From positions 70,432,001-70,496,000 of the forward strand of contig OZ024744.1 in assembly GCA_964016885.1 (NCBI GenBank): DNA of 64,000 bases. The letters run 5' to 3'. This DNA comes from Eledone cirrhosa (lineage: Eukaryota). This document shows, piece by piece, positions 1 through 64,000 of this stretch. Numbering within the stretch: the first letter of the stretch is position 1; every line of letters starts with the position of its first letter. Made by a program: the position numbers and the translations under genes. The notes beneath the pieces were generated by a model. That model searched no databases. It was not told where the DNA came from and saw only the letters and a program-made list of their open reading frames with translations.

Positions 1-75
<75 letters not shown>

Positions 76-88
76 GTATGTATGTATA

Positions 89-138
89 CAGAGTCCTCCC
101 CCCACAAAATATATATTTCGTAGAGGGGGGGGACTCTG
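89..138. repeat. Tiny fold-back (MITE-like) hairpin in a TA tract
   Basis: CAGAGTCCTCCCCC...GGGGGGGACTCTG arms around an AT-rich loop, flanked by TGTATA/TATACA. Confidence 0.6.
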
Positions 139-227
139 TATACAAACATATGTATATATAAATACATACATATATATATATACACATATATATATATATA
201 TGTTTGTATATTCATACATATATATAT

Positions 228-605
228 ACATGGTGGCTGCCAACTCGTTTTCGAGTACGGCCACTACTTTATATCCATGTAGGAGAACCCCTACCGATGC
301 GCTAAACAAGTGTGACTTTTTAGTCCAGCCAGCGACTTGAAAACTCTGGTACAAACACTACACCTGTGACAATTATTGACACATAATGCTGGGCCCATGG
401 TACCATGTGATGACAAGTGCAGAGAGATCTCCAGATATAAAGCAATGCCTGTGCCGTGAAGCTTTTATAGTGAGCAAAGACACTGCACAAAGCCAGTCCC
501 ACTCTCTTAACCAGGATGATATTTACCAAAAAGAAGAACAAGTCAACATCATTGGATACCTTCAGGGTTGCAGGTGTTATATCAGAGTTTTCCTTCTCCT
601 AGAAT
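228..605 (-). mobile_element. Non-autonomous RTE-tail element (family A), partial copy
   Basis: Reverse complement is nearly identical to about 17880-18252; ends in GGCAGCCACC + (ATGT)n. Confidence 0.85.
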
Positions 606-645
606 ATATATACATACGTACATACATACATACAAATATATATAT

Positions 646-708
<63 letters not shown>

Positions 709-1431
709 TATATATATATATATAGATATACAGATATATATATATATATATATACAGATATATATAAACGTTTCGAGTTAGAAGACCAAACCAATGCAAC
801 GCTTCAAGTAAACTACAATATATATTTAATATATAAATATATATATATACGTACATACATATATATGTGTCTGTGTGTGTGTGTATATATATATATATAT
901 GTGTGTGTGTGTATGTATGTATGTATGTGAATATATATACTAAAATACAGCGTATATATGTATATATATATATATGGAGATTTCAAGTAAATTAAATGAT
1001 TTAATGAGGGATTAATGCAGATTTTTCATTAAAGGCTTCGCTGAGAATGTTCTACTAAATAATCTTTACAAAGACAGACATAAGTAACTATGTGTCTGCA
1101 TTTCGGAATTTATTGTCTTCCCATCATATATATACCATTATGATTTCTTCCTAGTGCTCCGTTTCATGTGACAAGCAGGTTGTAGAATATAGCTAAAATT
1201 AGCATTTAATTTGCATACTGGAAATGTTTTTTTGTCATCATAATTAATTAAATAATAAACATTTATGCCAGAATATAGGGATAGTTATTTTCTGATGAGA
1301 AGAAACACGTTATTATATATTTATGTGTACAAAGATTATATATACGTGTGTGTGTGTGTGTATGAGGGGGGATCTCTGTGTGTGTGGGGGGGGGGGGGGG
1401 TGTCTCTCTGTGTGTGGGGGTGTGCGTGTAC

Positions 1432-1488
<57 letters not shown>

Positions 1489-1545
1489 TATAGATAGATA
1501 ATATATATAAATGAGTGTGTATGTATGTATATATATATATACTTG

Positions 1546-1580
<35 letters not shown>

Positions 1581-1646
1581 TATATATACGTACATACATA
1601 CATACATATATATAATATATATACATATATATATACATATATATAT

Positions 1647-1713
<67 letters not shown>

Positions 1714-2000
1714 ATATATATATACATGTGTGTGCATGTCTATTGATATAAGGATATGTGCTAATTATATGCTACTTTTCAAGAAAGCATGCTTCTTTTA
1801 GTAATAAATTTTGGACATGAATGTTTCCTTGAAATTTAAATGTTTAAACTTAAAACCTTATTGAATAACGTATTAAATTACTATATAAATAAATTAAAAA
1901 ATTAACAACTGCCGCGTGTACATGTGTGCGTATGTGGGGGTCAGCGTATGTATGCATATATATAATATATATACATAATATATACATATGTGTATATATA

Positions 2001-2033
<33 letters not shown>

Positions 2034-2094
2034 TGTATATATATATATATATATATGTATATGTATATATATATGTATATATATATATTTATGT

Positions 2095-2128
<34 letters not shown>

Positions 2129-2234
2129 AAAATATATATATATGTGTATATATATATATGTATATATATATGTATGTATATATATGTATATATATAAATA
2201 TATTTATGTATATATATATATGGATATGTATATA

Positions 2235-2334
<100 letters not shown>

Positions 2335-2402
2335 TATATATATGTATATATATAAATATATATTTATGTATATATATATGTATATATATATGCATATATA
2401 TA

Positions 2403-2537
<135 letters not shown>

Positions 2538-3022
2538 TATACATACATAGTTGGTTAGAGTGACAATTATTAACTAAATAATTCAGAAATTAACAACTCA
2601 TGCGTATGCGTATGCATGTATATGTGGGTCACAGTATATATATATATATAGATATATATACATATATATATTCGCCATAGAAAAGATATATATATATATA
2701 TATATATACATAAACATAAACATATATATATACATACATGTATACATACAGAGAGAGAGAGAGTATGAGATAAATCTCGTTTGGGTAATATTTGTATTCA
2801 TAAACGAAGAAAAAAACTACTCAAAACAGAGATGAATGTCTATGAATTTCTTTAAAATACAACACGATTATTTTGAAAAACCGTTGCCTATATATTGCCT
2901 ATATATTGCCTATATATTGCCTATATATTGTCGCAATAACCACCTACATTAATCCTTTGAATTATCGGCTACGTTAAATTAAAGGTAACGATTTCAGGAA
3001 TATTTCAGCTAATAATTAAATA

Positions 3023-3031
3023 ATGATGATA

Positions 3032-3097
<66 letters not shown>

Positions 3098-3116
3098 GTG
3101 GTGATGGTGATGATGG

Positions 3117-3163
<47 letters not shown>

Positions 3164-3282
3164 GTGATGATGGTGATGATGATGGTGATGATGGTGATGA
3201 TGGTGATGATGGTGATGATGGTGATGATGATGTTGATGATGATGGTGATGATGGTGATGATGATGTTGATGATGACGACGAT
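3023..3282. repeat. (GAT)n/(GGT) trinucleotide microsatellite
   Basis: Direct reading; it is the source of the poly-His/Met/Ile ORFs. Confidence 0.95.
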
Positions 3283-3387
3283 GAGCATTCAACAGTTCGA
3301 TCTAGTCATAAAATGATATAATTCTATAACCGAAGCAACGTGACGCAATGTGTGACAGCAATTTCACCCACACACACAGAGACACAG

Positions 3388-3478
<91 letters not shown>

Positions 3479-3706
3479 AAAAACCACAGATGTGAGAAAA
3501 ACCACAGACCCTCCATCTCAACTCTACTTTTGAAAAGCAGAAGAACTGTGAAACCGGTAAAGGAACCAAATAAATATATATATATTTTTTTAAATAAGAC
3601 TCCAGTTGCATTTTCTATTTCATCTTTTAATAATAAACCTCACTTTCTAATAATATATATATATATATGCATAATATGTATTATATATATACATATATAT
3701 ATATAT

Positions 3707-3875
3707 ATACGATATTAAATAAATGGAAACTATATTTATAAAACCATATTTGGTTTTATAAATATAGTTTCCATTTATTTAATATCGTATATCTACTCCA
3801 AAAAATTTGTCGAGTGCTTTATATCAGTTATAAAATATTTACTTGTTGTATCCCAACAATTTTAAATAGAACTTT

Positions 3876-3880
<5 letters not shown>
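3707..3880 (+). mobile_element. Fold-back PLE-tail-like insert (family G)
   Basis: Perfect ~40-bp inverted repeat (3707-3790) plus a tail similar to 27114-27160 and 27686-27760; inside (TA)n. Confidence 0.7.
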
Positions 3881-3919
<39 letters not shown>

Positions 3920-4174
3920 CATTTTTCAAAAAGGTAATATTTGAAGCTCTAGTTAAACTTTAATTAGTTACCTACCTAGGTGTGTGTGATTACACACTTT
4001 ACAAATTATCCCCTGTGATTGTTTCATATGTTTATTTTATATATATCTCAATCAATTTCTAGCTGATATATTATGCTCGGATCTATTCATTGGAATCTTT
4101 GAGCTTATTCTACAGTGGATATGGCGCATGTCTCGGACATGACTCCCTTAATTTAATTTAATTTAATTAATTTT

Positions 4175-4230
<56 letters not shown>

Positions 4231-4301
4231 TCATACACACATATATATATATATATCTGTGTGTGTATACACAGTTTCTATCAACCCACTTCACTCATGT
4301 C

Positions 4302-4351
<50 letters not shown>

Positions 4352-4872
4352 CATACATATATATATATACATATATTTATATCTATACATACATATATAT
4401 ATATACATACATACATATATTTATATCTATAAATATATATATATATATACATATGTGTGAGCGTGCATGTGTGTATGAGTATATGTATGTATATATATAT
4501 GTATATATTTATATTCTTCTATAAATATGTGCATGTGTGTGTGCGTGTGTATGTATGTATGTATGTGTAAGCAGAAGAAAAACTTATATAGTGAATACTC
4601 TTCAGTAGACAGAAGCTTCATTGAAATAACATAATATGGTTGCCTAGAAAGTTTGAACTGGTCGCTCAATGAAAGGAATAAAACTATTCCTTCATTAAAA
4701 ATTTAATTGTGCATTTGAGTTCGTTTACTTCCAGAGACAGCCATAATTTTGTTTCTTAATTTATATTGGCGAAGCTGACTTCAGGTTCTAATATTGACTA
4801 CTTGTAGCACTTTGGTTTACCTATACTTTTGTCAGACGATATGATTAATTTCTTTACCTATTAATCAATATT

Positions 4873-4963
<91 letters not shown>

Positions 4964-5018
4964 ATGTATATATATATATATATATATAGTAAAATGTATA
5001 TATATATATATATATATA

Positions 5019-5183
5019 GGAAAAAGCTCGACGGCTATTTCTGGTGTCCAGAAATAGCCGTCGAAACGGCTTGAGCTCTGCCGTCGGGGTCATACTTTTT
5101 CTTATTTCCCACTCTACTACCCTAAGTATTGAGTACTCTGGTGCGTTATGGTCCATCTGGTTCCTTACCACAATTCCTTTGTT
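5019..5183 (+). mobile_element. Fold-back half-hammerhead element (family B)
   Basis: Hairpin GACGGCTATTTCTGG/CCAGAAATAGCCGTC, then GAAACGGC..GCCGTC and a conserved tail; same family at 31441, 31655, 32325, 34910, 61307. Confidence 0.85.
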
Positions 5184-5406
5184 ATATATATATATAAATC
5201 AATCAAAATGACGAGCTGTGTTGTTGCAATTAAGTATAATGAAAAAATAAAAGTTACGGGCGAAATAAAGGATTATCCGTCATCAGTTGTCTACTAGGAA
5301 TCATAGGTATTTCTTCGTGTTAGATATATATTTATATATATATATATAATAAAAGGAAAGCACAAACACTTTATCAAGTAACCACACAGCTCCCTCTTTC
5401 TTCCAA

Positions 5407-5440
<34 letters not shown>

Positions 5441-5565
5441 TATAGAAGTGACTTTTACATGTCTAAAACAGTTTTAATTTGTATAAAATCATCAGGAATA
5501 AGTACATAGACATATAGATACACACACACACACACACACATGTATATATATATATATATATATAT

Positions 5566-5723
5566 GAAAAAAGGAAAAGAATGACTTCACTTGTAGTTCT
5601 AAACAATTTGATTTAATATATAATATTATAAAATTAAATCAAATTGCTTAGAACTACAAGTGAAGTCATTCTTTTCTCTTTTTTCAAATATACCTAACTG
5701 TACCAAGGATTTCACACATTTTT

Positions 5724-5725
<2 letters not shown>
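5566..5725 (+). mobile_element. Fold-back insert in (TA)n (family C)
   Basis: ~45-bp inverted arms AGAATGACTTCACTTGTAGTTCTAA.../...TTAGAACTACAAGTGAAGTCATTCT; opposite-orientation copy at 43630-43780. Confidence 0.75.
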
Positions 5726-5811
<86 letters not shown>

Positions 5812-6863
5812 TGTGTATATATATATAAATAGGTAGATATACAACTATAAATATAATGTATATATGTATATGTATGTGTGTGTGTGTGAGTGTGTGTGTT
5901 TGTGGTTTGTATGTTTATGTGTGTGCAAAACTTAAACGGAAACAACGCCTACAAAACAGTATAATGAAGAAATATATTAGTTCAACGCTTGATATAGTAG
6001 GAAGAGAGTCGTCTATATATATATGATATAGATATGTGTGTGTAAGTGTGTATGTATACATATTTACATATATATATATATATATATATATCTGTGTGTA
6101 TGTGTGTGTGAAAAGTTGTACTCGGAAAACCTTCTAAATAACTAATTTTTAAATATATATATCTGCCCCTGTCGCACGTATTGAATTCTTTATATACAAA
6201 TAAAAAACATATGCATATATTTTGGTATGTATGTATGTATGTATGTATGTATGTATGTATGTATGTATGTATGTATGTATGTATGTATGTATGTATGTAT
6301 GTATGTATGTATGTATGTATGTATGTATGTATGTATGTATGTATGTATGTGTGTGTGTGAGAGAGTGTGTGTATGCATTTTTGTAGATAATAGACACACA
6401 TGTGCTCCCAGTATTCATCTCAACTCATCTAAGATATATATTTATATATGTATATGTGCATATATATATATATATATATGTATGTATATATATATATATG
6501 TATGTATATAATATAATATATATATATATATATAATATATATATGCATATATGTATGCATGTATCTATGTATTTATGCATGTATATATATGAATATATAT
6601 ATATATATGTATGTGTGCATATATATATATATGATATATATTTCTATATATAATATATACATACATACATATATATATATATATGTATATATATGAATAT
6701 ATATATATACATATATATATATACAATATACATTTTTTATGTATACATATATACGTTTATATATATACATATATATATATATACATACACATACATTTAA
6801 ACTTAAACATATATAAATGTACTTATATATATATTTATAATATATATTATATATTATTCATAC

Positions 6864-6907
<44 letters not shown>

Positions 6908-6908
6908 C

Positions 6909-6982
<74 letters not shown>

Positions 6983-6983
6983 G

Positions 6984-7053
<70 letters not shown>

Positions 7054-7277
7054 TGTATATATATGTATAATATATATATATATTATAAATATATTTATAT
7101 GTACATTTATATATCTATAAGTTTAAATGTATGTGTATGTATATATATATATTCATATATATACATATATATATATATGTATGTATATATTATATATAGA
7201 AATATATATCATATATATATATGCACACACACATATATATATATATTCATATATATACATGCATAAATACATATATA

Positions 7278-7333
<56 letters not shown>

Positions 7334-7338
7334 CATAC

Positions 7339-7412
<74 letters not shown>

Positions 7413-7799
7413 CAGACAGCACATTAAGATAGAAGGAAGAGAAACACAGATATGGGGAGTACAAAATATGTTATATGGAATGACAAGTCAGACAAACTGA
7501 CAGACAGGCGAACCTGCCGAAACACCAACAAAAACAGAAAAGAAAAAAAAAAACTAACAAAAAAATATAGTAAAAACAACAAAAAAAAAAACAACAAAAA
7601 ACAACAACAAAAAAAAACAACAAAAAAACATGAAAAATAAACGATAAAGGAGAAAAAAAAACAATACAAAGACAACTCAGGAAACTCAAAACTTCTATCG
7701 TCTCTGCCACCTAAAATAAAATATTAGGTAGGAAAAAATAACGTAAAATAAAAAATGCCGCCCATCATAGATAATTTAACCCTCCCCACTATTTCTGTT

Positions 7800-8057
7800 T
7801 TTTCTCACTTTACGTCCATTTCTATTTCTGCCGCTCTCTCACTCTCTCTCTCACTCTCTCACTCTCTCACTATATATATATTATATATATCTTTCTCTTT
7901 CTCTCTCTATCTATCAATCTATCTTTACGTCCATTTCTATTCTGCCGCTCTCTCTCTCCCTCTCTCTCTCTCTCACTCTCTCTCTATATATATTATATAT
8001 ATCTTTCTCTTTCTCTCTCTATCTATCAATCTATCTTTACGTCCATTTCTATTTCTG

Positions 8058-8093
<36 letters not shown>

Positions 8094-8171
8094 TCTCTAT
8101 ATATATTATATATATCTTTCTCTTTCTCTCTCTATCTATCAATCTATCTTTACGTCCATTTCTATTTCTGC

Positions 8172-8244
<73 letters not shown>

Positions 8245-8413
8245 TCTCTCTCTCTCTCTCTCTCACTATATATATATATATCATTCTCTTTCTCTCTCTA
8301 TCAATCTATCTTCTCTGTTTATCTCTCTCTCTCTTTCTTCTCTCTTCTCTCTTCTTTCTCTCTCTCTCTCTCTCTTCTCGCTCTCTCTCTCTCTTTCTCT
8401 ATCTTCTCTCTTC

Positions 8414-8458
<45 letters not shown>

Positions 8459-8620
8459 TCGCTCTTTCTCTCCCCTTTCTCTCTCACATCTCATCATACC
8501 TTTTACTTTCTCTCCCTCTCTCCCTCTATCTCTTTTTCTCACTCCCCCCCTTTTACTCCCCCTTTCTCTCTTCCTCTTTCTCTCTCTACTCACTCTCTCT
8601 ATCTCACGTTCTCTCTTTGT
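7800..8620. repeat. CT-rich tract with a ~115-bp tandem unit
   Basis: TTTACGTCCATTTCTATT recurs near 7809, 7925, 8036 and 8149 among (CT)n. Confidence 0.85.
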
Positions 8621-9222
8621 TTTTATTTGTTTTGTTTTTGTTTGTTTTTGTTTGTTAGTTTGTTAGTTTGTGTTTGTGTTTTTATATTTTCAGGTCATAT
8701 ATAAGATTCCATTTAAAGAGCCCAGTTTTTCACTGAGTCTTTACAGAAGCAAAGACAATGTTTACGTTTTACTGAATAACACCAATAAAATATAACCTAA
8801 CTATCACTTCTAAAAGACGAGAACTATCCGCCCTCCCTCCATCCACCACGCCCAGCCAAACAGAAATACAACCATAACAACAACAACAGCACCAATAAAC
8901 AACAACGCCACCACCAATAATTCTCTCGCCCTTTTCCGCTTTTTATTATTACTATGTTTTTGTTATATCCTTTTAGTAGTTTTATTATTAATTTTTTTTT
9001 TTTTTTTTCATTTTTTTTACTGATAAATATTTTTCGTTCTTCGTTCTTTAGGATGTAATTGCTTTAGAAATATTAGAGACGTGTGTGTGTGGGGGGGGGG
9101 GGGGGTATGTATGAGCGTGATGTGTGAGGGTGATGCATGTGTATATATATATATATATAATATATATATATACATATATATATATATTATAAATATATAT
9201 ATATATTGTATATATATATGAG

Positions 9223-9284
<62 letters not shown>

Positions 9285-9459
9285 CATATGTGTGTGTGTA
9301 TATATATATATATATTTATATGTGTGTGTATATATATATATATATATATGTGATACATACATATATATATATACATACATACACACATATATATACATAA
9401 ATATATACACATTTATATTTTTGTATTCTTGTATACACACATCCACACACACACATACA

Positions 9460-9529
<70 letters not shown>

Positions 9530-9778
9530 ATATATATACTCTTTGATGTATTTACTAGTTTCAGTCATTAGCCTGCGGCCATACTGTGACACCGCCTACA
9601 TTTAGTCTATATTATCGACCTCAGTGCTAATTTTTTCAAGCCAAGTACCTATTTTATTAGTTTCTGTTTTGTTGAACCACTAAGTTACGAGAAATATGCA
9701 CAGACATAGACACAAAGGTAAACATAGACATGGATGCACGCACACACACACACACGTGTATGTGTGTATATATATATA

Positions 9779-9920
<142 letters not shown>

Positions 9921-10003
9921 TTTGTTTTCATAACAGGCTGAATGAGTTGGGGTGCATAACCCAACGAAACTTAAGACCTGTATATGTCACTGTTGTAACT
10001 AAT

Positions 10004-10036
<33 letters not shown>

Positions 10037-10039
10037 ATA

Positions 10040-10319
10040 CAGGGGCCTCGTTTGCCTTTAAAATGTGAGGGGGACAAACCTACATTTGTTGATTCTTAAA
10101 GCAGCATGTTAATATTGTTTATGGTGCCTTTCCTGGACCCAATCACATAAGTAAAATTTTACGCTAATTAAATTTTATATATTCAAATGAAGTTCAGATA
10201 TAAAGAAATAAGCTTAAAAAGAATTAATTATATCAAATAAACAAAATATAAAATATAGACGTTTGAAAAAGTGGGGCGGTGGGGACTTGCCCCCTGGTAC
10301 CCCCCTGAAACAAGGCCCT

Positions 10320-10321
<2 letters not shown>
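10040..10321. mobile_element. MITE with ~14-bp imperfect TIRs
   Basis: CAGGGGCCTCGTTT ... AAACAAGGCCCTTG, flanked by TATA. Confidence 0.6.
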
Positions 10322-10374
<53 letters not shown>

Positions 10375-10696
10375 ACATAACGCGCTACTGCAGTTTCCGT
10401 CGACCAAATTTCATTGACATGGCTATCACGCAACGCGAATAAACCAAGAATCGCGTGGTTGCGAACTGATCTTTGTAAATGTACAGCCATGCCTACCTAT
10501 ATCTCATCTATCTATCATTATATCGATGTGTGTGTGTGGAAACTTAGTGAAGATACGCTTTACTGAAACATGGTGATCACATACATAATAAGAATATATA
10601 TAAACATATTTATACACTACACAATTATAAATATTAAGTTCTGCCTCTTCTGTGGGCTCCTACGATCACGATATAAGGACCCAATACACAACCATT

Positions 10697-10885
10697 GGCG
10701 GTGAATTGCCAGTATCGGTAGACTGTTGGATGCCATGCTTTCCAGCATAGTTACATCCCTTTACGGTCTCAATTCAAATCTCGTCGAGGTTAACTTTGCC
10801 TTTCATCCTTACGGGGTCGATAAAATAAAGTACCAGTAATGTACTGGGATAATTGCTGGCCTTGTGCCAAAAGTAGAAACAATTA
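10697..10885 (+). mobile_element. tRNA-derived SINE (dominant family of the window)
   Basis: Degenerate A/B boxes, central GCCTTTCATCCTTACGGGGTCGATAAAATAAAGTACCAG, 3' GGCCTTGTGCCAAAAGTAGAAACAATT. Confidence 0.9.
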
Positions 10886-10933
10886 TATTACATACATATG
10901 TAAATATATATACATACGCTCATATGTGTGTGT

Positions 10934-11047
<114 letters not shown>

Positions 11048-11232
11048 GTGCGTGTGTGTGTGTGTATTGCTCTCACCTATTCTACACTTTCTGGATGCCT
11101 TGTCGAACGTAAAATCTATGTAAGTGGCGGTGCCTCTTTTGCTACATGGAGAGTTTTATGTTCTCTTTGTGGTTTCAAGACAAATCTTTTTTTGCACAGC
11201 ATCAGTCATGGGCAAGAATGTACACACACGCA

Positions 11233-11267
<35 letters not shown>

Positions 11268-11324
11268 TATACAATCATATATATATAAATATATATATAT
11301 ATTTATATATATGATACATATATA

Positions 11325-11423
<99 letters not shown>

Positions 11424-11459
11424 AGTGTGTGTGTGTGTATATATATATATGTGCGTATC

Positions 11460-12020
11460 CTCACATACACACACCTAGCCTCCGGACTCCACACGCCCCC
11501 TCACCTCCACCTCCTCGGACCCCTCTCCATCCACACGCACGCACACACCGACTTACACCCCACCCCATGTACACACCGGTTTCCCCAATACCTGAACATG
11601 GAACCTAGTTATTCCCCCAACTCTCACATTCACATCCACACACACACACACACCACCTTCAGCCCTTCCCACTCGGACCCCCATCTCCCTCTCCCCTCTC
11701 CACCACCTCCCTCCACCCACTACCACCCCTACACGCCTCACACCCTTTCACCACTTGTTTCATTTTAATTTTATTCACCCTCTAAAAAATTATTTTTTCC
11801 TCCCTTTTTCTCCCCTCCCCCCTTTTTAATGTCTTTCCACCACTCCCCCCAACACCCTCGGAACTCTTTTCCTGCCCACCTTTCTCCTGATGAAGGGCTT
11901 ATTCCTGAAACGTCATCCCCCACCCTCCACTCTCAAGCGTGAAACTAATATTAACATTTTGTGCTGCCTCTTCGCTTCCACGTTGTTGTTTTTTTTTGTT
12001 TACTCTTTCAACTATACTAT
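11460..12020 (+). mobile_element. PLE 3' remnant with a loop-less hammerhead core
   Basis: C-rich region followed by CTGATGA-AGG-gcttatt-CCT-GAAA-CGTC at 11887-11914; stem I not intact. Confidence 0.55.
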
Positions 12021-12267
12021 ATATATATCAAATTTATTATTATTACTATATATATATATATATATAATTGGTGTTGGATGCTTAAAGCGTCCGTATGAGG
12101 TAGACCGTATGAGCACTCGATGCTCTCATAGAGCAGAGTATGATATCACAGAAAAAAAGAGAATCGTGCCTCGAGCTTGTGGCCAGAGAAACGATTGTAA
12201 TATGTCCAATAAATTCCATTCGTCGTAACACTGATATTCTTTTTTACTGTGATATATATATATATAT

Positions 12268-13110
12268 AATTGTTTCTACTTTTGGCACAAGGCCAGCAAT
12301 TACCCAGTGCATTACTGGTACTTTATGTTATCGACCCCCCGTAAGGATGAAAGGTAAAGTTAACCTCGGCGGGATTTGAACTCAGAATATAATATTATAT
12401 TATATATTTATATTTATACACGGAACAAAAGCGCTATCTAAGATTTCCAGACCCAATATTGATCATATCTCCAGATTGTAAGAGGGATCAAATTTGTGAC
12501 CTACTCTTCATGCGCTTAAAGTTTTTACAGATACCGTTAAAAGTATATCGTGGTAAAACGCTAGTTTACGAAAATCAAGAAGCATTAATAAAAGAGTTTT
12601 TATTAATGATTCTTCATATTTATTTATTTTTTTTGTGTGTGTGTGGGAGGGGGCGAAATAGCCTTCTCTAAATCTAATATTTGGAGACTTTTATAGCCCG
12701 ATCTACCAAATAAGACTCATTGTAATAATTATTTCTATTATAGGCACGAGAGCAATTTAACGGGGAGGGGAAAGTCAAATAAATCGACCCCAGTGCATTA
12801 CTGGTATTTTATGTTATCGAACTCCGTAAGGATCAAAGGCAAAGCTAGCCTTGGCAGGATTTGAACTCAGAATGTAAAGGGCTGTAACTATGTGCCACTA
12901 AGTGTGTTGTCCGATGCTCTACTGATATTGCCAATCCACCGCCCTACTCATTGTAATAATTATGTCTACTCATTGTAATAATTGTTTCTACTTTTGGCAC
13001 AAGGCCAGCAATTACCCAGTGCATTACTGGTACTTTATTTTATCGACGCCGTAAGGATGAAAGGCAAAGTTAACCTCGACGGGATTTGAACTCAGACCGT
13101 AAAGGGACGT
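12268..13110 (-). mobile_element. Three copies of the tRNA-SINE (about 12268-12390, 12727-12945, 12979-13110)
   Basis: Reverse complement of the SINE consensus. Confidence 0.88.
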
Positions 13111-13435
13111 AATAATGGCGTGTTGTTCACGCGTTTTATAATGATCCCACAGGATCGTGGGATACAAAGAAAGTCGGATTATAGTTAATTTAACGTATGC
13201 TGTATCTTTTTTTAATTCTTTTTTTTTTTTAGTTTATATGTTAATGTTAGTAATATCTGCCTCTATAGTTATTCCCTTGTTTTTGTGTGAGATTCTGTAT
13301 AGAATTGTAATAGACTTATATTTATCTGTCTAATTTTGCTGCATTTGCTCAACAATACTTTTCTAATGGTTCTTTATTGTAAATACAAGGTCAGTCGACA
13401 AGAGAGTGGCTGATGTAACAATTTGAGTAATGAAG

Positions 13436-13980
13436 TTCTTCTTCTTCTTCTTCTTCTTCTTCTTCTTCTTCTTCTTCGCCCACTTATTCCTGAGAGAGTC
13501 GTGGGGGCAGAGTCCTCAAACACGCCTTCCAGCGGGTCCTGTCAGAAGCAACCCTCTCCAACTGATACGGCTAGATCCCCAAACGAGACCAGCCAAGCTC
13601 ATGGATGTTATCCAATTATCTTGCTCGGGGTCTACCCTTGGGTCTCCTGTCGGTTGATTTTGTCTGTAAAATATGTCCAGTGATTCTTTCCTTAAATAAT
13701 ATGACCACATGTCCGTAGAATCGAAGTTGTGATCTCTCAATTCAGAGAAGTAGCGACTCTACCTGGAATGGCCACTTGATCTCCGAGCTATGTACTCCAT
13801 CAAGTAACGTTACTCCACAGACACTTTCAAGAAAGTCCCATTTGGGCTGCTTGTATTCGCGATTGTATTCTTTCGGTTCATTACCCAAAATTCATGACCA
13901 TAGGTAAGGGTTAGTACGAATACCGAATTGATGATAGCGAGTTTGGCTTTTATACTTACCTCCCTTCTTCTGATGTTAGA
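13436..13980 (-). mobile_element. RTE/RTE-X-like LINE 3' remnant with (AAG)n tail
   Basis: Minus-strand degraded frames KLAIINSVFVLTLTYGHEFW and RPKGRPRAR...DRTRWKACLRTLPPR, followed by (AAG)n. Confidence 0.75.
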
Positions 13981-15142
13981 GTCATAAAGTTAACAAATTA
14001 AATTTGTATATTACATTGGCTATCTGAAGTATGATCTGTGGTTTGTAAGTTTGCCATTTTGCATTGATGAACGTTTTTCTTCATTCTGGTGGTCCACTGT
14101 GAACTTCTGGTTATGTGAAATACATTCTGTATTCTATTTTATTATTTTTTAATAGCATATTCATCCAATCTAAAATTAAGATGCATTTGGCTCTTACGAT
14201 ATGTGAGATATGGGTGTTTTTAGTGAAGATAATTTCTTTTTGCTTTGATCTTTTAATGCAATAGGGCACGCGTTATTAAGTCATGTTTATTTTACATGTG
14301 AGGTTTCCCTTGTAAAGCAACTTTGTGTACGCAGCATGGCAGAAGGGTTAGAGTTCGTTTCGCAATCATTAGTTCCCGGTTTTGATGCCACTGCGTGACA
14401 TAGTGGGTAAGTGTCATTAACTTGAGCTTCGGGTCTATCCTTGCCTTTTATGAATGAAATTGAGTTGACGGAAAATGTTTGGAGGTCTATTAGATGGACT
14501 GTACCTGAATCCAAAGGGCCACACACACATACCTTGTCACATATTTTCGTGTGTCGCGCTCATTTTCCCCGAGAATAACGTTAAGGGTATATGAGTCTAT
14601 GGAATGGTCACCCACTTACATTTTGTTTTCATGAACAGGCTATTCCGTTGAACACTCATCGTCAGAACCGACGGAAATCCATCGAAAGCAGTGTTAGCGA
14701 ACGAGTTTTTATATGAACATCTGAAGAAGGATTTAACAACAACTATTTTATATATAGGCGGCGAATTGGCAAAGTCGTTAGAACATCAAATAGAATGCTT
14801 TGTAGTATTCGTTCCGACCCTCTGCTCTCTGAGCTCAAATCCTGCCGAGGTCAACTTTGCCTTTCATTCTTTCGATAAAAAATACCAGTCTAGTACTGGA
14901 GTCGATTCTTCCTCTCGGGCCTGGAGATGGATGGGCTCTGCCAGGCTTATAATGACCAAGAAACGCCGTATGTCAACACGGTGCCTCTATAACTCTGCCA
15001 GGAGTTATGGGACCATATATACAAAAATCTTATATCTATAAAGGCACTCATTATCTGTATACATTTATAAGCTTTTGTCTGTGTATTTCGAGTACACAGG
15101 AACGCTATATGTATTATTCCTAATTCCTATATTTATGTCTAA

Positions 15143-15370
15143 TAATGGTTTCTGATTAAGGCACAAGGCCAGAAAATTTTGGGGGATGCGGGGAGGAGTT
15201 GATTAAATCAACCTCAGTGCATTACTGGTACATTATTTTATCAACACCGTAAGGATGGAAAGCAAAGATAACCTCGGCGATATTTGAACTCAGATCGTAA
15301 AGGACCGTAATTCTATGCAGCAAATCATGATGTCCGACGCTCTCTCGATACGGCCAATCCACTGCCATCT
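15143..15370 (-). mobile_element. tRNA-SINE copy
   Basis: Matches the SINE consensus; a partial + copy is also at about 14757-14870. Confidence 0.85.
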
Positions 15371-15745
15371 TTTGTTTAATAATGGAATGATGCTCTGAAC
15401 TAAATTTAAAGGGGGGTGCTATGATGCAATTATTTTTGAGATCATCTATAAGACAATCAACCAGTTCGTAGGATCGGTCATAATAAATATATTATCAACA
15501 TGACCCAGTAGAGGTTGGGTAGGAGGTATGTTTTCTGCGCGAGATATGTAGAAATATGAAGAAAAAAAATAAGGAAATAAATCATAGTTGTTTTTTTTTA
15601 TATAACATACTCAACACAACACACACACTCACGCATAGACTATATATATATACTCACAATATATATGTGTGTGTGGTTGTGTACGTGTGTGTATGTGGGT
15701 ATGTGTATAAATAGATATACTCACATCTACATAGATATACATATA

Positions 15746-15779
<34 letters not shown>

Positions 15780-17194
15780 TACATATATACATATATATTT
15801 ACATATATATTCGCAAAAACGCAGCACGCCATTTTATATATATATATAAATGAGAGTTACACATGAATGCACGCACGTACATACACACGCACACAAATAC
15901 ACACAAACACACACACACAAACACACATACACACACACAATACAAACACACCAGCCCTTAATTATGTCCCAGAGGGAAAACACCAGTAACACCAAAAATA
16001 CCAATTGCCCTTGAAATTTTCAAATCAGACCTCCCAAAAAGAATTCTTTAAGGCTATATAAACCTTTAATAATAACTAAACTACAGTTTGGGCCCTTCCT
16101 TTCAATTATAGACATAAGGAAATACAAAATATAATCATATATATCCAAGCGATCCCTAGGGATGTCAGCAAACCTCAGAGCTAATCTTACTGGGTCGTGG
16201 CAATGATAAACGCACAGCCGTGTGATCGGTTGCTTTGAGTTTGGCTTAAGGTACGTTTTGTGCTAGGTTAAGGCGGCGGATTTGCAGAAATGTTTGAGCG
16301 TTGGACAGAATGTTTTATGAAACTTATTTCGGCTTTCAGCAATTAAACTTCCAAAACCATCGACGTCAATGTTTAATTTCCTCTTTTTATGTGTCGATAA
16401 ATGTGCCCCAGTTCAATTCAGGATATCGGTTCTTCTCCCCAAACCCACTTATAGAAATGACTGGAAGACATCTTCCCCCTCATTAGTTCTCTAACCAGCA
16501 AAATAGTTTCGCACGATTTCACTTCTGTCCTCTTCCTCTTTCAATCTTTTCTATATTTCATATACCTGTCATCCTCCTAGCGGATTGTCTCTCTGCTGAT
16601 CACTGGCCGTTGGTCCTCTGAGGTATTTTTTCCCATCGCTGTCTTTGACAGCATTTAGCTGTTTTGACTAGTTTTAAGCGATGAGTTTTTTCATTTTTAT
16701 ATGTATTGAAATAGACTTTCGCTTCGTCTGGATCAGAGATAACATTGTATTTATATACTGTATATATGTGTGTGTATGTGTGTGTGTACATGTATACATT
16801 TATGATATTGTTTCTGTATATTGTGCAAGGGGAAAAGATTTACAATACTTAAGTAAAGTACTCAATACTTCAGAAGGCACAATCTGTGATCGATGTGTTT
16901 TATTCATATACCACTTTCACAGAATATGTTCGGTTTCGATTCACAAGGAATCTAAACAAAATCAATTCTGTAAATCTAGTATATGAATGATGGATCCTCC
17001 ATCGATTTCGTCGATGAACTTTCTGATATTTCATTATTTCAACACCCGATTCGGGAATTAACGTGTAAGTGACTGAATATTCTATGGACATGTGGTACTC
17101 TTAATGTTATTCACAAGCTAGATCATTGTAACACAATATGTAGCAAAGCTAAGTCTAAATCCACAGTCTGTCTTGAGCCAGAATGCTAATTAGG

Positions 17195-17440
17195 TCGGTG
17201 CTTATCCCAATTTCATGGCGTGAATTAACTGAGAGTACAAGACTCTCCACCTGGACAGGACGCCAGTCCATCGCAGGGTTAAACCCCCACTATTACTGGT
17301 ACACATTTTCAGCTGAGTTTACTGAAGCAGTGTGAAAGAATTGTTTTGCTCAATAACACAACACGCAACGCAACCCAGCAATCGAACCCACGGCATTATC
17401 ATCGTAGTTTCAACACCCTTACCACTAGGCCATGCTCCTT
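17195..17440 (-). mobile_element. Second tRNA-SINE family
   Basis: Minus strand has A box TGGCCTAGTGG and B box GGTTCGATTGC; body differs from the dominant SINE. Confidence 0.7.
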
Positions 17441-17640
17441 GAATTGGAAGGGTATTCCATCCTAAAGGATTCCACACTGTCCGTCTACCAAATTTCACTC
17501 ATTCGGCTAGGGTCGATTCGAGGCAACGGTAAACGCCACATACCCATTATATTCTTATTCAGTAATGACAGTATCAATGGTACTTGAATAAAGTATGTAT
17601 GCATGCATACATGTATGTATGCATGTATGTATGTGTGTAT

Positions 17641-18930
17641 GTCAGGTCACCAGTTGGTGCTACTGGTGACATGTATCCCAGTACAACCTGTCTCATGGTC
17701 GGGTCGTTGGCGACTAAACTGGCAACCCCACCAAGGTTTCTTGGTGAGGAGGGTGACTTTGGACATCCTGCAGGACTAAAAACAAAACCTGTCAAAGGGC
17801 AAAGGAGACTCTTAAGAGTCAATGGCCATCCAAAATCACCGGGAGAGATGACCCCTTAGCCTTTGTCAAGGCAGAATTCTAAGAGAAGGAAAACTCTGAT
17901 ATAACACCTGCAACCCTGATGGTATCCAATGATGTTGACTTGTTCTTCTTTTTGGTAAATAATCATCTTGGTTAAGAGAGTGGGACTGGCTTTGTGCAGT
18001 GCCTTTGCTCACTATAAAAGCTTCACGGCACAGGCATTGCTTTATATCTGGAGATCACTCTGCACTTGTCGTCACATGGTACCATGGGCCCAGCACTATG
18101 TGTCAGTAATTGTCACAGGTGTAGTGTTTGTACCAGAGTTTTCAAGTCACTGGCTGGACTAAAAAGTCACACTCGTTCAGCGCATCGGTAGGGGTTCTCC
18201 GACATGGATATAAAGTAGTGGCCGTACTCGAAAACGAGTTGGCAGCCACCATGTGTGTATGTATGTATGTATGTATGTATGTATGTATTTATGTATGTGT
18301 GTGTGTGTGTGTGTTTATGTGTGTATGCACAGGGACATAGAAATAATCGGGTTGGATACCCGATCGCGCAGTTAAACCACTGGGAGTGAAGACCTTTGTC
18401 AGAGTATTCTTCTAGGAGAAAGCAACTCAGGAAACTGGGATAACTCCGATATAAAACCTGCGGCACAGTAGTTACCGATGATGTTAATCTTTTCTTTTTT
18501 TCTGGTTATAGCTACTGTCGCCCAGAGAGTGGGATTGGGTCAGTGCACAGTCTTTCCAAACTTTAAAAAAAATCTTCATGCACAGGCATTGACCGATAAT
18601 ATTTATTAATAATTATTAATAATGTTATATCGTTCAATGGCCATACTCAATAATGAGGGGGCAGCCATCATGTATGTGTGTATGTATATTTGTATGTATG
18701 TTTCTATCTATGTCTATATATGTCAGGTCTCTTTTCTGCGCTACTGGTAACATGTAACCCAGCATAACCTGTCCATGGCCGGGTCGTCGGTGACAAAGCC
18801 AGCAACCCCACCAAGCTTGCTTGGTTAGGAGGGTGACTTTGGACATCCTGCGGGATGAAAAACAAAACCTGACAAAGGGCGGAGGAACTCAGGAGCGTCA
18901 ACAGCCATTCAATAAAGTATTTGTGTGCGC

Positions 18931-18963
<33 letters not shown>

Positions 18964-19050
18964 ACGAGAGACTTCTAATCTACATTAAGACATCTCTCTA
19001 GAAGGTCACTCTGATATAAAACCTGCGACTTCGTTTGTTGCATCCAATGT
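17641..19050 (+). mobile_element. Cluster of family A non-autonomous elements (17641-18252, 18330-18670, 18721-19050)
   Basis: Shared 5' GTCAGGTC..CATGTA(T/A)CCCAG..AACCCCACCAAG and shared 3' GGCC(G/A)TACTC..GGCAGCCA(C/T)C+(ATGT)n; also at 22841-23308 and 32597-32805. Confidence 0.8.
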
Positions 19051-19194
19051 AGATTATGTAGACCAGGTAGATAGGTATAAATGTATGCATGGTATGTATA
19101 TGTATATATGTATATATGTATCTATGTGTGTATGTTTATATGTATGTATGGTGTAAATACTTTTGTTTTTGCAGCAAATGTATATATGTATGTA

Positions 19195-22176
19195 TGATCT
19201 GTGTTACCAACACCATGTTCCAACAAAAGAACAAATTTAAGACCACATGGATGCATCCTGCATCTAAGGAATGGCATCTTTTGGACTACGTCCTAGTCAG
19301 GATGCGTGACAGACAGGATGTGCAGTGTGTTCGTGCTCTTCGTGGAGCTGAGTGCTGGACAGACCACCGCCTGGTACACGCAAAAGTGAAACTAATCACT
19401 AAACGTAAAATCCGGGCTCCTGGTGTTGCCCTGCCCAGATGGTTGAATGCTGCTCGTCTTAAGGATAAAAATGTGAAGAGGACATTGCAAGAAGAGATGC
19501 AGGCTGCAGATCTTGGTGAGGATTGGCCGACCCTTAAAAAGTCGGTTTATGATGTAGGCAGGCGTGTTCTGGGATTGGTGCAGAGAAAACATCAGGACTG
19601 GTTTAATGAGAATGATGTATATATAGAAGACTTGTTGGCTGATAAGAGGCGTGCTCTGTCACGCTACTTGACGGCAAAACCACAGGAGAGGAATACGTTG
19701 CATGAGGAACTCAAGGATGTGAAATCACGTGTTAGGCGGAGTCTTTCTCAGGTGAAGGATCGGTGGTGGAGTGAGAAGGCTGATGAGATACAAACTGCGT
19801 CAGATTCCAATAACACAAAGCTGTTATACAGTCTCTTGCGTGAAGTTTATGGGCCGTCTTCTCTGGTGACACCGCTTCGCAGCAGGGATGGCAAAGAACT
19901 TCTTCGTGACTCACAAGGAATTCTACGAAGGTGACGAGAGCACTTTGATGATCTTTTGAATCAGCCGTCTGTCGTCAATGAAGATTTCCTCAATCTCATT
20001 CCAGAAAGTCCTGTGAAAGTAGCTCTCGCACAACCTCCGACGCTTGTGGAGGTTGCAGTGGCTATTTCGAAGCTGAACAGTGGAAGGTCTCCAGGTATTG
20101 AGCTCCTACAATATGGTGGTGAGAGACTCCTGTAACATCTTCACTCTTTGTTTGGCAGGATATGGGCTAATGAATCCGTACCTGAGGACTGGAAGGATGC
20201 AGTAATGGTGGTCTTGTACAAGGGAAAGGGTAACATGAATGATTGTGGGAACTACAGAGGTATATCATTGCTTTCTGTCGTAGGGAAAGTTTTATGTAGG
20301 GTGCTTCTGGACCGTCTGCTGACACACATTGCAGATTGTGTTCTTTCTGAAAGTCAATCTGGGTTTCGTGCTGGACGCGGCACTACTGATATGATCTTCT
20401 CAGCTAGACAGCTCGAGGAGAAGTGCATGGAACAAGGTTTGGATCTGTATCAGGTTTTTGTCGATCTGACAAAAGCTTTCGATACTGTTAACAGAAATGC
20501 ATTATGGAAGGTTCTCCAGAAACTTGGTTGCCCTGATAAGTTCCTTGCTTTAGTTAGGTCTTTCCATGACGACATGAAGGCTTGGGTTAATGTCGGAGGT
20601 AATATATCGGAGCCTATCTCAGTAAAAAATGGAGTGAAACAGGGGGATATTCCAGCACCAGCCCTGTTTGCCATATACTTTGCAATGCTTTTCTATATTG
20701 CATTCAGGAATTTCGAGCATGGTGTTTACATCCGATATCGAACCTCATGCAGCATATTTAACATCAGGCGCTTTGCTACAAAAACAAAAGTATTTACATC
20801 AATCATAAGAGACCTCTTGTATGCAGATGATTGCGATCTTGTAGCGCACACACAGAGTGATATGCAGCATATTTTGAATGTATTTTCTGATGCTCGCACT
20901 GCCCTAGGATTGACTGTCAGTCCAAAGAAAACTGTCGTAATGTACCAACCTGCCTCTGGTAAGTACTACACTGAACCAAATATCTATGTGTATGGTAAAC
21001 GACTTGGAGTGGTTGATCAGTTTGTCTACCTGGGAAGCACTGTCAATCGATACAGCAACCTTGATAATGAAATCCCACTAAGGATTAGGAAAGCAAGTGA
21101 TCCTTTCGGAAAGCTAGAAAGGCGACTCTGGGGTGGCGAGACATATGCAAGAAGACAAAGGTAAAGGTGTACAAAGCATGTGTGCTCTCTTCTCTTCTTT
21201 ATGCCTGCGAGACCTGGGTCACATATCGACACCACCTTAAGCAATTGGAGCGTTTCCATCAGATGTGTCTCAGACGGATCCATGGCGTTCACTGGAGGGA
21301 CCACATCAGTGATGTCGAGATTTTGGAAAGCTCTATGTGTGACAGTATAGAAGCTCTTGTGCTTAAGCAACGTCTCCGTTGGAGTGGTCACCTTGCCAGG
21401 ATGAAGGATTCTAGAATACCAAAACAACTCTTTTATGGAGAGTTAGTTAAAGGAAAACGACTGCCGCATAAACCAAAAAAGAGGTATAAGGATTCCTTGA
21501 AAGTCTCTTTGAAAGACGCTAACATCTCTGCTGATACATGGGAAAATGTTGCTGCTGATCGTAATAAATGGAGAGAAAGACTGTATATGCGGCAAAAGTT
21601 GCCTTTGAGGCATCTCAAATCGCATACGAGAAAGTAAAGCGGGATGTGAGGAAGGGCATTGCTGTTGCACTTCCAGACGCGGCGAAGGTCCTCCTATGGT
21701 GCTGACATGCAGCGTCTGTGCGAGACTCTGCCTAAGCAAAGCTGGACTCGAAAGTCATCTTCACAGTCATAAAGTAAGACCAGTGGTTGACTACCAGGCT
21801 GCTGTTGGAGATGCTACTCATCATGCTTGCCAAGCATGTGGTAGAGAATGTAAATCAGCAGGAGGGCTCAAGCGACCTGCAAAGGTTCACGAACTCCAAC
21901 CACAGCCGACTATTCCCAGTGAATGTTTTGGTTGCCGACTCTGTGCAAGACATTTTAGATCATTAGCTGGGCTAAAAAGCCACATTCGATCGCAGTGCTG
22001 TTAGTTGCTATCGTGTGTATGTGTATAGATATGTTTATGCGTGTGCGTGTGTGTGTATATATATATGTATATTATTATTGTTGTTATTATTGTTGTTATT
22101 ATTAGTATTCTTGTTATTATTATGTTTGTTTTTTTCTCGTGCAATGGCCATACTCGATAAAAAGAGGGCAGCCATC
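19195..22176 (+). mobile_element. RTE-clade LINE, 5'-truncated and disabled (APE C-terminus, RT, three C2H2 zinc fingers)
   Basis: TWMHPASKEWHLLDYVLV..TDHRLV (APE); NYRGISLLS, FVDLTKAFDTV, GVKQGD, LLYADD (RT); LRWSGHLARM; stops at 19932 and ~20133, frameshifts at ~21135 and ~21600; (ATGT)n tail. Confidence 0.95.
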
Positions 22177-22294
22177 ATGTATGTATGTATGTATGCATGT
22201 AAATATGTATGTATGTGTGTGTGTAATATAGGCTAAACCACCCTTTTGAAAGATTTGCCCAATATCACCGCAGTCCAATGATAGAAACTAGAAT

Positions 22295-22381
<87 letters not shown>

Positions 22382-22840
22382 ACACATGCACACACGCACG
22401 CACATCGTTTCCCTTGCGCCTTCTCGGAACTCTGTTATTACTTCCGGTTAATTTCAACATGGTGACAATATAAAGCTACATGTGAAGTAACAATCTTATA
22501 TTTCTTCTTTGACTGCATTTAGTTTTTTCTCTCTTTCTATCACTCTCGTTTCTGAAAAAGAATCTTCACCCAAAACGTCAAATAAATTCTTTTTTCATTT
22601 GTGTGAGCGTTAAAATAATATATGTATATTTATAAGTGTCTATGTGTGTGTATATATATATATCTATGTGTGTGTATTATTTATGCATATATATTTATGT
22701 ATGTGTATGTATGTGCGCTTATATAGGTATGCGTATGTGTGATGGTATGTATATATGTTTGTATGTATGAATGTATGTATATTTGTATGTATGTATGTAT
22801 GTATTTATGTATAAATGTGTGTATACATGTATATATGTAT

Positions 22841-23308
22841 GTCGGGTAACATGTAACTCAGTACAACCTGTCGCATGGTCGGGTCGTCGGCCACTAAACC
22901 TGCAACCCCAACAAGTTTACTTGGTGAGGAGGGTGATTTCGGACACCCTGCAAGACAAACACCGAAACCTGACAAAGGGCAGAAGAACTCGTAAGAGTCA
23001 ACGGCTATCCAAAATTGTGTAAATATCTATATACACATGTACATATGTATGTATAAGTATATATCTATATGCATGTGTGCATATGGGCGGGGACATAGAA
23101 ATAGTCGGGTTGGATACCTGATCGCGTGATTACCGATGATGTTGATCTTTTCTACTTTTCGGGTTATAGCTACTGTCGCTCAGAGAGTGGGATTGGCTCA
23201 GTGCACAGTCTTTCCTCACAGGCATTGCACGATAGAATTAATTAATAATTATTAATAATGGTATATATCGTGCAATGGCCATACTCGATAACGAGGGGGC
23301 AGCCATCC
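22841..23308 (+). mobile_element. Family A non-autonomous element
   Basis: Same 5' block as 17641/18721; 3' end TGCAATGGCCATACTCGATAACGAGGGGGCAGCCATC + (ATGT)n. Confidence 0.8.
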
Positions 23309-23340
<32 letters not shown>

Positions 23341-24027
23341 TGTATGTATGTATGTATGTATGTATGTATGTTATCTCTTTCTCTTAATTTCGAGTATATT
23401 TTTTTGACCGGCCACCTTCCTGGTGGCAAGGTTGTAAAAGAAAAGAAGCTGTCATCCCTTGAATCGCAAGAATGTTTTGCAAATTTTGAAGGTGCCAGCT
23501 ATCGCAGCCATTTGTAGACTATGAATTAGGGAGCTGCGCTTTTTGTCCGCAAAACCAAGTTCAGTCATATTTTGGTCCAAGCGGGTTGGTATGTTGGTAT
23601 GTATGTATGTATGTATGTATGTATGTATGTATGTATGTATGTATGTATGTATGTATGAATGTATGTATGTATGTATGTATGAATATATGTATATATGTAT
23701 GTATGTAATATAGACTAAATCACCCCTTTGAAAGATTTGCCTCAATATCACCGCAGTCCAATGACAGAAACTAGAATATAGAATATCAGAATAATGGATT
23801 AACAGAATATGTGTATATGTGTGAGGGTCTATGTATGCTTGTAAGTATGTATATGTGTATACATCCTCTTCTTCTCTTCTTCTTGTATATATGTATATAT
23901 ACACACACACACTCATATATATATATATGTATATGTACATAAATATATATACATAATATGTGTGTGTGCGTGTGTGCGTGTGTATGTATGTGTGTACATA
24001 TATGTATATATAATTGAAAACCTAGCT

Positions 24028-24135
24028 ATTCGGTACAGTTCGGTACAGTTCGGTTCGAGTGGATTCGCTTCGTTTCCATCCGGTACCTTTCGGTTCGCTT
24101 CGGTGCGCTTCGGTTCGTTCCGTTTCGGTCGAATG
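24028..24135. repeat. Degenerate (CGGTT/CGCTT) pentamer array
   Basis: ttcggtacagttcggtacagttcggttcg...ttcgcttcggtgcgcttcggttcgttccgtttcgg. Confidence 0.75.
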
Positions 24136-24204
24136 AATTTAGCAGCTGAGCCAAGATTATATATACACATGTATGTATGCATGTATGTATATATATATAT
24201 ATAT

Positions 24205-24240
<36 letters not shown>

Positions 24241-24499
24241 GTAAGTATGTATGTATGTGTGCGTGTATGGATGTATTTATGTGTGTCTTTGTGTGTCTGT
24301 ACACACATACATACATATACATCTACAAACACGGCGTCGCTGGTCTGAGAGTAGAGAGAAGGGGAGGTGGGGGTGCGGATGCAAGTGAAAGGTTTCTTGT
24401 GTTTCCCTTACTATATCTTCCTTTTTTTTCTTTTATCTTTCATTTTTTTTTTATCAATCCAACTGTTCGTCTATGTAGCTTCTTTACACGTTTATATAC

Positions 24500-24555
<56 letters not shown>

Positions 24556-24812
24556 TGCACCCTACTAGTTCACCCAACGTGCTAAGTGAATACGCTACGG
24601 TGTAATCTCCCTATTGACTATCACCATTTGGCATATATCGAGGTTCTCTCTCACTCTGCTGTCTAAAAATGTCAAAAAAATTTGGATCAACTCACACTGA
24701 AGTAGTTTTGTCCCTTACGAGGATATATTTGCAGTTCATAAAATTTAAAATGCGAAATACTACTTCTTGTATTATGCGTACATATATGCGTATCTTCTTA
24801 TATACGTGTGTG

Positions 24813-24915
<103 letters not shown>

Positions 24916-25007
24916 GGTGGCACATGATTGGACCTTTTTTCCTGAACATTTTTATTCCGATTCTGCACTGCATATCCCTCCCTTCAATCTTTCTAATTTC
25001 TCTTTCT

Positions 25008-25045
25008 TTCTTCTGTTGAAGGACTAATGTCCGAAACGTTAAGAC
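25008..25045 (+). ncRNA. Degenerate loop-less hammerhead
   Basis: TCTT-CTGTTGA-A-GGAC-taat-GTCC-GAAA-CGTT-AAGA; core A6 is mutated to T. Confidence 0.5.
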
Positions 25046-25545
25046 CCTCTTCCAGCTATTTCAACAGTTTAATTAATATTTTCGTTCCATATAGTGAACT
25101 GTTTGTGCTGTTATTTCTATTTACCTTTTACATATATATATATATATATTGTGTGTTTGTGTTTACCTGTATGTGTCTGTATATTTGCATGTATATGAAA
25201 ATATATTAGCTTATTGGAAGCTGCTACAAAGTAGGTTTAACTATAAAATAGGTGAATAAGTGTAGTATATAAAGCCCTGGTTCACTCAACGCTTCGTAAA
25301 AATCAAATTTACATCTTTGTTTAAAACTCCTGAGGGCAGGTGGTCATTGTCGCTCTGGTACATTAGTAAGACTGCGGGAGAGTGGCAGTATCGATAGATC
25401 ATCAGACACCCTGCTTCGGGCGTAGAGTTACGGCCCTTTACGTTCTGAGTTCAAAGCTCGCCGAGGTTAGCTTATAGATAAAATAGCTTTAGATAAAAAT
25501 ACTTTCAAAATTCAAATATGTTCAACATTTCATAAAACAATTTGT

Positions 25546-25576
<31 letters not shown>

Positions 25577-25610
25577 AAGAACACAAGAGCGTCTACAACA
25601 TCAAAAGATT

Positions 25611-25671
25611 TTTATTGGCTAACAATGTTTCTTCCTTACGTGTAACCGTAGGATTCATCAGAGCTATAAAA
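25611..25671 (-). ncRNA. Type I hammerhead ribozyme motif at the 3' end of a PLE remnant
   Basis: Minus strand: GCT-CTGATGA-a-TCCTACG-gttaca-CGTaAGGA-a-GAAA-C-att-GTT-AGC; upstream frame LTTRPPGMN resembles a PLE ORF C-terminus. Confidence 0.75.
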
Positions 25672-26877
25672 GGGGTGTGATTGGTGTTATGGACTCTACC
25701 AACCAAACACCCAAGAACAAAGAGTAAAGAGAGTAAAGAGCAAAAGTAGGGGACGATAAGTCTAATTTTGGTGCGGGAGGGTGGGGTGTTGGTCCTTGTT
25801 TACTAGCTGCGGTCATATTCATTCCCGGGGGTCGGGTGGTTAGCTGAACCATAGATGGGGTGGCGTCGATAGTATGGTGCAGGGGGTGCGCAGAGGCTAC
25901 ACAAACACAAAGGGCGTAGAATACATATATACATATAGCGGAGGAGAAGGTACATGAGGTAATTAGAAATGGAAAAAGAGTAATAATAATAATCTATAAT
26001 TAATAGTGTATAATAAGGCATGGGGAAGATTACACTATAATAAGGTATAAAGGTAAGAATAAGGTAAAATATAAAGGAAGGTAAAAGTGGAAATAATAAT
26101 AAAGATAAAAAATATATAGAGAATATATAAGGAAATATAAGCGAATATTTGGAGGGGAAAACACAATGTAAAAAAACCGATTTTTTTCAAACAATAATAA
26201 AAATATAATAATTATGGGGGGAGAAAACAGGATAGAGAAATATGATCAAGTGTGATTCGTTGAGAGAATATAAGATGATAACAGTTATGTCCAGTTTATA
26301 CATCTTAATAATAAATAATAAACAATAAACAATATGTGTATCAGAGTTGCAGAACCTTCAATTGACTTACGGGTTCAAGCCACGTGGCATGGTCCATTGT
26401 TTATCTGTGCGGTCATGTGCGTTTGTTTTTGACACCACAGCAGATGCACAAGTTTGTAAATTCCAATGCAGGTAGAAATCAATTTTTGCTCACCCGGACA
26501 TTGACCGAGGATCCAATATTCCTAGTTCAATATGTGTGATTATCGGTCATCCAGCTATGTTGTTGGTGGTTGGATTCAAATCTATTCGCCCAAACGTTGA
26601 ACTTTGGTGTCGATAGGACATCAACGAAGCAGGGTGAGATCGCATCTGTGGTACAAAACGGTACGCAAGGAAATTCTTCGTCTTCGTTTCATCCGGGTCC
26701 AGTAGTCACGTGCAAGAACCGCTACGTAGTAATTGTGGGGTTAATCAGTCAAGTCAGCAACTGACCGAAATATATATATATATATGAACAATGAGTTATA
26801 TGGTTTGTTGATTGTTCAACAAAGTTAATTTTACAACAGATTAGAAGCACTCTACACTTTTTTTCTGGAGTATCATT

Positions 26878-27157
26878 AATATTAACAATATTAATAAATA
26901 GAGAATAAATATCAAAACCATATTTATTTTATTATACGTATTTCAAGGGCACTAATATTTAAGTTCGCTTTCGTCAAATAAAATATAATATTTGGTGTTA
27001 AGATAGTGACATACTTCGTGTATCTTAGTATCTTAGCACCAAATATTATATTTTGTCTGACGAAAGCGTACTTAAATGTTAGTACCCTTGAAATACGTAT
27101 AATAAAATAAATATGGTTTTGTAAAGATATTTTCCATTTATTAATATTGTTAATATT
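26878..27157. mobile_element. ~280-bp fold-back element carrying a hammerhead in each arm (family G)
   Basis: Long inverted arms around an apex near 27020. Confidence 0.85.
27049..27109 (+). ncRNA. Minimal type I hammerhead ribozyme motif
   Basis: TATTTTGT-CTGACGA-AAGcGTACT..AGTACcCTT-GAAA-T-ACGT-ATA-ATAAAATA; palindromic loop III; the mirror arm has C3>T. Confidence 0.8.
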
Positions 27158-27233
27158 ATATATGTATATTGTTGAAAGAAACAAATAAAGGTGATAATTT
27201 TTACACAGATATTAGGTTCACATATATATAACG

Positions 27234-27399
<166 letters not shown>

Positions 27400-27530
27400 T
27401 GTGTGTGTGTGCGTGCATGTGTATCTTTGTTTAGGAACTATGTGCAAAATTTGATATTTATAAGAATTTTAAAGATTCCTTGACTTTCTTTTACTGTAGA
27501 AAAATATATTTTCTCATAAATTTCATATAC

Positions 27531-27673
<143 letters not shown>

Positions 27674-27760
27674 CATATATATATACTTGTCGAGTGCTTT
27701 GAATCAGTTATAAACATATATATTTGTTGAATTACCAACAAATTAAATATCACTCTTGCT

Positions 27761-27792
<32 letters not shown>

Positions 27793-28080
27793 GTAAACGT
27801 CCAAATGTATATGAGTAATAATAGTTAACAAAATCGCGTAAATTACCCCTACTGAACCAATGGCTGACTTAAGAAACTTTAACAAAATTTGAAATTTGAA
27901 TTGAAACTTTCCAATGTAAATGACAATAACCATAGTTTCTTTATGCTCCAACAGGTGGCAGGATAGAAAGTTTTCTTGGAACGAACGTCTCATCCTTTAC
28001 TGTTGTCGGGGGACTTGACTGGTGGAGTGGTATTAAGGAGGCAAAAAGGGATTGTGTGGGAGTAGCTGATAGAAGAGGAC

Positions 28081-28118
<38 letters not shown>

Positions 28119-28132
28119 AATAATAAACAATA

Positions 28133-28190
<58 letters not shown>

Positions 28191-28394
28191 GATACATGTC
28201 CTGTAGAAGTCAGTTATATATATATGTTAAATATTTCCGAAGAAAAAGCAAAAGAAAAAAAGAGTGCGAGCTGCCTTCTGCTCGAAAATGGCTGCCCATG
28301 CCTAGTTTAACATTTGTCGCAAATCGATAGCTTTACAAGCACGGGAAGAAAAAGTGAGGAAACTACTTGTTTTTTATGCGCTCTAATGTTTAAC

Positions 28395-28955
28395 GATTAG
28401 TGTGGCCAGTAGCTCTATATGGTTGTGATTCATGGACTTTAAAGGATTCTGACTTGAAACGACTGAGTGCATTTGAAATGCCATGCTATAGGCGCGCACT
28501 TAGAATTAGCTGGACAACTAACAGAACAAATGTATCTGTCCTGGAAGCGATTGGTGCCAATCGACAGTTGGTTGAAACAGTTAGGAAGTGGTCATGTCAC
28601 CAGGGCTCAAATTTTGACAACCCACATCCTTGAAGGATGAATACAAGGGAAAAGGACCAGAGAACGACACAAAAGGAGATGAACAGTTGATATTAAGGAA
28701 TAGACAAATAGAGTTCAAATCCCGCCGAGGTTGACTTTGCCTTTCATCCTTACGGGGGTCGATAAAATAAAGTACCAGTAATGCACTGGGTAATTGCTGG
28801 CCTTGTGCCTAAAGTAGAAACAATTAAGGAATAGACAGGAAGTTTGGTGGAATGTACGGCAATGGCTAGCGGTAGGAAAATATGGAGAGTGGTGGTCCAT
28901 AAGTCCATGACCCCTGACTTTCAGATACGAGGATGGGATAAGGCTAAGGCTAAAT
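28395..28955 (+). mobile_element. RTE-type LINE 3' remnant interrupted by a SINE
   Basis: WPVALYGCDSWTLKDSDLKRLSAFEMPCYRRALRISW; SINE 28707-28822 (-) with 15-bp TSD ATTAAGGAATAGACA (28692-28706 and 28823-28837); AAGGCT repeat tail. Confidence 0.85.
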
Positions 28956-29054
28956 GTTTAACCACTTACCGGATGCACAAAGCGTTTGTCATGTGATGGT
29001 CTTATTTTATTATATATGTACGAGTGTGTCTGTCTATAATTATATACATATATA

Positions 29055-29470
29055 TACATGTGTGAATGGGATGAGCGGTAGATCATTCAATTATATCATA
29101 TGTTGTGGAAAATATTTCCCCAATAAAGCCCAAATATTGCTGCCACCTACTTTCCAGTGTGTCCATGTGGGAGCCCCTACATGGACACACTGGAAGAGGA
29201 AGACCAAGGTTAACGTATGTTGATGCCCTAAGGACAGACACTGGTCTGTTGGAGACGCAGGACATGGCAGCGATAATGAGGGACAGAGACCGCTGGAGAG
29301 AACTCGTCCATGGATCTCGGGAATTTTACCCGCCCTAGATAGATAGATATTATGAGTTATTGGGTGATTTTAAAAGTAGGTGGCAGCAATATTTGGGCTT
29401 TATTGGTGAAATATTTTCCACAACATATGATATAATTGAATGATCTACCGCTCATCCCATACACACATGT
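29055..29470. mobile_element. ~95-bp inverted-repeat element containing a LINE 3' fragment (29152-29348, +)
   Basis: Arms about 29055-29151 and 29373-29470; insert encodes WEPLHGHTGRGRPRLTYVDALRTDTG..DRDRWRELV and ends in (AGAT)n. Confidence 0.8.
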
Positions 29471-29960
29471 ATATATGTTACATACATATATGTGTGTGTA
29501 AGTATATATACATATATACAGAATTATGGTAGTTTTAAACTAGTAAGACCCATTATTCAACAGAATACTCGATACTTGAGATAGTAGAGTGTAAATAGTT
29601 GGGGTCCGACGGCTGAGCTCTTGGCGTTTCGACAGCAAATAGTTACATATATATATATATATTTATATATATATATATATGGAGTGAGTATGTGTGTGTA
29701 TCCATAGCACATTTATATATACACACACACACATGCACATGCACACACAGATATTTACACATACGATTTCGTCCATGTACACGCACACTGTATAACATAT
29801 AGTCAGCAACTTCAAACGAGACATCAAAAAGATTTTGAGAATGTGTTCACATTCTCTGAAGGACAAAACCTAGTGTTCTTTAAAACATATTGCAGCGAAA
29901 GATTGTGAACTGATTTCATGTATAATTACATATATGCTATGTTATGTATGTATATGAGTG

Positions 29961-30086
<126 letters not shown>

Positions 30087-30394
30087 GTGTATGCGTGTAT
30101 GTATGTATATATGTATATATGTATGTAAGTGTGTATGTATGTGTATGCGCGTGCATGTACTCATGTATGTATATATATATACATATTTATATGTGTGTGT
30201 TTATATATATATACAAATATACTCATACACACACACACACACACTCACACATTTATATATATACATATGTGTGTGTATTTATGTATGTAAGCACATTTTA
30301 TTTTTCTTAAATTCTGTACTGTTAGAGTTGACATGAATTTACCGTATACTTCAGCTCTTTAGTACAAAAAGATATATATATATCTCACCATAAC

Positions 30395-30487
<93 letters not shown>

Positions 30488-30488
<1 letters not shown>

Positions 30489-30635
30489 AATATCCGTTTG
30501 TGGTTGACGGCTGAGAGTACTCAATACCGAAGTAGAGTTTTAATGTTGTTTTTATTAAGGCTAAATAGTGAGTGTCTTGTTACTCTGGAGTTTCGCCTGA
30601 TTAACAAGACTCACTATTTAGTCTTAATAAAAGTG
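30488..30635 (-). mobile_element. Fold-back half-hammerhead element (family F)
   Basis: Arms 30550-30582 and 30601-30631; minus strand GAAA-CTC-ca-GAG-TA; relative at 33541-33625. Confidence 0.7.
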
Positions 30636-30640
30636 AATAA

Positions 30641-30725
<85 letters not shown>

Positions 30726-30860
30726 TACATATATATATATATATAAAATAAATATATATAACTAACAAACTGATAGAAGTCATGTCTGAGAAAACCACAG
30801 GCTTGCGCCATACCACCTGTTGACAAAGCTCTCAAAGATTCTAATGAATAGATGAGTATT

Positions 30861-30908
<48 letters not shown>

Positions 30909-30940
30909 GTGTGCGTGTGTGTGTGTGCGTGTGTGTGGCT

Positions 30941-31045
30941 ATGTGAGGCTCGGATTAAATCAGTGGTAAATAAGGTACTCAATACATGATGATTTCCTTC
31001 GAATGAAACAGTTATAGTCATGTAGAAGCCATTTCTATATTAAAT
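30941..31045 (+). mobile_element. Family D-related insert with hammerhead core
   Basis: TGATGA-tTTC-cttc-GAAt-GAAACAGTTATAGTCATGTAGAA at 30987-31027, preceded by an inverted tail with GTACTCAATAC. Confidence 0.65.
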
Positions 31046-31056
31046 TATATATATAC

Positions 31057-31139
<83 letters not shown>

Positions 31140-31162
31140 TTGTTGGTTTATAATATATATAT

Positions 31163-31194
<32 letters not shown>

Positions 31195-31195
<1 letters not shown>

Positions 31196-31395
31196 TAAAA
31201 TAACAGTTTAAAGTTTAAGCAAAGAATCACTGCTTTCACCCTTAACGGGATCTTCTGAAACTAAAAACACCGATTCTTTGCTTAAACTTTAATCTGATAT
31301 TTTAATAAATATTTGCTCAACGGTTCTTATACATTTGATATATATTTATCCTTATCGAGCCCTCTTTGGATTTTAGTCTTCAAATTTATTATTAT

Positions 31396-31400
<5 letters not shown>
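31195..31400. mobile_element. Fold-back element, family E, with CAGAAGA-core hammerhead-like motif (31212-31262, -)
   Basis: Same sequence at 35224-35295 and 58584-58750. Confidence 0.75.
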
Positions 31401-31440
<40 letters not shown>

Positions 31441-31442
<2 letters not shown>

Positions 31443-31621
31443 ACGAATGAATTGTGGTAAGAAACCAGATGGACCATAACGCACCAGAGTAGTCTATACT
31501 TAGGGTAATAGAGTGGGTAATAGGAAAAAGTTTAACCCCGACGGCAGAGCTCAAGCCGTTTCGACGGCTATTTCTGGCCTCCAGAAACGGTTTGAGCTCT
31601 GCCGTTGGGGTTAAACTTTTT

Positions 31622-31660
<39 letters not shown>

Positions 31661-31758
31661 AAGGAATTGTGGTAAGGAACCAGATGGACCATAACGCACC
31701 AGAGTACTCAATACTTAGGGTAGTAGAGTGGGAAATAGGAAAAAAAGTATGACCCCAA
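31441..31758 (-). mobile_element. Two family B copies (31441-31625, 31655-31758)
   Basis: Conserved tail GTGGTAAG(A/G)AACCAGATGGACCATAACGCACCAGAGTA; the first copy has a fold-back arm. Confidence 0.85.
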
Positions 31759-31938
31759 CGGGGTTGATTTAATCGACTTTCGCCTTCCAGCAAAATTGTT
31801 GGCCTTGTTCCTAAATCGGAAGCCATTATTAAACACATTAGTTTGGTTGCCAAACTAAATCAATAATTCAAATTTCACTTCAAATATGTTTGTGCGTGTG
31901 CATGCGTCTGCGCGCGTGTGTGTGTGTGTGTGTGTGTG

Positions 31939-32078
<140 letters not shown>

Positions 32079-32277
32079 ATGTAATAGACAACATAAGATA
32101 ATTATTTGATTTACCAGTGGTTTCTTGAAAGCAGATGTTGTATCTGTTTTCAGTCGTCAGAATGAATAAAAAACATGCCGTTTTTTATTAAATATGGATT
32201 TGAAAATAAGCTCTGTAGCCTACACAGAGCACTCTTTTTTCCTGTACCTTTCCGACGGAATTACTTCATTTATACAT

Positions 32278-32324
<47 letters not shown>

Positions 32325-32327
<3 letters not shown>

Positions 32328-32525
32328 CGAAACGAAGGAAGTGTGGTAATGAACCCGGTGGACCATTACTTACCAGAGTACTCGATACTATGGGTAGTAG
32401 AGTGGGTAATAGGAAAAGAGTCAGGACCCCGACGGCTGAGCTCCGGCCGTTTCGACAGCTATTTCTGAACTCAGAAATAGCTGTCGAAACGGCCAGAGCT
32501 CAGCCGTCGGGGTCCTGACTCTTTT

Positions 32526-32528
<3 letters not shown>
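32325..32528 (-). mobile_element. Family B fold-back element
   Basis: ~58-bp near-perfect arms around apex AACT (~32467). Confidence 0.88.
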
Positions 32529-32564
<36 letters not shown>

Positions 32565-32596
32565 ATCTATCTATCTATCTTCCTATATTCATACAT

Positions 32597-32805
32597 ACAT
32601 GATGGCTGCCCCCTCGTTATCGAGTATGGCCACGATATAACATTGCACGATATAACATTTTTAATAATTATCAATTAATGCTATGGTCCAATTCCTGAGC
32701 GTGAAGATATTTTTTAAAGTGAGGAAAGACTGTGCACTGAGCCAATCCCACTCTCTGAGCGACAGTAGCTATAACCCGAAAAGAAGAAAAGATCTACATT
32801 AATGG
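32597..32805 (-). mobile_element. Family A 3' part
   Basis: Reverse complement of 18480-18670 and 23135-23308. Confidence 0.8.
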
Positions 32806-33104
32806 CGGTAACCCAGCTTAGCCTCAGCCAGTTGGTTGGAACATGTAATAGAGTAATAGAAAATGTGCATACATACATCAATCATACATTCGTACATACG
32901 TATATAAATGCATACATACATATGCAGATACACACACAATATACGCACTCACACACACGCATGCACACACCACACAACGATTTATACATGTATACACACA
33001 GCAGAAGCTTCGTATAAGAACATGTAATTGATTGCATTTTCTTCGTGACAAATTATCTCAGCTTACCAACACAGCTGGTGACTACGTGCATGTGTGAAGT
33101 GTGT

Positions 33105-33216
<112 letters not shown>

Positions 33217-33278
33217 ACATGCTCAAATAAGATAGATTGATAGATATGTATGTGTGTGTATATATATATATATATGTA

Positions 33279-33472
33279 TAATATAGATGAGATTCTACAG
33301 GACTAGAACTGTTTCATTCTTTAGAAATCATCAGAGATTCCTGATGATTTCTAAAGAATAAAACAGTTCTAGTCCTGTAGAATCTCATCTATATTAAAAC
33401 TTCTATACTCTGCTATGTATTGAGTACCTTACTTACTGTGGTTACCTCCGATTCAACCCGGAATAACTTACC
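33279..33472 (+). mobile_element. Fold-back element, family D, with complete type I hammerhead topology (33334-33386)
   Basis: GAGATTC-CTGATGA-tTTC-taaa-GAAt-AAAA-CAG-ttctagtc-CTG-TA-GAATCTC; G12 is mutated on the + arm but intact (GAAA) on the mirror arm. Confidence 0.8.
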
Positions 33473-33621
33473 TATATATATATGTGTGTGTGTATATATA
33501 TATGAGTGTGTATGTGTGTGTGTGGGGGGGGGGGGAGAAAGGAGTACTCAATACCGATGTAACTTTTATTACTCTAGAGGCGAAGCTCCAGAGTAATAAG
33601 ATACACTTTTTAGCCTTAATA

Positions 33622-33775
33622 ATAATTGTTTCTACACTTGACACAAGGCAAGTAATTTGGGTGACGGGAAAGTCGATTAAATCGACCACAATGCATTACT
33701 GGTACTTTATTTTATCGACCCCGTAAGGATGAAAGGCAAAGTTAACCTCGGTGGGATTTGAACTCAGAACGTAAC
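33622..33775 (-). mobile_element. tRNA-SINE copy
   Basis: Matches the SINE consensus. Confidence 0.85.
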
Positions 33776-34064
33776 TCTATTGTATACCTATCAATATACA
33801 GTATGTTTATGAATAAACATTTTGAAAGCCTTCAGCTATGAATTTTGGAAACTAATGACGTAGCGCCATCTAGCAAATTCCAGCAGAAGTAAGGATGGGT
33901 AACTGTTGACGAACTTCGTTTCTGACTCTGGTCAATACTCCCTTACCCTGCTCTCTTCTGGAACTCAATATATGCGAAAACATGTACTTTTGATACCTTT
34001 ACATATGGGCTGATTAACCTCATTTGCATATAAAGCTGTCGGTCGGAGCCTGATTGATATTAGG

Positions 34065-34810
34065 GGTGCATATACAAGCAGATATGATATGTTTGTGTAC
34101 AATAAACATACAAGAATCTCGTTATGAATGTTTTAAGTTATGATCGTGTCACAGCTCTCTCAGTAGCCAGTGAGAATGTCAGACATGTGTTTCTAGATTT
34201 TTATCCGTCTTCGGCGACATTTACATACACGGTACTACGATAAAGATCAGCTAAAAGCATATGTGCTTTTAGCATAAGAAACATCAGCTGGAGATGCTCA
34301 TTTTCATATAGTGTGAACTTGATAGGCTAGGATTAATTAACAGTTGCACTGACATAGCGTAATTTTTAATAGAGGTGTATATAAATGTATATAGTGTATG
34401 TTTATGTATAGTAAACAGACAAACGTCTTGCTGTGAATGTTTTTAGTTGTTATCAAGTCACAATTAATTAATCCTAGCTAATCAAGTTCGCAATATGGGT
34501 GTATATGCAAGCATATACGATATGTTTATGTTTTCGTTTTGAATGCTTTAAGTCGTGATCATATCACTGCTAATTCATCGCCATATGACCGTATGTAAAT
34601 GATCATCTCCAGCCGTTGTTTCATACATAAAAAAAAACATATAAGCTTTTAACTTATCCTTGTCTTAGTAGCGAGTTATTAAATGTCACCGATGACGGAT
34701 AAAAATCCAGAATCATGTGTTTGGCATTCTCACCAGCTCCTGAGATTGTTATGGCACGATCACAACTTAAAATATTCATAGCTAGACTCTTGTATGTTTA
34801 TCGCACATAC
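34065..34810. repeat. Old ~250-bp imperfect inverted repeat with internal subrepeats
   Basis: GATTTTTATCCGTC/GACGGATAAAAATC and CTAGGATTAATTAA/TTAATTAATCCTAG among the matching blocks. Confidence 0.75.
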
Positions 34811-34909
34811 CTTCATAGGTTGAAAATCTGCAAAGTGAAACGTGCGTTCTCGAAAATGGTTTATTAACTTTTCTGGAGCTAACCTATATATATATATAAA
34901 TAAGAATAT

Positions 34910-35110
34910 GAAAAGAGTCAGGACCCCGATGACTGAGCTCTGGCCGCTTCGACAGCTAGATCCAAACAGTTCGGATCTAGCGGTCGAAACGGCCGGAGCT
35001 CAGCCGTCGGGGTCCTGACTCTTTTCCTATTACCCACTCTACTACCCCAAGTATTGAGTACTCTGGTGCGTTATGGTCCACCTGGTATCTAACCACACCC
35101 TCTTTGCTTT
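34910..35110 (+). mobile_element. Family B fold-back element
   Basis: Arms around apex GCTAGATCC-aaacagttc-GGATCTAGC, plus the conserved tail. Confidence 0.85.
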
Positions 35111-35117
35111 TTATATG

Positions 35118-35182
<65 letters not shown>

Positions 35183-35294
35183 TAATAATATTTACTTCTG
35201 CGTCCATAAATTGATTTCTTTTCAGTTTCAGAAGAACCCGTTAAGGGTGAAAGCACCGATTCTTTGCTTAAACTTTAATCTGTTATTATAATAA

Positions 35295-35486
<192 letters not shown>

Positions 35487-35554
35487 GGAAATATATCTAT
35501 CTAGCAACCTATCTGCCTAATGAACTATTTATTTATCTAGTTTTATCTCTATAT

Positions 35555-35810
35555 ACAATGTTAAACAAAGAAAGACTAATTAATCCATTGTTCTACGATC
35601 GTTTAGGATAGCAAAATTATCAATAAGCAGGCAAATCGATGGCAGTTACCTCGAAAAAGCGCATCAAATCTGCTATATATCCTCAATGTATGTGCTCTTT
35701 CGAGTCTAATGGTGTGGAGTTGCATAACAACCATCGATAGTCTTGTTCTCTAAACGATCGTAAAACAGTGGATTAACTACTTCACTGTGTCTTATTCATT
35801 GTTGAACATT
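35555..35810. repeat. MITE-like imperfect inverted repeat just upstream of the Pax exon
   Basis: TTAATCCATTGTTCTACGATCGTTTAG / CTAAACGATCGTAAAACAGTGGATTAA. Confidence 0.65.
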
Positions 35811-36142
35811 ATATATTTGTCTGTCATATTGAATACTCAACAACATATATGGGGATATTTTCTTTCCACAAAATCAAATTTCACTTTGTTTCGATGTGGT
35901 ATTCAAATCTTCCTAACTTGATTAGGTAGAATACTAATGAATATTTTTTATCTGGGTATATACTAATCAATTCATCCATCAATTTCTTTGTCAATCTACG
36001 TATCTATCTATTTATATATATATATCTGTTCGTTGATGTAACTATTACTGTAACAACATCATTAACAAACAATTGATTATCCTTTATTAACTATCCATCT
36101 AATATTTTTTTCTCTCTTTCTTCCTCTCTTTCTTCCATACAG

Positions 36143-36993
36143 ATCAGACATTTGGAGAAGTTAACCAACTCGGAGGAGTGTTCGTTAACGGCAGGCCCCT
36201 ACCAAATGCAATCAGAATGCGAATTGTAGAGCTAGCACAGCTGGGAGTCAGACCATGCGACATAAGTCGACAACTGCGAGTCTCACACGGATGTGTGAGT
36301 AAAATACTCGCTCGATATAACGAAACGGGATCAATATTACCAGGAGCTATTGGTGGAAGTAAACCAAGAGTAACAACACCTAATGTCGTCCGACATATCA
36401 AAATTTACAAGGAAAAAGATCCAGGGATATTCGCCTGGGAGATCCGAGATAAACTCCTAGCAGATGGAATTTGTGATAAATTCAGCGTCCCGTCAGTGAG
36501 TTCTATCAGTAGAATTCTTAGAAACAAAATTGGAAGTAACAGCAGTAATAATATTAATAATAGTAATAATAACAGCACTTCTGTCCATTCACCTAATCCG
36601 CAATTTGAGCATAAAAGTGTAGCCCCTTCTACGCCGGCTACTGCTCTATATAATCATCAATTTTATCCCTACACATGCCCAGGCGGTCAAGGAATTTCTA
36701 CAATTCCTGGGGTTCCAGCGCCTCAAATTTCTTCACAGGCTGCGACCCATCATAACCATATGAATGTTAATATTAAGCAGAATTCTATGTCGTCTGTTAC
36801 CCCTTGCATGATGAGAGCTTGGCCCTCTTCTCATTCTGTGAGTGATATTTTAGGGATAGGTGTACGTCAACCTTTATCAATGGCCCAAACAGGTCCTTCT
36901 GCGCATATGGAGACGGCCCTTGGACAAAATTATAATTATTATGGAGTAAATATAAAAGCCACGGCGGTGTCACCAATGTTTCTACAAAGTTGA
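36143..36993 (+). CDS. Pax9: Pax1/9 paired-box transcription factor, main coding exon (start codon lies in an upstream exon)
   Basis: Polypyrimidine tract plus CAG acceptor at 36140-36142, phase 1; reads [74 protein letters not shown]...SISRILRNK; octapeptide [12 protein letters not shown]; no homeodomain; TGA at 36991-36993. Subfamily Pax1/9 (single invertebrate co-ortholog). Confidence 0.96.
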
Positions 36994-37053
36994 ATTAAAA
37001 TTTCTATCCTCAAACATTTTACACATATATATATATATATATATACATATATA

Positions 37054-37099
<46 letters not shown>

Positions 37100-37168
37100 T
37101 AGATATATATACATAAATATATGTAGATATATATATATGTATGTATATATATAAACATATAAATGTAC

Positions 37169-37254
<86 letters not shown>

Positions 37255-37499
37255 TAATTGTTTATTATTCTACCCTAAAAATGATCTTTTAAAAGTTTTG
37301 AAAGAATACAACATTTCGCAAATGTATTTTTATAAAGCTGATCAGAAAAATCTCTCGTTTCAACACATTTTAACTGTATGTTCTTTACGCAAGAGGCATC
37401 CCTAGAAAATATAACCAATGCCATTATTGAAATGTTACTAAAATCGCTCTTGATTTTTAAAAAAACAGATAAGTTTCTTCCTTCAACTATCTCTGAAAA

Positions 37500-40400
37500 A
37501 ACTCACCTTTAAAAACTACTATAATAAAGAATTGGCTTTCAGAAAAAATGAAAAGCTGTTATCATGAAAACAACAAAAAACTGCTGAACTTGCGTTTTTG
37601 GTTTTTTTAATCTTAATCGATATTCAAAAGCAGAAATGTTTCCCTAATAAACAGAAAACTGGCATAATTTTGGTTAAAATTTCAGGTGAAAAATCTGCCG
37701 TAATGTGAGGATATCCATTATTTTTTACGCCCAATAAAACAATTAAAAAAAATGAAAAATCCTACGTTAAAACTTTGGGATATAGTTCAACCTATTTAAA
37801 AGTCTGCGAAGACATAAAAAAAAATCGAATGTTTTACACAGCGTGTGTAATACATAAATATTTTCACAAAACTGGATTTAAAATTTTGTGTCAAAAGTTT
37901 TTATGGAAAGAAAGATTGTTAAAATATCAGAAATATTCGGTGTGTTTCAGCATCATATTTTTTAAAAACTGTCCTGAAGAGCATTGCATCAAAAATATTA
38001 AAAGTTTGAAATTACGAGGAAAAAGTTTTTAAATTTGGAAATACTGTGCCAGCAATTTTTTAAATATATACAAAATGAATTGTTTAACCTAAGTGACAGC
38101 AATTTTAATAAATCGTGTATATCCGGCGATTCTCGTCAATATATTTTTTATAAAACTAATCTGAACAGTAATTTTAAATATGTATTTATATGTTTTTAAA
38201 ATTACACGTAAAAGATTAAAAGGATTGAAAATATCCCCGCAATTTTCAATACTCCGCGAGAAAAATTTTTAATAAATCGCCGATAACCGGTGATTTTTGC
38301 CAATGAATTTTAACAAAACTGATTTGAAAAACAATTTTATGATATGTTCAGAATTTTTAGAAATTGCGGGGAGAAATTTTAAAATTCAAAAATATGACCA
38401 GCATTTTCAAACCTTTGTGAAATCAATTTCTTTCTTAAAAGCCCTGAAATATTCAAAAAGAACTGTCTTGAAGAATATAGTTAAAAAAAATGTTATTTAA
38501 AACAACGTAAGGACTGTTTTTTTTTTTAAGAAAACCGAAATTTTCCAGATAAATACAAAAAAAAGAAAATGTATAAAAGAGAAAGAGTTCGCATTTTAAA
38601 ACTCCCTCCTCACTCCAAAAAAATATTGCTATGAGGCGAGCCTGTCTTTCAGCACATTTATGAAATCCGTCCATAAGTGTCAACATTTAAAATATATATA
38701 TTCCAGAATTTGTATTTAAATCTATGCGATTTTATGATTTAAAAAACGTTTCCCGAAAAAAAAGAAAACTGTTATAAAATGTTGGCCTGTTATTTGATTT
38801 ATAAAAGATGCTTTAATCCTCTTTTTATATCATAGTTGATTTTAAAATTAGAAAATTTTCCATCTAACAGATTTTATAATGCAGACTTGGTTTTCAGGGG
38901 GCGGGGGTGGATTAATCGCAATAGATGGAAAAGCAAATGACAACGGAATTCACAGAAAATGATAACCAACAGTGCAGGCTTGTCCTGTTTGTTTGTATCA
39001 TTTTCTTTAAAATCATAAGTGACTTTGAAAAAAAGAAACGTTGTCCCGAAAATGGACCCCCCCCCCCATAAAACTGCGATAATTCAAGCTTGACTATAAT
39101 GTTTTGTTTTTTTTTATTTGCATTATAATTGATTTAAGAAACAAAAAAGTTCACAAAATAAAATGCTATAATATAGGTTTGGTTTCCAGAGCAAAACGAT
39201 CAAATATATATAAAAGTTGATATAATGCAAGTTTGATTTCTAAAGGAAGAAAACAGAAAAAACTTAAATTGCAGGTTAGTCTTCCAGCATATTCTTTAAA
39301 TCCGTCGACATCTTTTTCCCAAGCATGGCTTTTCGTTAATTAACACAACACAAAGAGGACTGGTCATCGTAGAAATGTTTAAAGAATCCAACATCAACAA
39401 TTGTTAAAATATAATTCAGAATTATATTATTTTTTTTTTAAGCTGTGCGCTTAAAAAATGTTTCTAATTGCAATTTATAATTTAAAAAATGTCAGTGAAA
39501 AGGAGATCTCTCCTGTAAAAAAATTGTTATAATGCGGAATTAGCATTAAAAGAAAAAACAATTTGCTAAAATGCGGTTCTGTTTTTAATAAAAGAAAAAC
39601 AAAACAAAAAAAACAGAAAAATCTCCCCAGAGCAGAGAACCAATAAAAACAATTGCTACAATGTGTCATTCAGCCCATTCTTGGAATCTGCCCACAAATG
39701 TTTTCATTTCTCTGGTGGACATAATACTTGATCAAAACAGTTCAGTCGTGGAAGAAGAGAAGAACTTATTGTCAAAGACTTGTTAAACATAATTCAACTT
39801 TTTAAATTGCGAAAAAAATCATGATTTATAAACAGAAACGTTTACACGAAAAGAATAAACAGAAAATGCTATAATGCAAGCTTGTACATGTTTTCAAAAC
39901 GTAAGTGATTTTTAAAAAAAAAGAATTTCACAAAAGCATGAAAAGCTACTATAAAGCTAGCTTCTCCTTTTTCTTCAAAAATTCATAATTCATTTCTCAA
40001 AGTACAAAGGTCTCCTCTAAAAATAAGGCGCCTCAAAACTGCTAAAATTCATTATTCATTTTATAAAATAAAGGTTCTCACTAAACAAACTGCTTTAATC
40101 CGAGTTTGTCAATTTAAAAAAAAAGATGTTTTCTAAGGATCGTAAATCATTCAAATACAGAAACACATCCCCAAACTCCTATAGTGCAGGCTTTGCTTTC
40201 AGGAAAAACAGAAACAACTGCTATGATACGAGCTTGTCGTTTTATTTAATAGCAATTTGGTTTAGAAAAGCAGAAAATACGGGCTTGTCCATTTTTAAAA
40301 AAATCAAAACCGAAACATTTTCCAAATAAACTGCTATATTGCAGGCTTGTCTTTCAGCACATTCTTGAAATCCGTCCACAACAGTTGTTATACAGGCCTG

Positions 40401-42220
40401 TTCTTTAGTAAGATTTTTCTTCTTTTTTTTTTTTAATCGTATTTGATTTTAAAAAAACGGAAAAATTTCCTTTGCAAACGCTGCCAAAGTGCAGACTTGA
40501 CTTTCAGAGAAAAAACAAAAAACTGCTGTAATGCGTGTCCTTGAAAAAAAAAATGACTCGTAATTGATTTATGAAAAAAGTTCACAAAAAAGGAGTACGT
40601 CTCCTAAAATGTGAATATATTCTTATCAGAAGACTCTAGTATCAAGAATTGTTAACGATATATCCACCATGCTTTTTGCATTCAGTGGATATATCCCATT
40701 ACCATTATTTTCAAGTGCCTAATTTTCATACAAAGAAATAAATAATATTTTCTGACAGACATTCTGCGGTATGTTAGGTATACATTAGAGACTATATTTC
40801 ACTGAAGAGGTCTTATAAGACCGAAACATATCCCGAATTTCACTATATATATTTTTTTTTTTTTTTTTTTTTTTGCTGTTTAATCAGTGAAGAAAAAGCA
40901 GTGCCCACATCCCTTTTCAGGGCCTCCAAACCTGATGGGAGGGAGAGAGGGAGGAAGATATCCTCAAACCTCAGACCCGGCCCGAATGCTTGCAACAGAA
41001 TGGACTCCGCTAAAGGCACCCTAGAGCCAGGTGGTGGTGTTAAATCGAGTACAAGATTAAGTCAGCCATCCCAAGTAAGCTACAACGAGATTTTAGTTCA
41101 GAACACTCAGCGCCGAAACAAATGCATTCTTTGGTGGTAGACGTAGTCTGTCTCCTCGAGTGCCTTTAGTGGGGTCCACTCTGTTGCAAGCCTTGTCTCT
41201 GGTGTGAGGATGACTTCCTCCTTTCAACCCATCAGTTTCGGACACCCTGAAATAATAAAAAAAATGGGTGATACGCGTTGCTCTTTGCTCTCTATCTAAA
41301 TGGTAAAAACAAAACTAAAATACTATGCTTCACTGAAGAGGTCTAATAAAGCCGAAACATATCTGGAATTGTCACTATAACTAACAAAAATCAGATAGTC
41401 TCCCATTGAATGTGAGTGTCTCCCCCATTTAATATTTAGCCGATTAAAATTTCAGACTTTTCTCTTTTTCTTTGATAATTATTGTCATCTATTAACCCAA
41501 ATGAGATTTTTTTTCTAATTTTTTCTAATTCTCTTTGGCTAACTACATTAAATACGTTAGCCTGCATAAAACTATATGTTCTTCATGCAGAAGGCGCCCC
41601 TGGGAAATTTTCAAACGTCATTTTTTATTAAATTACCTAATCAGTGAATAATCAGTGAATAAATTTTCATACAAAAGTTGCATCATCTCGAAATTATTCT
41701 TTAGTCAATTTAAATATCAGATAACTCTTTCTCTTGTCTTTCGTTTTGAAAAGTCTTGTAATTAACGCTAATTACTTAGTGTAGATTTATTTTATTTTTT
41801 GTATTTTGTTTTTTGTTTTTTTGTTGCTTTTTGGTTGTTTGTTTTTTGCTCACTATACTGCACATTTGTCTTTCAGAAAGAAAAAAAAACGCTATAATGC
41901 CGGTTATTCTTATAGTTAATTTATTTTAAAATTTGTAATTGATTTTTTTTAAAAAGCACACAGAAAAACCGGCAAGAAACTACTTTGTGGGCCAAGCTTT
42001 CAGAGTAAAACAGAAGAAAAAAATGCTATCATGTAATTGTTTTTTTTATAATTAAAAAAAAGCAATTCCCCTTACTATCATTACCACTACCACCTCCACC
42101 ATATAAAGGACGATGGTGCGTGTTTAGCTTTCGTGGAGAAGTAACGCAAAAAAGCGATAGTGCGGGTTTGGTTATTAAACAAACAAAAAAATCTTGCTAT
42201 AATGCAAGCTTGTCTTTTTT
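37500..42220 (+). repeat. Degenerate dispersed ~22-nt motif array AAACTGCTATAATGCAGGCTTG
   Basis: Variants near 37513, 39071, 39161, 39864, 40216, 40328, 40520, 41888, 42195 and others, with irregular AT-rich spacers. Confidence 0.65.
40791..41378 (+). other. Two direct hammerhead-like repeats flanking a rod-like inverted repeat (retrozyme-like candidate)
   Basis: CTGAAGA-GGTCT..CC-GAAACATATC at 40802 and 41333; inverted arms about 40915-41026 and 41155-41252. Confidence 0.55.
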
Positions 42221-42493
42221 CTATAACTTTAATCAAGTGTATTTTACCATAGTCACGTGAGTGAAACTTGGTAGAAAGAAATTATTGGGTGGCTTGTACC
42301 TGTAAATCGTAGGTCCATCCTTGTCGCACACTGTGTCTTGTTGATTTGATTCCTTCTGAGAATTACATTAAGTATGCATGTGTCTATGGAATACTCAACC
42401 GTTTACACTAAACACAATGAATATGCAGTTCCTTTGATCGAAAAGTGAAACCTTAACCGTTCAAATCAATACAGACCCATCTATAGTATAAAT

Positions 42494-43036
42494 CAGAGGT
42501 TCTCAAACTTTTGGGTCCCCCCCCCACCCCCCTCACGTCCACGTAATACTCTCAGCGCTCCTACCCCTATATCCAGAGAGATCTGCCTACACATAAATTG
42601 TAAATAATACATAATAAATAAAATCGTTAATTTATATATAATAAATAATTGTTTCTACTTTAGGCACAAGGCCAGCAATTACCCAGTACATTACTGGTAC
42701 TTTATTTTATCGATGAAAGGCAAAGTTAACCTCGGCGGGATTTCAACTCGGACTGTAAAGGGACGTAACTATGCTAGAAAGCATGGCGTCCAACCCTCTA
42801 CAGATACTGCCAATTAACCGCCCTATATATAATAAATAATATAATATATATATGTATGAATAAATATTATATATTTGTTATTTTACTATATATATATATG
42901 TATCATTTGATATTTAATATAGTATTATATCATCTCTACCCAGCACCCCTAGACCTTCTCAACGCCAACCCCCCCCCCCCCCCCCCAACCCCCCATCCCG
43001 GGGTGAGGGCGGTAGCGCCCACTTTGGGAACTTCTG
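42494..43036. mobile_element. hAT-type MITE with nested SINE (42647-42825, -)
   Basis: TIRs CAGAGGTTCTCAAACT / ACTTTGGGAACTTCTG; 8-bp TSD GTATAAAT (42486-42493 and 43037-43044). Confidence 0.88.
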
Positions 43037-43993
43037 GTATAAATGAAATTACATTAACAAAAATAGAAAGGTCAAGAGATAATTTGTTTTGGTTCGAGTG
43101 TTTCTATTGGAAAGTTGTCGCAGAAACAATAAGTGGTAATATGCAGTAAGGCGAGAGGCCTGCAGTATGGTATGGCATAGTACGGTCCCGTAACTCCCGA
43201 TAGTATCGTAGAGACGCCATAATAATATACGGCGTTTCTTGGGCATTTTTACACCCTAGTGGTGACCACCCCTATCCAAGTTTGGATATTGAGAAGGAGA
43301 GACAGTGTTAGAAGGGAGGAAGCGAAAAAAAGGATACAGAGGAAGAAACAACCGCGCTATTGAACTGGTATATTTTTTATCGACAAAAAGGGTGGAAGGT
43401 AAAATTGACCAAAACAGGATTTCAACTCAGAGTTTAGAGTCCGGCAAAGAATACTACAAACCATTCTATCCGACGTTCTAACGACTCTGCCAATTCGCCA
43501 CCTATGAGAGACCTGTAGTAGTGTCTGATCCAACCCCTTCTAGTTTTGGTGTTCTCCGGGTCCTAATATATATATTATACACTGACATACCCACGCACAT
43601 ACACACACAAGTATTCATATATATATATATTTTGGAAAATGTGTGAAATCCTGGGGGTACAGTTAGGTATATTTTTTAAAAAAGGAAAAGAATGACTTCC
43701 CTTGTAGTTCTCAACAGTTTAATTTAATTTTATAATTTAATTTAATTTTATAATATACTTTTACAATTTGGTTTTACATATATATATATAAATATAAATA
43801 TAATTTCAGCGAGATCGAATTTCGGTGGTGGCCCTAAACAAAGCGGAACGCAAATTTCAAGATATGCGGTAAGCGTTCAATGGACTAAAAGAAGACCAGA
43901 GCAATAAACATAGGTTATAGAGGCCAAACAAACTGAAAACGGCGGTCAAGAATCCATCAGCCACCGAAGCAAGCTAAATAGGTCAAACGAAAG

Positions 43994-44073
<80 letters not shown>

Positions 44074-44202
44074 CTTTCGTTTGACCTATTTAGCTTGCTA
44101 TATATATATAGTGGTAGAACACTGGAAGGTAATATCCGTAGTGGTAGAGCACTCAGTCCAAGGGACGAGTTAGATAGAAGTGGTTACACAACAGTTAGTT
44201 CA

Positions 44203-44252
44203 CCATACCGAGAACAATTGTTTCACCTTAGCGGATCCTCAGCTCGTAATGG
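44203..44252 (-). ncRNA. Minimal type I hammerhead in the PLE 3' pseudo-LTR (mirror copy 46277-46326, +)
   Basis: CGAG-CTGAGGA-tCC-gctaa-GGt-GAAA-C-AATT-GTT-CTCG; palindromic loop III. Confidence 0.85.
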
Positions 44253-44411
44253 ACATGGTTATACGGAACAGGAAGGACAACAGTACGAACGCGCATGCGC
44301 AGAAACGATCACTTCACACAGGCAATACTAAATTGCGTGCGAGAGGTGTAAGGGAGATGACTGCGAAAGTCCGAAAGTTTCTAGTTGATAAGAAAATTAG
44401 GATGTTGTAAT

Positions 44412-46085
44412 TCAATCCGGAGCTTTGTAGTTATGTAAGAGGTGTTTCCAGACGTGTGGACAGCGTGTGATGAATTCATTTCTCGTGTTTAGGCAATCAC
44501 TATTGCGTAATCTCTTTAGAATATTTATTCGTTCATCAATACATAGCACACACGACAGATTGCCCCTTGCGTATGGCTTGGACTTAGTAATGGCTTTCCA
44601 TTGAATGGAGTAGTCTATACTTGAGTCCTTTAGGGACCATACGTGGCTCGCGATTTTCGTGGATGAACGTCTGTCCGGGTACCTAAAGGTCGACTGGTGG
44701 TTCAGGAAGCGTTCCTTAAATCGGCCCTCCGCCATACCCACATAGGATTTGACCTCCTGTGGTTGATTTGGTCGGTTGGAAGTGACCACAACTTCATAAA
44801 CTACAGCGGGTGTGTTGCATTGCTGTTGAAGGGGACAAGCTTCGGGCTTACGGCAAGAGCACCCTGGTGGGGTGTTGCTCTTAGGGCTGTTGGTGATGTG
44901 GGCCTTCATGTTCTTAGCGCAGGAGTATACTAGTTTTACTTTGTGTCGGTTAAAGATGAAGCGGTATTTATGACCTATGGGAAAGTGTCTATCTAAGAGG
45001 GCTAGAAATGTTTTGCCTACATTGGTTTTAACGTTGAGCGAGAAGGGAGGGGAGAACCAGATAGTTTGTCTATTGCTACGCTTTCTTTTCTTATTGCTAT
45101 TGTTGTTAGTGGGAGAGTAAGTGATAGGTTGCGAGAAGCCGCTGTTAGCTAACACCGTGTTATAGTAGGGTGCCGCCCTGTCAAAGATAGCCTTATTAGA
45201 GGAGAGGTTTGAGATTCTAGTACTGATATTATTTACGAAGTTTCTAAAAACAGTGGGAGGGTGGCATGAGTCCTTGTGAATGTAATTGAGTTTTTCGTTA
45301 AGCTTATGGAAGTGTCTGTAGGTGTGTGTGCGAAGGTCTAAATTAATGTCTAAGAAATATACGCTAGAGAGGTTGGTAGCTACTGTTATCGTAAGGCCTA
45401 ACTCATTGAAGGTAGAAGCTAAGTCTTTTTTAAACCGGTCGAGGTCGTGACCACTTTTATGGCTCGATAAGGTCAGTCCATCGTCGCGGTATATTCCCGT
45501 GTGGAAGTCCGGGAATCTAACACGTAATATGTCTAAGATAAAAAGGCCAACCAGGTCGCATACGTCAGCACTGTCAAACGATCCGATGGAGACATCAAAT
45601 AGGTCTGAAGTTGTAGACTTCTTTGCCCAGGCTACTCCGTTGTTGAAGAGGAGGGTTTTCCGGCAGTGAGCGATGATTTCCCTGTCTAAACCATCGACGG
45701 TAGTGTAAGTGGTAGCAAAGTCCAACGCTTTGTTTAACAAAGAGATCGGCGGGTAAAAATCAACAATGTCAAACTGTGTGAACTTCGCTTTTTGGGATTT
45801 GAAGGAGTTAAACCACTTAATTATGGAGTCGCTGTTCTCCCACTGGGACAGGTTGGACTTGGTCCTAATGGTCTTAACTATGTTTCTAAGTATGGCCTTA
45901 CTGACTCGTCCCATATCTGTGCGTGCCGGGTTTATTAGTCTACATGTGGGGTTAGAAGTAAAGTCTACATTGTGATCATTCAGGGTGAGGAACGTCTCCC
46001 GCTTAGCTAGAGATTGTAGCTGCTTATCTACCTTAAAGTCGGCGGCAAGTTCTTTGGCTTCTGTATTAATGTCGTGGTAGGCCAT
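44412..46085 (-). CDS. PLE reverse transcriptase + GIY-YIG endonuclease (N-truncated, frame open)
   Basis: FTQFDIVDFYP, GIYRDDGL, FLDINLDL, IWFSPPFS, CSCRKPEACPL..VVYE..SYVGMAEGRFKERFLNH, CVLCIDE..LNTRNE. Confidence 0.92.
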   Translation of the reverse strand: MAYHDINTEAKELAADFKVDKQLQSLAKRETFLTLNDHNVDFTSNPTCRLINPARTDMGRVSKAILRNIVKTIRTKSNLSQWENSDSIIKWFNSFKSQKAKFTQFDIVDFYPPISLLNKALDFATTYTTVDGLDREIIAHCRKTLLFNNGVAWAKKSTTSDLFDVSIGSFDSADVCDLVGLFILDILRVRFPDFHTGIYRDDGLTLSSHKSGHDLDRFKKDLASTFNELGLTITVATNLSSVYFLDINLDLRTHTYRHFHKLNEKLNYIHKDSCHPPTVFRNFVNNISTRISNLSSNKAIFDRAAPYYNTVLANSGFSQPITYSPTNNNSNKKRKRSNRQTIWFSPPFSLNVKTNVGKTFLALLDRHFPIGHKYRFIFNRHKVKLVYSCAKNMKAHITNSPKSNTPPGCSCRKPEACPLQQQCNTPAVVYEVVVTSNRPNQPQEVKSYVGMAEGRFKERFLNHQSTFRYPDRRSSTKIASHVWSLKDSSIDYSIQWKAITKSKPYARGNLSCVLCIDERINILKRLRNSDCLNTRNEFITRCPHVWKHLLHNYKAPD

Positions 46086-46390
46086 AGGGTTAGCTTTCTT
46101 ATATTTGGAAGTAATAGCGTTATGGGCCAGGTGGCGGAAAGTGGTGTTGTTGACTTCGGACTTTCGCAGTTATCTCCCTTACACCTCTCGCACGCAATTT
46201 AGTATTGCCTGTGTGAAGTGATCGTTTCTGCGCATGCGCGTTCGTACGGTTGACTTCCTGTTCCGTATAACCATGTCCATTACGAGCTGAGGATCCGCTA
46301 AGGTGAAACAATTGTTCTCGGTATGGTGAACTAAGTGTTGTGTAACCACTTATATATATACATATATATATATATATTTGGCATATACCA

Positions 46391-47837
46391 TCTAAACTAT
46401 AATAAAGGAAGGTCTGCGGGATTGCGTACGGTTTTTTTTGTTTTTTTATCCCGTTTGTAAAATAAGTTTGATTACTTTGAATAAATAATTGTTTCTATTT
46501 TTGGCACAAGGCCAGCAATAAACCAGTGCATTACTGGTACTTTATTTTGTTGACGCCGCAAGGATGAAAGGCAAAGTTAACCTCGGCGGGATTTGAACTC
46601 AGATCATAAATGGACGTAACTATGCTTCAAAGCATGGTGTCCGACTCTCTACCGATACTGCCAATCCACCGCCCTATTATTTTTGTTTACGAAATTGAGT
46701 ACATAAATTATGTAATATTCATTCATTACTTTGAATAAATAATGAATGAATATTACATAATTTATCTACTCAATTTCGTAAACATAAAAAATTTCGTAAA
46801 AATAAATAATTTCAAATTGACTTCTTTTCAAAGTTACGCTTCCGGTATATCGTCGCCACCCCCCCCCCCCCCTCATTTCAACTACCATATATATATAGAA
46901 AGAGGGAGTATGATTGTGCACATACATACATCTATATGTATGAGGATATAAATATAATCGCGCAAACACAAACTTATAAAAATACACTCTCACGGACATA
47001 ATTCACACAAATACACATACTTTCACACAAATATACATACATTGACACATACTTTCACACAAACATACATACTTTCACACAAATATACATACATTCACAT
47101 ATATACTTTCACACAAACATACATACATTCACACATACTTTCACACAATATTTCACACATATACATTTACACAAACATACATACATTCACACATTTACAT
47201 TTACACAAACATACATACATTCATACATATACATTTACACAAACACACACATACAGTCATGATAGCGTTCGGTTTAATTGGAAATGGGAGAGTAAAACAA
47301 GTATAACGTTTTATTTATTTATTAACTCTGTTCTTCTTAAACTCATCTAAACTATAATAAAGTAAGGAGCGCGGGACTGCGTACGGTTTATAATTTTTTG
47401 TCTCATTAGTAAAATAAGTTGGATTACTTTGAATAAATAATTAATGAATATTACATAATTCATCTACTAAATTTCGAGGCTGTTGATTAAATATATTTTG
47501 TTTATTTAAAGATTCACTTCTTTAAAATTTCTGAAATGTCAACACTTCCGGTTGGCCATCGCTTAAATAAACATACTAATTTTCTGTCACTAATTTTCTC
47601 CTAACGCAGTTTATATTTAATATCGTCATTTTTAATGTATCATGGATTACGTTACTGATTAAATTAGACAGTGTAACGCAGTCTTCGTTCAATTTCTATG
47701 TATTATATATTGTCAATTACGATTTTATTTGATGTATCATATCTACATGTATATATATATATATACCTGCGTATAATATCAATATGCGCACTACACATGC
47801 TAGTAGAAAACCACCCGAGGGGCGGTTTTTCTGCTAG
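46391..47837 (+). mobile_element. Non-autonomous Helitron-like element with two 5' ends (46391, 47346) and a nested SINE (46486-46675)
   Basis: A|TCTAAACTATAATAAAG start; 3' hairpin AGAAAACCACCC-gag-GGGCGGTTTTTCT then CTAG|T; relatives at 57296-58205 (-) and 63099-63842 (+). Confidence 0.7.
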
Positions 47838-48081
47838 TATGTTTAATTAAAAACATGTTGAAGACCTTGCGCTATCATTTTTAAATTAGTGACTATATCA
47901 CTTACTTCTTTTTTCGGCAAAAGAAGGGAGAGAAGCTGACAGATTCTGTTTCACACTGTTGGTGTTCCTCAGAGCCGAAAATTATAGAGGCTGGATTCTT
48001 ATAGAATTCCAGTAAGAATCAGGAACTGATTATACGATTGCCGGTCCAGCAATAATTAAAAATAAGAGCACCAAAATCCTA

Positions 48082-48185
<104 letters not shown>

Positions 48186-48228
48186 AGTGAGAGTGAGAGA
48201 GAAATAAATAGATTGATAGATAGATAGA

Positions 48229-51200
48229 TTTGTTTCTTTATTAGCCACAGGGGCACAAAAGAAGGGGACAAATACAAAGTGGGAAGTTTACATACAATAA
48301 AAACGTGTAAAATGTTATCACAAATGCAATTTAAAAAATTAGTCGATTTTCCCGAATAGGGGGAGACAGTTCATATGGGTAACACATACCCCCGAAAAAA
48401 TGTGCAACACTCATCTCCAGGAGTACGAAGAGTTTGTACTCCTTTCCTCTCCTCCTCCTTTTCCTCAACCTACAGGCTGATATAGAGAGAAGGCCCATTC
48501 ACTCGGGCCATTCTCGCTACTTTCACCCACCTTTCATAAAACTTGCTGGGGTACAACACCTCTCTCTCCATCCTGATTCTTCTTCCAAAGTGGTATTTGA
48601 AAAAAAGAATCAGTTGTTGGCCTGGAGAGAAAGGTGTCTGACCTCAGCCCTTTCAACCTCGTCCACCATACAACCTCTTTCGCCATAGCTATCACACAAA
48701 GGAAAACCGCCTCTCCTTCGTTTTTGAAGGAGGGTGGTGGTTTGATCATGACAATGGACTCGGTGGTCAACCGGATTGGTCCCACCCGCGACAATAGTCG
48801 TTCTACATAGCCCCACAGGTCAGTGACGCCCGGGCAGTTTATGAATGCGTGCGCGACGGTTTCTTCGTTACGCACGCACCTCGGACAGATCTTTTTTGCA
48901 GGGTCCCTGCCCGGGCGCCCATGTCTGTAGAGCTTGTCTCGAACTGGTAGAGCTCCTCGGTAGTACTGCCAGGCCAGGGACTTTTGGAAGTTGTCCATCG
49001 GTCCCGGGTGGAAGATCCTACCGAACAGACTGGCCAGTTCATCTTCCTCTACGCCTATAGTTTCACCGAGCGCGTCGTCGCACTTTCTGCGGATCAACCC
49101 TCTATAGAATGACGAAGTGGAGTCTCCACTGATCGCGGGGTCCGCCTGCCAGAGGGCTGTGAGCGCCTGAGCACATTCAATGTGCCAGTCGCCCATTTTC
49201 CTCGGTCTTTACTTGACCCAGGACTGCAGCTCGGTCAGCGAGACGAGTCGTGGGAAGGCTCGCCTCACGAATGGGGCCCACACCGGTTGTCCGGTGAGGA
49301 ATACGTAGAGATGCCGCAGCCTGAGCGCGTGATTGCACATCGTCAACCACGGCATCCCCAGCCCTCCGTTAGAAGGGTGTTGGCAGCAGATGGATCTTCT
49401 CACCAAAGGAGCCCGCTTCTTCCAAAGGAATTGGAAGAGCGCGCGGTCCATTTTGGCGAGCGTTTTGGCTGGACAAGGCACGACGGTCAAGCGGTAGTAG
49501 ATGGCGGACGCTATAAAAGTGTTCGCCACCTCCGCTCGACCTTTCAAGGATAGTTTGCACTCGGCCCACTTCTGGGTGAGTGCAAACACCTTGGCCGTCA
49601 CTTCCTTCCAGTTCTTCTCCACCTGGAGATCCGGACCAAACCAGACCCCGAACAGCTTTACCGGTCCTTCCATCCAGCGTCCGACGACGCCATCGGTAGG
49701 CATCGGTTTGCCTCTCCACGATCCGAGTTGCAAACCGATGGACTTGTCCCAGTTCAGCTTCGCTCCTGTGAAACTTTCGTATTCCTTCAGTAAGGTGTCG
49801 ACTTCCTCGATTTGCGAGGCGGCGACACCATTACTGTCACGTCGTCGGCGTAGGCCGACGCCGATTTCCGCAGTCCCGGTTCCAGAGGGATGCCCTGCAA
49901 TAGCTCCAACTTCCGCAGTAGTGGTTCGAGAATCAGTACGTACAGAAGGGAGGAGAGAGGGCATCCCTGTCGAATGGATCGCGTAATATGGAACAGCTCC
50001 GAGAGGTAGCCGTTCACCTTGACCCTTGAGCAGATGTTGCTGTTGTGCATTGCAGCAATCCAGCTCCTGAACACGGGTCCGAAGCCTGCCGCCTCGAGCA
50101 CCGCATCCAGGTAACGATGGTCAACCCTATCGAAAGCCTTAGACTGATCCAAGTTGATCAGAGCCCCACCGAAGCCGGGTTTACACCCTACCCTCTCTAT
50201 GATGTATCGCATGAGGTGGAGGTTGTCGTGTATGGACCTGGTCGGGATTGCGCATGTCTGCGCTTCTCCCACCAGGTTCCCGACGACAAGCGCCAGCCTC
50301 TTTGCCAACACCTTGGCCAAAATCTGTGAATCTGTGTTTAGCAGAGTTATGGGCCGGAAGTTGCCTATGTCATCCCCCTTATTTTCGTCCTTCCTGACTA
50401 GTGTGACTACGCCCCCGGTTACAGAACTGGGAATTCTCCCGTTCTGTTGCCAGTTGCAATAGACCGCTTCCAGGAGACCGGAGAATAAGTCCGGCATTGC
50501 TACGTAAAATTCGTAGGGTAGACCGTCGAGACCTGCGTTTACCGCATTGGCTGAGCGCGTCCCCTATCTCAGCGGCTGAAATCGGCTTTTCGCAGAACTT
50601 TGCCTCGCTGTCCGAGAGTCGCGGTAGGCTGTCGAGGTATGGACCGAAATCCATAGCCCCTCCCGGCGCGCCGCCCCGCCCGAACAGTTGAGCAAAGTGC
50701 CGCTGAAAGGCCGCACACATCTGCTTCGGCTCACGTATCACGCGTCCGTATTGGTCCTTCAAAGACCGAATCGTAGACTTGTTGCCACTTTTTGCCTCCG
50801 TCACTTTTTGCCAGCTAACAGCTTTGGCTCCCTCGTTTCCCAGAGCACGTATTTTGCTTCTGACAACGCAGCCCTCGTGCTTTGAGTCGAAGAACTGGTC
50901 CAAGGCAGTTCTCGTTGCTAGCACGCTGGTTGCGTTGCTACTTCTAATTGCCTCTTCTACTTTATCTACCAGTTCCTTCTCGGTTCTATTTCTATCTAAC
51001 GCTAATTCTTGACTAAAAACTAACGAGTCTAATCTAACTGCCCTCTTGAGAGAGTACCACCATCTGTTGTTGACAATGGCCTCTGTCAAATGCTGTTTAA
51101 CTAAAGTGCTAATCCGTCTACTGTAGGCTTTGCATGTCGGTAACGACAAGTTCAGCTTCAAGTAGCCGAGTCCTTGTCTATGGGTTCTATCAAGGTTGGC

Positions 51201-52388
51201 CATGCAGGTCACTAGTTTGTGATCTGAATAGGCAACCATGAACATTTGTGGACAGCTTAACATGTCCCTATCCCTATTTCTAACTAGAACCCTATCTAGG
51301 TACGATCTAGATGTTCTGCTACGATTAATCCACGTCCACAGTGGCACAGTCGGAAAATCTAGTCGATATCTATCGTCCAGGTCAAATCGGTCGATTAACT
51401 GTTTGAGGCTGTTACACCCCCCTTTATCGGGACATGCTCCCACATAGTCACAACGTGCTTCTAGGATTCCATTTCAGTCCCCCACTAAAAGCAAGGAGCA
51501 GAAAAGTCTCTAGACGTTTGAAGAAGTCTGGCCGTGGTGTCCCGGATGGGGCATATGCAGCCACCAGCCTGAAGGCTCCACCTTCACTACCGTCAACGTC
51601 TAGGACCACCAGTCGACCCTCCGGGTCCAGATGTACCGTCTGTATTACGAGGCCCAGGTGTTTTCGCAGCAAAACGGCAACCCCGGCCCCCACCCCCCGG
51701 CCGACAGAGAGATGCGTAGATCTCAAAGTCATCGAAGATGGGGGCTAGCTGTCGCTCGCTGTGGATCATGGACTCGCAAACGGCTACTACATCCATACTG
51801 TGCGACCTGAAGTCGTTTAAGAGTTTGCCCTGTTTCCAGGGCATCCCCAGGCCGCGTACGTTCACACATCCAACTCTTATATTGGCCATGTTGGTGCTGA
51901 AAAGTTAAAAGAGGAAAAGAAATCACTCACCCTTCGTCTCCTGGGGACCAGGCTGCACGATTTCCATGGGGGTGTTGGGGGGTTGTCTGGGTGGGTGTTG
52001 GTTTCCGGCGGGGTGGGGACGGAGATGTTTGGTGGGGTGGGGTCTGGTAGGATGGGGGTGTCTGGGGTGGGGAGACATTTGAGAAGGACGCGGTGATGTG
52101 GTTTCACGCAGGAATTCCCCACATCCTTTTCAAATGTTTCTTTTAGGGGCCTATAAGTTTGTATAGGGACCCTAATCAGTTTTAGGTTCAGTTTTTTGTT
52201 GTTTTTAATAGAGTGGGCGAAAGTTTTCCCTTCGGTTTTCACCGAAGGGTTGTTCGTGATGGTCTCCATTAGTGTTTTGTTTTCAGTGTTTATGTAAGTG
52301 TAAGTGTAATTTTCTTGTGTTGTGTTTGTTTTTGTCTGTAGTTCTTGTGTGTGCTTTCGTTTTGTTGTAGGTATTTTGTTTTCAGGAG
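48229..52388 (-). mobile_element. Tx1/L1-clade non-LTR retrotransposon, near full length, frameshifted
   Basis: APE (VGCVNVRGLG, SYLDRVLV, YSDHKLV), RT (NFRPITLLNTD, LDQSKAFDRVDH, IRQGCPLS, AYADDVTV), zinc knuckle CPRCVRNEETVAHAFINCP; short ORF1-like region at about 51900-52270; AATAAA near the 3' end; (GATA)n on both flanks. Confidence 0.93.
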
Positions 52389-52489
<101 letters not shown>

Positions 52490-53019
52490 TTACGCGTATA
52501 CATGAAACTATATACTAAATGTGTATATACAATAAACAGATGAGAGCCTCGCTACCGAAAACAATAAATTATTTTTCTCTATTTTGCTGTGTGAGCATAT
52601 CACAGATATCACAGTTGCCGTTGAGAAAATCGGACAGCTGTTTCAAGATTCGTTAATCTCTCATCTGTAACATTTACTCAGATGAAAATAGTGAGATGAA
52701 AATAGACTGGAGCCTATATAGATTTTATGTACTGAACATTTGTTGGCGATGTCCATTTGCATATAGCAAATAGAAAATATCGGCTGAAATGTTTATTTGC
52801 ATATCATGCACACTTGGTTGGTTATAATTAATTGGCATTAGAGCACTAAGATTGCGTTAAACATAATAGGGATGTATATGAAAACATATACTGTATGTTT
52901 ACATGCAATGGAAATGAAGTGCGTTTTTATAATGTGACTCTTTCTTCCGAAAGAAGGGGACCAAAGGACAACATATTACAATTTATACAACAGCATATTA
53001 GTTTAATGCTTAAAAGAAG

Positions 53020-53740
53020 TAATGAAAGTGTCAAAATGTTTCGGACACAACTCCTTCGTCGAAAATGAAAACACTAAATGGAGTGTGAAATGTTTTAGAA
53101 AGAGATGATAAAAGAAAACAACTAAGAAAAAAGTTAAATATCAGCCATGTTAGAAAAAGAAAATCAGAGAGAAGTTGAAAAACTTCAGTCAGGTTGGAAG
53201 TGGAGAGAAAAGAGGAGAGATGTGGAAGGTAGAAATATATGCGTGTGCACCTATTGGTCAGTTATGTGGGGGTATTTAGTGTGCATTCAATATACCCAAC
53301 GATAATCTAAGCTGCTCTTAGAGAATTAAAGAGAACTGTCCATTTCAACAGAGATGTAATATCGAATCCGTTATGTATGAGGCAGAGATTACACACAACG
53401 CCACAAATTCTGAAGTTAGCGAAAGATACGTCGATATGGTGCAAGATCGTTTTAAACAACGTTTTTACTTGCATCTCTACTCCTTCGGGAATCCTCATAT
53501 GACAACCAAGACAGCCCTAGGATACAAAGTCTAGCAATTAAGAAAGAAAGGAGTCCCACAAGATATCTTGGAAGGTAGTTGAAAGATCCAGACCTTAGAC
53601 CAATGGTGCCAAGAGATGTCGTCTCTGTCTTAGTGAGAATTTGAGAATATTACAAATAATTATTTGACCTAAAAAAAAACGAAATTTTTAGAGGATGCCT
53701 CCATCTCAAAAGTCAACTGTTTACTAAGTGGAAATACTCA
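53020..53740 (+). mobile_element. Degraded PLE GIY-YIG fragment
   Basis: KENCPFQQRCNIESVMYEAEI..RYVDMVQDRFKQRF aligns by eye to the 44412 ORF; degenerate inverted HHR core at about 53030-53062. Confidence 0.75.
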
Positions 53741-54242
53741 ACAAATTCAAATGATTTTCAACCACCTTAATTTGACTTATATACTTTCTTAATATTTTTT
53801 CTTTCTCTTTCTTTTTCCACACTTACATAATACCTTCTATACTACTCTGCTCCATACCTTAATAGATATTATCATCTCTATATTACATTCCATCACACAA
53901 TATTGTACTTCTGCTACAGCCCACAAATACTAACACGTGTACGACTTTAATATTACAACTTTACTATTTCAAATTTACATCTTCGAGATATTTTCTTTGT
54001 TATAATACGTTTTTCGTAAACTAGCATTTTTCGCACGCTATACTTTTAACGGTATCTTCAAAGCTCATCTAAGTACCTGAAGATTAGGTCACAATTTTGA
54101 TCCCTCTTACATTCAGGAGATATGGTTAATATTGGGCCTTGAAACCTTAGGTAGCGCTTTTCTTCTGTGCATGAACATAAATAAAGAATATATAATATAA
54201 TATATAATATAACATATGATACATATGTATGATATAATATAA

Positions 54243-54565
54243 TCATTGTTTATACTTTTGGCACAAGGCCAGCAATTACTCAGTACATTACTGGTACTTT
54301 ATTTTATCGATCCCGTAAAGATGAAAGGCAAAGTTGACCTCGGCAGGATTGATATAATATAATTGATATAATGTAATAATTGTTTCTACTTTAGGCACAA
54401 GGCCAGCAATTACCCAGTGCATTACTGGTACTTTATTTTATCGACCCTGTAAGGATGAAAGGCAAAGTCAACCTCGGCGGGATTTGAACTCAGATCGTAA
54501 AGGGACGTAACTATGCTGGAAAGCATGGCGTCCGACCTTCTACCGATACTGCCAATCCACCGCCC
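54243..54565 (-). mobile_element. Two tandem tRNA-SINE copies
   Basis: Match the SINE consensus; a full + copy with A box TGGCAGTATCGG is also at 55720-55907. Confidence 0.9.
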
Positions 54566-54690
54566 TTCTATAATGTAATAATAATATTATATATATAGTG
54601 TGTGTTCAGTTTACGAAGTCAATAAATGTCAGAATCCTTTGTTTGTCTGTCCGGATAAGATAAACACAGCCGTGTACTATTGTGTTTAAA

Positions 54691-54785
<95 letters not shown>

Positions 54786-55929
54786 CAAATTATCGCTGCT
54801 TCAATTTTCATTATGTGAATTATGCGTTACAAGGTAATCACAACTGTTATTTGCTTATCACGAACAATTTTTATGCACCTGTTTAAAATATCGTAACACC
54901 GTTTGGAACAAATATCAATTTCTTTTCCTGACAGGAAGTATGCTGCAGTTATTTCCCTTGAGTTGAATCTTCTATTAAAACATGATATCAGAACCTTCAA
55001 TTAAATAGTACGATGAAAGAGGATAAAAATTAAAAAAAATAAGATAATAATTCCTTCACTTAACATGCTGGCTTAAGTTTAAAAGTTTATTTTTATTTTT
55101 ATTTGTTCTGTTTTCTATTTGTTTTTTGTTTAGTTTGTCTGATTTTTTTTTTAATGTTTAGTTTAAACTATAATTGTAACTGCAGAATAATAAATTTAAA
55201 CGGATTATTCTATCTGATAGCTAGTGAATACCATAAGATAGATATAAAGGATTTACTTTTACATAACTAAATTTAAAATTCAATTGTAGCTGCAGAAAAA
55301 GTTGTTAGTAGTTTTCTGTATCTGATAGAAGGGAAATTTTTAAATCTATATGAAAAATATATTCTAGTGTATTAGTATTCTTACATTAAAAATAAAGGTG
55401 TTCACAGTTAGCTTGTAAAGCAATATTATAAGGTTCACAATGGAAAGAAAGAAAGAATAGTGAAATAAATATAAGTGATATAGTTGGCTTTTGGGACCTA
55501 CTATATTTAGCACACTTTAGTTGAACTGGAGTTGTAGTCGGGTTTCTGAATTTCAATAAAACGTTTCTGAAAATAGCGGCTTGATATAAAATATTCTAAA
55601 TGTTTTTGTACTTCCCCACGTTCTGGTCTTTTCTGCTGTATATGATGGTCAACTTGTTCCATTAGTATATGATCTGTATTTTTCTCCATACTATATTATA
55701 TTATATTATAATTTTAACAAGGGCGGTGAATTGGCAGTATCGGTAGAGGGTAGGATATGCTTTCCAGCATAGTTACGTCCCTTTACGATCTGAGTTCAAT
55801 TCCCGCCGAGGTTTACTTTGCCTTTCATCCTTACGGGGTCGATAAAATAAAGTACCAGTAATGTACTGGGATAATTGCTGGCCTTGTGCCAAAAGTAGAA
55901 ACAATTATAATTTTGTTGTTTTCATGAGC

Positions 55930-56800
55930 ATACGTGCTTGGACCATACTGCAATGGATGTTTTTACTAGTCTCTGGAGGAAGCAATGTGGTTTGCGTTCC
56001 TTAATTTAAAGTTTCTTCCGTCATTCCGATACATGTTTAGTGTCGGTTACGCCCTTCTTATCTGTAAATCTTATTTCCGTGGGGTCATGTACCTGCTTCT
56101 TTATTTCTGTATCCGTATGTCTCGATTTTATGGGTAGTTTGGTTTCTGAGTAATTATGCTTTTGATATTTCATGAGTTACTATAAGCCACTTTTAAACTG
56201 TTTCTACTAAAGGTATTTCTTTAACGATGTTCTCTTGAGAAGTACTTATCTATTAATGCCATGAATCCTTTACCTGTATTAATCATTCCACTGGTGAGTG
56301 TATATCCTTATCATATCTTTGAATCCACTATTTCATACAGTACTGTTATAATAAGGTACTACTCTATCAAAAATCTCTCTGATAGAAGAATAGTTAAAGA
56401 TTCTTGTGCTAATATTATTTATGAAATTTTTCAATACGATAAGTGGGTGGCAGTAATTTGTGTTAATGTGTTTAAATATACAGTTCCGTTTATTGAAAGA
56501 TTTTAATATATTATTGTATAAATTCAAGGCGATATCTAAGAAAATAGTTATTTAAAGATAGGATTAGTGTAAAATAGTAATTTTAAGTCCTTGTTTAATG
56601 AAATTATCCCAGACATCTCTTTTGAGTTCATCTAAAATGTAACCGTTTGCATATGGAGATATTGTGAAGCCGCCGTCTTTTTATAAACCACCGGTGGTGT
56701 TGTGTAATCTTTCTTTTAGAACACTAAATATATACAGACCATATTGTGCATATTTACGATATGCTATCCTATACTCACGTAAAAATTGTTTGTAAGTCGC
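55930..56800 (-). mobile_element. Highly degraded PLE RT remnant
   Basis: Minus strand GGL.KDGG (YRDDG-like) at ~56680, FLDIALNL at ~56530, NYCHPLIVLKNFINNISTRI..IFDRVVPYYN matching the 44412 ORF. Confidence 0.7.
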
Positions 56801-57295
56801 AATTTCTACTAAGTTGGAGTCTTCGTCATATAGTAAAAAAAAAAACTGTGCGCTATTAGTGCTGCTATGACGCTCTGTATGTGATTGTGCACGCATGTGT
56901 GTGTGTAATTGTGTGGGGGGGGGGGGGGGGGTATGTGTGCGTGTATATAATGTGTAGGTCTATGAGTTCATTACAAAGAATAAATATTTAAATATTTTAA
57001 CATCTTTATTGACAATAACAATAATAACGATTTCTTACATAAGCACAAGACCAAGATATTTCAATAGATACTGACTGATATGTAATCTTTCGATGTCATT
57101 AATTGTGTGCCCAGATCTCTTTTCAATGACGCTAAAGAATTTGAGACGCGAACGTTTATAATTCTGATTCCTAGATTTGGAGACATTCAAACATTATGAC
57201 GGTTCATTTAAACATCAATATTTTTTGTTAATATTTATTTTACCTATTTCTTTCAAAATATTAAAATTTCGACAGTTATTCCTCCTTTACTTTGG

Positions 57296-58205
57296 CTAGC
57301 AGAAGAAACGCCCACCGGGTGGTTTTCTGCTCGCATATGTAATGTGCATATTGATATTGTTGACATTTAGATGAGAAATGTTTTCGGCGCCCCATGTTCA
57401 CTGTCTCTCGGTGTGTCTTTCATGCATATATAAATATATATGTTATCCCTACGGTGAAATCTTAGAAATAAGTATATGTTAAAACGAAAAAGGAGAAAAA
57501 GAGATGAGTGACGGTAATATAAACGTTATGATACATAAACGCTATGATATAACGATGGAAATAGAAACGTTTATATATAATGATATAGAAGCATTGTGAT
57601 ATACCAATGAAAATATAGCGATGAAAATGTATATAAACGGCATTACGGCAAAATGTTTTGATATGAACGCTAACGGAGGTCGATATTTGAAAGTTTTAAC
57701 AGAAGTGAATCTTGAAATAAGTAATAAATTATATATAAGATTATTTATGTTTAATCAAGAGCTAAGAAATTTAGTAGATACATTACATAATATACATTCA
57801 TGATTTATTCAAAGTAATCCAACTTATTTTCATAACGTGTTGCAAAATAATTGATTCTACTATTGGCACAAGGCCAGCAATTAACCAGTACATTACTGGT
57901 ACTTTATTTTATCGACCCTGTAAGGGATTTGAACTCAGAATGACAAGGGCCGTAACTCTATGCGTCAAAGCATGGCGTCCGACCCTCTACCGATACTGCC
58001 AATTCACCGTCCAACGTGTTGTAAAATAATTGTTTCTACGTTAGGCACAAGGCCAGCAATTACCCAGTGTATTACTGGTACTTTATTTTATCGACCCCGT
58101 AAGGATGAAAGGCAAAGTTAACCTCGGCGGGATTTGAACTCAGAATGTGTTGTAAAATAATAAATTGGACACAGTCTCGCAGTTCTCCAATCATTATATT
58201 TGAGA
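57296..58205 (-). mobile_element. Helitron-like copy with two nested SINEs (57847-58010, 58026-58147)
   Basis: Same terminal hairpin/CTAG and TTGGATTACTTTGAATAAA block as 47346-47837. Confidence 0.65.
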
Positions 58206-58485
58206 TTGGCAGTGGATTGTCAGTATCGGTAGAGGGTCAGACGCCATGCTTTACAGCATAGGGTTACGGCCCTTGCCATTCTGAGTTCAAATCCTGCCGA
58301 GGTTAAATATGCCTTTCATCCTTACGGGGTCGATAAAATAAAGTACCAGTAATGTACTGAGATAATTGCTGGCCTTGTGCCAAAAGGTAGAAACAATTAT
58401 ATATGAGATTGTTTTCATTCAATTTGGTTTGTGTTAATATGCTTTTGATAAATTTGTTTTAGACATATGTCCCTAGACCCGTGTG

Positions 58486-58556
<71 letters not shown>

Positions 58557-58670
58557 GTATGTATCATTTTTTATTCTTTTCTCAGTTTCAGAAGATCCCG
58601 TAAAAGGGTGAAAGCATCGATTCTTTGCTTAAACTTTAATCTGTACTAATAATAAATAGTTGCTCTACAG

Positions 58671-58702
<32 letters not shown>

Positions 58703-58747
58703 ATCCTTATCGAGCCCTCTTTGGATTATTATCTTCACAATTATTAT

Positions 58748-58840
<93 letters not shown>

Positions 58841-59563
58841 GGAGTAATAATAATGGGTTTTTTATATAAGCAATTTGGGGGAAAGGGAAAGTCGATTAAA
58901 TCGACCCCAGTGCATTACTGGTACTTTATCTTATCGACCCCGTAAGGATGAAAGACAAAGTTAACTTTGGCGGGATTTAAACACAGAACGGGAAGACCCG
59001 TAACTCTATGCCACGAAGCATGTTGCCCGATACTGCCAATCCACCGCCCTAGGGGGAGTAATAATGATAATAATAATAATTGTTACTACTTTAGGCACAA
59101 GGCCAGCAATTACCCAGTGTATTACTGGTACTTTATTTCATCGACCCCGTAAGGATGAAAGGCCAAGTTAACCTCAGCAGGATTTGAACTCAGATCGTAA
59201 AGGGACGTAACTATGCTGGTGTCTGACCCTCTACCGATACTGCCAAAATAATTGTTTCTACGTTTGGCACAAGGCCAGCAATTACCCAATGCATTACTGG
59301 TACTTTATTTTATCGACCCCGTAAGGATGAAAGGCAAAGTCAACCTCGGCAGGATTTGAACTCATTCATACTAATAATTGTTTCTACTTTAGGCACAAGG
59401 CCAGCAATTACCCAGTGCATTACTGGTACTTTATTTTATCGACCCCGTAAGGATGAAAGGCAAAGTCAACCTCGGCGGGATTTGAACTCAGATCGTAAAG
59501 GGACGTAACTATGCTAGAAAGCATGGCGTCCGACCCTCTACCGATACTGCCAATCCACCGCCC
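58205..59563. mobile_element. SINE cluster: one + copy (58205-58398) and four head-to-tail - copies (58868-59563), plus a family E element (58584-58750)
   Basis: Repeated SINE consensus. Confidence 0.9.
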
Positions 59564-59899
59564 ATCCATACTAATAATGATATATATATATAGGGTTTTG
59601 CTGGAAAGCTACTATAATGTGAATTGGACGGTAACTGTTAAAAACATGATAACAATGATGTTGGGATGTTACTTTCCAGTTCTTCACAGGTCCTTATATT
59701 TTGTGATAACATCCTTTTATCAAAAGATTTATAGAAGAAATGAGCTGTGTATTTTTAGTCGCTGATAAGATTCCATTTTGGGAAATATGAAAGTTGTGTT
59801 TTTTTTTCATTCAACGCTGGAAGTAATAAATGGATCATATGACATGTGATCTAAGCAATGCTCTGATCTAAGTTATTCATGTATCATGTTTTTAATGAA

Positions 59900-60375
59900 G
59901 TGTAGTGTGGTACTGACTGACTGTATTGGCGACTGGATGTTGAGTTCTAGTCTGATGTTACTATAATTATATATTCTTTTATTCTGAGATTGCCAGTATT
60001 CCTATCCGTGGCTTTGATAGTGACTGTATATCTTTATTTATGTTCTTGTACTTATCCATGTGTTTCTTGAAGGAGATTCATGTGTGTTGAGGTGTTCTTT
60101 GATATGGGTGTGTAGCGATTTTATAGTACTGCTGGTATATAATTCGCCGCATTTAGCCAATTGGATATGGTATACCACGTATACCTGTGGGCACATGTTC
60201 TTGATGCAGATTTTTCGTATCTCCATATTAGTTCTTTGTGCTTAGTTGAGAACAATAGCGTTTCTAAATTCCTGTGTCTATTAACGTTTCGAGTTCTTCA
60301 CAGTATCATCTTCTTAATCCGAATAATCATATTGTCCACATGCGTATCTTGGTCATAAATAATCTTTGGAGCGCG
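59900..60375 (-). mobile_element. PLE GIY-YIG remnant
   Basis: VVYHIQLAKCGELYTSSTIKSLHTHIKEH, a degenerate VVY..YIG.T.R.L..R.KEH motif. Confidence 0.75.
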
Positions 60376-60413
60376 TCTACTTTAAAAAAAAAACCGTTTT
60401 GTATAAAAAGCTT

Positions 60414-60530
<117 letters not shown>

Positions 60531-60802
60531 GTATGTGTGTGTGTGTGTGTCTGTGTGTGTAAGTGTGTGTTATTATACGTCCGTAAATAATCATTTAAAC
60601 GAGGCTATAAGTTTAAAATGTAACTATGAAGAAACAATAGACAAATGACAGACTATTTTCCGCGAGCAACAGTCAGATAAAATGTACTAGTCATTCCTTT
60701 TAGCCCGTAGAAATTAACTAGACAAATAATCAATTAAACGGAGTTAGGTCTAAAATATAAGTTAGAAGAAAAAAAGCATATAAACTTTACCAAAATTCCT
60801 CT

Positions 60803-60890
60803 AGTCCCGACCGTCGACAGTTTCGCTCGCACTCTGTGGATATATCCGATCCTCGTATTATCCATGAAGCTTCGAGCTTATCAAGAGACT
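60803..60890 (-). ncRNA. Type I hammerhead with U3-A8 core variant and extended stem II
   Basis: AGTCTC-TTGATAA-GCTCG...CGAGC-GAAA-CTG-TCGA-CGG-TC-GGGACT. Confidence 0.8.
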
Positions 60891-61203
60891 CCTCAAATTT
60901 GGACTAAAATTTCTACAGTGATCACCGCCAGAAGTGAATTCAAAAATGGCTAAGAATCATCACGTGGCTAGTGGTCAAATTAGAAGGTTGTGAATGGTGG
61001 TCAGGCGGCAAGTAGGCTGGTTGCTAGATAGCGCAGCCAGATACTGCCTAGAGTGTTACTCTACCGTACGGGAGTATATATTAAATTCATAGGGTTATAT
61101 GTATATATTTAGACATAGTCACAGATACATATATGAGTGTGGCTACCTTTCACGGTGTGGCTCAATGAAAATTTAATTAAGCAAATAATTATTAATCAGA
61201 GCT

Positions 61204-61562
<359 letters not shown>

Positions 61563-62143
61563 CGGAGGAATTTACATTTAACAAACAAACACCTATTGAC
61601 TATAAACGAATTAAAATAATCCCATGGTTAATAGCTGTGAGTAACAAACAACACATGCACATAAATACGAACTACAACACAAAAACAATTAAATGAAAAT
61701 CACATACCCAACTCTATCTAGTGCTTTGCATTACACCTTACATAACAAATACCTACATTATCACAACATGCCTCTAACAAATTGCACACTATCTTAAATG
61801 TTTATAACAAATATAACATGCTTTAACACCCCACACAAAATATGTTTATTTCAACTGCATTATTACTCTTTCCTCAAACATGCCTATTGACTGTATTGAC
61901 TCCTGCATTGTACACCAATTGTCCTTGTTTATAACTTCTTTGCTTGTGATTTTTTTGCTTGTGCTTTTTACTTTTACATATACCTCTTACACTTCCAACC
62001 AGTGGTGCCTGTAATTGTGTTATTTCAAGCGGAACATCTTTTTAACTCCTGAATCTCCACATGATGTCTTTGACACTAATAACAACTATGTACCCTAAAT
62101 GTTCTAAATGACTAGGATTCTAGTTACACGTTTTCGACATTCC

Positions 62144-62198
62144 TTATGCTCCGATGATTCCAGACTTCCCTCTGGAAGAAACAATTGTCAGCTAATAA
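62144..62198 (+). ncRNA. Minimal hammerhead motif with U4>C
   Basis: GCT-CCGATGA-TTCCAGA-cttccc-TCTGGAA-GAAA-C-AATT-GTC-AGC, followed by AATAAA. Confidence 0.7.
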
Positions 62199-62364
62199 AT
62201 GTTCGAAACTAAAATTTGATCGTTTTAACACTTTGTATCTCGGCTCTGTAAAACACTTGAAAATTTGCATTGAGCCTTTTGTCATACCGGTAACCGGCTA
62301 GTACTTAGTACTACCCTACATATTTATAGTTGTATCAAACATATATAAATATAAATATAAATAT

Positions 62365-62441
<77 letters not shown>

Positions 62442-62443
<2 letters not shown>

Positions 62444-62520
62444 TTCCATTACCCAAGCAAGGTTTCTCGAAGTCAAACGATTCTAACAGAAACGTTTGAT
62501 TTCGTTCATCAGATGAAATA
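62442..62520 (-). ncRNA. Complete type I hammerhead with long stem II
   Basis: TATTTCAT-CTGATGA-aCGAAaTCAAACG..CGTTTGAcTTCGa-GAAA-CC-ttgcttg-GG-TA-ATGGAATA; adjoining hairpin 62513-62546. Confidence 0.82.
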
Positions 62521-62666
62521 TCTTTATCATAATAAAGATATTTCATAATGGAATATTACGTAATGAAATAATTATATTGTATGTTTTATTATGTAATTGA
62601 ATAGCTCTGTATTATACATAGAGCACTCTTTTTTTCCTTTACCTTTTCTACGGAAATACTTAACAC

Positions 62667-62741
<75 letters not shown>

Positions 62742-63098
62742 TTTGTGTGAGAGAGAGATAGAGAGAGAGAGTGTGTGCGTGTGTACGGATGTGCATGTAT
62801 GCATGTGTGTGTGTGTGTATGCATGTGTGTGCATGTATCAGTATATGTGCATGTATGTGCGAATTAAGTTCGAATATGACGGCAATGACGAGGAAAGTTA
62901 ATGATTTTAGATTTCAGTACAAGGCCAGCAAATTGATACAAGGAGAAATCTGATTATATTGACCTCAGAAATTTAACTGGTACTTTATCTTATCGGCCCC
63001 AGGAGGGTAATTTGACTACGCCTGGATTTAAACTCAGAGCGTAAATAGCAAGAAAAGTAATATTGTCAGAAAGCCAGTAATTCGGGGGAAATAGAAAA

Positions 63099-63842
63099 TC
63101 TAAACTATAATAATTGTTTCTACTTTTGGCATAAGGCCAGCAATTATCCTAGTATATTACTGGTACTTTATTTTATCGACCCCGTAAGGATGAAAGGCAA
63201 AGTTAACCTCGGCGGGATAAACTATAATAAAGGAAGGTCTGCGAGATTGCATATGGTTTATATTTTTTTTATCCCGTTTGTAAAATAAGTTGGATTACTT
63301 TGAATAAATAATGAATGAATATTACATAATTTATCTACTCAATTTCGTAAACAAAATTAATTTCGTAAAAATAAATAATTTCAAATTGACTTCTTTTCAA
63401 AGTTGCACTTCCGGTATATCGTCGCCACCACCCCCATTTCAACTACCATATATATAGAAAGAGAGAGTGTGTGATGAAAGAGATAGAGAGATTATGACTT
63501 TCTACACGCTGACGCGTATGATTGTGCACATACATACATCTATATGTATGAGTATATAACTATTATGAGTATATAACTTTAATCGAGCAAACACAAACTT
63601 ATAAAAATACACTCTCACAGACATAATTCACACAAATACACATACTTTCACACAAATATACATACATTCACACATACTTTTACACAAACATACATACATT
63701 CACACATACTTTCACACAAATATACATACATTCATACAAACATATATTCACACACACTTTCACACAAATACACATACATTCACACATATACATTTACACA
63801 AACACACACATACAGTCATGATAGCGTTCGGTGTAATTGGAA
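63099..63842 (+). mobile_element. Helitron-like copy with a SINE inserted near its 5' end (about 63110-63217)
   Basis: Co-linear with 46391-47285; TAAACTATAATAA duplicated around the SINE. Confidence 0.7.
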
Positions 63843-64000
63843 ACTCATTTAATATAATGGTTACAGAATGAAAACAAATATAAAATATACAAAGGAAAGG
63901 GAAAGGAAAAAAGAAAGAGAAAAAATACACAAGCACTAATACACACATCTTAGACCCCCTAGAACAAAATGCAGACGAAAGGGGTGGAAAAACGAGCCGC

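Follow-up and report, generated by a model that had tools for sequence, protein, structure and literature searches.

Hairpin-shaped inserts in (AT)n microsatellites of Eledone cirrhosa, likely end pieces of a Hydra-type Penelope-like element

How does a repeat come to consist of two head-to-head copies of one short sequence? The question is raised by family B, a very common hairpin-shaped insert of about 200 nt that is found in (AT)n microsatellites of Eledone cirrhosa. A sequence-only reading of the locus had proposed that a cDNA snaps back at stem II of a hammerhead ribozyme, primes its own copying and is joined to the target by TAT microhomology. The family is considered here in a stretch of 64,000 nucleotides, referred to as the window (GenBank assembly GCA_964016885.1, contig OZ024744.1, positions 70,432,001 to 70,496,000, forward strand), together with public reads and with elements of other animals. 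The DNA of the window is of animal origin, with LINE fragments and abundant (AT)n. A paired-box (PAX) exon, presumably of the Pax1/9 type, lies at 36103-36993. The commonest repeat is a SINE-like family of about 200 nt (10688-10906 and about 25 more places, often nested), a piece of which interrupts a family B copy at 31761, and at 29035-29490 a 119-bp inverted repeat flanks unrelated sequence of higher GC content and a further small palindrome.

In the window, family B is present in seven copies, five of them two-armed, and the copy statistics below come from these seven and from one read test:

5019-5182, plus strand: copy whose short arm has large deletions
29520-29650, minus strand: decayed copy, short arm nearly gone
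31439-31623, minus strand: copy whose short arm has lost 11 nt between two GAAA (31.5k copy)
31656-31761, minus strand: copy truncated by another repeat, without a second arm
32327-32527: copy with two arms (32.4k copy)
34899-35117, plus strand: copy with an apex stem unlike those of the other copies and a 1-nt loop (35k copy)
61309-61500, minus strand: copy used as query of the read test (61.4k copy)

An adjoining inverted, 5'-truncated copy is present in 5/7. The (AT)n flanks lie on both sides in five copies and on one side in two, and a target site duplication is unreadable inside them. There is no ORF. The hairpin has a folding z of -20.8, with none of 200 shuffles equally good, and the tail alone has no significant fold (z 0.27 and -0.55). 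The arm starts given earlier, at 32412, 61389 and 31523, are correct. The parts of the 32.4k copy, in which the RNA sense is the minus strand, are as follows:

32280-32326, 47 nt: left (AT)n target
32327-32408, minus strand, 82 nt (77-86 nt in the family): one-sided "tail", the inferred RNA 3' end, as the term is used in PMC8557442 and PMC3846280
32378-32403, minus strand: ACTC..GAGTAC motif, the family B version of GCTC..GAGCAC in the Hydra clade, A-T replacing G-C as the outer pair
32409-32470, minus strand: long arm, from TAT at the tail boundary to the fixed 5' end
32431-32453, minus strand: putative type I hammerhead, 3' half only (GAAA, a 17-nt helix III that is nearly palindromic, and TC), without CTGANGA
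32469-32471: apex, the long-arm end and one extra base; the short arm resumes 3 nt short of that end
32471-32530, plus strand: short arm, inverted and tail-less, 59/60 bases complementary to the long arm, ending in TTCCTAT
32528-32562, 35 nt: right (AT)n target

The claim that the arms match within a copy and differ between copies proved correct. Long and short arm differ at 1/60 positions in the 32.4k copy, 1/57 in the 61.4k copy, 2/45 in the 31.5k copy and 7/62 in the 35k copy (the fifth two-armed copy has lost most of its short arm), as against 4-13 differences at 60-62 sites, plus up to two gaps, between the long arms of any two copies. At the sites that separate two long arms, the short arm agrees with its own long arm 113 times, with the other copy 3 times and with neither 11 times, a tally over 20 ordered copy pairs that are non-independent. 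The comparison of intra-copy with inter-copy identity, which had been suggested as a check, bears the observation out. The arms had also been called copy-specific. This is right in that each short arm tracks its own long arm, but the variants themselves are common to many copies and therefore subfamily-specific. In the read test, four public runs were aligned to the long arm of the 61.4k copy, which yielded 23,603 of 12.5 million raw reads (run X13), 17,008 contigs (X1), 10 (X4) and 4 (X7). The letters that separate the window arms are common variants, most of them in 65 to more than 120 contigs (among the variant rows listed, 40 of 129). Since each is shared by dozens to over a hundred contigs, they mark subfamilies and not single copies. 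At least 8/12 of the differences in the 32.4k tail also occur among the read-test variant rows (best 40 of 129). Two changes present in both arms of the 31.5k copy are absent from the rows listed (40 of 129), which fits a mirroring of rare variants.

Not every mismatch is private to one copy. The 32.4k and 35k copies have one short-arm mismatch in common, a C-to-T change at a CpG. The two linked variants have equal depth in the contigs (182,590 vs 177,058), so that the T is not fixed in the short arms of that subfamily, and CpG sites are widely decayed in the reads. The shared mismatch was at one time taken as proof that the hairpin is inherited as a unit; this was dropped, CpG decay being the likely cause instead. 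The odd base falls in the short arm for 10/12 arm mismatches (p = 0.04; one copy accounts for six, and the assignment was by eye), and the large deletions and the apex trimming are on the short side in 4/4 cases (p = 0.125). The data support the derivation of both arms of a copy from one template, and they support the conclusion that the hairpin was not simply inherited and then left to decay.

What lies at the apex? As the sequence-only reading had it, CTGANGA is absent: YTGANRA occurs on neither strand in 7/7 copies, and with CTGANGA missing the half-hammerhead is predicted to be inactive. GAAA, a helix III of 4-5 bp and then TC are present in five copies. This element occupies the place of the hammerhead in related elements, and it is probably a genuine hammerhead half. 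The window holds 16 such half-hammerhead patterns, 9 of them outside family B. The further claim that the apex lies at hammerhead stem II is not supported. The apex is 17-18 nt before GAAA, so that a loop II at this point would require a core spacer of about 35 nt, beyond all of 42 measured Hydra spacers (8-31 nt). The 5' strands of the putative helices II and I are the fold-back itself, and the assignment is circular because the helix at that place is made by the fold-back; the preferred fold of the long arm alone is a small 6-bp hairpin around CGAA. Stem II at the apex is neither shown nor favoured.

An unfolded parent with CTGANGA, which that reading also called for, was sought in the read test, the Hydra loci and the contig scans, and none was found. 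Exact-pattern scans with family B gave 0 matches in metagenome, genome and viral contigs, and a blastn search of 88 Hydra loci gave no parent and only two 14-nt matches (E 0.34). The main unfolded continuation in run X13 was considered as a parent core and treated as flank, with no CTGANGA, helix I or helix II among the 30 letters listed. Among the Rfam matches listed (best 150 of 257, and 76/76 in a second listing) there is no hammerhead and no tRNA; those listed are of microRNA-type hairpins only, under the gathering score. A tRNA-like head was likewise sought with ARAGORN, which found 0 genes in the window, and inspection by eye against consensus boxes gave no Pol III promoter at the fixed 5' end.

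The apex is not random, as the suggested mapping of apex and end positions brought out: the long arm ends at one column in 5/5 two-armed copies, followed by T or A, and the short arm picks up again 0, 2 or 3 nt before that end. The three apex stems quoted earlier are accurate as sequences, but the third belongs to the 35k copy and not to the 31.5k copy, in which 11 nt of the short-arm apex stem are lost. Apex loops are of 1-2 nt with 0-1 bp of pairing; a 1-nt loop is found in the 35k copy and in one contig of run X7. Unfolded copies of the 35k type also halt at the apex column, with unrelated sequence beyond, in 114 contigs that agree poorly past the column and in 1594 reads that are probably mostly from one locus. 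The column may be fixed because the apex is inherited, because transcripts start there or because of a strong stop.

The other end of the short arm is equally sharp. It stops at TTCCTAT in 4/5 two-armed copies, as described before, and the 35k copy is decayed there. A direct run into (AT)n at 61386 is seen in 3581/23,603 raw reads and in 106/17,008 contigs; the short-arm end is fixed genome-wide. The reads that run into (AT)n have a median loose length of 96, and therefore start at the apex-stem AATT, at which 7225 molecules end. Short arms would then be about as common as long arms in the subfamily concerned, with the proviso that reads may be duplicates. Opposite-strand reads (at least 270) are unusable as an apex map, since most are cut at the apex-stem AATT and the overruns are unaligned.

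Why should the arm end here? An answer is suggested by 88 Hydra loci of other animals, retrieved from metagenome and genome contigs. CTGANGA..GAAA is present in 55/69 of those with at least 150 nt past the ORF (a match in L001, which lies in coding sequence, was excluded). Among the 42 distinct hammerhead-bearing 3' ends, meaning those with 110 nt past GAAA, 27 have GCTC..GAGCRC 44-78 nt past GAAA, where 0.3 would be expected from shuffles. A second copy of the motif follows 57-71 nt later in 10/24 loci with room for it. A (TA)4 run lies ahead of the motif in 13 loci: seven are true ends, four are brief internal runs with the motif after them, and two are doubtful. The true (TA)n ends are 40-49 nt past GAAA, in seven ORF-bearing loci (L007, L020, L032, L063, L064, L073 and L082). 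In six loci a (TA) run follows the motif, in five of them at 51-68 nt after the motif start and in one at 29. Hydra insertions end just 5' of either motif copy. The inverted copy in L060 stops 9 nt before the second motif, and L082 has two fold-back stubs with different apex positions.

Family B repeats this arrangement on a small scale. ACTC..GAGTAC lies 44-46 nt past GAAA in 5/7 copies, with a compensatory change of the outer pair; the short arm ends 39-41 nt past GAAA and 5 nt before the motif, and the long arm with its tail ends 72-82 nt past the motif start. The second motif is absent from the family B copies. With a profile HMM of 28 Hydra 3' ends, 5/7 copies match at the motif and on the right strand, at non-significant E values of 4-11 and at most 2.9 bits, compared with 7.1 bits for a reversed-window control. 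The RCTC..GAGYRC motif likely marks both priming sites. The sequence-only reading had taken TAT as the microhomology by which the fold-back strand is joined to its target; TAT is instead the standard tail-less 3' end of Hydra elements, the seven ORF-bearing loci included. Since ORF-bearing copies end at the same site, it is likely a priming site rather than the final joint. An inverted partner was seen in 0/7 tail-less ORF-bearing loci, the contigs being short, so that a partner could lie outside them; that such copies end at the tail boundary on their own again makes it likely that this boundary primes cDNA.

Two features of the Hydra loci may be mentioned in passing. Many of the hammerheads (L013, L018, L031, L087 and others) have a helix II closed by a T-T or A-A-like mismatch or by a GTG..CAC pair, and a palindromic helix III of 7-9 nt, compared with 14-17 nt in family B and two window stubs. 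Nine loci (L080-L088) with Hydra-type retroelements are filed as bacterial genomes, partly sponge- or invertebrate-associated, and are likely contamination from animal hosts.

The window also holds a larger relative:

44111-46358, minus strand: 5'-truncated Hydra-clade Penelope-like element of a different family from B, with an ORF at 44412-46169

Its open frame of 585 codons has CxCX5C, CxxC and CxH motifs, and an alignment of 36 homologs (35 of 120 listed matches) shows RWK and DKT in its consensus. On the basis of these motifs, compared with section 11 of PMC8557442, it was placed in the Hydra clade; Pfam gave no family for the ORF. Inverted terminal copies at 44174-44375 and 46155-46355 each carry a full hammerhead core, and the tail is on one side only. 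Family B has the layout of this element: an inverted 5'-truncated copy, a one-sided tail and a (TA)n target. The 44k element itself lies inside a 28-bp inverted repeat around (AT)n (43968-43995 and 44072-44099). In several other fold-backs of this layout in the window the apex is placed differently: immediately ahead of a whole core (33281-33394), far upstream of the core (26877-27158) or with no core at all (3711-3786). The tail of family B is similar to the tails of two window stubs that have a hammerhead (1/300 and 0/300 shuffles as good), shows a weak likeness to a third (6/300), and has no significant likeness to five others, the 44k element among them (96/300).

Fold-backs and hammerhead remains are frequent in the window at large. 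At least eight further fold-back inserts of various families, most of them beside (AT)n, lie at 33281-33472, 26786-27158, 3710-3878, 30488-30645, 62440-62670, 31196-31398, 5566-5725 and 46676-46792; several have hammerhead parts and the same tail motif, with varied apex positions. In a stub at 30925-31058 an inverted hammerhead arm is joined directly to a tail, the long-arm stem having apparently been deleted, and similar joints occur in the read test. In another family (31197-31303, 35216-35294 and 58574-58655) CAGAAGA replaces CTGANGA before the helix and GAAA, possibly as a core variant or a dead core. More single hammerhead-like cores are found at 11887, 25661, 40802, 41333 and 47972, the last (minus strand) with all three helices.

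How, then, might such inserts be made? Family B likely consists of end pieces left by a Hydra-type Penelope-like element, a tidy variant of a known pattern and no new kind of element. That they were made by twin priming of such an element is our best explanation, held at about even confidence. A Hydra-type reverse transcriptase, probably a dimer, would cut both strands of the microsatellite. One cDNA would start at the tail end and another at the internal UAU that immediately precedes the RCTC..GAGYRC hairpin, and both would extend to one point on the RNA 5' side, 17-18 nt past GAAA. The head-to-head join would probably be a template jump from the finished long cDNA, with one added base, to the 3' end of the short cDNA, the latter being 0-3 nt shorter at the join. 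Two priming sites and a head-to-head join would together account for the two ends, the narrow loops and the agreement of the arms. Layout, within-copy arm identity, the fixed short-arm end, the motif and its position, and both end positions in the Hydra loci are seen directly; the enzyme, the order of events and the template jump are what we infer from them. In vitro, a Poseidon protein cleaves both strands and extends them, and it begins synthesis at two internal positions that delimit the tail (PMC11167929); template jumping by R2 requires an added base (PMC8857657).

The snap-back originally proposed is possible, if doubtful. A tail-primed cDNA would reach the apex, fold or switch onto itself, copy back to TAT and join the target (in a variant, a folded source copy would supply a self-templating apex and make a hammerhead parent unnecessary). 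Its account of the fixed apex is straightforward, and it was right to derive the arms from one template, since they are alike within copies down to the two rare changes mirrored in the 31.5k copy. The short-side deletions and apex trimming (4/4, p = 0.125) and the excess of odd bases in the short arm point the same way, and self-priming at palindromic inverted Penelope junctions was proposed in 2013 (PMC3846280, relevant passages). However, loops of 1-2 nt have 0-1 bp of apex pairing, and a 1-nt loop leaves a strand too little room to fold back; unfolded copies also stop at the apex column; TAT is the primary 3' end of ORF-bearing Hydra copies; and nothing would make a copy-back strand halt exactly at the tail boundary. 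It is the priming-site reading of TAT and the 1-nt loops that lead us to prefer twin priming.

Inheritance of the hairpin as a unit is less probable still. The folded copy would be transcribed and reinserted whole, with base pairing between its (AU)n flanks and the target, and occasional template switching or DNA conversion would homogenise the arms. Folded copies are abundant and could serve as sources, since roughly one in two reads anchored at the apex AATT enters the short-arm end (3581 vs 7225 molecules), and one mismatch is common to two copies. That mismatch, however, is the CpG C-to-T change that is not fixed (182,590 vs 177,058), apex registers vary among copies, and all subfamily changes are mirrored. 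A palindrome formed at the DNA level, as in MITE-like or fold-back elements, without retrotransposition and with GAAA-helix-TC arising by chance, is highly improbable, since the inverted repeat is at one end only, with 77-86 nt of unpaired tail at the other, since the tail resembles those of two hammerhead-bearing stubs (1/300 and 0/300 shuffles), and since the motif, its spacing and both end positions agree with Hydra elements. What speaks for it is the lack of an Rfam hammerhead among the matches listed, the 9/16 half-hammerhead patterns outside family B and the ability of the long arm by itself to form another hairpin, of 6 bp around CGAA.

Twin priming has difficulties of its own. Only five two-armed copies can be read whole and the source element of family B was not found; neither the profile HMM nor the tail of the 44k element links family B significantly to Hydra ends; the 32.4k and 35k copies have a short-arm mismatch in common; the excess of odd bases in the short arm (10/12) is not predicted; the second motif, wanted for a start at the tail, is missing from the family B copies; and the 1-nt loop could come from a folded source. 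A tentative idea, itself rather doubtful, is that family B is a self-perpetuating non-autonomous hairpin. Transcripts of folded copies would end, for the enzyme, at their own apex, and each round would rebuild the short arm from the long one without a hammerhead parent; the repeated RCTC..GAGYRC would act as a ruler that seats two reverse transcriptase subunits about 60 nt apart and so sets the length of the tail.

Much of this is already in print: the inverted copy, the one-sided tail, self-priming at palindromic junctions and opposite-strand hammerhead pairs. Complex insertions of EN+ Penelope-like elements, as treated in portions of PMC3846280 and PMC8557442, have the same head-to-head inverted copy, a tail at one end and a palindrome at the junction. 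Family B differs in having no ORF, a unit of about 135 nt, one fixed apex column in all copies read and a tail of 77-86 nt, compared with 30-40 bp in the complex insertions. The Hydra clade, described in section 11 of PMC8557442, has a (TA)n target and a hammerhead near the 3' end. Family B shares with it the (TA)n target, and with the Hydra loci retrieved here the RCTC..GAGYRC motif and both end positions, but it lacks a protein and all of the hammerhead except the 3' half, whereas the clade has a single ORF of reverse transcriptase and C-terminal GIY-YIG with the CxCX5C linker; the 44k neighbour (44412-46169) agrees with this description. Poseidon PAc in vitro resembles the twin-priming model in its two tail-bounding start sites, in cutting and extending both strands and in not needing hammerhead cleavage; it differs in belonging to another clade, in its AC-rich start loop and in that no fold-back product appears in the sections of PMC11167929 concerned. 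Minimal hammerheads that occur in pairs on opposite strands, 100-700 bp apart (PMC4209133), are likewise short inverted Penelope fragments around a hammerhead, but both of their cores are whole, and family B is without CTGANGA. Non-LTR retrozymes (bioRxiv 10.64898/2026.07.22.740005, in part) are likewise short non-coding relatives of Penelope terminal repeats; they form tandem arrays with a whole type I hammerhead per unit, whereas family B is dispersed, inverted and has half a core. MITEs have inverted repeats at both termini, and family B at one end. Among the papers listed in literature searches there was none on a fixed-apex half-hammerhead family, a repeated Hydra motif or tails of 51-94 nt. 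The motif and its repeat are absent from the passages of PMC8557442 consulted, the supplements of which (Hydra sequences, hammerheads) may show it, and a term search of an octopus repeat annotation (PMC13282606) gave no passage with "hairpin" or "hammerhead". The pattern is real and mostly known, and the additions are the high-copy fixed ends and the motif that likely marks both priming sites.

What do these stubs mean for Penelope-like elements and their host? The origin of the inverted repeats and tails is stated as an open question in the part of PMC8557442 that deals with them. High-copy stubs with fixed ends let junction counts separate twin priming from snap-back, and the repeated Hydra motif is a concrete target for mutation in vitro. 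In the host, perfect hairpins of 56-62 bp, at about one per 10 kb of the window, would be a large source of double-stranded RNA if transcribed, and palindromic repeats are strong ADAR targets (PMC5625713, in part). If family B does perpetuate itself and the repeated motif does act as a ruler, the thousands of stubs would be a direct record of Penelope twin priming.

Follow-up and report, generated by a model that had tools for sequence, protein, structure and literature searches.

What is a stretch of DNA that carries two hammerhead-like repeats in direct orientation, folds into a rod between them and lies just downstream of a Pax1/9 gene? An initial annotation of the window (the 64,000 nt of Eledone cirrhosa contig OZ024744.1 analysed here, to which all coordinates refer) read it as a retrozyme or viroid-like unit with a 531-nt monomer. 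Our analysis suggests that the 531-nt unit is most likely a one-off piece of transposon debris, in which two SINE copies stand back to back inside a decayed hammerhead repeat near Pax1/9. The feature is real and its parts are ordinary; it is the geometry that is unusual.

The two direct repeats are present as first described. They span 40791-40847 and 41322-41378 on the plus strand, are 57 nt long each and 86% identical, start 531 nt apart, and both contain CTGAAGA and GAAACATATC. A 17-mer from the core occurs twice in the window against 0.36 occurrences expected. Each repeat is a decayed type I hammerhead core, and repeat 1 is likely the left copy of a 57-bp target duplication. In repeat 1, CTGAAGA (40802-08) is followed by helix II (40809-22), GAAA (40823-26) and a would-be cut site after C40832; the would-be cut site of repeat 2 lies after C41363. 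Directly 3′ of repeat 2 is the body of an old hammerhead-repeat family (41379-41626, plus strand; E = 6.2e-29 with a body profile built from 37 other loci). This body is present only after repeat 2, with no profile match between the two repeats.

The imperfect inverted repeat reported between the cores does pair, with arms at 40985-41024/41155-41194 (85% identity), 40950-40981/41190-41221 (78%) and 40915-40953/41214-41252 (74%), but its description as GC-rich holds in local terms only (43% G+C for the 531-nt stretch versus about 33% in the surroundings). The 531-nt stretch folds as a rod on either strand (-181 kcal/mol, z -7.2 for the plus strand; -188 kcal/mol, z -8.1 for the minus strand), far more strongly than shuffled sequences, bearing out the rod fold that had been proposed. 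The layout as first drawn overlooked a 23-T run at 40852-40874 and an A-rich run before repeat 2, both of which are SINE tails.

To determine what the rod consists of, we compared the whole 601-nt unit with the 3.0-Gb genome. Among the best 40 of 1621 candidates, the sole full-length match was the locus itself and the 39 other places matched only query positions 60-341 (the left half) at 71-83% identity. Each of 29 fetched loci holds one arm, with right-arm matches falling on the same bases as left-arm matches. No intact hammerhead motif was found at these 29 loci, and a hammerhead-family match was present within 1.5 kb at one of 48 SINE loci, where it was not flanking. Aligned with each other, the copies form a dispersed element with an A-rich tail, and fuller copies have a head bearing A-box-like and B-box-like motifs, recognised by eye (ARAGORN predicted a tRNA at 0 of 7 loci). 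The element has the properties of a SINE, being dispersed, high-copy and non-coding, with an A-rich 3′ tail and 5′ truncation.

An nhmmer profile made from 48 other copies gave two matches that tile 40853-41321, so that inverted SINE copies make up 469 of the 474 nt that separate the repeats. The left arm of the rod (SINE copy L, 40848-41125, minus strand, E = 3.7e-78) is 5′-truncated and covers profile positions 113-381, and the 23-T run next to repeat 1 represents its poly(A) tail. The right arm (SINE copy R, 41124-41321, plus strand, E = 8.3e-38) is likewise 5′-truncated, covers profile positions of about 157-376, has a 24-nt and an 8-nt deletion and a 12-nt insertion, and ends in an A-rich tail that stops at repeat 2. 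The 5′ ends of the two copies abut at an 8-nt palindrome (41121-41128), with an overlap of 2-3 nt and without a spacer. A 15-mer SINE motif has 765 exact matches genome-wide (the sum of counts of 373 and 392), compared to 11 for the control. An exact genome-wide pattern for two such motifs head to head within 450 nt recovered this locus only; rarer head-to-head pairs would be missed, because the pattern needs both motifs intact and 16 of 48 copies carry one. An earlier head-to-head pattern had given 133 matches, mostly one unrelated palindromic repeat, and among 15 loci fetched from these, two (L104 and L113) held one SINE arm only.

Other repeat arrangements were seen in passing. The palindromic repeat that makes up most of the 133 pattern matches (loci L100-L114) is young and has long inverted arms, and near-perfect palindromes of another short repeat, also present in the window, occur at L017 and L126:930-1030. 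Head-to-tail tandem SINE copies exist in the genome (loci L026 and L056), and a tail-to-tail pair of SINE fragments lies at L116:853-1161. At the 48 other SINE loci, which are old copies and offer low power, we found no target site duplications (TSDs) above controls except simple repeats. The window also contains a broken RTE-type LINE with a C-terminal zinc-finger-like stretch (19071-22004, plus strand) and a second LINE-like element with reverse transcriptase (RT) and endonuclease (48534-51904, minus strand), both recognised by eye from ORFs; no SINE-tail profile match was found at the RTE element. A loosely repeated 30-nt motif family occupies the AT-rich DNA around the feature (about 38600-42220).

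The rod is a by-product of the inverted SINE copies, and no signature of selection on its pairing was detected by G-U strand bias, covariation or shared derived changes. Its 169 paired columns comprise 117 Watson-Crick pairs and 24 transversion mismatches, and G-U pairs number 14 on the plus and 14 on the minus strand. Derived changes are shared between the arms at 5 of 160 sites (3.1%), compared to a background of 3.3%. Random head-to-head pairs of family members folded at least as well in 23 of 60 cases, with an energy of -171.6 +/- 21.5 kcal/mol against -177.6 kcal/mol for the rod. In our view, the rod is very likely a pair of SINEs rather than a retrozyme monomer. The initial annotation had itself pointed to an inner repeat occurring elsewhere as an independent MITE as evidence against its reading; the inner repeat does occur independently elsewhere, as a SINE and not as a MITE, and no copies with the same repeat-rod-repeat layout were found in the genome besides this locus. 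Could the rod still be a MITE with CAGGG...CCCTG terminal inverted repeats, which we take to resemble hAT ends? The outermost inverted arms do start and finish with these letters. However, the letters are internal SINE sequence and the pairing extends beyond them as far as the tails. An 8-bp duplication is lacking and the genome yielded no further two-armed copy; these points effectively refute a MITE and leave it a negligible probability. A viroid or deltavirus-like RNA was also rejected, as there is no covariation or strand bias and the cores occur on the plus strand only within the 531-nt stretch.

The repeats themselves are hammerhead-derived, as proposed, and come from a retrozyme/Penelope-like family in which the type I motif and helices are present in the majority form. 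A search with repeat 2 identified 18 other places at 80-94% identity (20 of 20 candidates), and a search with repeat 2 and its 3′ flank gave 41 matches. The unit of this old family is about 330 nt long and consists of a type I hammerhead followed by an AT-rich body of about 270-290 nt, with no ORF; in the majority form, helix I is 6 bp and helix II 5 bp long, and the core and a short helix III are present. The hammerhead assignment was made by motif. Rfam gave no hammerhead match in the region at E up to 5 and likewise none in 12 family loci, which makes its silence at the region uninformative. The palindromic helix III loop form is found in 9 of 30 other copies and the mismatched form of the window in 11 of 30, a query-enriched count. 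Ten of the 30 other copies keep the core motif and none of these 10 keeps G10.1-C11.1. A stricter genome-wide pattern matched 10 sites (control 0), seven of them family members and none with all helices perfect. Most fetched family copies are solo or inverted, with inverted pairs at L034, L038, L074 and L090. One tandem dimer was seen (locus L040, 1461-2055; period 331 nt, 74% identity), and at locus L123 (1479-1700) the old hammerhead core is tandemly duplicated (112 nt, 94.5%) without an insert. No ORF of a Penelope-like element (PLE) was detected within 1.5 kb of family loci by tblastn with one PLE query. Judged from these copies, the parent family, which is old, decayed and mostly solo, fits a fossil-like non-LTR retrozyme or PLE pLTR kind. 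A fragment of the family body without a core lies in the window at 37369-37432.

Self-excision requires that the cores can be cut. According to the initial annotation, no clean NUH site plus stem I could be built for either copy; this was too pessimistic, as UC at 40831-32 and 41362-63 is usable in a type I topology. With this correction, helix I can be built as 4 bp plus a mismatch in repeat 2 and remains broken in repeat 1, where A-C and C-C mismatches take the place of the first two pairs, adjoining the cut site. One mismatch is present in helix II of repeat 2, and helix III has a C-A mismatch at the second pair in both repeats, giving a dimer helix III duplex of +1.0 kcal/mol versus -4.6 kcal/mol for the palindromic form. 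In a 631-nt context, the pair probability is 0.0 for helix I of both copies and for helix II of copy 2. All catalytic residues and G10.1-C11.1 are retained in both cores, compared to 0 of 30 other copies, although this comparison is subject to ascertainment bias. As helix I is broken, there would be no cut at C40832 and hence no 531-nt monomer, and the ribozyme of the would-be circle would be broken as well, because the 5′ strand of copy 2 must pair with the 3′ strand of copy 1. From these models the composite is predicted not to self-excise and to yield no circular RNA.

A retrozyme or viroid-like unit would have its tandem hammerheads cut out the 531-nt monomer, which circularises into the rod. 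Two cores in direct orientation that retain every catalytic residue, and the z of -7.2, are what such a unit should offer, and repeat 1 is one of only two exact core-plus-helix-II matches in the genome (control 1). Canonical metazoan type I hammerheads with a short helix III need a second copy and cleave as dimers (PMC4209133), and the hairpin would bring the two cores together. However, the helix III mismatch affects both monomer and dimer, helix I is broken both at cut site 1 and in the would-be circle, and a complete type I hammerhead in two consecutive units is not present. Neither the best 40 of 1621 candidates nor the head-to-head pattern revealed a second copy of the unit, its interior is an independent SINE family, and the pairing carries no sign of selection. 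Non-LTR retrozymes are tandem units of 150-450 bp with type I hammerheads that are expressed as circles (PMC7229834); set against a range of 150-450 nt and under 45% G+C, the stretch is too long at 531 nt and falls within the range of composition at 43%. The lack of an Rfam match adds only weakly, given the 12 silent family loci. The claim of a retrozyme monomer with a selected rod thus does not hold for this unit, and we regard it as very improbable.

How did two SINE copies come to lie between two hammerhead cores? We think that a single two-ended SINE insertion that duplicated the hammerhead core is the probable origin. The target would have been an old solo hammerhead repeat, in which an endonuclease left nicks on the two strands, staggered by 57 bp across the core, and each 3′ end would have primed on a poly(A) tail. 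The templates may have been two separate RNAs ('dual priming') or a single read-through RNA containing two copies in tandem ('twin priming'). The resulting cDNAs would then have joined at the short palindrome 41121-41128, and fill-in would have duplicated the 57-bp core. Both arms belong to one SINE family and meet flush at their 5′ ends, and their tails touch the two repeats. This is the layout of dual or twin priming, with tails outward and flush to one target duplication and a 5′-5′ junction with microhomology; the dual priming product has been described as having its tails out, one TSD and internal microhomology (PMC2837659), and opposed truncated L1s, each with a tail, are known from tumours (10.1101/2024.08.27.596794). 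One monomeric RNA cannot have made both arms, because both derive from the same 3′ part of the element, with differences at 47 of 160 non-CpG sites (29%). The nearest core to repeat 1 among 31 is repeat 2 (50/57, 88%), followed by one at 45/56 (80%), and the two repeats share three non-majority bases plus a retained CpG.

Several observations weigh against a single event, and the unusual length and low divergence of the repeats argue for caution. At 57 bp, the duplication far exceeds the usual length of target duplications, most of which are 20 bp or shorter (PMC6007223), and the 48 other SINE loci revealed no long flanking duplication. The repeats differ at 7 of 57 sites (95% CI 5-24%), a divergence below twice the SINE terminal branches of 0.17 and 0.24 (P = 0.0065 and 0.0001). 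As the repeats are too little diverged relative to the arms, their ages can be reconciled only through subfamily effects, gene conversion or templates that had already diverged. Upstream of repeat 1, homology to the family does not exceed background (-3.6 bits versus a random mean of -4.0), which leaves the duplication with an anchor on a single side. In an ML tree of the 57-nt cores, which lacks resolution, the two repeats do not form a cherry and the next neighbour of repeat 2 is 86% identical. No close source copy of the arms was found among the best 40 of 1621 candidates (closest 83%). Our literature search found no account combining head-to-head SINEs, a TSD and twin priming, and none on long TSDs of RTE elements. 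Very long TSDs of C. elegans RTE-1, unconfirmed in that literature, are not used as evidence here.

The same parts could also have been assembled stepwise, either with the core duplicated first (by tandem duplication, or as a tandem dimer that lost its first body) or with one SINE and the duplication first and a second SINE inserted later at its 5′ junction. Both kinds of starting material exist, in the 331-nt tandem dimer (L040, 74%) and the 112-nt core duplication (L123, 94.5%). The arms differ in non-CpG divergence (16% and 25%), and Alu elements insert beside existing elements, with close head-to-head pairs in excess (PMC3215922). Stepwise orders leave the age mismatch no better, though, and would have to account for tails that are flush against the repeats and for a 5′-5′ junction with neither a spacer nor a clear second target duplication. 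From the motif counts of 373 and 392, about 0.02 chance head-to-head pairs within 440 nt are expected per genome, a weak argument as the locus was selected. Taken jointly, the two orders are possible and on the unlikely side.

The Pax1/9 coding exon (36142-36993, within a paired-box exon at 36103-36993, plus strand) contains the paired domain, the octapeptide, and a conserved C-terminus and stop. Its ORF aligns end to end, including the stop, with an Octopus bimaculoides-labelled protein (89%) and Patella Pax-1. As the stop of the exon closes a conserved C-terminus, it is taken as the true stop codon, which places the feature 3.8 kb downstream, in agreement with the approximately 4 kb first given, and the hammerhead cores are on the same strand as Pax1/9. 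If transcribed, the composite would form a long hairpin and be a likely ADAR substrate, with no circle. The debris could have been co-opted in a long Pax1/9 3′ UTR, where an ADAR-edited hairpin or weak cleavage by repeat 2 would tune the mRNA. The shared strand and the position 3.8 kb past the stop would suit such a role, as would the retention of all catalytic residues and G10.1-C11.1, unlike in 30 of 30 other copies (with the same ascertainment bias), and 3′ UTRs and repeats are enriched for editing in coleoids (PMC9068888). The absence of a selection signature on the pairing and the zero pair probability in context for helix II of repeat 2 and helix I of both copies make co-option improbable. 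A fuller scenario, in which germline dual priming from two different SINE RNAs created a viroid-like layout in the Pax1/9 3′ UTR, with two cores at the foot of a 200-bp hairpin that is ADAR-edited and in which repeat 2 cleaves weakly, is as a whole similarly doubtful.

Four sequence runs from one study, of unrecorded kind (X1-X4), were compared as contigs. In their long contigs, X1, X2 and X4 show the assembly sequence over the region. No joint between the two repeats was among the 15 joints listed (185 more were unlisted), which has no bearing on a circle or an empty allele. Pieces of run X3 (88 million letters; depth of 10-19 in this region) cover 37283-41646, but X3 is blank at 41700-41884, where the other runs continue. 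One reading is that X3 is RNA and ends close to the AATAAA at 41658, one of 17 such sites in 36990-42700; it is not used as evidence. An A>G difference at 41000 is present in X3 (another sample), apparently in its 797-nt contig over 40885-41646, whereas the long contigs of the other three runs have the assembly base. A41000 faces C41179 in the rod, an A-C mismatch being the kind that ADAR favours, and G is the SINE majority base; editing and an allele are both possible. The same 797-nt contig bridges the would-be cut site at 41363.

A second hammerhead family was identified at locus L126 (1-807, minus strand), where 310-nt units lie in tandem and are 99% identical. Its hammerhead has 6 of 6 pairs in helix I, a palindromic helix III and a U-U pair at the base of helix II. 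A 36-mer from this family has 815 exact matches (control 0), and the 310-nt monomer has a fold z of -3.7 and 34% G+C. Among the first 100 listed of the 815 matches, a minus array followed by a plus array was found at 14 of 20 loci. In 16 fetched loci (L132-L147; 14 picked for this minus-plus layout and two not), nearly all arrays are in (TA)n and end at one fixed unit position, the 3′ end, and most have a 26-34-nt extension at the other end. The arrays hold 1-11 listed units and are mostly head to head (L142 is incomplete and L146 has one arm). Insertion into (TA)n, a fixed end and an extension are hallmarks of Penelope-like elements (PMC8557442). On these sequence features, the 310-nt family, and not the 531-nt unit, is plausibly the candidate active retrozyme of this genome, with Penelope-type insertion.

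Further hammerhead-like sequences occur in the window. A Penelope-like element at 44412-46169 (minus strand), with a 585-aa ORF in which RT and a GIY-YIG-type endonuclease are recognisable by eye, is flanked by inverted copies of another hammerhead motif at 44242 (minus) and 46287 (plus). Hammerhead-like cores of other families lie at 11887 (plus), 25661 (minus), 33334 (minus) and 47972 (minus), and the cores near 33334 and 47850 resemble the young 310-nt family.

The composite is a tidy false positive for screens that look for two hammerheads plus a rod, and such screens need, as a control, to compare the arms with known dispersed repeats. For the mechanism of insertion the composite is of modest value, as a candidate case of dual priming in nature: the report that proposed dual priming could not separate it from twin priming (PMC2837659), and the arms here are long enough to reveal two distinct templates. 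Should dual priming have produced an edited, weakly cleaving cassette, retrozyme-like or viroid-like cassettes could arise in one step from debris. The young 310-nt family bears more directly on whether Penelope-like elements mobilise animal retrozymes.

Among known systems, L1 twin or dual priming (PMC2837659; 10.1101/2024.08.27.596794) is matched by the poly(T) at the left duplication and the poly(A) at the right, and by truncated copies joined 5′ to 5′ with short microhomology. It differs in that the templates here are SINE-like and 29% apart over the same 3′ region, the duplication is 57 bp long and the setting is a mollusc germline. As in inverted Alu pairs (PMC3215922), head-to-head copies of one SINE family would give a long RNA hairpin, but the SINE family is another one and there is no spacer, compared to a spacer peak of 24-36 bp for Alu. 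The arms share dispersal and A-tails with octopus tRNA-derived SINEs (OK, OR1, OR2, Nin-domain; names in part from PMC4824008) and the A-box-like and B-box-like head is common to very abundant repeats in the window, although the likeness is to this general kind and not to a named consensus, and ARAGORN found no tRNA at the seven loci. The parent hammerhead family differs from an autonomous Penelope-like element, as an ORF with RT and GIY-YIG was not found within 1.5 kb of family loci. It resembles PLE pLTR hammerheads (PMC4209133, PMC8557442) in its type I topology, 6-bp helix I, short palindromic helix III and inverted pairs at four loci, and differs in that tblastn with one PLE query recovered no PLE ORF remnant nearby. 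Besides PMC8557442, we found no literature combining hammerheads, Penelope-like elements and octopus, and the words 'octopus' and 'cephalopod' are absent from the main text of PMC7229834, whose supplements may list cephalopod hammerheads. Non-LTR retrozymes have been argued to derive from Penelope-like elements (10.64898/2026.07.22.740005). The 531-nt unit is unlike metazoan non-LTR retrozymes in being single-copy, with a SINE interior and broken helices, and its parent family is unlike them in being old and mostly solo; the likeness lies in that family's type I hammerhead, its ORF-less AT-rich unit of about 330 nt and its one tandem dimer.
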